From: Verrucomicrobium spinosum
GTDB lineage: Bacteria; Verrucomicrobiota; Verrucomicrobiia; JADLBR01; JAIBCM01
Length of the DNA stretch: 34,686 bases
Direction of reading: 5' to 3'
NCBI GenBank assembly: GCA_020718645.1
Contig: DYRQ01000012.1
Coordinates: 1 to 34,686, forward strand
The notes beneath the pieces are model-generated. The model was not told the DNA's origin and searched no databases. It saw only the letters and a list, made by a program, of their open reading frames with translations. The position numbers and the translations under genes were made by a program. This document shows, piece after piece, positions 1-34,686 of the stretch; within the stretch, counting starts at the first letter, position 1, and every line of letters starts with the position of its first letter.

Positions 1-69
1 GGACGGGATCAAGGCGATCCAAAGCCTGGAGGGCGCTCTTTTCATCGACACAAAAATGCCTATTATGCC

Positions 70-1326
70 GTGGCTCACTATGAGTCCTTAGTCACGGAAA
101 AGAACGAGAGAGAGGCTCTGAAGAAAGTTGAAGAGGAGTGCAGCCGATGGTTTTCGGCGCGTGATGAAGCTGTGGCAAAAAGCCAGACTCTCGACAAGGA
201 TGAGGCCGAGGCCATTTTCAAAAAGCGTGCCGAACCCGCCTATCAAAATGCGATCCAAGGGGTGAAACAACTGGCCGAGGCTCAGAAAAATGCGACGGCA
301 GAAGCGGCTCACGACACGATCCGCCACATGTCCATTGCTAACTGGTCTCTGATTGCTGGTTTAGCTATGATCCTGCTCGGTGGGGGTGTCTTGACCTGGG
401 TGATTATCCGATCTCTCAACAGCCTGCTTTCTTCGATCGCGGATGCTATGGAAGACTCATGCTCCCAGGGCCTCTCTGCTGCAAAAGCCGTGCGCGATAC
501 CAGTAACACAGTGGCAGAGGACTCCAGTGCGCAAGCCGCTGCCATCGAGGAAACCAGTGCGTCCATCGAGGAAATTTCAAGCATGTCCCGCCATAACACG
601 GATCACTCCAGCAAAGCCTCTGCTTTAGCTCAGACCAGTGTCCAAGCCGTGACTCAGGGGAGCCAGCAGATGGAGGAGCTGAAACGAGCCATGTCGGAAA
701 TCCAAGTCGCCAGCAGCGACATCGGGAAAATCATCAAGACCATTGACGAGATAGCATTTCAGACCAACATCCTCGCACTCAACGCCGCAGTCGAAGCTGC
801 GCGGGCTGGCGAGGCCGGGGCAGGTTTTGCTGTTGTGGCCGATGAAGTGCGCACCTTGGCTCAGCGCGCCGCTATGGCTGCCCGCGAGACTTCCGATCGC
901 ATCGGGGCATCTGTGAGCAAAAGCCGCCAAGGCGTGGAAATCTGCGGGAAAGTGGACGCCAGCCTTGCCACTATTGTCGAACAGATTAACACGATCTATA
1001 GCATCATCAAAGAAATCACTTCCGGTTCCGAAGAACAGGCTCACGGCATTGATCAGATAAATAAAGCCATCGTTTCGATGGACAAGGTCGTCCAAGCCAA
1101 CGCCGCCAGCGCGGAGCAAAACGCGAGTTCCTCTGAGGTCATGCTGGGACAAGTGCGGATTCTGCATGAAATGGCTGACGGCCTCAAAACACTGACAGGC
1201 AAAGCGCTCTTCCGCCGTGTCTCGATCACCCAAATCATCGCAACCCATTCAGGTGCCCATTCGGACATCCATTCGGGTGCTCACCACAAAGCAGGAATCC
1301 CTTTGCCTCCGTCCACATTCTCCTGA
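70..1326 (+). CDS. methyl-accepting chemotaxis protein (4HB-like N-terminus, one TM, no obvious HAMP); reading frame open to position 1, so the true start may lie upstream of the window
   Basis: MCP signalling-domain signature QTNILALNAAVEAARAGEAGAGFAVVADEVRTLAQRAA; TM helix WSLIAGLAMILLGGGVLTWVII; His-rich C-terminal tail HSGAHSDIHSGAHHKAG; track start at 70 is GTG and there is no in-frame stop between 1 and 70. Confidence 0.85.
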   Translation: MAHYESLVTEKNEREALKKVEEECSRWFSARDEAVAKSQTLDKDEAEAIFKKRAEPAYQNAIQGVKQLAEAQKNATAEAAHDTIRHMSIANWSLIAGLAMILLGGGVLTWVIIRSLNSLLSSIADAMEDSCSQGLSAAKAVRDTSNTVAEDSSAQAAAIEETSASIEEISSMSRHNTDHSSKASALAQTSVQAVTQGSQQMEELKRAMSEIQVASSDIGKIIKTIDEIAFQTNILALNAAVEAARAGEAGAGFAVVADEVRTLAQRAAMAARETSDRIGASVSKSRQGVEICGKVDASLATIVEQINTIYSIIKEITSGSEEQAHGIDQINKAIVSMDKVVQANAASAEQNASSSEVMLGQVRILHEMADGLKTLTGKALFRRVSITQIIATHSGAHSDIHSGAHHKAGIPLPPSTFS

Positions 1327-1370
1327 ATACTTCTCTCCACTTGCGTTTTGGGAGAATCCGCGCACTTTGA

Positions 1371-3485
<2,115 letters not shown>

Positions 3486-3543
3486 ACCAGTTTTCGTTCT
3501 CCAATATAGCTAACACAGCAAGCGGGGCATAGCGCTCTTCGGT

Positions 3544-3562
3544 ATTGCATAATATGGGATGA
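3544..3562 (+). repeat. copy of an intergenic about 20-nt motif ATTGCATAATnnGGGWTGA
   Basis: ATTGCATAATATGGGATGA, 60 nt after the thiC stop. Confidence 0.4.
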
Positions 3563-3604
3563 TCCGTCAGTGAACGGACTTGTCCTGTGGTGCTCCATCA
3601 GGAC
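3563..3604. other. two short hairpins between convergent thiC and phnA (tccgt-cagtga-acgga; gtcctg-N11-caggac), no T-tract
   Basis: inverted repeats read directly from the sequence; possible bidirectional transcript-end structures. Confidence 0.25.
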
Positions 3605-3648
3605 AGGGGTAGGGCGGGGGCTATTCTTGGAAGAAGGGTGAGTGAGTA

Positions 3649-3984
3649 TTAGGCTTTTTTAACGAAGCAGGCTTTCAGTCGGACGCCTACTCCATCCACT
3701 TTGCAATCTATCTCGTGGTCGCCGCCGATGAGGCGGATAGGCCTAGATTTGGAGCCTCCCTTGAGCACGGATGAGCCACCGAGTTTGAGATCTTTGATTA
3801 GAACAACACAGTCACCATCGGCGAGTATCGTGCCGTGAGCGTCTTTGACGACGCGGGCAACCTCGGCAGTGTCATCTGTATTCTCGCGAGGCCATTCGTG
3901 GCCACAAGTGATGCATTCGTAATCTCCCGGATGCTCCACAATTTCATTGGTTTCGCACATGGGACAAGTGGCAGGTGTTGTCAT
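3649..3984 (-). CDS. phnA: PhnA-family zinc-ribbon protein (YjdC/PhnA-like)
   Basis: N-terminal CPMC...CITCGHEW zinc ribbon and C-terminal VKDAHGTILADGDCVVLIKDLKLGGSS...IRLIGGDHEIDCKVDG...VKK, typical of PhnA; no other phn genes nearby. Confidence 0.85.
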   Translation of the reverse strand: MTTPATCPMCETNEIVEHPGDYECITCGHEWPRENTDDTAEVARVVKDAHGTILADGDCVVLIKDLKLGGSSVLKGGSKSRPIRLIGGDHEIDCKVDGVGVRLKACFVKKA

Positions 3985-4093
3985 AATAATTTTTCCGACC
4001 AGTGTCAGGTTCGGTGCTTGAGCACTGAAATCCCTAGAGCCTCTCTGGTCAAGGGGATACTCAAAAGCGTAGAAAATTTATTATGAAAAGAAA

Positions 4094-4122
4094 TTGACTC
4101 GATCCGCGGCTGCGGCATAATT
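4094..4122 (+). promoter_or_regulatory. sigma70-type promoter for tRNA-Gly (TTGACT-17 nt-CATAAT)
   Basis: TTGACT at 4094-4099, 17-nt spacer, CATAAT at 4116-4121, about 15 nt before the mature tRNA 5' end. Confidence 0.55.
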
Positions 4123-4136
4123 TCACACACTCTCAA

Positions 4137-4209
<73 letters not shown>

Positions 4210-4414
4210 CTCTTTTCCACCACCTAGTCCTAAAACAAGGTGCTTGTAGGACTTTGTGTCCCACACCATCGCTCTCATATTTCGTCTCTGTCTTACTCGA
4301 GAGGCCGTGCAGTGTGGGTTTGTAAGCGACTGTTTGTTCAGGAGGATATCTGCGGTTTGGAGGGGCTGCGTGCCGACCACACAATCATTGCTGGACTGAT
4401 AGCCTGAGGGATTA

Positions 4415-6115
4415 TCAAGCTGCGGACTTTGCTGAAATAATCTGGCGGGTGCGCTCGAGGGCGTCATCCACATTGCCAGCGACATTTTCCATGCCGAGGT
4501 GATCGAGAAAACCGGCCTGCGTCATCATCGCCAAGGGTTGCGTATGAGGTCCGCTCAGGACGACATGCTTGCCGTCTTCCCGCATTTGTTCCACTAGGAT
4601 TTCGAGGGCGTGCAGTGCGGTGGCATCCATGGAGGGGACACGGTGCATGCGGAGGACAAGCACCTCGGGGAGTTGGTTCATGCCGCGCAGGGTGGTTTCC
4701 ATTTTTTCAGCAGCCCCGAACATGAACGCTCCGTTGACCTGGTAGATGTGGACACCGCGGGGAATCTCCTTGCCAACCACGGATTGGTGTTGGCCTTCGT
4801 CGTCGTTCTCCTCGGTGACTTGGGTGATGCGAGTAGTGTCAGAGATGCGTCGCACGAACAGCATCGCGGCGAGGACGATGCCCACCTCAACAGCGACGGT
4901 CAGGTCAATAATGACTGTCAGGAGGAATGTGGCGGCAAAGACTGCTGCGTCGCTCTTGGGCATTTTAGCGAGTTTGGAAAACTCCTCCCACTCGCCCATG
5001 GTAAATGCTACGCGGATGAGCACGGCAGCGAGGCAGACCAGAGGGATGTCTTTGGCCAGTGGTGCGAAAAGCATCACCACAGCCAGTAGTGTGAATGCGT
5101 GGATGCAGCCTGCAATAGGAGTGCGGGCGCCGTTTTCGATATTGGCTACCGTGCGGGCAATGGCTCCCGTAGCAGGGATACCGCCAAAGAGGGGAGAAGC
5201 AATATTGGCGATGCCCTGTGCCACGAGTTCGGTGTTGGAATCGTGGCGGTCATTGGTCATGCCGTCGGCAACCACGGCTGAGAGGAGGGACTCGATGGCC
5301 GAGAGGATGGCGATGGTGAATGCTGGGGAGATAAGTGGTTTGAGGTTCTCCAGAGAAAGGTCGGGCCATTGGAATGCGGGGAGGCCTCTGGGCACGCCAC
5401 CGAATCGGGTGCCGATGGTCTCGAGGGGAAAGTGGAGCAGGGAGACGGCGAGTGTGCCGAGAACGAGCACGACGATGGAGCCTGGAATTTTTTTTGAGAC
5501 ATAACGTGGCCAGAGAAAGACGATAGCTAGAGAGATCGTTGCGACAACGCATGTGGCGGGGTCAGCGGTTGTGATGTGGTGGGAGAGTTCGCGCACTTTC
5601 TCAAAAAACTCCGCCGGGAGAGCGCCCATTTTCAGTCCGAGCAGATCTTTGAGTTGCCCGAGGGCGATGATGACAGCAATCCCGTTTGTGAACCCTGTGG
5701 TGACGGGGTAGGGGATATACTTGATCAAGGCGCCCATCTTGAGCAGCCCCATGGCGACGAGCATGAACCCGGCCATGATAGTGCAGAGAATGAGGTTGGG
5801 AAAACCGTATTCGTGGATGATGCCGTAAACAATCACGACAAACGCGCCGGTGGGTCCGCCGACTTGGAGGCGAGAACCGCCAAAAAATGAGATTAAGAAA
5901 CCAGCGACGATAGCTGTGTAGATACCCTGTTCCGGCTTAACGCCCGAGGCGATACCAAAAGCGATCGCTAGGGGGAGAGCGATAATGCCGACGGTCAGAC
6001 CAGCAACGAGGTCAGCGCCGAATTTATGAGCGTCGTAAGAACGCAGCTCACGGAAAAGTCTCGGCAGAAAAAGCTGACGGGCGGCGCGTGAGGTCTGCGG
6101 GAAACTGGCTGGCAT
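4415..6115 (-). CDS. SulP-family anion (sulfate/bicarbonate) permease with C-terminal STAS domain
   Basis: multi-TM SulP core (GLTVGIIALPLAIAFGIASGV...) and C-terminal STAS-like region (HVVLSGPHTQPLAMMTQAGFLDHLG); the KH gene stop is 9 nt upstream. Confidence 0.9.
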   Translation of the reverse strand: MPASFPQTSRAARQLFLPRLFRELRSYDAHKFGADLVAGLTVGIIALPLAIAFGIASGVKPEQGIYTAIVAGFLISFFGGSRLQVGGPTGAFVVIVYGIIHEYGFPNLILCTIMAGFMLVAMGLLKMGALIKYIPYPVTTGFTNGIAVIIALGQLKDLLGLKMGALPAEFFEKVRELSHHITTADPATCVVATISLAIVFLWPRYVSKKIPGSIVVLVLGTLAVSLLHFPLETIGTRFGGVPRGLPAFQWPDLSLENLKPLISPAFTIAILSAIESLLSAVVADGMTNDRHDSNTELVAQGIANIASPLFGGIPATGAIARTVANIENGARTPIAGCIHAFTLLAVVMLFAPLAKDIPLVCLAAVLIRVAFTMGEWEEFSKLAKMPKSDAAVFAATFLLTVIIDLTVAVEVGIVLAAMLFVRRISDTTRITQVTEENDDEGQHQSVVGKEIPRGVHIYQVNGAFMFGAAEKMETTLRGMNQLPEVLVLRMHRVPSMDATALHALEILVEQMREDGKHVVLSGPHTQPLAMMTQAGFLDHLGMENVAGNVDDALERTRQIISAKSAA

Positions 6116-6123
6116 GGTGCGGA

Positions 6124-6411
6124 TTACCCTGCTGTGGGTTCATCCTCGGGCGCAGCCGATTGAGGGGCTCCGGAAGAGTTGGGGTCGTTTACCTCTACGG
6201 TAGCGCGTTTTCCTTGGCGAGAAGCAGCGGCATTGACCAGCATACGAATGGCGCCGATGGTTTTGCCATGGCGCCCTATGACTTTACCGATGTCATCAGG
6301 ATGCAGGGAGACGACGAACTCTATGCTCTTATCATCTTCCTGCTTGGAGATGCTGACATCGGCAGGATACTCAACCAGCTTTTCCAAGACATACTCGAGA
6401 AAAGTGGTCAT
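6124..6411 (-). CDS. KH-domain RNA-binding protein (UPF0109/YlqC-like)
   Basis: KH motif VIGRHGKTIGAIR; conserved position just downstream of rpsP. Confidence 0.8.
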   Translation of the reverse strand: MTTFLEYVLEKLVEYPADVSISKQEDDKSIEFVVSLHPDDIGKVIGRHGKTIGAIRMLVNAAASRQGKRATVEVNDPNSSGAPQSAAPEDEPTAG

Positions 6412-6429
6412 GCTGAGAGTCTATTCCGC

Positions 6430-6696
6430 TTAGGCAGCGGGGGCTGGTGCAGCGGCTTTTGCGCGATGTCTTTTGATGATGCTCGCCACGGTCTCGCTGG
6501 GCTTCGCACCCATCTTGATCCAATGCTCAATGCGTTCAAGCTTGAGGGTGGACGCAGCATCCTTGCGGATGGGGTCGTAGGTCCCGAGCAATTCCAAAAA
6601 TTTTCCATCGCGGGGGCTTTGCTTGTCAGCCACCACCACACGGTAAAAGGGACGGTTCTTGGCACCTTCCCTGCGCAATCTAATCACTGTCGCCAT
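6430..6696 (-). CDS. rpsP: 30S ribosomal protein S16
   Basis: MATVIRLRREGAKNRPFYRVVVAD... Confidence 0.95.
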   Translation of the reverse strand: MATVIRLRREGAKNRPFYRVVVADKQSPRDGKFLELLGTYDPIRKDAASTLKLERIEHWIKMGAKPSETVASIIKRHRAKAAAPAPAA

Positions 6697-6709
6697 ATCT
6701 GTTCTATCC

Positions 6710-8020
6710 TCACGCTTTCATTCCGAACTGAGCCAGCATTTTCTTCATTTTGCCAGCGTTTTTCATCATTTTTTTCATCTGCTGAAACTGCAGCAACAGT
6801 TCGTTCACAGCCGTGACTGTCGTGCCGCTTCCCCGAGCGATTCTTTGTCTTCGCTTAGCATTAATCATATCGGGCTTCCTCCGCTCTTGCGGGGTCATAC
6901 TCAAAATGATCGCCTCGGTGCGTCGCAGTTGTTTTTCCGCACCTTGGGAATCTTTTACCTTAGGGGCTCCGGGTATCATGCCAAGCAAATTCTCTAGCGG
7001 ACCCAATTTTTTAATTTGTTGGAGCTGGACGAGGAAATCGCCGAGGTCAAACTGTTGCTTGCGCAGTTTCTCCTCCATGTGCTGCATGTTCTCAAGATCA
7101 AAAGCTTCCTGCGCCTTCTCCACCAGACCAACGACATCGCCCATGCCGAGCACACGCGAGGCGAGGCGCTGAGGGTCGAGCAACTCGATGTTGGCGAGCT
7201 TCTCTCCTGTGCCGATAAATTTGATCGGAACACCGGTGACTTGCCGCATGGAGAGCGCGGCACCACCTCTGGCATCGCCGTCCAACCGCGTAAGCACCAG
7301 TCCGGTCAAGGGTGTAGCCTGTTTGAAACGCGTGACGATATCCACGGATTTCTGGCCCAGTGCGGCGTCTGCGACAAAGAGGGTTTCCTGAGGGGATACT
7401 GCCTCGCGCACGGCGGTTAATTGGGCGAGCAAAGCTTCGTCAAGATCGAGGCGGCCTGCCGTGTCAAAGATGATGGTGTTGCACCCTAGCTCCTTGGCGA
7501 GGTCGAGCGCCTCGCGGCAGACGAGCACGGGGTCTTGCGTATCTCTGCGGACATGGATGGGCACGCCGACTTGTGCGGCCAAACTTTCGAGCTGGGTGAT
7601 GGCGGCAGGGCGCTGGAGATCGGCGGCGACTAGCATCGGCTTTTTGCCTTTGGCTTTGAGCCAGCCAGCGAGCTTGCCCGCCGTGGTGGTTTTACCGCTA
7701 CCCTGGAGACCGCAGAGGAGTATTTTTAGGGGGTCGCCCTGTGCCAAGGGGCTAGGTTCTCCGAAGAAAGATGCTAGCTCATCTTGGAATATTTTTACGA
7801 ACTGCTGCCCGGGTGTGATGCTCTGCAACACCTCTTCGCCCAAGGCGCGCACCCGCACTTTTTCCACGAACTCGCGGGCCACGGTAAAGTGGACATCTGC
7901 CTCGAGCAGCGCGAGCCGTATCTGCTTGCACGCGTCAGCCACATTGGCCTCGCTGAGCTTGCCGTATCCGCGCAGGTTTTTAAAAACTTCCTGCAATTTA
8001 TTTGCCAGTTGATCAAGCAT
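6710..8020 (-). CDS. ffh: signal recognition particle protein Ffh
   Basis: N-terminus MLDQLANKLQEVFKNLRGYGKLSEANV aligns with E. coli Ffh MFDNLTDRLSRTLRNISGRGRLTEDNV; GTPase P-loop GLQGSGKTTTAGKLA; M-domain Met-rich C-terminus; the 540-aa track ORF carries a spurious 104-codon N-terminal extension. Confidence 0.95.
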   Translation of the reverse strand: MLDQLANKLQEVFKNLRGYGKLSEANVADACKQIRLALLEADVHFTVAREFVEKVRVRALGEEVLQSITPGQQFVKIFQDELASFFGEPSPLAQGDPLKILLCGLQGSGKTTTAGKLAGWLKAKGKKPMLVAADLQRPAAITQLESLAAQVGVPIHVRRDTQDPVLVCREALDLAKELGCNTIIFDTAGRLDLDEALLAQLTAVREAVSPQETLFVADAALGQKSVDIVTRFKQATPLTGLVLTRLDGDARGGAALSMRQVTGVPIKFIGTGEKLANIELLDPQRLASRVLGMGDVVGLVEKAQEAFDLENMQHMEEKLRKQQFDLGDFLVQLQQIKKLGPLENLLGMIPGAPKVKDSQGAEKQLRRTEAIILSMTPQERRKPDMINAKRRQRIARGSGTTVTAVNELLLQFQQMKKMMKNAGKMKKMLAQFGMKA

Positions 8021-8738
8021 GGTAGAAAGAGGCAGTATAAGACATTTGAAAAAAATAACCACAGCTTTCGTCTTGGCGGCAGGACTTGGCACGAGACTCC
8101 GTCCGCTCACCGACCACACCCCCAAACCTTTGCTCTCGGTGAAAGGTAGGCCGCTCATCACCCATGCCTTCGACCATCTGGCCGCGGCGGGGATCGAGCG
8201 GTTTATTGTCAATACACACCATCTGGCTCCGCAATTTGAACAAGCTTTTCCCGATCGGGCTTGGCGTGGACCCCCGATTGTTTTCCGGCACGAACCCGTG
8301 CTGCTGGAGACGGGCGGAGGTATCAAGAACATCGAAGATTTGGCAGAGGGCGAGCCGCTGTTGGTTTATAACAGTGATGTGCTCACGGATCTGCCACTGG
8401 GGCAACTTCTCACGGCACGGGAACAACTTGGTGCCGAGGTGACTCTCGGGCTGAGAACTTTCGGTGGTCCTGCCCATATCGGGTTTGACCCAGGCTCTCA
8501 GCGGGTGCTCGACATTCGCGGAGAGTTGGGGGTTCCGGGGCTGCTCCCCTGCCTGTTTACGGGGATTTACACGATAGAACCGAGTTTTTTTTCGAGGCTT
8601 GAGCGCGGTAAAAAAGAGTCAGTTGTCCCTGTTTTCGTCCGCATGATACGAGAGGGGCTGCCACCGGCTGCCACCGTGATTGACTCGGGGAATTGGGACG
8701 ATCTCGGCACCGTCGAGGCTTATGAGAAGCATCGTTGA
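8019..8738 (+). CDS. murU: MurNAc-alpha-1-phosphate uridylyltransferase (MurU-like nucleotidyltransferase); likely true start TTG 8046 (MKKITTAFVLAAG...)
   Basis: NTP-transferase motif LAAGLGTRLRPLTDHTPKPL and TGGGI, closely resembling Pseudomonas MurU; followed by HAD and AmgK-like genes. Confidence 0.7.
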   Translation: MVERGSIRHLKKITTAFVLAAGLGTRLRPLTDHTPKPLLSVKGRPLITHAFDHLAAAGIERFIVNTHHLAPQFEQAFPDRAWRGPPIVFRHEPVLLETGGGIKNIEDLAEGEPLLVYNSDVLTDLPLGQLLTAREQLGAEVTLGLRTFGGPAHIGFDPGSQRVLDIRGELGVPGLLPCLFTGIYTIEPSFFSRLERGKKESVVPVFVRMIREGLPPAATVIDSGNWDDLGTVEAYEKHR

Positions 8739-8756
8739 CCTACTGGAGAGCTGCTG

Positions 8757-9449
8757 ATGAAATCGCCATTACCCACTTTGCACCACAAACCTGAAGTCAT
8801 CTTTCTCGATGCTGCTGGCACCCTCATCCAGCTCGCGCAACCGCTTGGTAAAACCTATGCCGCCTTTGCGGCCAGACTGGGTTTCCATGCGGAGCCCACA
8901 CAGTTTGAGGATGCTTTTCTGGGCGCGTGGCGGCGCATGCCGGAGAGAGAGCCCGAGGCGAATGGGCGTCCAGACGATGATAAAGCCTGGTGGTTCACCA
9001 TCGTCTCAGCCACCTTGCGCGAGGTCTGTTCTGGGAGCGATGAGGATGATGCCTCGTTTTTTTTCCAAGACCTCTACTCGCACTATGCCAAACCTGAAGC
9101 CTGGAGATTGTTTCCCGAGGTAGTGGAAGTGTTGTCCGCCCTGCAATCGCGCGGCTATCGCCTAGCGGTGCTTTCTAATTTCGATACCCGGTTGTTCAGT
9201 GTCCTCGATGGGCTCGACATTTCGCATCGGATGGAGCGCATTATTGTATCGAGTCGGGTGGGTGCCGAGAAGCCGCACCCGGCGATTTTCCAATCGGCTT
9301 TGCGCCACATGTCGGTTTCCCCAGAGCGGGCGTTGCATGTAGGGGACGATCTCAGAGCTGATGGCGAAGGCGCTGCCCGCTCCGGGATTCCCTCTTTCTT
9401 GGTGGACAGACCCTCGAGAGATCTCAAAGATTTGCTGGTATTGCTATGA
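8757..9449 (+). CDS. HAD-family hydrolase (possible MurNAc-6-P phosphatase MupP analogue)
   Basis: HAD motif I region FLDAAGTL (nucleophile Asp present, second Asp replaced by Ala); motif IV VGDDLRADGEGA; 4-nt overlap with the amgK start. Confidence 0.6.
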   Translation: MKSPLPTLHHKPEVIFLDAAGTLIQLAQPLGKTYAAFAARLGFHAEPTQFEDAFLGAWRRMPEREPEANGRPDDDKAWWFTIVSATLREVCSGSDEDDASFFFQDLYSHYAKPEAWRLFPEVVEVLSALQSRGYRLAVLSNFDTRLFSVLDGLDISHRMERIIVSSRVGAEKPHPAIFQSALRHMSVSPERALHVGDDLRADGEGAARSGIPSFLVDRPSRDLKDLLVLL

Positions 9450-10456
9450 CACTCGACGAACTCAAGACACTGACTCTTTCCCGTTTTTCACTTCCTCCTG
9501 AGACGATATTGGAACTTCGCCCCATCCTCAAAGGAGGTTCGGATCGTTCTTTCTGGCGCGGTGTCATCCCTGTCCTTGGCCCCAGTATTGTGATGCACTA
9601 CTCCGCCGAGCGCCAAGAGAATGCTGGGTATGCCGCGATCGCCTCGTTGCTGAAACGGGGTGGTGTAGCGGTGCCCGCCATACACGGACACGACACCGAC
9701 AACAGAGTGGTCTGGGCCGAGGACTTGGGAGAAAACGACCTGCACGCCCTGAATGCGCGCCCGTGGGAAGAACGCCGCCCGTGGTATCAGCAGGCTTTGG
9801 TGCAAACTTGCACTCTCCATTCGTGCAACGCCACGACACACACCCAGCAGGGCGTGCATCTGATGCCAGGATTCGATGCGGTGCTCTACGCGTGGGAGCG
9901 CAATTATTTTTTTGAAAGATTCGTGCATGGCGCCTGCAAGATCGAGTTGAGTGCCGAGTTAAAAACCAAGCTCGACTTCGAGTTAGAGGCTCTGGCCAAC
10001 CACTTGTGCAACCTCCAAAAAGTCTATGTTCATCGCGATCTCCAGTCGCAGAATATCATGCTCAAGGAGGGGGGAGCTTGGTTCATAGATTTCCAAGGCA
10101 TGCGCGAGGGCACACGGTTCTACGACCTCGGCTCTCTGCTCTACGACCCCTATGTTCCGTTCACCCCCGAACAGCGATTGGAGTGTGCCCGTTATTACTA
10201 CGATCTGGGTGCAACAGAGGGCATGGAGTGGGCTGTATTCGCAGAGAACTTCCATGCAGCCGCGGCTCAACGACTCATGCAGGCCTTGGGCGCCTATGGA
10301 TTCTTGGGGATAGTCAAAGGCAAATCAGAATTCTTGCATCACATCCCAGCAGGGCTTCGCAATTTGCAAGAGGCGGCTCATGCGAGTGGTATCCTACCAC
10401 ATCTAGTGGAGCTGACCGAGCGTCTGAGCTTGATCTCCCTGCCGAATCAGGGGTAG
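9446..10456 (+). CDS. amgK: APH-fold sugar kinase (N-acetylmuramate/N-acetylglucosamine kinase AmgK-like)
   Basis: Brenner motif HRDLQSQNIM and DFQG in an aminoglycoside-phosphotransferase fold; sits between murU and nagB. Confidence 0.65.
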   Translation: MTLDELKTLTLSRFSLPPETILELRPILKGGSDRSFWRGVIPVLGPSIVMHYSAERQENAGYAAIASLLKRGGVAVPAIHGHDTDNRVVWAEDLGENDLHALNARPWEERRPWYQQALVQTCTLHSCNATTHTQQGVHLMPGFDAVLYAWERNYFFERFVHGACKIELSAELKTKLDFELEALANHLCNLQKVYVHRDLQSQNIMLKEGGAWFIDFQGMREGTRFYDLGSLLYDPYVPFTPEQRLECARYYYDLGATEGMEWAVFAENFHAAAAQRLMQALGAYGFLGIVKGKSEFLHHIPAGLRNLQEAAHASGILPHLVELTERLSLISLPNQG

Positions 10457-10464
10457 TCTGAATT

Positions 10465-11256
10465 ATGGAAGTCATTATACTGCCAGATTCCAAAGCAGCC
10501 TCGCGACTCGCAGCGGGCATGATCGCAGATCTCATTCGAAAAAAAAGTAACTGCGTGCTCGGCCTTGCCACAGGAAGCACCCCGCTGGGTATTTATCGCG
10601 AGCTTGTTTCCATGCATAACATGGAGGGGCTGGATTTTTCTGAAGTTACCTCGTTTAACCTCGATGAGTATGTCGGTCTCTCGCCCGAACATCATGCCTC
10701 GTATCATCGGTTCATGCAGGAAAATTTGTTCAATCACATCAACATGCCCAAGGATCATGTCCACATTCCCGATGGTCTGGCCACCGATATTCCCTCTTAC
10801 TGTCAAAGTTATGAGGAGGCCATCTATCAGGCCGGCGGTATTGATCTCCAACTCTTAGGTATAGGGACAGATGGCCATCTTGGTTTCAACGAACCCACCT
10901 CTTCTCTCACCTCCCGCACCCGTATCAAGACGCTCGATCGGCAGACGATCCTCGATAATCAGCGTTTTTTCCAACCCGGCGAATCGGTGCCTAGCCATGT
11001 CATCACCATGGGGATTGGGACCATCCTCGATGCCAAGACTTGTCTGCTCATCGCTTTTGGGGAAAGCAAAGCGGAAGCCGTAGCTGGCATGGTAGAAGGC
11101 CCTGTTGCCGCCATCCTCCCAGCCTCCGCATTACAACTCCACCAGAAAGCCATCATCATCCTCGACGAGGCTGCCGCCTCCAAACTCGCCAAACGCGAAT
11201 ATTACCAATGGGTTTATGATCATAAACCCGACTGGCAGAAAGTTGGACAATCATGA
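10465..11256 (+). CDS. nagB: glucosamine-6-phosphate deaminase
   Basis: LGLATGSTPLGIYRELV and LLGIGTDGHLGFNEP NagB signatures; 263 aa. Confidence 0.9.
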   Translation: MEVIILPDSKAASRLAAGMIADLIRKKSNCVLGLATGSTPLGIYRELVSMHNMEGLDFSEVTSFNLDEYVGLSPEHHASYHRFMQENLFNHINMPKDHVHIPDGLATDIPSYCQSYEEAIYQAGGIDLQLLGIGTDGHLGFNEPTSSLTSRTRIKTLDRQTILDNQRFFQPGESVPSHVITMGIGTILDAKTCLLIAFGESKAEAVAGMVEGPVAAILPASALQLHQKAIIILDEAAASKLAKREYYQWVYDHKPDWQKVGQS

Positions 11257-12101
11257 AGTTCGCGCATCCCCACGCCGATTTATTTATCCCCGAGGGTTCC
11301 TTGTGGGAAGCCGCAGCCAGACGGACCACCCACCTCTGTATCGCCGCGCACCAAGACGATATCGAAATTCTCGCCTACCACGGCATTGCGGAATGTTTCA
11401 ACACAGCCAATCAAGGTTTTGGTGGAGTCGTCGTCACCAACGGCTCGGGCAGTTCACGGCGCGGCTCCTATGCGAACTTCACCGATGAACAGATGGTGCA
11501 GGTGCGGAGGGAGGAGCAGCGGACAGCCGCTATCATTGGACACTACACCTTCCAAGCCCAGCTAGCCCATCCCAGTGAGACTGTGAAAAACCCGTCCGCC
11601 AAAGAAGTTATCGCCGATCTTAGTGTGATCTTATCCGCTGTGCGTCCTCAAGTGCTCTACACGCACAACCCTGCTGACAAACATGACTCCCACATTGCCG
11701 TGCTCTTGCGCACCCTGGAGGCTGTCCGTTCTCTGCCAGTCATAGATCGTCCTCGGAAAATCTACGGGGTCGAGGTATGGCGCAACCTCGACTGGCTCTT
11801 GGATGAAGACAAAGTGGCTCTTGCTGTGGATCGTTATCCTAACTTGAGCGCAGCTCTCCTCGGTGTCTTCGACTCACAAATCAGTGGCGGCAAACGCTAC
11901 GACCTCGCCTCTCGAGGCAGGCAGTTAGCCAATGCCACTTTTTACAACCCGCGCGAAGGCGACCAAGCTGACGCTCTCAACTGGGCCATGGACTTAACCC
12001 CCTTAGTGTTGGATGACACCCTCGATCTAGCGGATTACACCTTGGCCTATCTCGACCGACTTCGCCAAGATGTTGCCGAGCGTATTCAGAAATATCGCTG
12101 A
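11253..12101 (+). CDS. PIG-L/LmbE-family N-acetylglucosaminyl deacetylase
   Basis: AAHQDDIEILAYHG (HxDD zinc-binding motif of the PIG-L family); ATGA overlap with the nagB stop. Confidence 0.75.
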   Translation: MKFAHPHADLFIPEGSLWEAAARRTTHLCIAAHQDDIEILAYHGIAECFNTANQGFGGVVVTNGSGSSRRGSYANFTDEQMVQVRREEQRTAAIIGHYTFQAQLAHPSETVKNPSAKEVIADLSVILSAVRPQVLYTHNPADKHDSHIAVLLRTLEAVRSLPVIDRPRKIYGVEVWRNLDWLLDEDKVALAVDRYPNLSAALLGVFDSQISGGKRYDLASRGRQLANATFYNPREGDQADALNWAMDLTPLVLDDTLDLADYTLAYLDRLRQDVAERIQKYR

Positions 12102-12138
12102 CACCGCCAAAAATAGGTCGTCCTTCATCTATTTTTCA

Positions 12139-12168
12139 AGCACCACTCTCTGCTGGTGTTTTTTTTGA
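12139..12168 (+). terminator. rho-independent terminator after the PIG-L gene
   Basis: GCACCAC-tctctg-CTGGTG hairpin followed by T8. Confidence 0.6.
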
Positions 12169-12255
12169 TCCATCAGAGGACGGGTTTGCCCTGCGGCGAG
12201 CCACGGAACGCGCGGAGAACAGGGATGAGTTTTGATATCCTCCGAGGGAAGAGGG

Positions 12256-12897
12256 CTACTTCCCTCGTGGCTTGGCAAAAGTCCACAGAGCCCAGATGAG
12301 CAGACCGACGCCCATCCAAGAGACCCAAGTGTGAATGCCAGAGTGATCCGGACGCAGCGTGGTTTCGGGTTTTCCTGTGATGGCCAATGATGAGGTGATG
12401 GTGCTGATGACCGGGTCGTCCCACGCAGGCTGGTTTTTGTTCGTGATGACGAGGCTCAAGGTGAGACCGGGCTGAGCCACCAGCAGGTTGACGACGGTAA
12501 TCGGGTTGGTGGGATCAGCGCAGGTGGCGCGCACGCGCAAGGCTTCCCATTCCCCCACCATGGTTTCCTGCACTTCCTGAATGTCGAGGCGCTGGTCGGT
12601 CATGGATTTTTTGTAGCCGGACAAGAAGGTTTCTTTGCCACTGCCCCGCAGGGAGGGGCGTCCGGGGGAGGAGAAGGCATAGAGTGCCAGTCGCCGTTGG
12701 TCGTCAGCATCGTTGGCTAAGAGGATGCATTTGGTGGGATACTGGCTCTTGTCCAGCGTGGTCCAGCCTCCATCGTCCGGCAGCGTGATCGAGCAGCCGT
12801 GGCTCTGCAACGAGATCATCTCCCCGCACGACTGCCAAGGAGAGCAAACACTGAGCAGCGCAGCGAGGACGAGAGCGGCGAAAGTCGGGCGCAGCAT
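12256..12897 (-). CDS. secreted or lipoprotein-like hypothetical protein (last gene of the FHA operon)
   Basis: start ATG 12897 (TGA-c-ATG junction with the upstream gene) gives MLRPTFAALVLAALLSVCSPW... signal peptide; C-terminal hydrophobic segment WVSWMGVGLLIWALWTF; no recognisable domain. Confidence 0.5.
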   Translation of the reverse strand: MLRPTFAALVLAALLSVCSPWQSCGEMISLQSHGCSITLPDDGGWTTLDKSQYPTKCILLANDADDQRRLALYAFSSPGRPSLRGSGKETFLSGYKKSMTDQRLDIQEVQETMVGEWEALRVRATCADPTNPITVVNLLVAQPGLTLSLVITNKNQPAWDDPVISTITSSLAITGKPETTLRPDHSGIHTWVSWMGVGLLIWALWTFAKPRGK

Positions 12898-12898
12898 G

Positions 12899-13693
12899 TC
12901 AGGCGGGCGGTTGCTGTTGCGCAGAGCGAGCAAAGTAAGCTTTCACTGCCGGATCGCCGTAGAAGACCATGGCGAGGATGCCGACGATCAGGGAAAAAAC
13001 ATTACCGGTGATGATAGAGACAATTTCCATGATGGCGACATGCGTGGCGGGCTTGGTGGCGCGAATCGGGTCGGACAAAATTTTCGAGGCGTAGATGATT
13101 TCAAACACCGCCAGCGTGGCCAGATAGGCAGCCGGGATGATGGTGAACACGATGCCGACGAGGAAAATCGAAAGACCAGCGAAAATCCAACCCACAGCAC
13201 CGAGGGCATTCAAAATACCACTGATCAAGGTCAACACCGCGATCGTAGTCAGCTTGCCCGGCTTAACTCCGGTGGAGGTAGGGGTGGCTGGGGAGGGCGC
13301 GGGGTAAGGCGCGGGTGCAGGGGAGGCGTAGGGCGGCTGTTGGGGCTGGGGTGCCTGCGGCTGGGGCATGGTCATGGCAGGCAGCGCGTATTCGAGGCGA
13401 ACGCCCGGGCCGTCTTTGCCTAGGTAGAGAACCGAGCCCGGAGGTAAGGGCGAGCGGGTCACTTTTTGTGAGTTCAAAAAAGTGCCCTCGCGGCTGCCGC
13501 TATCTTCCACCCACCATTGTCCGGCGTTGTGGAAAACCGCACAGTGGCGAGGGGACACCGTTTTGTCCCAAGTGGGATCGAAGCGGATATCGCAACCGGG
13601 GTCGGCACCGATGGTGACAGGGAGAGAGGTGTGGACAGTTTTTTTGCCGCGCTCGAAGCCTCCGAGCCGTGTAACAGTAAGTTCTGGGTTCAT
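12899..13693 (-). CDS. FHA-domain (non-canonical) - Pro-rich linker - 4-TM membrane protein
   Basis: FHA-like TIGADPGCDIRFDPTWDKTVSPRHCAVF...SREGTFLN with SxxH present but the conserved Gly-Arg replaced by Gly-Ala; PQPQAPQPQQPPYASPAPAP linker; four hydrophobic helices including EIIYASKIL; ATGA overlap with the upstream paralogue. Confidence 0.7.
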   Translation of the reverse strand: MNPELTVTRLGGFERGKKTVHTSLPVTIGADPGCDIRFDPTWDKTVSPRHCAVFHNAGQWWVEDSGSREGTFLNSQKVTRSPLPPGSVLYLGKDGPGVRLEYALPAMTMPQPQAPQPQQPPYASPAPAPYPAPSPATPTSTGVKPGKLTTIAVLTLISGILNALGAVGWIFAGLSIFLVGIVFTIIPAAYLATLAVFEIIYASKILSDPIRATKPATHVAIMEIVSIITGNVFSLIVGILAMVFYGDPAVKAYFARSAQQQPPA

Positions 13694-15996
13694 ATTTTTC
13701 CTCGTGATGTGCCGGTGAATCCTATCGGGTCAATACCGTGCTGGCGCACGGCGTCGAGATCCATGATGAGAAATCTGGAGCCTGGTTTGTTGAATTCCGC
13801 CGCATTTTTCCTCGTGCGGTTGGTGGCCTCGGAGATGGCGCGGACAAAACTTTCCCCCGAAGGACCGGCGGCGCGGATCTGGTCCACCACACCTTGGAGC
13901 GCACCGTCGTCGCCAGCAGCAGCCAGCGGAGCCGCCCCGCGTGCATCCACACTGCCGAGCATAGTGGTCTCCAGATAGACCATGGTTTTCCCATCACGAT
14001 CGAGGGCAAAACCCATATACATGTGGCCGGGCACAGTGACGAGGAAGCTGGAGACACCAATCTTGCGGAGCACGCTGGCCATCAGCACGCTGCCATCTAC
14101 GCAGTTGGCTTGGGCGTGTCCCAGAGATTCCTCCAAGAAGCGGACATGCTGGCTGTAGATATATTCGGACTCCGCGGAGGGGGTGGTGATGTTACTGTAT
14201 TTCACCCCCCGTTTTTGCAGGGCGCTCCAGATGGCAAACGCCTCCTTCAACACGCCTTCCGGCGGTTTTTGATAACCCGCAAATTCGTTGACCACGCGTG
14301 TGTCCAGAGCCTCGCGCAGGAGAGTGTCCACGGCCGGGTGATGCTCGTTCACAAATGCCGCGAACATCCACATCATCGGGGTAACTCCAGCCTCTTGCGC
14401 CGTTTTGGCAGCGGGGTTTTGCACGACGATAAAGGGGCAGTCGTTGACCGAACGCACACGCACAGTGAGCGTTTTTTGTCCCAGGTCGCTATTGCCGAGC
14501 ATCACGCGAAAAGTGAGATTAGCCGGAGTGATCTGGCGGTTGTTTTTGAGTGTTTCGTAGCGGTAGTTGATTTTTGGGAAAACGAAATGTTCGATATTAC
14601 CCTGTTCGAGCGTGCCTTCGAACACGCTGGGCTCGATCAATTCGGAGCCAGTAACCTCCACACGCAGCGCGGTTCGGAATGCCGGGCTCTTGATACGGAT
14701 ACCGACGAGGCCGTTGGGATCACCGAGGCGGGGCTGCATCGCGGCAGAGGGAACAGCAGGCGGCACCACGGCGGCGGTGGCGAGGAGGTAGGAGGGAAAA
14801 ATTTGGTTGTCGGCGAAGACGACGGGTTCCCATTCGCCTGGGGTCTGGAGCAGGGATTTCCCGAGAGCCGCGGCCTGCTGTCCGCGCTCAGGTGAGCCGG
14901 GTGTCATGGAGGCGCCGGGCTTGGCTGCGAGTTGACCCTGCCACCACGCCTGCGCACCAGCGGAGGCCGCTGAGGTGGAAGCAGCGGCGGGCGCATTGAC
15001 CACTTCGTTGAGCGAAGGGAGTGTCGTGGTCGCGGCAGTGCGCGCACGATCCTCGGCATCGGCCAAGGCAAAAGCCCCCGAGATGAAATGGCAGAGCAGC
15101 ACGAGGAAAAATGCCCCTGCCACGATGCCGCCCACCAGTCCCGCTCCAAAACCGTGTCCCTGTGCAGGTGCCGGAGGCATGCCAGGTCCGATAGGCTGCA
15201 TGGCAGGACCTGCCAGATATTCTTTCACCTTCCTGTCTCCCATGAAAACCAGCGAAAGGATGCCGGTGATCAAGGAGAAAATATTCCAGAACAAGATAGC
15301 CACGATCTGCATCACTGCGACAAACAGTGCCGGTTTCCGGATGCGCGCAGGGTCAGGCAAAAGGCGTGTGGCGTAGAGGATTTCCAAAATGCCAAGCGAC
15401 AAGAGATAGACGGGCGGGAGTATCTGGAGCAGTGGGGCAGACTTGAAAATTGTCAATCCGGGGACACCCAGAAAGCCGAGCAGATTCAACACGATCGCGT
15501 AGAGGATGGCGGCGCCAAAAATCAGATCTATCGCAGCCAAGATATTGAGCACACCACTGATCATGGTCAGCACCGCCACCACTTGCACCGTGCCCGGACG
15601 GGCGGCCGTGGCTCCCATCCAAGGCTGGGCTGCATTGGGTGCAGTGTAAGAGGGTTGCTGCATCGCAGGTGAGGGAGCCTGAATTAAAACAGGCTCGCAG
15701 CGCACACGGGGTCCGCCGACACCCAACTCGATCTCAGTGCCCGAGGAGAACGCGGTCGGAGCCTCGATACGACGCCCGGCGATACGGGTGCCTTGCGAGG
15801 AACCATCGTCGAGCACGAACCATTGTTTTCCATCGTATTCCAGATGGCAGTGGCGCGGGGAGACAGTCTTGTCCCATGTGGGGTCAAAGCGGACATCGCA
15901 GCCGGGGTCGGTGCCCAGCGTGACGGTGCGGTTCTGGAGTGTCATGGGTTCACGCGAACCGAAGCCGACAAGTTTAGTGATTTTGATGCCGCTCAT
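13690..15996 (-). CDS. FHA-domain (non-canonical) - 4-TM - fifth TM - extracytoplasmic transglutaminase-like (Cys/His papain-fold) domain protein; tandem paralogue of 12899..13693
   Basis: N-terminal LGTDPGCDVRFDPTWDKTVSPRHCHLEY (about 50% identical to the neighbour over FHA plus 4TM); TMs including EILYATRLL; C-terminal ANCVDGSVLMASVLRKIGVSSFLVTVPGHMYMGFALD...YLETT resembling the transglutaminase-core Cys...His...Asp/Glu arrangement. Confidence 0.7.
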   Translation of the reverse strand: MSGIKITKLVGFGSREPMTLQNRTVTLGTDPGCDVRFDPTWDKTVSPRHCHLEYDGKQWFVLDDGSSQGTRIAGRRIEAPTAFSSGTEIELGVGGPRVRCEPVLIQAPSPAMQQPSYTAPNAAQPWMGATAARPGTVQVVAVLTMISGVLNILAAIDLIFGAAILYAIVLNLLGFLGVPGLTIFKSAPLLQILPPVYLLSLGILEILYATRLLPDPARIRKPALFVAVMQIVAILFWNIFSLITGILSLVFMGDRKVKEYLAGPAMQPIGPGMPPAPAQGHGFGAGLVGGIVAGAFFLVLLCHFISGAFALADAEDRARTAATTTLPSLNEVVNAPAAASTSAASAGAQAWWQGQLAAKPGASMTPGSPERGQQAAALGKSLLQTPGEWEPVVFADNQIFPSYLLATAAVVPPAVPSAAMQPRLGDPNGLVGIRIKSPAFRTALRVEVTGSELIEPSVFEGTLEQGNIEHFVFPKINYRYETLKNNRQITPANLTFRVMLGNSDLGQKTLTVRVRSVNDCPFIVVQNPAAKTAQEAGVTPMMWMFAAFVNEHHPAVDTLLREALDTRVVNEFAGYQKPPEGVLKEAFAIWSALQKRGVKYSNITTPSAESEYIYSQHVRFLEESLGHAQANCVDGSVLMASVLRKIGVSSFLVTVPGHMYMGFALDRDGKTMVYLETTMLGSVDARGAAPLAAAGDDGALQGVVDQIRAAGPSGESFVRAISEATNRTRKNAAEFNKPGSRFLIMDLDAVRQHGIDPIGFTGTSRGKI

Positions 15997-16039
15997 AATT
16001 ATTTTTTTGAAGCTCTCCGTTCTTTCTCGCAGTTGGAGG

Positions 16040-17578
16040 TTATCGGTTCTCCGACTGGTATCTGGCCTTGAGCGCCTCAGCGACGGCGGGGGCGATCTCG
16101 GGAGATTTTTCCGCGATCATGGTCAGGGCTTGCTCGGGCGAAAGGCCTTTGCGCATTTCGAGTTCAGCGAGTTTGAGGATGCGATCCGCCTGTTCTCCCG
16201 AGAGGGTGGAGAGGAGGGCTTGGAAATTCGAAGCGCCGCGCAACTTGAGGATATCCGCCTCGCGCTGCAACTCTTGCTCGTCCTCTTTTTTCTTCAGAGA
16301 GAGTTTGGCTTCTTTGACGAGACGCAGTGCCTCGACGCCTTGTTTGGCGAGTTCGACATCGGTCTTGGCTTGCTCCACTTGCTGTTCGCGTCCGAGTTCG
16401 GCGCGGGTGCGTTGTTGGTGGATTTCCTCGTCGAACTTCAGGCGGTTGCCTTCGATCTCGTGGCGTGTCTCGAGGATTTCCGATTGGTGCCGGAGTTTCT
16501 GTTCGTCGAGCCGGTTGGAGATTTCTGATTTGCGTCGCTCGTAATCTTGCTGGAGCCCCTCGAGCTGAGTCTTGTGTTCGGCGGCTTGGAGGAAGCGCTT
16601 GGCCTGAGCCTCGCGGTCGGCGCGATTGAAGCCGAGTTCGTGGGTGACCTGCTCAAATTCGTCCCGCAACATTTCTTCGTCGCGGTAGGCAGAGACTTTT
16701 TCTGCACGCAGCGCGTCGCGCAGACGGCGGTTGATGTCGTATTCGCGGGAGAGGCGGCTGATCTCGCCGAGTTTCTCTTTGAAGGCATCAATCGCTGGAC
16801 CGCCGAAATCCGCCAGTCGCACACCGACGATCGTGAGCCCGAAAGTCGCGAGGAGTGGCTGGAGTTTTTCTTGGAGAGAACCCTCGATCATCTCGCGGAC
16901 ATTCATCTCGATCATGAGGTCATCTACCTTCTTGTCGGCGACCATGGTTTGAACCGCGTTGCGGACATCGGCGTAGAAGCGGTTGGACAAATCTTGTGTC
17001 GAGAAACTGGCCGTGTGAGTGGAGATCAGTTGGGCGACGAAGAGCTTGGCGTCGGAGACTTGAAAGAGCAGGCGCAGACGGGCGTCTATCGGGATTTGTT
17101 GATCGGTGCGCAGTTCCGGCAGGACGAAATCCACTTCGGCAGACTGCATGTCGAGGAGGATAGCGTGGCATTGCCTGCCACCATCAAGACCGAGCAGTCG
17201 CTGGAAAAAGGAGTCGAGCGTGTGGTAGCCAGGCTCGAGTTGCCCGTGGAACTGGCCGTTTTGGAAAACCAGCGCGAGCGTGCCATCGTCCACTTGCAAC
17301 CCGTGGTGCAGAGCCTCTTTGGGGTTCTGGATATCCACGCGGGCGGCGAAGTCCGAGGGAGAACGGTGCCAGCGGTCGCTGTAGAAAGCTTTGCGTTGGT
17401 CGGGCGTCTGAGCCCCGCCGCATTTCCAGCAAAATTTCGAATCCCCACCGACGGAGGCGCTGCATTGAGGGCAACTGCTCCACGAGGTCGCGGAGGGGCA
17501 TCCGCAGGAGTTGCAGTATTGGGCATCCTTCGAGAGAGGATTGCCGCAGTTTGGACAGCGTTCGCTTAAAAATCCCAT
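16040..17578 (-). CDS. double zinc-ribbon - SPFH/band-7 (flotillin-like) - long coiled-coil protein
   Basis: CPNCG...CNSCG and CPQCS...CWKCG ribbons; SPFH-like core (ILLDMQSAEVDFVLPELRTDQQIPIDARLRLLFQVSD...); about 200 aa of E/Q/R/L-rich coiled coil; AAGGA RBS 7 nt before the ATG. Confidence 0.8.
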   Translation of the reverse strand: MGFLSERCPNCGNPLSKDAQYCNSCGCPSATSWSSCPQCSASVGGDSKFCWKCGGAQTPDQRKAFYSDRWHRSPSDFAARVDIQNPKEALHHGLQVDDGTLALVFQNGQFHGQLEPGYHTLDSFFQRLLGLDGGRQCHAILLDMQSAEVDFVLPELRTDQQIPIDARLRLLFQVSDAKLFVAQLISTHTASFSTQDLSNRFYADVRNAVQTMVADKKVDDLMIEMNVREMIEGSLQEKLQPLLATFGLTIVGVRLADFGGPAIDAFKEKLGEISRLSREYDINRRLRDALRAEKVSAYRDEEMLRDEFEQVTHELGFNRADREAQAKRFLQAAEHKTQLEGLQQDYERRKSEISNRLDEQKLRHQSEILETRHEIEGNRLKFDEEIHQQRTRAELGREQQVEQAKTDVELAKQGVEALRLVKEAKLSLKKKEDEQELQREADILKLRGASNFQALLSTLSGEQADRILKLAELEMRKGLSPEQALTMIAEKSPEIAPAVAEALKARYQSENR

Positions 17579-17593
17579 AGTAATTCCTTGGAG

Positions 17594-17608
17594 GCAAGGG
17601 GCGTGCCA
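17594..17608 (-). promoter_or_regulatory. sigma54-type -24/-12 element (TGGCAC-gcccc-TTGC) 15 nt upstream of the SPFH gene ATG
   Basis: reverse complement of 17594-17608 reads TGGCACGCCCCTTGC, a 10/10 match to TGGCAC-N5-TTGC. Confidence 0.4.
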
Positions 17609-17660
17609 AAGACGGTGAGACTCAAATACGATCGAGTCTGCGCGATGGAATGCCCGGGGT

Positions 17661-17945
17661 TCATTTTTCTAAAAATTGGAAATGGAAACGAGCCACGCGC
17701 AGATGATCGCCGTGGCGCAAACGCTGGCGCCGGGCCACGCGGTGCCCGTTGAGGTAAGTGCCGTTGCGGCTGCCGAAGTCTGCCACCCAATAGCGGTGGT
17801 CGGAGTCGGGCATGACCGCGCCATGCGAGCGGGAGACAGCGGGGTGTGGGAGCACGAGATCGTTATCGGGGTTGCGCCCAAAAAAGAGTGTGCCACCCAG
17901 AGGTTCCGAGTCGCCGTTGCCGAGCATGAGGCGGGCGTGGTTCAT
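17661..17945 (-). CDS. small soluble FHA-domain protein (canonical FHA)
   Basis: start at MNHARL (ATG 17945); LFFGRNPDNDLVLPHPAVSRSHGAVM...FGSRNGTYLNGHRV carries the canonical GR, SxxH and NG FHA residues; the upstream part of the track ORF is a probable extension. Confidence 0.75.
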   Translation of the reverse strand: MNHARLMLGNGDSEPLGGTLFFGRNPDNDLVLPHPAVSRSHGAVMPDSDHRYWVADFGSRNGTYLNGHRVARRQRLRHGDHLRVARFHFQFLEK

Positions 17946-17980
17946 GGGGATGTCGCACCAATGTCTGAGGCGGCACTCGA

Positions 17981-18217
17981 TCAGCGCACGAAAAGGGGCT
18001 GGTCGGGCGTGTTGTGTTTCAGGGAAGATTCGCCCTGCTGCACGCTTTTCGTTTTGATGGGTTCGGGCTGCGGCTCGAGCACATACGATTTTTTCACCTG
18101 AAGCCCATCGCCGCACGGGGTGTGTCCGTAGTTCGGTGAGACAGGGCCTTCGGTGACTTGGCTGGCGCAGCCGGCAAGGAGGGCGATAGCGGGGTAAAGG
18201 AGGGTGATTTTTTTCAT
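17981..18217 (-). CDS. small lipoprotein
   Basis: MKKITLLYPAIALLAGCASQ, signal peptide with canonical lipobox LLAGC. Confidence 0.5.
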   Translation of the reverse strand: MKKITLLYPAIALLAGCASQVTEGPVSPNYGHTPCGDGLQVKKSYVLEPQPEPIKTKSVQQGESSLKHNTPDQPLFVR

Positions 18218-18271
18218 GGGGCTTTTTCTCTCAGGAGTGGTCCTTGTGGGGTGGAAGGGTGACGGGGTGAG

Positions 18272-18730
18272 TTAGCGGACTTCGATGAAAACAGGTTGCG
18301 AGTTGAGTTCCGCTTGGATGCGGGATTCGGTGGCGAGGTTGGCAGGGAAGAAGCCCGAGCCATCGAGCCACTCGCGCATGACCACGCCGCCGACGGTGCG
18401 GCCGCGGCTGATGCCTTTGATGTAGTAGTTGGTCTGGCCGGATTTTTCCTCGACGATCACCTGGGCTGTCCCTGTGCCTTCGCGGGGGACATAGAAAGCT
18501 TCGCGTGCTTTGCCGAAGCCGTGTTTGAAGACAAAGACAGGTCTGATCTCGCCTCGCTTGAGGTAGAGCATGGTGGAGCCTTTGGGCGGGGCTTTCGAGT
18601 GGGGCGTCTTTTTGACGATCACCGTCTCGTCCATGTCAAATTTCTCTTGGGCCTGCAGGCTGGAGGCGTAGGTGGCAAACAATAGGACTCCCAACGCAGC
18701 AGTCAGAAGGTGGCTTTTTCTTGTTCTCAT
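18272..18730 (-). CDS. secreted hypothetical protein (first gene of the FHA operon)
   Basis: start at MRTRKSHLLTAALGVLLFATYASSLQAQ (signal peptide; ATG 18730, GGGAGA 7 nt upstream); the longer track ORF to 18922 overlaps yraN. Confidence 0.5.
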   Translation of the reverse strand: MRTRKSHLLTAALGVLLFATYASSLQAQEKFDMDETVIVKKTPHSKAPPKGSTMLYLKRGEIRPVFVFKHGFGKAREAFYVPREGTGTAQVIVEEKSGQTNYYIKGISRGRTVGGVVMREWLDGSGFFPANLATESRIQAELNSQPVFIEVR

Positions 18731-18745
18731 ATATATCTCCCTTGG

Positions 18746-18760
18746 GCAAAAGTTGTGCCA
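18746..18760 (-). promoter_or_regulatory. sigma54-type -24/-12 element (TGGCAC-aactt-TTGC) 15 nt upstream of the ATG at 18730
   Basis: reverse complement of 18746-18760 reads TGGCACAACTTTTGC, a 10/10 match; same spacing to the start codon as the 17594 site. Confidence 0.4.
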
Positions 18761-18870
18761 ATAGTTATGCTGAAACACGCCGCTATTGTTAGACGGGGCA
18801 GAGGCGGTGGCAAGCCTGAATCCGCAGCAGTAAAATAGCTCAGTCTCCGGTGCTGCAGGGGTTGGTCGGG

Positions 18871-19284
18871 TTAACTCATGTAGGGTTCTGGTAGAGCGAA
18901 AGCGTGTTCGATTACCGAACACTCGACGGGCTTATCCTCATGCAGATAGACTTCGACAACATCGAATCGGTAAACTAGGTCGCGCTGGTCAAGGAGCCGC
19001 AGGTAGGCTTGGGCGGCTTTGGCGATTTTTCGTTGCTTGGCTGGTGTGACCGCTTCGGCGGGCCGTCCGAAGGCATCGCTACTCCGGGCTTTGACTTCGG
19101 TAAACACCAGCACCGTGCCGTGGCGGCAGACGAGATCAATCTCGCCACCGGAGGAGGCGAAGCGTTGGAGTAACACTTTGTAGCCCAGGCTACGGAGGTA
19201 GGAGGCGGCGGCCTCTTCGCCGAACCGTCCGCGTTCCTCAGGGCATGCCGAAGCCGGGCAGTGCCGCTTGTGATACGGGTGCAA
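18871..19284 (-). CDS. yraN: YraN/UPF0102-family endonuclease-like protein (start uncertain; candidate TTG 19284)
   Basis: GRFGEEAAASYLRSLGYKVLLQRFASSGGEIDLVCRHGTVLVFTEVKARS matches the YraN family; no in-frame ATG near the conserved N-terminus; overlaps the 3' end of rnhB. Confidence 0.65.
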   Translation of the reverse strand: MHPYHKRHCPASACPEERGRFGEEAAASYLRSLGYKVLLQRFASSGGEIDLVCRHGTVLVFTEVKARSSDAFGRPAEAVTPAKQRKIAKAAQAYLRLLDQRDLVYRFDVVEVYLHEDKPVECSVIEHAFALPEPYMS

Positions 19285-19876
19285 AAGAGCGCCGATGAAC
19301 CGGGCAAGGTCCGTGGCGGCGGAGCGCTTCGAGGTGCTCGGGCGTGGGGTATCCTTTATGTTTGGCGAATCCATACTGTGGGTAGGTCTTGTCCAGTTCG
19401 ACCATAATGCGATCTCGTGCGACTTTGGCGAGCACGGAAGCGGAGGCAATCGAACAGCTGAGGCGGTCGCCTTGAACCACCCCACGGTGTGGGAGGCAAA
19501 AAGCGCGGAAGGGTTTGCCATCCACCAGAGCGAAGTCGGCTTTTTGAGGCAGAGAAGCCAAGGCACGCTCCATGGCCAGCTTCGAGGCGTGGTAAATGTT
19601 CAGGGCATCAATCTCCTCCGGGCTGGCTAGTGCAACGGCGCACACTAAGTCAGGGGAGGCTAGGATGAGGGGTTCCAAGAGGTCGCGTTTTTTTTCGCTG
19701 AGCAGTTTGGAGTCAGCGATGCCAGGCACAGCCTGTGGCTGGAGGTAGAGGACAGCAGCGGCAGTGACGGGGCCGGCGAGCGGGCCGCGGCCAGCTTCGT
19801 CCACGCCAGCAATAAAACGAAAGCCCGCAGAGCGGGCTTCGTTTTCACAATGAAATGTGGGGGGAGTGGTGGCCAC
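19238..19876 (-). CDS. rnhB: ribonuclease HII
   Basis: FIAGVDEAGRGPLAGPV RNase HII active-site motif. Confidence 0.95.
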   Translation of the reverse strand: MATTPPTFHCENEARSAGFRFIAGVDEAGRGPLAGPVTAAAVLYLQPQAVPGIADSKLLSEKKRDLLEPLILASPDLVCAVALASPEEIDALNIYHASKLAMERALASLPQKADFALVDGKPFRAFCLPHRGVVQGDRLSCSIASASVLAKVARDRIMVELDKTYPQYGFAKHKGYPTPEHLEALRRHGPCPVHRRSFAPVSQAALPGFGMP

Positions 19877-19894
19877 TTGGCCGAGTCGAGCTAA

Positions 19895-20272
19895 TTATTT
19901 TTTCTTGGCTGTTGGCTTATTTTTTTTGCCGAGTTCCTTGACCGTGGTGGCGCTTTTGCCCTTGCGGTCGCGGAGGTAGTAAAGTTTGCTGCGGCGGACA
20001 TCGCCCTGTTTCTCCACCACGACCTTCTCGATCATGGGCGAGTGTATGGGGAATACACGCTCGACACCTTCACCGTAGCTGATGCGCCTGACGGTGAACA
20101 TTTCGTTCAGACCACGGCCTTTGCGACCGATGACGATACCTTGGTAAACCTGAATGCGCTCTTTATCGCCTTCGCGCACTTTGGTGTGGACTTTGACGGT
20201 ATCGCCAACTTTGAAGGGCGTTACCTGTTTCTTGAATTGTTCTGCTTCTAGTCTGTCTATGATCGCGTTCAT
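19895..20272 (-). CDS. rplS: 50S ribosomal protein L19
   Basis: [15 protein letters not shown]...[27 protein letters not shown]. Confidence 0.95.
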
Positions 20273-20425
20273 GGCGTCTCCTATTTATGAAAAGTGTGAC
20301 AACATGCAGAAACTGCGATGGCTCGTCAAGCTTTGAGTTGTTGTTGTGCTTTTTTCTGAAAATAGGCACAATCTGTTGGATGCTTTTAGTATCGTAGGAT
20401 TCAACTCAAAGAAAGGATTATAACC

Positions 20426-21172
20426 ATGGACGCCCTCATACTTGCCGCTGGCTATGCCACCAGGCTCTACCCCCTCACAGAAACACAAGCTAAGCCACTT
20501 CTTCCAGTCGCAGGAAGACCCATGATCAATTTCGTGCTCGAGGCGCTCTTGCCCATCGAGGAGATCACCCGTGTGTTCGTCGTAGCTAATGCTAAATTTC
20601 ACAGTCATTTTGAAGAGTGGGCCGCAGCTTACCAATCGCCCACACGCCAGGTTCCCATTCACATTTTGAACGATGGTTCGACTGATCCTAAAAATGCACT
20701 AGGCGCCATTGGCGACATCCATTTCACCGTCAAGCAGGCGGGTCTTACTGATGACCTGATCATCGTGGCTGGCGACAACCTTTTCAGCGAGAAATTGCAG
20801 GACTTCGGCAAACTCGCCGCTGAGAAGAAGCAGGCGTTATTGGGTGTTTATGATGTGAAAGACCTTGAGCAGGTGAAAAAATACAACAGCATCTCGCTGG
20901 ATGCTGGCGGTAAGATCGTGAATTTCGAGGAGAAACCGAAAGACCCTACCAGCACCCTGACAGGTATCGCTCTCTATTACTATCCTGCGCACATTCTGCC
21001 GATGATTGATCAGTATATTGCAGAGGGTAATAACGCTGATCAGCCGGGCCGTTTTGTGCAGTGGCTGCACACGCGTCAGCCTGTTTATACTTGGACCGTG
21101 CCAGGGCTCTGGTATGACATCGGCAGCAAAGAGACCCTCGAAGAGGCTAACACCATCTTTGCTGGGAAATAG
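20426..21172 (+). CDS. sugar-phosphate nucleotidyltransferase (NTP_transferase family; specificity unknown)
   Basis: MDALILAAGYATRLYPLTETQAKPLLPVAGRPMI pyrophosphorylase motif; AAAGGA RBS 8 nt upstream of the ATG. Confidence 0.75.
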   Translation: MDALILAAGYATRLYPLTETQAKPLLPVAGRPMINFVLEALLPIEEITRVFVVANAKFHSHFEEWAAAYQSPTRQVPIHILNDGSTDPKNALGAIGDIHFTVKQAGLTDDLIIVAGDNLFSEKLQDFGKLAAEKKQALLGVYDVKDLEQVKKYNSISLDAGGKIVNFEEKPKDPTSTLTGIALYYYPAHILPMIDQYIAEGNNADQPGRFVQWLHTRQPVYTWTVPGLWYDIGSKETLEEANTIFAGK

Positions 21173-21202
21173 GCATATTCTCTAGCAGGTAATCCCTCAC
21201 AC

Positions 21203-21230
21203 AAGCGGCTCTTCGGAGCCGCTTTTTTTG
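21203..21230. terminator. rho-independent terminator between the convergent NTP-transferase and rhomboid genes
   Basis: GCGGCTC-ttcg-GAGCCGC hairpin followed by T7 on the plus strand (A-tract on the other side). Confidence 0.65.
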
Positions 21231-21273
21231 TGGGTGCCGTCCTTGATTTCGTGGTGCGTGCCACGAGGGTGGC

Positions 21274-22170
21274 TCAGAGCTTTTTGCGGGCTTCCTCGAG
21301 GAGTTTGCGCTCTTGGGGAGAGAGGCTCTGGAAGCCGTGCTTGGAAATTTTATCAAGGATGGGGTCTATTTTGTTCGAAATAAACTCGTGCGGGTTTGTC
21401 TCTGATGTGTGGGACGGTTTTGGGCGAGGATGGGCCGTATTGGTTTTGGTCGGTCCGGGTTTGTGTTCGGGCTGGGGGGGGAGAGGCTGGGGTTTAAAAA
21501 TATTTTCAGCCCAAGCGGGAGGGTGGTGGAACATCGGCTCCAAGGCTGCTCCGATCATCTTGATGTAGGCGAAGCCGACCACCATGCCGCCCAGATGTGC
21601 TAGGTGGGCGATGTTGGAGTGATTCTCCGCGATCATGAGCAGGGTGAGCACCGCGTAACCTACGGCCATCCAGCGGGCTTGCACGGGCATGGGTATGGGA
21701 AAAAGATAGACCTCGGCACGGGGGCGTATGGTGGCGAAGGCGGTCACGAGTCCCAGCACAGCGCCGCTGGCTCCGACCATAATGGAGGGGGAATTGAAAT
21801 TGAAGATCAGCCAGAGGATGCCGCCGGCGAGTCCTCCCGCTACATAGAGAGCGAGGAAGTGTCCGGCCCCGATATGCCTTGCCACTTCGCGTCCGAAGAA
21901 AAAGAGGCCGAGCATGTTAAAAGCCAAGTGCATGACGCCGCCATGCATCCACATGTAGGTGGCGAGTTGGTGGAAGTTCCCCGATAAGAATCTCGGGCCG
22001 TTCAGGGCAAAAAAAGTGTTGAGGAAAGAGGATGAACCGCCTGTGAGCAGCACCAGCAGGTAGAGGGCGATGTTGGCCAAGATGACATACTTGACCCATC
22101 GTGCGCTCTGCCCTTCGAATGCTGCTGCAAACATATTATATCCTCTTACACTAAACCCGGCTGGTTTCAA
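21274..22170 (-). CDS. rhomboid-family intramembrane serine protease with a long Pro-rich C-terminal tail
   Basis: GASGAVLG (GxSG) and HLAHLGGMVVGF catalytic motifs; tail ...PQPLPPQPEHKPGPTKTNTAHPRPKP...LSPQERKLLEEARKKL. Confidence 0.85.
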   Translation of the reverse strand: MKPAGFSVRGYNMFAAAFEGQSARWVKYVILANIALYLLVLLTGGSSSFLNTFFALNGPRFLSGNFHQLATYMWMHGGVMHLAFNMLGLFFFGREVARHIGAGHFLALYVAGGLAGGILWLIFNFNSPSIMVGASGAVLGLVTAFATIRPRAEVYLFPIPMPVQARWMAVGYAVLTLLMIAENHSNIAHLAHLGGMVVGFAYIKMIGAALEPMFHHPPAWAENIFKPQPLPPQPEHKPGPTKTNTAHPRPKPSHTSETNPHEFISNKIDPILDKISKHGFQSLSPQERKLLEEARKKL

Positions 22171-22200
22171 TATTTGAAAGACACGGTAGCGGTGCTGCGA

Positions 22201-23925
22201 TCATTGGTCAGACGCCGCCGCCGCCCACTGCCGGACGGTTGCCGCGGCTTGATCAAGAGGCACCAAGGTGCTTTCTTTCTGGTGGCGCCACTTCAGTTCC
22301 ACACCGCCAGCTTTGAGCGATTTTTCGCCGAGCGTGACGCGGATGGGAAAGCCGATGAGGTCGGCGTCTTTGAACTTCACACCCGGGCGCTCGTCGCGGT
22401 CATCCACGATCGCGTCCACACCGAGGGCAGTGAGTTCGTCCCGCAACTTGAGAGCTTCGCTGGAGAGACTCTTGTCGAGCTGGAGAATGGCAGCGGTGAA
22501 GGGGGCGATGGCGACGGGCCACAAGATACCGTTGTCGTCGTGGCTCTGTTCGACGACGGCTTGCAGGGTGCGTCCGACGCCGATGCCGTAGCAGCCCATG
22601 ACCACGGTCTGGGATTTGCCTGATTCATCGAGATACTTCGCGCCAAAAGCATCGCTGTATTTTGTGCCGAGCTTGAAGACATGTCCGACTTCGATGGCGC
22701 GTTCAATCCGGACAGGAGAACCGGTTTCTGTCAGTTCTCCCGCCTGTGCCGTGCGGAGGCTGGCATAGGAGTCGGGGCGGATGTCGCGACCCATGTCCAC
22801 TTGGCGCAGATGGAATCCGTCTTCGTTGGCACCAGTGGTCATGCCGAGCTGTTCTTGCAGGTCGAGATCGGCATGGATTTTGAAGATTTTTTTCCTGTCC
22901 ACGCCGCAGGCTCCGAGGCTGCCGGGGTGCGCACCGAGTGCCGCGACGATTTCCTCTTCGGTGGCAGGGCGATATTCTTGGTAGCCGAGGGCGCCGACTT
23001 TGGCCTCGCAGAGCTGGTGGTCACCGCGAAGGAGTAGCAGCACAAAGCGGCTGTCACAGAGGTAGGCTAAGGTTTTGATCTGGTCGCACGCGGGGACGCT
23101 GTGCTGGGAGGTCAACTCCTCGATGGTCTTGGCGGTTGGTGTGGCGAATTTCTCCGGGGCAGGGGAGGGGGAGGAGGGGTTGGTGCGCGGCACGGGTTGG
23201 GTGCGAGCTTTTTCGATAGCTGCCATGTATTGTCCGTCGTCGCTGAAGACGACTTCGCTTTCGCCGATGGTGCAGGGCACTTGAAACTCGTGGGAGAAGC
23301 TGCCGCCCATGACGCCAGTATCTGCTTCCACGACCACGCAGCGCAGGCCGGCGCGGGCGAAAATGCGTTTGTAGGCGTTATACATTTTTTCGTAGGAGAG
23401 CTTGGCAGCATCGTCGGTGGCGTCGAAGCTGTAGGCGTCTTTCATGGAAAACTCGCGGGCGCGCATCAGGCCAAAACGGGGGCGGATTTCATCGCGGAAC
23501 TTGGTCTGGATCTGGTAAAAAGTTTTTGGGAGTTGGCGGTAGGAATTGATATGGCCGGCGACCAGCTCGGTGATGACTTCCTCGTGTGTGGGACCGAGGA
23601 GAAATTCCGTGTCTGCGGTGGTGTCCGTGCGGCTGCGGGCAGCGAACATGACAGGCAGGGCGGCCTCGTAGCGGGGGCCTTTTTTCCAGAGTTCGCGGGG
23701 GTGTAGGGCGGGCAGCAAGACTTCCTGTGCCCCGGCGCGGTTCATCTCCTCTCGGATGATGGTTTCCAGCTTGCGCAGGCTGCGGAGGCCGAGGGGAAGA
23801 AAGGAATAGGCACCACCCGCAAGTTTGCGGACGAGGCCTGCCCTCAAGAGAAGGCGGTGGCTGGCAATCTCCGCATCGGCCGGGGCCTCGCGGAGCGTGG
23901 GGATGAGTAGTTCGCTCCAAAGCAT
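22201..23925 (-). CDS. proS: proline--tRNA ligase (bacterial type with editing domain)
   Basis: MLWSELLIPTLREAPADAEIASHRLLLRAGLVRKLAGGAYSFLPLG N-terminus; 574 aa. Confidence 0.95.
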   Translation of the reverse strand: MLWSELLIPTLREAPADAEIASHRLLLRAGLVRKLAGGAYSFLPLGLRSLRKLETIIREEMNRAGAQEVLLPALHPRELWKKGPRYEAALPVMFAARSRTDTTADTEFLLGPTHEEVITELVAGHINSYRQLPKTFYQIQTKFRDEIRPRFGLMRAREFSMKDAYSFDATDDAAKLSYEKMYNAYKRIFARAGLRCVVVEADTGVMGGSFSHEFQVPCTIGESEVVFSDDGQYMAAIEKARTQPVPRTNPSSPSPAPEKFATPTAKTIEELTSQHSVPACDQIKTLAYLCDSRFVLLLLRGDHQLCEAKVGALGYQEYRPATEEEIVAALGAHPGSLGACGVDRKKIFKIHADLDLQEQLGMTTGANEDGFHLRQVDMGRDIRPDSYASLRTAQAGELTETGSPVRIERAIEVGHVFKLGTKYSDAFGAKYLDESGKSQTVVMGCYGIGVGRTLQAVVEQSHDDNGILWPVAIAPFTAAILQLDKSLSSEALKLRDELTALGVDAIVDDRDERPGVKFKDADLIGFPIRVTLGEKSLKAGGVELKWRHQKESTLVPLDQAAATVRQWAAAASDQ

Positions 23926-24106
23926 AAGTGAAGTGGTGAAGCTAAAGCAGCAGAGCCAGAGTTCAACCTAAATTCTCCAGCTCGATGATGAGGGCTCAGA
24001 AAAAACGGGTTCAGACTTACATGGCATATTGGTGACAGAGTATTTACCGCAAAATTCAGCAAAACACTTGCAATCCTGTGGGATGAGGTTCTAGGGTGTA
24101 ACCATT

Positions 24107-26341
24107 ATGGCATTCTTAGCCGCAGACATTCCCGATGAAGTGATGAACAAAATTGAAAACTGGCTCGATCAGCTCGCTATGGAGCTTGTTCTGGCTGAAC
24201 CGGACAAGGATAAGGGTCAGCTCCCTGTTCGTGACATCCTCCATCAGATGAAAGTGAAATCTTCGACAGTCGAGGATCTGGTTCATCTGACGCAGGCAGC
24301 ATCCTATGGCACCAACTATATGGATGCTATCATGGACGAGTTGCGGCCATTTTCCCGCCAAGACCTCAACCGTCTCAGTGGGTTGCTCGAGCAATTAAAG
24401 ATGATTGCAGCAGATCCCTCCTTGGCATTCGATATGCCGGATGACGCTAAAGAATTTCAAGAAAAAGCCCAGACGCCTCGCGTCCCCGTCCCTTCTGTAG
24501 TGGAGACAAATATAGAACCCGAACTCGTCATTAACCTAAATGTGGATAGCGACGGAGATCTCCTCCGTGAGTTTATTAATGAATCACACGAGCATCTCGA
24601 TAACATCGAACAAGGCGTGCTGGTGCTGGAGAGCAACCCTGAAGACGATGACACGCTGAACTCGATCTTCCGCGCGTTCCATACTTTCAAAGGTGGCTCT
24701 GGATTCTTGAACCTGATACCCATCAACCGTCTCTCGCACGAGTTGGAAACTTTGCTCGATCTGGCTAGGACGAAGAAGCTGGCTATCTCCTCTGATGTGA
24801 TCAATGTGATTCTCGCAGGTGCCGATACCCTGAAAGATTTCGTGGCCCAGATGGATTTGCAGCTCTCGGGCAAGCAGCCCCTGTCTCCTATTTGCATCCC
24901 AATTCGCGAACTTGCAGAGCATGTCAAAGGTATGGTCTCAGATTGCGGTTCTGGAATTGCGATCCGGCCTTACACCGAGGGCACACCGGCACCAGTCCGC
25001 TCGGAAGCTCCCGGAGCCCAGCCGTCAGCTAAAGCATCAGTAGCAGCAACAGTTGAGGAAGACGATGACGAGCCTTCAGCATCAGTCGCTAAAGCTGCGG
25101 CTCACGAGCCCGCTAAAAAACCCAATACCCAGCAGCAGGCTGCGGCTCAAGGCCAGCAAAACGCGTCTGTGGTCAAGGTGGACACGATCAAGCTGGACAG
25201 CCTCATTGACTTGGTCGGTGAGCTGGTGATTGCCCAGTCGCAGGTAGCTCAAGATGAGGAACTTTCCAAGATCGAGAGCCAGAAGCTGAACCGTAATCTC
25301 GCCCAGCTCGGACGCATCACCAATGACCTCCAGCGTGTGGCGATGTCCCTGCGCATGGTGCCGATCCGCGCCACCTTCCAGAAGATGAACCGTCTGGTTC
25401 GTGATCTTGCAGCTCGCATCGGCAAGCAGATTGACTTCCAGATCGCCGGTGAAGACACTGAGATGGATCGCACCATCGTCGAGGAGCTGAGCGACCCGCT
25501 GATGCACATGATCCGCAACTCTGTGGATCACGGTATCGAGATGCCCGATGTCCGCACCAAAGCTGGCAAGAAGCCCTGCGGCACTGTGAATTTGAGTTCC
25601 TACCACCAAGGCGGTAACATCGTCATTGATATCCGAGACGATGGCGGCGGTCTGAACAAAGAGCGCATCCTCAGGAAAGCGGTCGAACGCGGCATCGTGA
25701 CCCCTGAACAGAATTTGTCCGAGAAGGAAATCTTCGCGCTGATTTTTGCCCCTGGCTTCTCTACCGCCGAGCAAGTCACTGACATTTCTGGCCGTGGTGT
25801 GGGCATGGATGTGGTTCGCAAAAACATTGAGAAACTGCGCGGCAAAATCGAGATTGATTCCGTGCAGGGCCAAGGCACTACCTTCCGCATCTTCTTGCCC
25901 TTGACGCTGGCTATCATTGACGGCCTGATCGTCAAGGTGGGCGAGCAGCGCTACATCATCCCGACCTTGGCAGTGCGCGAGTCGTTCCGCCCGACGAAAG
26001 AGATGATCTCCACGGTGCATGAGCGCGGTGAGATGGTCAATGTCCGTGGCCGACTGAATCCCTTGCTTCGCCTTTACGATGTCTTCGGAGTCACCCCGCG
26101 TTCCACGGATGTCACCGACAGCATTGTGCTGGTGGTGGAATCCGCGCACGAGACGCGCTGCGTGCTGGTGGACGATCTGCTCAGCAAGCAGGAGGTGGTC
26201 ATCAAGAGTCTTGGCGAACAGTTCAAGCAGAACAAGAGCTTGGCTGGTGCCGCGATCTTGGGTGATGGCACCGTGGGTCTGATCCTCGATCCGAGTGCTT
26301 TGGTGCAACTCGACTTCAACGCCCTCGCGGACGCCGCCTGA
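24107..26341 (+). CDS. cheA: CheA-type histidine kinase with an about 145-aa non-canonical N-terminal extension
   Basis: Hpt FRAFHTFKGGSGFLNL (phospho-His) at about residue 190; P3 VKVDTIKLDSLIDLVGELVIAQ; HATPase DDGGGL and GRGVGMDVV; C-terminal CheW-like domain; no recognisable P2 domain. Confidence 0.9.
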   Translation: MAFLAADIPDEVMNKIENWLDQLAMELVLAEPDKDKGQLPVRDILHQMKVKSSTVEDLVHLTQAASYGTNYMDAIMDELRPFSRQDLNRLSGLLEQLKMIAADPSLAFDMPDDAKEFQEKAQTPRVPVPSVVETNIEPELVINLNVDSDGDLLREFINESHEHLDNIEQGVLVLESNPEDDDTLNSIFRAFHTFKGGSGFLNLIPINRLSHELETLLDLARTKKLAISSDVINVILAGADTLKDFVAQMDLQLSGKQPLSPICIPIRELAEHVKGMVSDCGSGIAIRPYTEGTPAPVRSEAPGAQPSAKASVAATVEEDDDEPSASVAKAAAHEPAKKPNTQQQAAAQGQQNASVVKVDTIKLDSLIDLVGELVIAQSQVAQDEELSKIESQKLNRNLAQLGRITNDLQRVAMSLRMVPIRATFQKMNRLVRDLAARIGKQIDFQIAGEDTEMDRTIVEELSDPLMHMIRNSVDHGIEMPDVRTKAGKKPCGTVNLSSYHQGGNIVIDIRDDGGGLNKERILRKAVERGIVTPEQNLSEKEIFALIFAPGFSTAEQVTDISGRGVGMDVVRKNIEKLRGKIEIDSVQGQGTTFRIFLPLTLAIIDGLIVKVGEQRYIIPTLAVRESFRPTKEMISTVHERGEMVNVRGRLNPLLRLYDVFGVTPRSTDVTDSIVLVVESAHETRCVLVDDLLSKQEVVIKSLGEQFKQNKSLAGAAILGDGTVGLILDPSALVQLDFNALADAA

Positions 26342-26345
26342 TACC

Positions 26346-28232
26346 ATGTTCCCCTCGGCTATGAAGCCCGCTACAGCAGTGGGATCACTGCACCGTGCCG
26401 ATGAGCAGCCCACGGGTGCGGTGGAAAAAGTCCCCACGCGTGCTCAGATTGCGGTGGAAGATACTTGGGATTTGTCTGCGCTCTATGCAGACGATCTGGC
26501 TTGGGAGCAGGAATTCGCTCGTTACCAGCTTGAATACCCGAAAATATCGCGTTTCATGGGACGGTTGGCCGACTCGTCAGAGGCCTTGGCCGAGGCTTTG
26601 GAATTTGAAAATTCGGTGGATTTCCTCTGTTCGAAACTGCATCACTACGCGGGTTTGAAGTCTTCCGAGGATTCTTCCGACAATACCAATCTCTCGCGAG
26701 AGGCGCGTCTCCAGTCGGCTGCAACACGCGCAGCCGAGTTGTCGGCGTTCATGACTCCCGAGATCCAGGCGATCCCTGATGAGCGCTGGGAGCAATTGCT
26801 GGCCGCTGATGTATTGGGGGTTTGGCGTTCGGCGCTCCGTAAAATCCGCCGCAACAAACCTCATACTTTGACGGCGTCAGAGGAGAGGCTCATGGCACTG
26901 GCAGCCGAGCCGCTGGGAGGGTTCCAAGAAACTTTTTCTCAGCTCACCAATGTAGATCTAAAATTCGGATCGCTCCGGGATGATCGTGGCCGGGAGCGCG
27001 AGCTTTCTCATGGGTCTTTTGCTTCTTTTCTTCAGAGTCGCGAGCCCGCTGTGAGGCGCGAGGCGTTTCACCGTTACTATCAAGTCTTTGATGCTCACAA
27101 ATTCACTTTGTCTGCCACGCTGGCACACTCGGTGAAAACAGGTGTATTCCAAGCCCGCGCCCGTCATTATTCATCGGCGCTCGAGGCAGCACTGTTTCAC
27201 GACGATATTCCGGCTGTGGTTTACGATAACCTGATTGCGAGCGTGCGATCGGGACTGGAGCCGCTCTACCGCTACTACGCCTTGCGCCAAGAGTTGCTCG
27301 GGCTTGAGGAGATTCACCACTACGACACCTATGTCCCGATGGTGGGAGGGGTGGAGACAGATTACTCATTCGATGAGGCAGCCGAGATGGTGCTCGAGGC
27401 CTTGCAGCCGCTGGGCGAGGAGTATGTCACTACGCTGCGCCAGGGGATGGCCTCGCGCTGGTGCGACCGCTACGAGTCGGCAGGCAAACGCAGCGGCGCT
27501 TTTTCGTGGTCATCCTACGGTGCGCCTCCTTACATCCTGATGAACTACAAGCGCGATGTTTTCTCGGATGTTTATACCTTGGCGCACGAGGTCGGACACT
27601 CGATGCATTCTTGGTTCAGCAACAGGGCGCAGTCGTTTCAGGACAGTCATTACAGTATTTTTGTGGCAGAGGTGGCTTCGACTTTTAATGAAGAACTGCT
27701 GACGCATTATCTGCTCACGAAGACCGAAGATCCGAGGATGCGAGCCTATATCATCAATCGCCAACTGGATGATATCCGCGGCACTATTTATCGGCAGACG
27801 ATGTTTGCCGAATTCGAGAAGCGGATCCACGCGGCACAAGAGGCTGGGGAGGCGCTCACACTAGATTATTTCCGTGGCACTTACCGCGAGCTGCTGAACA
27901 CATGGTTTGGCTCGAACTTCTCTTTGGATACCGAGCTGGAATTGGAGTGTTTCCGCATTCCTCATTTTTACTCGGCCTTCTATGTTTACAAGTATGCGAC
28001 AGGCCTGTCGGCGGCTTTGGCTTTGGCGAATAAAGTCCTGTCTGGTGAAACTGGAGCAGTGGAATCTTACCTGAAATTCCTGAGTCTCGGCGGATCAGTG
28101 ATGCCGTTGGAGGCGCTAGGAATAGCAGGCGTAAATATGGCCTCTCCCGAGCCGGTGCGCCGGGCGTTGGGACTTTTTTCGCGCCGTGTGGATGAGTTGA
28201 CGCAGTGGGGGCAATCTTACTCAGCTAAATAA
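26346..28232 (+). CDS. pepF: oligoendopeptidase F (M3B)
   Basis: HEVGHSMH zinc motif and overall PepF length; in-frame ATG at 26346 lies 5 nt after the cheA stop (the track ORF starts earlier at 26295). Confidence 0.9.
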   Translation: MFPSAMKPATAVGSLHRADEQPTGAVEKVPTRAQIAVEDTWDLSALYADDLAWEQEFARYQLEYPKISRFMGRLADSSEALAEALEFENSVDFLCSKLHHYAGLKSSEDSSDNTNLSREARLQSAATRAAELSAFMTPEIQAIPDERWEQLLAADVLGVWRSALRKIRRNKPHTLTASEERLMALAAEPLGGFQETFSQLTNVDLKFGSLRDDRGRERELSHGSFASFLQSREPAVRREAFHRYYQVFDAHKFTLSATLAHSVKTGVFQARARHYSSALEAALFHDDIPAVVYDNLIASVRSGLEPLYRYYALRQELLGLEEIHHYDTYVPMVGGVETDYSFDEAAEMVLEALQPLGEEYVTTLRQGMASRWCDRYESAGKRSGAFSWSSYGAPPYILMNYKRDVFSDVYTLAHEVGHSMHSWFSNRAQSFQDSHYSIFVAEVASTFNEELLTHYLLTKTEDPRMRAYIINRQLDDIRGTIYRQTMFAEFEKRIHAAQEAGEALTLDYFRGTYRELLNTWFGSNFSLDTELELECFRIPHFYSAFYVYKYATGLSAALALANKVLSGETGAVESYLKFLSLGGSVMPLEALGIAGVNMASPEPVRRALGLFSRRVDELTQWGQSYSAK

Positions 28233-28275
28233 AACTGCCTGCACCGCCCTAGTGTGTCGGTGGCAGGTGATTCGA

Positions 28276-28887
28276 TTAGCCGGCAATAAGGCCGTGGCCG
28301 AAGGAGGTGCCATCGGGCCAGATCAAGAAATTATGTCCCCCTTCGAGGTTGACTGAGCCGAGATCCACGAAGTCCACTTGCACCCAGCAGGCAGGTCCTT
28401 CGCCGAGTGGTTGCACGGCTTGCACCTCGAGACTCCGGAAAGCTGCGCCCTTTTCAGGGGAGTGAACTGTGGGGCGGACGCCATCAATGTCGCAGTCCAC
28501 TAAATCCATGAGAGACAAAAGACCTTGGGGATGCCGTGCGAAAATGAGACCTTCATCATTGATCAACTCCACGGATAGAAGGCAAGTGCCTGGAGTGATG
28601 TCGCCTGCTACGATCCATGACTGGTCGGCAGCGAGGAGGCGCAGGCTGGTTCCGACATCGAAAGAGCCGATCTCCGTGGCTATGCGGACCGTGGGTGCCT
28701 GTCCACATTTGTGGATGAGAGAAGATTTAGCGGCGAGGCGGCCTTTGGGTTTATCGAGAGCAAAGACGGTGAAGGGAAGTTTGTTGTCCATGAGCGACCT
28801 GACATGGACTGAGCCGAGTGAGCAAAAAATCCTCGTGCCGGGGGTAACATAAGGTTGAGAGGCGGTGGTGGAAGCATTTAGGCTCAT
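28276..28887 (-). CDS. hypothetical protein (no signal peptide and no domain recognised)
   Basis: ORF only; lies 8 nt downstream of the amidase gene on the same strand. Confidence 0.4.
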   Translation of the reverse strand: MSLNASTTASQPYVTPGTRIFCSLGSVHVRSLMDNKLPFTVFALDKPKGRLAAKSSLIHKCGQAPTVRIATEIGSFDVGTSLRLLAADQSWIVAGDITPGTCLLSVELINDEGLIFARHPQGLLSLMDLVDCDIDGVRPTVHSPEKGAAFRSLEVQAVQPLGEGPACWVQVDFVDLGSVNLEGGHNFLIWPDGTSFGHGLIAG

Positions 28888-28894
28888 AGTGTTT

Positions 28895-30184
28895 TTAGTA
28901 GTCTGGTCTGAACGGTGCGGGAGCAGGGTGTGTTTTATTAGTGTCGGCGGGGCTGGAAATTTTTGCTTCGGCGGGGAGATGGACGGGCGGCAGGAGATCC
29001 ACGCGGCGTTTGAAAATAGGGGGCGTCGTGTCCACTATAGGTTTGGCGATAGCTTCATGGTCGAGAGGGATTACAGGGTTTTCGCTATCCTTGCGTGCGG
29101 CCATGGCAAAGATGGTAGCCGATTCTGGTGCGCCAGAGAGTTGGGCACGGTAGTCGAGCACGCCATCGCGGATGGCCGTGGCCAAGGATTGGCGGAAGGC
29201 GGTGGTAGAGATTTTTTTCGCGTCTTGCGAATTACTCACAAAGCCGCATTCGATCAAGGCAGAGGGTGAACCACTGTCTTTGAGCACCACGAAACGGGCG
29301 CGTTTGACCCCTCTGTTTTCGTTGTCGGCACCGCGGGCCATAGCCATGCGTCTTTGCAGTGAGCTAGCCAGCAAAATATTATTGCTGTCGGTGGCATGTC
29401 CCGGGAGTTGCTCGTAGTCGGTGTAGGACAGTCGGCGGGAAGAAGAGGAGGGGGTGCCTCTCGGGGAGAGCGCGTAGGATTCTACCCCCAAGGCAGAGCG
29501 GTCGCCTGAATTGAAATGGATGCTGACCATGACGCTGTTGGGGATCAGCGTGGCGATGCGGGCACGCTCTTCCAGCGGGACGAAAACGTCGCGGTTTCGT
29601 GTCATCACTACTTTGAACCCAGCAGCTTCGAGCAGGGGTTTGGATCGCTGAGCCACATCGAGCGATAGAGTTTTTTCATCAGGCGTCCAGCGGCTTTGGG
29701 CTCCGTTATCCATGCCACCGTGACCTGGGTCGAGCACGACGGTATCAAAAGTTTTGCAGCTTTTAATGGAGGACGGGCGGAGCAGGGGTTCGATCGTCCG
29801 GGAGAGATCCACCCGCGAAACCATGGCCAAGCCATCGTGTTCGAGCACGGGGAAACTGAGCCAATGTTTGACGCCGTTGATGGCGATGGTCTGGTGATCT
29901 GCCGTGATCTGGATTTCTCGTTTGCCATCGGTGAGCAAGCGAGTCGGGCCAATGCTGGTTTTTTGTCCGAGCTGATAGAACTCGGCAACCTGTTCGGCAG
30001 AGAGATACTCGCGCTCGTGAATGGTGACTAGCTTCCACTCGAATGCTTCTGCCAACTGATGCGCGAGAGCCAGTGCAGTGCAGAGGAAAATGGGGTATAG
30101 CTTTTTGGCTCGGATGTTCAAACCGGCGCAAACTGGGGCGCTGGCTACAACCGGAGTCGAGGTGGTGTGTGTAGTCTCGAACAC
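28895..30184 (-). CDS. amiC: N-acetylmuramoyl-L-alanine amidase (Amidase_3, AmiC-like) with N-terminal AMIN-like domain and Pro-rich C-terminal tail; exact start uncertain
   Basis: [15 protein letters not shown]...SIHFNSG amidase_3 zinc-ligand motifs; hydrophobic signal-like [19 protein letters not shown]. Confidence 0.85.
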
Positions 30185-30292
30185 GCCGTGATGCTACAGG
30201 AAATGGCACCGAGGTCAAATGGTGAATGCGACCCTACCCATATTCGAGATACGCACTCGACATCACCTCCAAATTGCGGCTATAAACTGGGG

Positions 30293-31303
30293 ATGAAACG
30301 AGCATTGATCACCGGCATTACTGGCCAAGACGGTTCTTATTTGGCCGAGTTGCTGCTGGAAAAAGGTTACGAAGTCCATGGCACCATCAGGAGAGCAAGT
30401 AGTTTCAACACCTCGCGCCTCGACCACATCTACACTGACCCCCATTTCCAAGATGCCCGTCTCCGCTTGCACTACGCTGATTTGGCTGACGCGAGCAGCC
30501 TGGTGACTCTGCTCCATGAGGTGCGTCCCGACGAAATCTACAACTTGGCCGCCCAGAGCCATGTGCGTGTCAGCTACGACATTCCTGAATACACCTGCGA
30601 TGTGACAGCCATCGGCGCTATTCGTCTGCTCGAAGCCATCCGCAAATCCAAACTCGACTGCCGCTACTACCAGGCATCCAGCAGCGAGATGTTTGGTAAA
30701 GTGGTAGAGACGCCCCAGAAAGAAACCACCCCTTTCTATCCCCGCAGCCCCTACGCTTGCGCCAAGGTCTTTGCGCACTGGGCTACGGTGAACTATCGCG
30801 AGAGCTACGGCCTCTATGCTTGTAGCGGTATCCTTTTTAACCACGAATCCCCGCGCCGTGGTGAAACATTTGTCACCCGCAAAATTACCCGTGCTGTGGC
30901 CCGGATCAAAGCGGGTGTGCAGTCGGATCTTTACCTCGGCAACCTCGATGCCCGCCGCGACTGGGGCTATGCCAAAGAGTATGTCGAAGCCATGTGGCGG
31001 ATGCTCCAGCAAGATCAGGCCGATGATTATGTGATCGCCACGGGCGAGACTTATTCCGTGCGTGAATTCTTGCTCGAAGCGTTCTCCTATGTGGGGCTCG
31101 ATTGGGAAAAATATGTGAAAGTGGATCCGCGCTACTATCGCCCAGCCGAAGTGGATCTGCTGCTCGGAGACCTTTCCAAGGCCATTTCTAAACTTGGGTG
31201 GAAACCGCAGACCTCCTTCAAAAAACTCGTCCAGATCATGGTCGAGGCGGATCAAGAACTTCTCGACATCGAGTTGCACGGTTCGGCCAGAAACGGGGGT
31301 TGA
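30293..31303 (+). CDS. gmd: GDP-mannose 4,6-dehydratase
   Basis: [30 protein letters not shown] and strong overall Gmd similarity; the track ORF start at 30167 is an extension. Confidence 0.95.
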
Positions 31304-31310
31304 TTTTTTT

Positions 31311-32264
31311 ATGGGCTTCTGGAGTCAGCAAAAAATTCTGGTGACAGGTTCTGGCGGGTTCCTCGGTTCGCACATGCTCGAAGCTCTCGCCCATCGCGGC
31401 TGCGCTGAGATCATCACTCCCCGCAAAAAAGAGTGCGACCTCACCGATCCCGCCAGCGTTTATCAGCTCGTCGAGAGCCATGAGCCCACGCTGATCCTGC
31501 ACCTGGCCGCTATCTGCGGAGGTATCGGGGCCAACCAGAAAGAGCCCGGGCGCTATTTTTTTGAAAATGCGGTCATGGGTCTCCACCTGCTCGAAGCTGC
31601 CCGCCGATCAGGTGTGGCCAAAGTGGTGACAATCGGCACGATTTGCGCCTACCCGAAGTTTACCCCAGTTCCGTTTCACGAGGATGATTTGTGGGCGGGT
31701 TATCCCGAAGAGACCAATGCGCCTTACGGGCTGGCCAAGAAAATGCTCCTCGTCCAGTCGCAGGCTTACCGCCAGCAATACGGTTCCAACTTCGTTTATC
31801 TCCTCCCCGTCAATCTCTATGGACCGAGGGACAATTTTGATCTCGAATCCTCGCATGTCATCCCGGCGCTGATCCGCAAGATGGAAACAGCCCGCCTCAC
31901 GCACGCCCCCGAAGTGGTGCTCTGGGGCACGGGCACGGCTTCTCGGGAATTTTTCTTCGCGGGCGATTGTGCCGAAGGCATAGCTCTAGCTGCCGAACAC
32001 TACAATTCGCCCGAGCCGGTCAACTTGGGGAGCGGCTACGAAATCACCATTCGCGACTTGGCGGAGAAAATCCAAGCCATGATCGGATACGAGGGTAAAA
32101 TAATCTGGGACAGCACCAAACCCGACGGGCAACAGCGCCGCCAGCTTGATACGAGTCGTGCTGAACAATCGTTCGGTTTCCGTGCCAAGGTCGGTCTGGA
32201 CGCAGGTCTCGAGACCACGATCGCATGGTATCGCAAAAACTATCCGCAGAACTCGGGGCAATAA
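31311..32264 (+). CDS. fcl: GDP-L-fucose synthase (GDP-4-keto-6-deoxymannose 3,5-epimerase/4-reductase)
   Basis: start at [20 protein letters not shown]; [25 protein letters not shown] and SHVIPAL match Fcl. Confidence 0.88.
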
Positions 32265-32268
32265 AACT

Positions 32269-32784
32269 ATGGCTCGCACCACCACCCCAAAAGCCGTCAA
32301 CCCTCGCGTGGGCATTATCATGGGTTCTGATTCCGACTGGGAAACTATGCAACACGCCGCGGCGACACTCGGAGAACTAGGGATCCCTTGCGAATGCGAG
32401 ATTGTCTCGGCGCACCGGACGCCCAAAAAAATGGTGGATTACGCCGAGAGTGCTGAAAAGCGGGGTATCGAAGTCATCATCGCGGGCGCAGGTGGAGCTG
32501 CCCATCTGCCGGGTATGACCGCCTCGATGACCGTGCTGCCTGTATTGGGTGTGCCGGTGCAGAGCAAGACTTTGAGCGGTCTGGATTCGTTGCTTTCTAT
32601 CGTCCAGATGCCCGCCGGAGTGCCTGTGGGCACCCTGGCCATCGGCAAAGCCGGTGCCATCAATGCCGCGCTGCTCGCCGCGAAAATCCTCGGGCTGTCC
32701 GACGCCGTTGTCCGGGAGAGAGTGCGTGATTTTCAGGAGTCTCAGACATCCGATGTCCTAGGTAGGAAACTCCCCGTTTCTTGA
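32269..32784 (+). CDS. purE: N5-carboxyaminoimidazole ribonucleotide mutase
   Basis: start at [24 protein letters not shown]; PurE core AHRTP...[14 protein letters not shown]. Confidence 0.95.
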
Positions 32785-34136
32785 AGTTGATGAATGCCCC
32801 TCTCCCCAAAGGCTCCACTATCGGCGTGGTGGGCAACGGTCAGCTTGGACGCATGTTCATCCAAGCCGCTCACCAGATCGGCTATCAGGCGTGGGTCTTT
32901 GGTCCCGGCTCGGATTCTCCCGCTGGCCAGGTGGCCGACCGCGAATTTGATGCAGATTATTCTGACACCGCGGCGCTCGACGAGTTTGCCGCCGGGGTGA
33001 AGGTGGTGACTTTTGAGTTCGAGAACATTCCGCGCGAGACGCTCGATCACTTGGCCGCCCGTGTGCCGACCTACCCTTCGCCCAATGTTTTGCACACCAC
33101 GCAGCACAGGTATCGGGAGAAGTCGTGGCTCAAGAGCAACGGCTTTCCCTTGCCCGAATTTGTGCTCGTTCGTTCCCGTTGGGAGCTGGACCAAGCGGTC
33201 GAGGACATCGGACGCCCCTGCGTGTTGAAGACAGCCTCCTTTGGCTACGATGGCAAGGGACAGAGCAAAATCGAAGTCGGCACAGACTTGGACGCGGCAT
33301 GGGACGCTCTCGGCGGCGGAGAGGCTGTGCTCGAAGAGTGGGTGTCTTACGACAAGGAATTGTCCGTGGTCTGCGCCCGCAATAGCCAGGGGCATACGCG
33401 CTGTTTTCCTGTCTGCCACAATACGCACAGCCGCCACATCCTCGCCGTGACCCAGGCTCCGGCCAATATTCCGTCCGAGATCATGCACAAGGCGCAGGCC
33501 TACGCGGTGCAGGTCACGCAGGCGCTCAAGGTAGTGGGGTTGCTGACATCGGAATTATTTCTGACAGCCGAGGGCGACATTCTTTTCAACGAACTAGCGC
33601 CGAGGCCGCACAACTCCGGGCATTTTTCCATTGATGCCTGTGACAGCAGCCAGTTTGCCCACCATGTGCTGGCAGTCACCGGACGGCCCTTGGCACCGAT
33701 CGTGCAGAAAAAGCCGGCGATGATGGTCAATCTGCTTGGCGACCTGTGGCAGTCGGGCGATCCGCCGTTGGATCAGATGGCGGCGTTGCCGGGGGCGCAC
33801 TTGCACCTTTACGGCAAAAAAGAGATGCGTGCCCGCCGCAAAGTGGGGCATTTGACAGTGTTGGGAGAGTTGCCCGACCCGCTTCGTGAAACGCTCTGGA
33901 GATTGGGCACCGACCAAGTGTTCGAAGCACCGGCGGAACTCGGATTTGCCGAGCGGCTTCAGGGCCGACTTAACCGGGTGCCATTTGCGCCGTTCGACAT
34001 CGTATTGGCTGGCGGAGAACGCTGGCGTGTGGATGCCCCGGACGCAGTGAGCCAGATGCGAGGACGGTGGTTCTATGCCGGAGCCGATGGCGTGCCGAGA
34101 GAGATACCGACAGCAGAGACACAGTTGTCAGTTTGA
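32781..34136 (+). CDS. purK: N5-CAIR synthetase (ATP-grasp) with an about 65-aa C-terminal extension; start TTG 32781 or ATG 32790
   Basis: [14 protein letters not shown]-terminus and ATP-grasp core; overlaps the purE stop. Confidence 0.9.
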
Positions 34137-34221
34137 ACAGGATATTTCAGGATGGTGAGAGTGAAAAAACCTCCCCCGTCCGTGTATTTCGTGTTGTCTG
34201 TGGTAAGGGAATTAGGGGTCA

Positions 34222-34236
34222 GTGTGCATAATCCTG
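34222..34236 (+). repeat. partial motif copy (GTGCATAATCCTG)
   Basis: TGCATAATCC core shared with the other copies. Confidence 0.35.
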
Positions 34237-34399
34237 CATGTTAGCGTCTGGTTCACCACGAATTTTACGAATGGCACGGATAGCAGAAAGTGGGATGGCG
34301 GGAAGTGCCTCAGATTGATTCTCCCGCAAAGTGCGCAACGAAGCAGAGGGAACGGTGGGGGGAATTTGATCCGTCCCCTGAAGGATCAACAACTTCCGT

Positions 34400-34422
34400 C
34401 TTGAACCCAGATTATGCAATTG
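34400..34422 (-). repeat. motif copy in inverted orientation (reverse complement ATTGCATAATCTGGGTTCAAG)
   Basis: 18/20 identical to the copy at 34662. Confidence 0.4.
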
Positions 34423-34661
34423 AAAACATGGGGAACTAAGGAAAGTCTGCTTTATTAGGTGGTTGAGGAGAAAACGAGCTGAAATCCAGATCACCAAAGT
34501 GGTGAACGAAATCCAGCGGAAAAACGAGCAAAGTTTTCAATCCTATCGGATAGGCGGGCAGCCTCGGCTGGTTTCTCGACGCATCTGTTTTGTTGCTCAG
34601 GGTTTGCAGTAGATTACTACAGCGGCACCCCTCGCGCCTCGCACCTGCACCCATCGCGCTC

Positions 34662-34686
34662 TATTGCATAATCCGGGTTGAAAATC
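34662..34686 (+). repeat. motif copy ATTGCATAATCCGGGTTGAAAATC (runs into the window edge)
   Basis: read directly from the sequence. Confidence 0.4.

Follow-up and report, generated by a model that had tools for sequence, protein, structure and literature searches.

The locus described here raises the question of how an N-acetylated amino sugar would reach glucosamine-6-phosphate deaminase (NagB) when the gene coupled to nagB encodes a protein of the LmbE/PIG-L family rather than an amidohydrolase-type NagA, and whether this pair forms a common pathway with the three genes upstream. It is part of the window, i.e. the whole stretch of 34,686 nucleotides that was analysed, the host being a lake Verrucomicrobium. 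Five open reading frames, all on the plus strand, span positions 8019 to 12101 in the order MurU-like, HAD, AmgK-like, NagB and PIG-L:

8019..8738, plus strand, MurU-like sugar-1-phosphate nucleotidyltransferase (239 aa from ATG 8019)
8757..9449, plus strand, HAD-IA hydrolase of the HDHD3/REG-2-like family, motif I DAAGT (TIGR02252)
9446..10456, plus strand, AmgK-like anomeric sugar kinase, APH fold (Pfam APH; best NCBIfam match AmgK)
10465..11256, plus strand, NagB, glucosamine-6-phosphate deaminase of the NagB-I type (NF001684, TIGR00502)
11253..12101, plus strand, predicted LmbE/PIG-L-family zinc-dependent deacetylase, subfamily of about 280 aa (PF02585)
12138..12169, plus strand, weak terminator-like hairpin with T-run, just 3' of the PIG-L stop codon

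The compact layout is as the preliminary description had it, with intergenic gaps of 18 nt and 8 nt and two ATGA overlaps, one between the HAD and kinase genes (CTATGACA at 9446-9449) and one between nagB and the PIG-L gene (TCATGAAG at 11253-11256), by which, as judged from the sequence, the PIG-L gene is translationally coupled to nagB. At the 5' edge, ATG 8019 of the first gene overlaps the start codon of ffh on the opposite strand (CATG), and translation might instead begin at TTG 8046; the database annotation starts at TTG 8073 (221 aa) and cuts into the conserved first beta-strand. The start of this gene is uncertain, and the annotated protein is probably too short. At the 3' edge, the hairpin is only suggestive because terminator-like sites are not more frequent in the region than in shuffled sequence.

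As a set, the five genes are not conserved in the loci compared. All contigs found with the five-gene arrangement encode the identical protein, neither nagB nor a PIG-L gene was found beside any relative of the window's kinase (0/83 loci), and neither a window-type kinase nor a window-type transferase was found beside any relative of the PIG-L gene (0/80 loci, which cover Verrucomicrobiota, Acidobacteriota, Planctomycetota, Lentisphaerae/Victivallales, Aminicenantes and others). The operon consists of two modules joined together, which are separate in all other loci examined.

The first module is conserved in Verrucomicrobiota and other phyla as a housekeeping unit; in 71 of the 83 related loci the transferase directly precedes the kinase. 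Here the module is divergent from ffh-rpsP, and it lies beside ffh also in two other loci (L089 and L090). Gene 1 is an NTP_transferase (Pfam, 73 bits) with MurU as best NCBIfam match (NF045761, 126.3 bits), a score under the cut-off of 250 and close to that of the mannose-1-phosphate guanylyltransferase model (113.9 bits), and its top two solved structures are Pseudomonas putida MurU (4y7t, E 4e-23) and a MurNAc-1-P uridylyltransferase (8hhd, E 8e-20). The kinase matches Pfam APH with 74 bits and has AmgK as its best NCBIfam match (NF045759, 82.6 bits versus a cut-off of 550; NF045698, 53.5 versus 500). Its HxDxxxxN-type catalytic loop HRDxQSQN (HRDLQSQN) and the stretch IDFQG...YDLGSLLYDPY are invariant in 15 homologues, and the metal-binding Asp of DFx is present; some homologues carry the JGI name N-acetylmuramate 1-kinase, and in many homologues the kinase and an NTP_transferase domain form a single fused protein. 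The likeness of the two proteins to MurU and AmgK is thus confirmed, but not membership in the curated families. As the experimentally supported AmgK and MurU of Caulobacter share just 30% and 37% identity with their Pseudomonas counterparts, the low similarity of genes 1 and 3 is not disqualifying. By homology, the AmgK-like kinase would phosphorylate MurNAc and/or GlcNAc at C1, and the MurU-like transferase would use the resulting sugar-1-phosphate to make a UDP-sugar for building the cell wall. With the AmgK-MurU-MupP systems of MurNAc salvage in Pseudomonas, Caulobacter and Tannerella the window has in common an APH-fold kinase adjoining a small nucleotidyltransferase and a HAD protein in the cluster, but the transferase precedes the kinase and the scores are far under the NCBIfam cut-offs.

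The HAD gene sits between transferase and kinase in only 2 of the 83 related loci. Its product does carry the motif I reported before (FLDAAGTL). It is no degenerate MupP, with 185.4 bits for TIGR02252 (REG-2-like/HDHD3, cut-off 155.2) and 26.6 bits for the MupP model NF009696 (cut-off 359); MupP is Gph-like with a DxD motif, whereas the window protein is HDHD3/REG-2-like with DAAGT. Human HDHD3, whose motif reads DVKDT, is the best solved structure (3k1z, E 2e-30, residues 17-220). The replacement of the second Asp by Ala had been pointed out; DAAGT/DAAST is, along with S140, K172, D197 and D202, kept in both orthologues found (L090 and L146), and the lack of Asp at +2 appears to be characteristic of the family. 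The protein, which is not an orthologue of MupP, may act as a sugar-phosphate hydrolase.

In the second module, NagB scores 379 bits with NF001684 (cut-off 326) and 304.7 bits with TIGR00502 (cut-off 236.9), shares 41% identity with the E. coli enzyme and keeps the catalytic DEY and DGHxxFNEP, features by which it is a bona fide NagB, a true orthologue of the short form. Retained from the E. coli protein is also SSLxSRTRIKTL, which includes residues of the GlcNAc-6-P allosteric site. Gene 5 matches Pfam PF02585 with 54.4 bits (cut-off 28.2) and shows no amidohydrolase family match in Pfam or NCBIfam, so that the earlier statement of a genuine NagB coupled to a PIG-L protein (AHQDDIE), and not to an amidohydrolase NagA, is borne out.

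The PIG-L protein possesses the motif AAHQDDIE, and H33-x-D35-D36 together with H147 (the zinc/general-base motif) is invariant in 36 diverse members, H144 being nearly invariant; by these residues, the zinc site is intact. The spacer between metal ligands 2 and 3 is 111 residues long and falls inside the range of 97-148 residues given in a review of LmbE proteins (PMC4101496), in agreement with the metal motif of the LmbE/PIG-L family. R85 aligns with BshB Arg53 (the Arg of LRKEE in BshB1, BC1534), and R85 and H144 are the counterparts of the substrate-binding Arg68 and His144 of MshB (Arg53 and His110 of BshB). The AF2 model (pLDDT 92.5) predicts with high confidence a LmbE-like, Rossmann-like alpha/beta fold, which Foldseek matches with probability 1.00 to BC1534, Dac, TT1542, BshB and MshB (TM 0.5-0.65), with BC1534, Dac, TT1542 and BshB at TM 0.6-0.65 and 15-18% identity. 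The subfamily, spread over at least five phyla, contains to our knowledge no characterised enzyme.

Two more specific identities are not supported. The superfamily, the metal motif and the conserved Arg/His contacts are common to the window PIG-L and the BshB/MshB systems; the BshB-type alternative raised in the preliminary description is nevertheless unsupported, with scores far under the cut-offs (TIGR04000, 23.4 bits versus 195; TIGR04001, 22.4 bits versus 182), and neither BshA/BshC nor MshA/MshC is encoded nearby. Membership in Dac was dismissed at a profile E of about 4e-8, the protein being no nearer to Dac than to BshB or TT1542.

The genomic neighbourhoods of PIG-L relatives are more specific about partners. 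NagB is the commonest Pfam family among the immediate neighbours and is found, alone or fused, within 8 kb in 20 of the 80 loci. Directly upstream of PIG-L in 44/80 loci is a 465-aa protein without Pfam match, its sequence having diverged beyond the reach of the ROK model. Its fold is nevertheless that of a ROK sugar kinase (TMt 0.70-0.76 to glucokinase, NagK and ManNAc kinase), and some 150 additional residues form a further domain at the N-terminus. The order ROK-like, PIG-L, NagB occurs in 6 of the 20 loci with NagB and differs from the order NagB, PIG-L of the window; in one Acidobacteriota locus, a SIS-type NagB-II-like gene replaces the non-homologous NagB. Many PIG-L loci are without amino-sugar neighbours (e.g. 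YmdB, OsmC).

In 13 of those 20 loci, NagB is a NagB-PIG-L fusion (NF002557/PRK02122, 'glucosamine-6-phosphate deaminase-like protein'), which unites the two domains present as separate, coupled genes in the window and shares operons with orthologues of the window PIG-L, although its own PIG-L domain belongs to another subfamily. In most fusions (most Opitutaceae copies) this domain is without the zinc motif, a loss which would explain the accompanying active stand-alone PIG-L.

The placement of a PIG-L protein at the deacetylase step beside NagB, as proposed beforehand, is supported by this recurrence with NagB and a ROK-fold kinase across phyla. A tblastn search with E. coli NagA matched nothing in the window and nothing in the loci, of which the PIG-L flanks alone make up 1.06 Mb; E. 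coli NagB matched 28. Based on the neighbourhoods, PIG-L probably does the usual job of NagA by other means, and GlcN-6-P is most likely supplied to NagB by PIG-L. We therefore tentatively favour, with a confidence that falls just short of an even chance, the reading that two amino-sugar modules were brought together in this lineage specifically to give the operon, in which PIG-L is a non-orthologous stand-in for NagA acting on GlcNAc-6-P. As an active zinc deacetylase, PIG-L would deacetylate a 2-acetamido sugar and pass the product on to NagB, the likeliest reaction being GlcNAc-6-P to GlcN-6-P and acetate, and NagB would interconvert GlcN-6-P and fructose-6-phosphate plus ammonia, the second module thereby serving catabolism or redistribution. 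We infer rather than observe which substrates are used, in which direction the flux runs and that nagA is missing from the genome as a whole.

As PIG-L partners a ROK-like kinase and NagB, the set of ROK-like kinase, PIG-L and NagB parallels NagK, NagA and NagB, which serve GlcNAc catabolism and recycling in E. coli and Caulobacter. The logic of kinase, deacetylase and GlcN-6-P deaminase is shared, NagB is orthologous and the partner kinase of PIG-L in other genomes is, like NagK, of ROK fold; on the other hand, NagA is an amidohydrolase TIM-barrel, whereas the fold of the window deacetylase is the Rossmann-like zinc fold of LmbE/PIG-L. What speaks against the NagA stand-in is that the window lacks the ROK-like kinase, and the sole kinase of the operon yields 1-phosphates, not 6-phosphates. 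Also against it are the many PIG-L loci without amino-sugar neighbours and the NagA (Fjoh_3974) predicted in F. johnsoniae in addition to the NagB of its chitin locus, the latter presumably being the long PIG-L-fused form.

This missing 6-kinase would be accommodated if PIG-L, like archaeal Dac, deacetylated free GlcNAc or chitobiose at its non-reducing end, with the ROK-like kinase as a glucosamine kinase and NagB deaminating the resulting GlcN-6-P, a bacterial version of the Thermococcus-style chitin pathway. The Dac/GlcN kinase/GlmD route of Thermococcus/Pyrococcus likewise has a LmbE deacetylase acting before a GlcN-6-P deaminase, although the deaminase of the window is NagB-I and not GlmD and an exo-beta-glucosaminidase partner is absent. 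The nearest solved structures and profile matches include diacetylchitobiose deacetylases and BC1534, BC1534 is also active on GlcNAc in vitro, and the trio of kinase, deacetylase and deaminase suits this order of reactions equally. We nevertheless consider a free-sugar substrate rather unlikely: the identity to Dac is the same 15-18% as to the other fold matches, and neither exo-beta-glucosaminidase nor chitinase recurs as a family in the PIG-L neighbour lists. The NagB-PIG-L fusions and the allosteric motif of NagB point to GlcNAc-6-P as a metabolite of the pathway, and the substrate of the window PIG-L may be a 6-phosphate. Another way to dispense with both 6-kinase and NagA would be a Leloir-like route in which PIG-L deacetylates an alpha-1-substituted GlcNAc provided by neighbouring genes. 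The product of the anomeric kinase (AmgK-like here, NahK elsewhere), GlcNAc-alpha-1-phosphate, would be deacetylated directly, or as UDP-GlcNAc after nucleotidyl transfer and epimerisation, and GlcN-1-P would be converted by GlmM to GlcN-6-P for NagB; if true, the PIG-L family would define a way of breaking down N-acetylhexosamines not yet described in bacteria. Several characterised LmbE enzymes are indeed deacetylases of alpha-GlcNAc glycosides, namely of GlcNAc-inositol, GlcNAc-malate and GlcNAc-PI (PMC4101496), and the operon of the window PIG-L also encodes an anomeric kinase and a nucleotidyltransferase. Elsewhere, PIG-L is located beside a NahK orthologue (PDB 4wh1, E 7e-79) in 10/80, a different 312-aa nucleotidyltransferase in 19/80 and a GalE-like epimerase in 8/80 loci, in clusters of Opitutaceae, Victivallales and others reminiscent of the NahK LNB/GNB pathway of Bifidobacterium. 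These clusters mirror the pairing of anomeric kinase and transferase in the window, which is without NahK and draws both enzymes from other families, the two kinases having the catalytic loop alone in common (BLASTP E 0.001) and the two transferases a short N-terminal stretch alone (BLASTP E 0.016), so that the association with PIG-L appears to have arisen twice. Yet the commonest partner is the ROK-fold kinase, ROK kinases typically produce 6-phosphates, GlmM was not found beside any PIG-L gene of the 80 loci, and relatives of the window kinase lack nagB or PIG-L nearby, which makes deacetylation at the 1-phosphate or UDP-sugar level improbable.

Slightly more improbable still is a chance juxtaposition, with PIG-L acting outside hexosamine catabolism, in BshB/MshB-like thiol, natural-product or glycoconjugate deacetylation, and NagB being anabolic or acting alone. 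The restriction of the five-gene arrangement to this lineage, the PIG-L orthologues that lie amid unrelated genes and the existence of non-deacetylases such as GalB within the LmbE fold would agree with such a scenario. The BshB models, however, remain at 22-23 bits, neither a glycosyltransferase nor a BshC-like partner recurs among the PIG-L neighbours, and the 20 loci with NagB within 8 kb compare with an expectation of well under 1, a rough estimate of ours for a gene present once or twice in a genome of several megabases. The varying gene order and the single NagB-II substitution likewise argue for functional coupling and against chance.

The point of interest in this region is a widespread putative deacetylase of LmbE type that is found with NagB and a ROK-fold kinase, apparently in the place of NagA; the five-gene operon of the window is a local fusion. 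The preliminary description, which had read the operon as amino-sugar salvage with a PIG-L deacetylase at the nagA position, started from a correct observation; its interpretation holds in part and allows a sharper statement. The layout it gave was confirmed, with intergenic gaps of 18 and 8 nt and two ATGA overlaps:

8019-8738, + strand, gene 1, ORF for the MurU-like NTP_transferase
8757-9449, + strand, gene 2, ORF for the HAD hydrolase
9446-10456, + strand, gene 3, ORF for the AmgK-like kinase of APH fold
10465-11256, + strand, gene 4, ORF for NagB
11253-12101, + strand, gene 5, ORF for the LmbE/PIG-L protein

The same stretch is also recorded in the MAG GCA_974337675.1 (contig CDCNCU010000112.1) and in the JGI metagenome 3300000230, and the public gene calls match these ORFs save for the start of gene 1, the true start codon of which is uncertain. 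The ATG at 8019 shares a CATG with the start codon of the minus-strand gene ffh (window 8018-8075), so that no intergenic promoter region separates the two genes. A TTG at 8046 is a possible alternative, and the publicly called TTG at 8073 falls inside the conserved glycine-rich loop region and deprives the nucleotidyltransferase fold of its first beta-strand. The last gene is followed by a weak hairpin and a T-run; terminator-like sites in the region are not in excess over shuffled sequence. The closest homologues, at 55-65% identity, belong to Verrucomicrobiota.

Conservation of the unit was followed from both ends, with 83 loci on the kinase side (80 obtained by scanning metagenomes for the kinase family, plus three direct look-ups) and 80 on the PIG-L side (obtained by scanning genomes for the PIG-L family), the latter spanning Verrucomicrobiota, Acidobacteriota, Planctomycetota, Lentisphaerae/Victivallales, Aminicenantes and others. 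Genes in the fetched loci were called by a simple GC3-based rule, and neighbours were counted by tblastn independently of that rule. In 71 of the 83 loci, the kinase gene comes directly after the MurU-like gene, the remainder being mostly truncated contigs; the HAD gene intervenes in only two, and neither NagB nor PIG-L was found near the kinase in any of the 83. Equally, the transferase, HAD and kinase of the window are near none of the 80 PIG-L relatives. The five-gene arrangement is absent from the closest kinase relative and, among PIG-L relatives on long contigs, from the closest one, which has only a gene for a ROK-like protein upstream. These counts rule out a conserved five-gene operon and show that, in the window, a housekeeping salvage module (genes 1 to 3) and a nagB-PIG-L pair have been joined in a lineage-specific manner. 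The transferase-kinase pair is divergent from ffh-rpsP in two further Verrucomicrobiota loci, one of which has the HAD gene.

With respect to the salvage module, the assignment of genes 1 and 3 as MurU- and AmgK-like agrees with the best models, but both fall below the NCBIfam cut-offs (MurU, 126 bits versus 250, with the mannose-1-P guanylyltransferase model scoring just behind; AmgK, 83 bits versus 550). The two nearest solved structures to gene 1 are MurU enzymes, the catalytic motifs HRDxQSQN and IDFQG are invariant across the gene 3 kinase family, and among the gene 3 homologues some are called N-acetylmuramate 1-kinase by JGI and many carry a fused nucleotidyltransferase domain. The low similarity is not disqualifying, since AmgK and MurU of Caulobacter, the roles of which are backed by genetics and metabolomics, share only 30% and 37% identity with their Pseudomonas counterparts. 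The HAD hydrolase, on the other hand, had been placed at the position of MupP and is not MupP (27 bits versus a cut-off of 359) but a HAD-IA member of the REG-2-like/HDHD3 subfamily (185 bits versus 155; human HDHD3, E 2e-30). As its motif I, DAAGT, is kept as DAAGT or DAAST in both orthologues found (n=2) and HDHD3 reads DVKDT at this place, the missing Asp at +2 looks like a family trait and not decay; the remaining HAD motifs are intact. The full subfamily score and the retention of the motif rule out a degenerate MupP. The papers found on the HDHD3 family do not report a substrate.

Gene 5 belongs to a distinct subfamily of LmbE/PIG-L proteins of about 280 aa, with over 8000 sequences altogether and, at E below 1e-30, 331 clusters of 50% identity. 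Among 36 diverse members, H33, D35, D36 and H147 are invariant and H144 nearly so, in accordance with the HxD1D2 plus H metal/general-base motif that is universal in LmbE proteins, and the ligand spacer of 111 residues is inside the range of 97-148 residues (PMC4101496). R85 aligns with Arg53 of BshB and Arg68 of MshB, the latter being, with His144, a conserved substrate contact (PMC4101496). Of the other charged residues, E38, E88, E174 and R223 are invariant, K214 is nearly so, and R215 is invariant among closer members. The AF2 model (pLDDT 92.5, pTM 0.92) matches BC1534/BshB, diacetylchitobiose deacetylases, TT1542 and MshB with TM 0.5-0.65 at only 15-18% identity, so that the protein is roughly equidistant from every characterised LmbE member. 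Together, the conserved motifs and the fold matches suggest that gene 5 apparently encodes an active zinc deacetylase of a 2-acetamido sugar. BshB/MshB-type thiol synthesis was rejected, as the BshB models score about 23 bits versus cut-offs near 190 and the partner genes are absent.

The most frequent partner of this subfamily is a highly conserved ROK-like protein of 465-485 aa, encoded immediately upstream of PIG-L in 44 of the 80 loci (for example L017 6485-7909, L087 8587-9978, L172 10001-11431 and L176 6554-8011). It has no match in Pfam and NCBIfam and is named in the sources as a predicted NBD/HSP70-family sugar kinase or a ROK family protein. In its AF2 model (pLDDT 76), about 150 additional N-terminal residues form an alpha/beta domain, and the fold resembles that of ROK glucokinases, of kinases for GlcNAc and ManNAc, and of ROK repressors (TMt 0.70-0.76). 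Although repressors are thus among the fold matches, a NagC/Mlc-type repressor is unlikely, as the predicted N-terminal domain has no obvious winged helix and the kinase motifs (ND-G-E and glycine-rich) do not vary.

NagB is the top Pfam family among the immediate PIG-L neighbours and lies within 8 kb in 20 of the 80 loci, 13 times as a NagB-PIG-L fusion of the PRK02122 type and six times as a short NagB directly 3', in the order ROK-like, PIG-L, NagB, unlike the window. In an Acidobacteriota MAG, a SIS-type NagB-II-like gene (L045 5371-6504, minus strand; NagB_SO3506 model 240 bits, under the cut-off of 430) takes the place of NagB-I, divergent from the ROK-like/PIG-L pair. With E. coli NagA as tblastn query, neither the window nor any of the loci fetched gives a match, the 1.06 Mb of PIG-L surroundings included, and E. 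coli NagB as query matches in 28 loci; amidohydrolases are absent from the recurrent neighbour families of PIG-L. The earlier claim of a PIG-L in the place of nagA stands in that a genuine NagB is coupled to an LmbE/PIG-L protein, and the neighbourhoods back the idea that PIG-L takes the deacetylation step beside NagB. No paper was found that describes an association of LmbE/PIG-L with NagB.

Opitutaceae such as TAV5 possess compact AraC-controlled operons of the fusion, the ROK-like gene and PIG-L, and in the draft genome of Opitutus sp. ER46 only the fusion and PIG-L are present, the ROK-like gene being absent. The complete genomes of Opitutaceae TAV5 (CP007053), Verrucomicrobia IMCC26134 (CP011265) and Ca. 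Uabimicrobium amorphum (AP019860) possess the PIG-L module. Fusions co-operonic with a PIG-L orthologue are found at L003 5958-7883, L087 6657-8558, L026 4515-6425 and L172 7778-9757. In most Opitutaceae fusions, the fused PIG-L domain reads PEPSDE where AHPDDE is expected and has lost the second His motif; by contrast, the copy at L010 4517-6484 retains HPDD and H..TH. Judged by its motifs, a fused domain without the zinc motif is probably inactive, a pseudo-enzyme or regulatory domain, which would explain the separate active PIG-L in the same operon; two active PIG-L enzymes in this module are mostly rejected. Gene 4 of the window is a genuine NagB that exceeds two curated cut-offs, shares the catalytic motifs of E. 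coli NagB and has its SSLxSRTRIKTL stretch, which includes residues of the GlcNAc-6-P allosteric site. The NagB domain of the fusion proteins (L003 6021-6749) reads SARDSRTRLVTL instead, so that the fusions may be regulated differently from the window NagB.

The evidence best supports a parallel of the ROK-like kinase, PIG-L and NagB with NagK, NagA and NagB, an analogy in which deacetylation by PIG-L would feed NagB and GlcNAc-6-P is the most likely substrate. A toxic build-up of GlcNAc-6-P is the proposed consequence of losing NagA in Caulobacter, which would make tight coupling of deacetylase and NagB sensible. As an alternative, PIG-L might deacetylate free GlcNAc or chitobiose and a GlcN kinase would take the next step, similar to the archaeal Dac pathway. 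Another alternative is deacetylation of GlcNAc-alpha-1-P or UDP-GlcNAc supplied by neighbouring genes, as several LmbE enzymes prefer alpha-glycosides and PIG-L is repeatedly linked to anomeric kinases. The PIG-L cluster includes a NahK orthologue (PDB 4wh1, E 7e-79) in 10 of the 80 loci, a 312-aa nucleotidyltransferase in 19 and a GalE-like epimerase in eight. In L026 (1378-8846), a regulator, the nucleotidyltransferase, the NahK orthologue, the epimerase, the NagB-PIG-L fusion, the ROK-like gene and PIG-L follow each other, and L035, L057, L063, L007, L048, L049, L050 and L084 are similar. Such clusters (Opitutaceae, Victivallales and others) resemble LNB/GNB pathway gene sets. As their kinase and transferase families are related to those of the window at the superfamily level only, PIG-L seems to have become associated on more than one occasion with the combination of an anomeric HexNAc kinase and a nucleotidyltransferase for sugar-1-P. 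However, this setting is a minority of PIG-L contexts and GlmM was not found as a PIG-L neighbour. With the NagK/NagA/NagB-like reading, attachment of the nagB-PIG-L pair to the MurU-like/HAD/AmgK-like module would place on one transcript an anabolic shortcut from sugar via sugar-1-P to UDP-sugar, together with a route to fructose-6-P or, in reverse, GlcN-6-P supply.

In soils and lakes, GlcNAc derived from chitin, peptidoglycan and glycans makes up a major supply of carbon and nitrogen, and its use is scored in pathway reconstructions by the presence of nagA. If the LmbE-type enzyme performs the deacetylation, genomes of abundant, poorly cultured phyla (among them Verrucomicrobiota, Acidobacteriota, Planctomycetota, Lentisphaerota and Aminicenantes) would be mis-scored for amino-sugar use and cell-wall recycling, and a function would be assigned to a large PIG-L subfamily, to a ROK-like kinase outside Pfam models and to the long-annotated 'glucosamine-6-phosphate deaminase-like' fusion proteins.

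A different context of PIG-L is seen in L085 (9222-10849) and L086, where the end of a gene for a YmdB-like metallophosphoesterase and the orthologue overlap, with OsmC next and amino-sugar genes absent nearby. Just past the operon, the window (12899-17945, minus strand) encodes three FHA/Yop-YscD-type proteins (264, 768 and 94 aa), with a 512-aa Band_7 protein with zinc-ribbon matches between the second and the third. A second, unrelated NTP_transferase (20426-21172, plus strand; Pfam 120 bits) adjoins rplS/rnhB and a rhomboid protease gene. Further on are an Amidase_3 (AmiC-type N-acetylmuramoyl-L-alanine amidase) gene (28895-30184, minus strand) and a gmd and fcl-like pair for GDP-fucose synthesis (30167-32264, plus strand); genes such as that for Amidase_3 indicate that the organism makes peptidoglycan and has cell-wall turnover enzymes.

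Follow-up and report, generated by a model that had tools for sequence, protein, structure and literature searches.

Promoters recognized by sigma-54 (RpoN) are among the best-understood bacterial promoters. Their -24 and -12 elements follow the consensus YTGGCACGrNNNTTGCW, as in glnAp2, nifH, and pspA, and are normally followed by a leader that contains a ribosome-binding site. In the window, the whole stretch of 34,686 nucleotides from Verrucomicrobium spinosum that was analyzed, two perfect matches to TGGCAC-N5-TTGC, here termed P1 and P2, each lie 15 nt ahead of a start codon within a cluster of genes for secreted, SPFH, and forkhead-associated (FHA) proteins (Table 1). Are these elements promoters, and if so, how would an mRNA that begins so close to its start codon be translated? 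The sequence-only reading that drew attention to the two elements gave positions and spacers that are borne out by the sequence. The reading favored here, with a probability of about 0.6, is that P1 and P2 are sigma-54-dependent promoters of a regulon conserved in Verrucomicrobiota, which would require an activator and produce leaders of ~2–4 nt whose translation would be independent of Shine–Dalgarno (SD) sequences.

Table 1. Sigma-54-type elements, spacers, and genes of the cluster, with positions in the window
Feature	Position	Strand	Details
P1 -24/-12 element, TGGCACAACTTTTGC	18746-18760	(-)	exact 10/10 match to TGGCAC-N5-TTGC
P1 extended form, TTGGCAC..TTGCC	18745-18761	(-)	
P1 spacer, 15 nt, ccaagggagatatat	18731-18745	(-)	followed by ATG at 18730
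P2 -24/-12 element, TGGCACGCCCCTTGC	17594-17608	(-)	exact 10/10 match
P2 extended form, TTGGCAC..TTGCC	17593-17609	(-)	
P2 spacer, 15 nt, ctccaaggaattact	17579-17593	(-)	followed by ATG at 17578
Third exact match, TGGCACCGGCTTTGC	32645-32659	(-)	antisense within purE
152-aa secreted protein	18272..18730	(-)	signal peptide; no Pfam family
78-aa lipoprotein	17981..18217	(-)	lipobox match (LPAM_1); orthologue of the 93-aa protein of related locus L027
Stand-alone 94-aa FHA protein	17661..17945	(-)	Pfam FHA, E 1e-19
512-aa zinc-ribbon and SPFH (Band 7) protein	16040..17578	(-)	Pfam Band_7, DZR
768-aa FHA and transmembrane protein	13690..15996	(-)	Pfam FHA
264-aa FHA and transmembrane protein	12899..13693	(-)	Pfam FHA; 4-nt overlap with preceding gene
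Last gene of the array, about 213-225 aa	12256..12897	(-)	signal-like N-terminus; no Pfam family

P1 and P2 are intergenic, in gaps of about 140 nt and 82 nt, respectively, and lie on the coding strand of the downstream gene. Each is extended by an additional 5' T and 3' C. The window holds three exact matches to the motif compared with 0.11 expected from dinucleotide-preserving shuffles, and at least three occurred in 0 of 100 such shuffles of the window. The third match, which had been overlooked in the claim that the window contains no other full match, is encoded by the codons of an AIGKAGAI peptide in purE (Pfam AIRC, E 2e-65). It is neither intergenic nor directed at a downstream gene, as no ORF lies downstream of it, and it is a by-product of purE coding. 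A match that clearly stems from coding constraints lends some weight to a non-promoter origin of P1 and P2, in which the motif would have arisen by chance, form the operator of a dimeric transcription factor (the half-palindrome TGGCA-N7-TGCC), or act as an RNA element by the ribosome-binding site; the letters GGCA...TGCC are partly self-complementary. The sequence common to P1 and P2 is limited to the 17-nt motif; a longer repeat, as raised by the sequence-only reading, or a mobile element is thereby rejected. A known RNA family is likewise ruled out, with no Rfam match at E <= 1 in 17300-19100.

The comparison set consisted of the window and 73 related verrucomicrobial loci, covering 803 kb. 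It contains 78 exact and 94 one-mismatch matches to TGGCAC-N5-TTGC, in contrast with 1 exact and 38 one-mismatch matches, and 0 and 24, for composition-matched control patterns (reversed, scrambled), an enrichment of the exact motif of about 78-fold. The element is found at 28 distinct promoters of secreted-protein orthologues and at 14 distinct promoters of SPFH orthologues, the latter including that of the window. At these orthologous promoters, conservation is confined to the -24/-12 element and the flanks diverge, while all sites in ten conserved gene families are oriented toward the downstream gene. The promoter motif matrix is TTGGCACGGnnTTTGCC. Positions that were not part of the search agree with the general sigma-54 consensus (T before TGG, GG after CAC, and T before TTGC), and the flanking T and T-rich -15/-14 positions of P1 and P2 fit this extended form. 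Consistent with canonical promoters, the GG/GC spacing and the extended consensus (T-TGGCAC-GG..T-TTGC) are the same here; in contrast, the GC element is followed by C in 92% of the sites rather than by A or T.

The extended consensus is asymmetric, with no true palindrome since TTGCC is followed by a base other than A, which rules out a palindromic operator. Taken with the counts in the controls, the strict orientation of the conserved sites, and the co-occurrence of sigma-54 activator genes with the sites, it leaves a non-promoter origin of P1 and P2 hardly credible. The interpretation of both as sigma-54 promoters is well supported by these sequence comparisons.

The signal peptide of the secreted protein begins at the ATG at 18730, likewise in its orthologues, which include a 150-aa protein of L027 (46% identity) and a 181-aa protein of a second related locus, L006 (38%). 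The SPFH protein has 109 homologues, for the most part in Verrucomicrobiota, and the N-terminus MGF(F/L)xERCPNCG is kept in all SPFH orthologues. Judged from these N-termini, the start codons at 18730 and 17578, both ATG, are sound. The 43-nt gap between the SPFH gene and the gene for the 768-aa FHA protein has no sigma-54 match, and the latter is probably co-transcribed from P2. Orthologues of the 264-aa protein (MNPEITLTRL...) have a sigma-54 element of their own in relatives, at N31-65. The predicted regulon would comprise secreted, SPFH, and FHA proteins, Ser/Thr kinases, and a PP2C phosphatase.

The 15-nt spacing, put forward earlier as a possible fixed rule of the lineage, is not one: the scan of related loci gives distances from 12 nt up to about 80 nt, with 12-19 nt for the short class. 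Among 89 distinct conserved sites, a single site has a GC-to-ATG spacing of 0-11 nt and 32 (36%) have one of 12-19 nt; the mode is 12 nt, and the abrupt onset at 12 coincides with the predicted transcription start. This limit differs from random positions taken through the same pipeline (Fisher p = 1e-7, binomial p = 1e-11, with sites within an orthologous group being non-independent). A pipeline artefact is rejected as its cause, as random positions and control motifs show no such wall with the same ORF-calling. The secreted-protein gene keeps N14-15 across four lineages with unrelated spacer sequences. The N15 of P2 is unique to the window among SPFH orthologues, the other 13 promoters being at N22-79. 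In related locus L016, from Opitutaceae bacterium D2-102, a site at 15613-15627 has a spacing of N16. ATG follows in 31 of the 32 short-spacing sites in relatives, a count biased by a search that favored ATG. The sharp 12-nt limit acts as a ruler by which the transcription start can be placed in silico.

Canonical -12 geometry predicts that transcription starts at the 12th-13th nt past the GC element, at 18734/18733 for P1 and 17582/17581 for P2, with a leader of 3-4 nt in both cases. The range predicted from promoter geometry for such 5' UTRs is 2-4 nt. A start codon 12-19 nt past the GC element leaves no room for a leader or SD sequence. A leader of 3-4 nt stands at the margin of what is usually labeled leaderless. 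The hexamer CCAAGG, initially regarded as a ribosome-binding site, is present in both window spacers and absent from every orthologous promoter, and is ruled out as a conserved element or ribosome-binding site. Both spacers also contain an SD-like sequence (GGGAG or AAGGA) 6 nt before the ATG. These sequences lie upstream of the predicted start and would hence be unused. The caveat that an SD sequence would be cut off from such transcripts carries little weight since the regulon seems to make hardly any use of SD sequences. An SD-like 4-mer occurs in 2 of 50 long leaders of the regulon and in 6 of 32 short spacers overall, and the orthologous N14-15 promoters of the secreted-protein gene are without any. 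Many genes of the window also lack an SD sequence, and SD scarcity is reported for some Verrucomicrobia (PMC10783764).

The SD-like sequences of the two spacers are similar to those of the rplS and rhomboid genes in the window. They would be in use if the sigma-54 sites were real and the translated mRNAs nevertheless had leaders, derived from upstream promoters or read-through, with AAGGGAG and AAGGA as ribosome-binding sites. Read-through could reach the secreted-protein gene from rplS-rnhB-yraN and the SPFH gene from P1; in that case the sigma-54 transcripts with short leaders would make a minor contribution or be translated poorly, or the bound holoenzyme would mainly modulate read-through. 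The genes are all co-directional, and a scan around the sites found no intrinsic terminator or terminator-like hairpin upstream of P1 or P2, so leadered read-through transcripts are possible. Strong sigma-70 promoters and intrinsic terminators around the sites are rejected, the matches being weak only; one of them, the sigma-70-like TTGCCA-17-AACAAT at 18813-18785, lies ahead of P1. Leadered translation is nonetheless unlikely. The orthologous N14-15 promoters do without SD-like sequences, as do almost all long leaders of the regulon, and the L027 gene is transcribed divergently, making read-through impossible there. The regulon-wide wall at 12 nt would also be difficult to account for if the translated mRNA began anywhere but at the sigma-54 start.

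The preferred reading also calls for an activator. A sigma-54 activator gene adjoins the operon in 28 of 38 related loci of at least 9 kb. The activator of relatives, found beside the operon in 36 loci, is a protein of ~550 aa with FHA, Sigma54_activat, and AAA_lid domains (Pfam E 1e-17 for FHA and 3e-69 for Sigma54_activat). The protein ends right after the AAA+ lid domain, with no DNA-binding domain or helix-turn-helix (HTH), and its sigma-54 contact loop is GAFTDA, not GAFTGA, in 35 of the 36 loci. Ser/Thr kinases and a PP2C phosphatase are encoded alongside in relatives as regulon members. Neither an intact activator nor rpoN was detected in the window by Pfam searches of its 18 proteins and six-frame motif scans of 34.7 kb, and the RpoN-box peptide is absent from the window and the related loci.

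The position of the activator in colinear relatives is occupied in the window by the 94-aa FHA gene. Its product, compared over the full length, is closest to the FHA domain in the syntenic activator, with 41% identity over 83 aa in related locus L053 and 36% in L027. From synteny and similarity, the activator gene appears to have been reduced to its FHA domain in the window; a paralogue would therefore be needed for activation; alternatively, the promoters could be relics, of sigma-54 descent and non-working here since the operon-linked activator lost its AAA+ domain. The FHA gene at the activator's position and the lack of any activator motif in the 34.7-kb window fit such a loss. However, neither element has lost any position of the 10/10 match, the flanking T and C typical of the lineage are in place, and the downstream genes are all intact. 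As it lacks a DNA-binding domain, the activator acts in trans, so a paralogue elsewhere would suffice, and decay of the promoters is considered very unlikely. The original proposal of functional sigma-54 promoters with an activator encoded elsewhere and possibly near-leaderless mRNAs is backed by conservation at orthologues, motif enrichment, and the activator adjoining the operon in relatives. Within Verrucomicrobiota, predictions of sigma-54-dependent promoters exist for the class Opitutia (PMC12316311).

A mechanism can be proposed on this basis. From established sigma-54 biology, RNA polymerase with sigma-54 would bind the -24 GG and -12 GC as a closed complex. The FHA-domain AAA+ activator, presumably switched by Ser/Thr phosphorylation, would open this complex from solution, as it lacks a DNA-binding domain; its gene, next to the operon in relatives, would be located elsewhere in this genome. 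Transcription would start 12-13 nt past the GC element, ~2-4 nt before the AUG, and the short-leader mRNAs would be translated by the leaderless, SD-independent route.

Parts of this arrangement are known from other systems. Similar to canonical sigma-54 systems, an AAA+ activator gene lies nearby (here in relatives) and the products are envelope or membrane-associated; unlike in canonical promoters, the start codon is 12-19 nt past the GC element in a third of the sites. The Helicobacter protein FlgR is a sigma-54 activator without a DNA-binding domain, and the AAA+ domain of Chlamydia CtcC has been over-expressed in isolation. Like FlgR and CtcC, the activator of relatives has no HTH, which would permit activation from solution and let promoters be compact; in L027, for example, an intergenic region of 135 nt holds two promoters placed back to back. 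The activator differs from both in its N-terminal sensor, FHA rather than a receiver domain, and in its GAFTDA rather than GAFTGA loop. Jelsbak, Givskov and Kaiser are said to have described, in 2005, FHA-domain enhancer-binding proteins of Myxococcus xanthus that are coupled to Ser/Thr kinases. The Myxococcus FHA activators carry a DNA-binding HTH. Both systems pair FHA with a sigma-54 AAA+ domain and are linked in the genome to genes for a PP2C phosphatase and several Hanks-type kinases; the differences are the phylum, the absence of the HTH here, and target promoters that abut start codons. The related Chlamydia is known to have sigma-54 activators that lack a DNA-binding domain, and start-codon distances of 67-180 nt are listed for its sigma-54 promoters (PMC7482065).

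The predicted mRNAs would resemble the leaderless mRNAs of Actinobacteria, Deinococcus, Leptospira, and Caulobacter in a 5' UTR of <=5 nt, an AUG start, and a transcript without SD sequence. The known examples are described from sigma-70-family promoters; leaderless status here is predicted from geometry. In a limited collection of literature, no direct precedent was found for a sigma-54-driven leaderless class or for verrucomicrobial start-site maps. Start-site studies of Sinorhizobium meliloti, Leptospira, and Chlamydia report both leaderless mRNAs and sigma-54 promoters with no link between them.

A broader proposal, slightly short of an even chance and accordingly tentative, is that P1 and P2 belong to a lineage-wide class of sigma-54-driven leaderless mRNAs, in which a kinase, PP2C, and FHA regulon would be served by a GAFTDA activator without a DNA-binding domain, with transcription starting at or near the AUG and SD-independent translation. 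If true, strictly activator-gated transcription would be coupled to SD-independent translation, and conserved sigma-54 promoters 12-19 nt before the AUG would show enhancer-dependent transcription feeding leaderless translation. The FHA activator, with its GAFTDA loop and no DNA-binding domain, would tie Ser/Thr-phosphorylation signaling to sigma-54 outside Myxococcota. The phylum concerned, Verrucomicrobiota, is one for which experiments on promoters or translation are nearly absent. The 12-nt limit provides a concrete and easily tested prediction for cultured relatives.

Both elements of interest lie in a minus-strand array that opens with rplS, rnhB and yraN. P1 is the TGGCAC-N5-TTGC element before the secreted-protein gene, P2 is the same element before the SPFH gene, and both share the extended form TTGGCAC...TTGCC. 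The sequence-only reading had placed each exactly 15 nt (N15, counted from TTGC to ATG) before a start codon, which the window sequence bears out, but it had also reported no other full match and thereby overlooked a third. The start codons are secure: the SPFH N-terminus MGF(F/L)xERCPNCG is common to all orthologues, and a signal peptide starts at the ATG of the secreted protein, as in its orthologues. The window belongs to the Verrucomicrobiota; SPFH homologues of 46-63% identity occur in Terrimicrobiaceae, Chthoniobacterales, Opitutaceae and related groups. Dinucleotide-preserving shuffles predict 0.11 exact matches per window, with three or more in 0 of 100. The third match is spelled by codons of the conserved peptide AIGKAGAI in purE (Pfam AIRC, E 2e-65). 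Neither a gene nor an ORF follows it, and it probably just reflects the coding sequence, with intragenic sigma-54 binding possible. One-mismatch matches in the ffh and purK coding regions are likely due to chance, as their frequency is that of control patterns. Beyond the 17-nt motif the P1 and P2 sites have nothing in common, which argues against a longer repeated element as its source, and no Rfam family matches the P1/P2 region. The 82-nt gap that follows the FHA gene contains a perfect 6-bp inverted repeat, AGACTC-N10-GAGTCT, located 9 nt upstream of the P2 -24 element; it might act as a weak terminator or bind a protein, or it may have arisen by chance.

Features of the window and of related loci (numbers with L), with positions in the respective sequence
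Feature	Locus	Positions	Strand	Remarks
P1 element TGGCACAACTTTTGC	window	18760-18746	minus	15 nt, then ATG at 18730
P1 predicted start	window	18734/18733	minus	3-4 nt leader
CCAAGG at P1	window	18739-18744	minus
Secreted protein, 152 aa	window		minus	downstream of P1; no Pfam family
Lipoprotein, 78 aa	window		minus	after secreted-protein gene
Stand-alone FHA protein, 94 aa	window	17661-17945	minus	after lipoprotein gene, before P2
Inverted repeat	window	17618-17639	minus
P2 element TGGCACGCCCCTTGC	window	17608-17594	minus	15 nt, then ATG at 17578
P2 predicted start	window	17582/17581	minus	3-4 nt leader
CCAAGG at P2	window	17586-17591	minus
Zinc-ribbon SPFH protein, 512 aa	window		minus	downstream of P2
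FHA + transmembrane protein, 768 aa	window		minus	after SPFH gene
FHA + transmembrane protein, 264 aa	window		minus	after 768-aa protein gene
Protein of ~220 aa	window		minus	signal-like N-terminus; last in array
Third exact match, TGGCAC-N5-TTGC(C)	window	32645-32659	minus	antisense within purE (32269-32784, plus)
One-mismatch match	window	7993-8007	minus	in ffh
One-mismatch match	window	33691-33705	plus	in purK
FHA-type activator gene	L027	2670-4337	minus	conserved
FHA-type activator gene	L006	7304-8953	minus	conserved
Divergent intergenic region	L027	5077-5211		135 nt
Sigma-54 element	L068	5750-5764	plus	PP2C/kinase example
Sigma-54 element	L051	6386-6400	plus	PP2C/kinase example

The motif was followed through 73 related verrucomicrobial loci (26 genomic, 4 from exact protein look-up and 43 metagenomic; 803 kb including the window). 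In total, 78 exact sites and, with GG and GC held fixed, 94 one-mismatch sites were found, against 1 and 38 for a reversed and 0 and 24 for a scrambled control pattern. Positions outside the search pattern (T before TGG, 73%; G-G after CAC, 68% and 63%; T before TTGC, 70%) agree with the general sigma-54 consensus, and the asymmetry of this extended consensus opposes a palindromic operator. Sigma-54-dependent promoters have also been predicted in Opitutia (PMC12316311). Grouping by the protein encoded downstream places 131 of the 172 sites in 13 groups of at least two, all on the gene's coding strand and immediately ahead of a start; ten groups still hold at least two distinct promoters once identical copies are removed. 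The element is present in 28 distinct promoters of the secreted-protein gene and 14 of the SPFH gene, and conservation in both alignments is restricted to the -24/-12 positions. Motif enrichment, orientation, conservation among orthologues and association with an activator support functional sigma-54 promoters, and P1 and P2 are very probably sigma-54 promoters by descent and sequence. A C directly follows the GC element (TTGCC) in 92% of sites across the window and the 73 loci, whereas A or T is found there in the general consensus; the C may be a promoter feature specific to this lineage, perhaps connected with the variant activator loop described below.

In the established sigma-54 geometry, the C of the GC element lies at -12 or -13, and transcription would begin at the 12th-13th nt after it. 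The paired elements are placed at -24/-12 relative to +1 (PMC7057263). Among 89 distinct conserved sites, the spacing from TTGC to ATG is 0-11 nt in one, 12-14 nt in 18, 15-19 nt in 14, 20-29 nt in 10 and at least 30 nt in 46, with a mode of exactly 12 (eight sites). Random positions passed through the same start-calling pipeline gave 147 at 0-11 and 103 at 12-19, compared with 5 and 33 for the real motif when all 99 distinct sites followed by an ORF are counted (Fisher p = 1e-7; enrichment at 12-19, binomial p = 1e-11; orthologous sites are not independent). The minimum falls within 12-19 in 8 of 10 orthologous groups and below 12 in none, a single mismatched N8 site excepted. Such a wall at the predicted start is expected of active promoters whose transcripts have to include the start codon; by implication, about one in three promoters of the regulon would produce leaderless or near-leaderless mRNAs.

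Short spacing marks all or nearly all members of three families, encoding a 280-aa protein (N12-18, 11 promoters), a 125-aa protein (N12-14 in 6 of 7) and a zinc-ribbon protein of ~550 aa (N12-24). Four separate lineages, namely the window, L027-30, L032-37 and L053, share N14-15 at the secreted-protein gene with unrelated spacers (ccaagggagatatat, cggttaataatttgt, cataatagaaaagtt and ccaatctccattcg), so the tight P1 geometry is conserved within its clade; elsewhere this gene has N30 in three further loci and N38-69 in Opitutaceae. The SPFH gene has N15 in the window only and N22-79 in other lineages. A fixed N15 rule, which the sequence-only reading had raised as a point to check, is not tenable: spacing varies, and the two values of 15 reflect membership of the short class.

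The main rival explanation is that read-through transcripts may use AAGGGAG (P1) and AAGGA (P2), which resemble ribosome-binding sites 6 nt before each ATG. No terminator-like hairpin was found upstream of P1 or P2, and P1 has a weak sigma-70-like match ahead of it; both speak for this rival. Neither sequence occurs in any orthologous short spacer, and both may be chance or serve such transcripts. A Shine-Dalgarno-like 4-mer at -20 to -4 is present in 2 of 50 long leaders of the regulon, many window genes lack one, and some Verrucomicrobia are reported to be Shine-Dalgarno-scarce (PMC10783764). CCAAGG follows TTGC(C) in both spacers in slightly different registers. The CCAAGG-like ribosome-binding site noted earlier is present at both sites and absent from every orthologous promoter; it could serve read-through transcripts as a Shine-Dalgarno sequence, be an element peculiar to the species, or be a coincidence.

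No sigma-54 activator was found within the window. In relatives, an activator of ~550 aa is encoded beside the operon: 36 loci have it overall, and among the 38 loci that reach 9 kb or more, 28 do. The protein carries an FHA domain at its N-terminus, followed by a Sigma54_activat AAA+ domain (Walker A sequence GETGSGKE) and an AAA lid, right after which it terminates without an HTH; in 35 of 36 loci its contact loop is GAFTDA where GAFTGA is canonical. An activator without a DNA-binding domain needs no upstream enhancer, which fits the compact promoters of these loci. In L027, the divergent intergenic region holds two back-to-back sigma-54 promoters, N15 towards the secreted-protein gene and N44 towards the SPFH gene, with essentially no room for an enhancer. 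Chlamydia CtcC, from the same superphylum, is likewise a sigma-54 activator without a DNA-binding domain (PMC7482065).

The locus L053 is colinear with the window in the order P1, secreted protein, lipoprotein, FHA activator, P2 and SPFH. Compared with L053 and L027, the window has the 94-aa FHA-only gene in the activator's place, and its lipoprotein, too, has an ortholog, the 93-aa protein of L027. The sole full-length match of the 94-aa protein, and also its best, is the activator FHA domain (41% over 83 aa; 36% for L027); other window FHA domains match it less well. This synteny and best match suggest that the window lineage has lost the AAA+ module of its operon-linked activator, and the window genome may be without an operon-linked activator. 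P1 and P2 could then be relic promoters; their motifs are still perfect and the downstream genes intact, which favors instead an activator paralogue elsewhere that would act on them in trans.

By sequence, position, conservation and activator association, P1, P2 and the relatives' sites are best read as sigma-54 promoters. They differ from textbook systems in the C after the GC element, the predicted near absence of a leader and, in relatives, an FHA-type activator with a GAFTDA loop and no DNA-binding domain. A near-leaderless mechanism is the best explanation, and we put the probability that the whole chain operates in the window organism at about 0.6. A literature search of incomplete coverage turned up neither a description of leaderless transcripts driven by sigma-54 as a class nor any start-site map from Verrucomicrobia. 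In relatives, genes for several Hanks-type Ser/Thr kinases and for a PP2C-type Ser/Thr phosphatase also lie in the neighborhood. They carry the same promoter element, among them genes for several Pkinase-PEGA/Sel1/TonB_C kinases. Because PP2C and kinase genes carry the element, the regulon appears to control its own signaling components. The shared neighborhood and promoter element make the system look like a route in which Ser/Thr phosphorylation would act through the FHA activator on a sigma-54 regulon.
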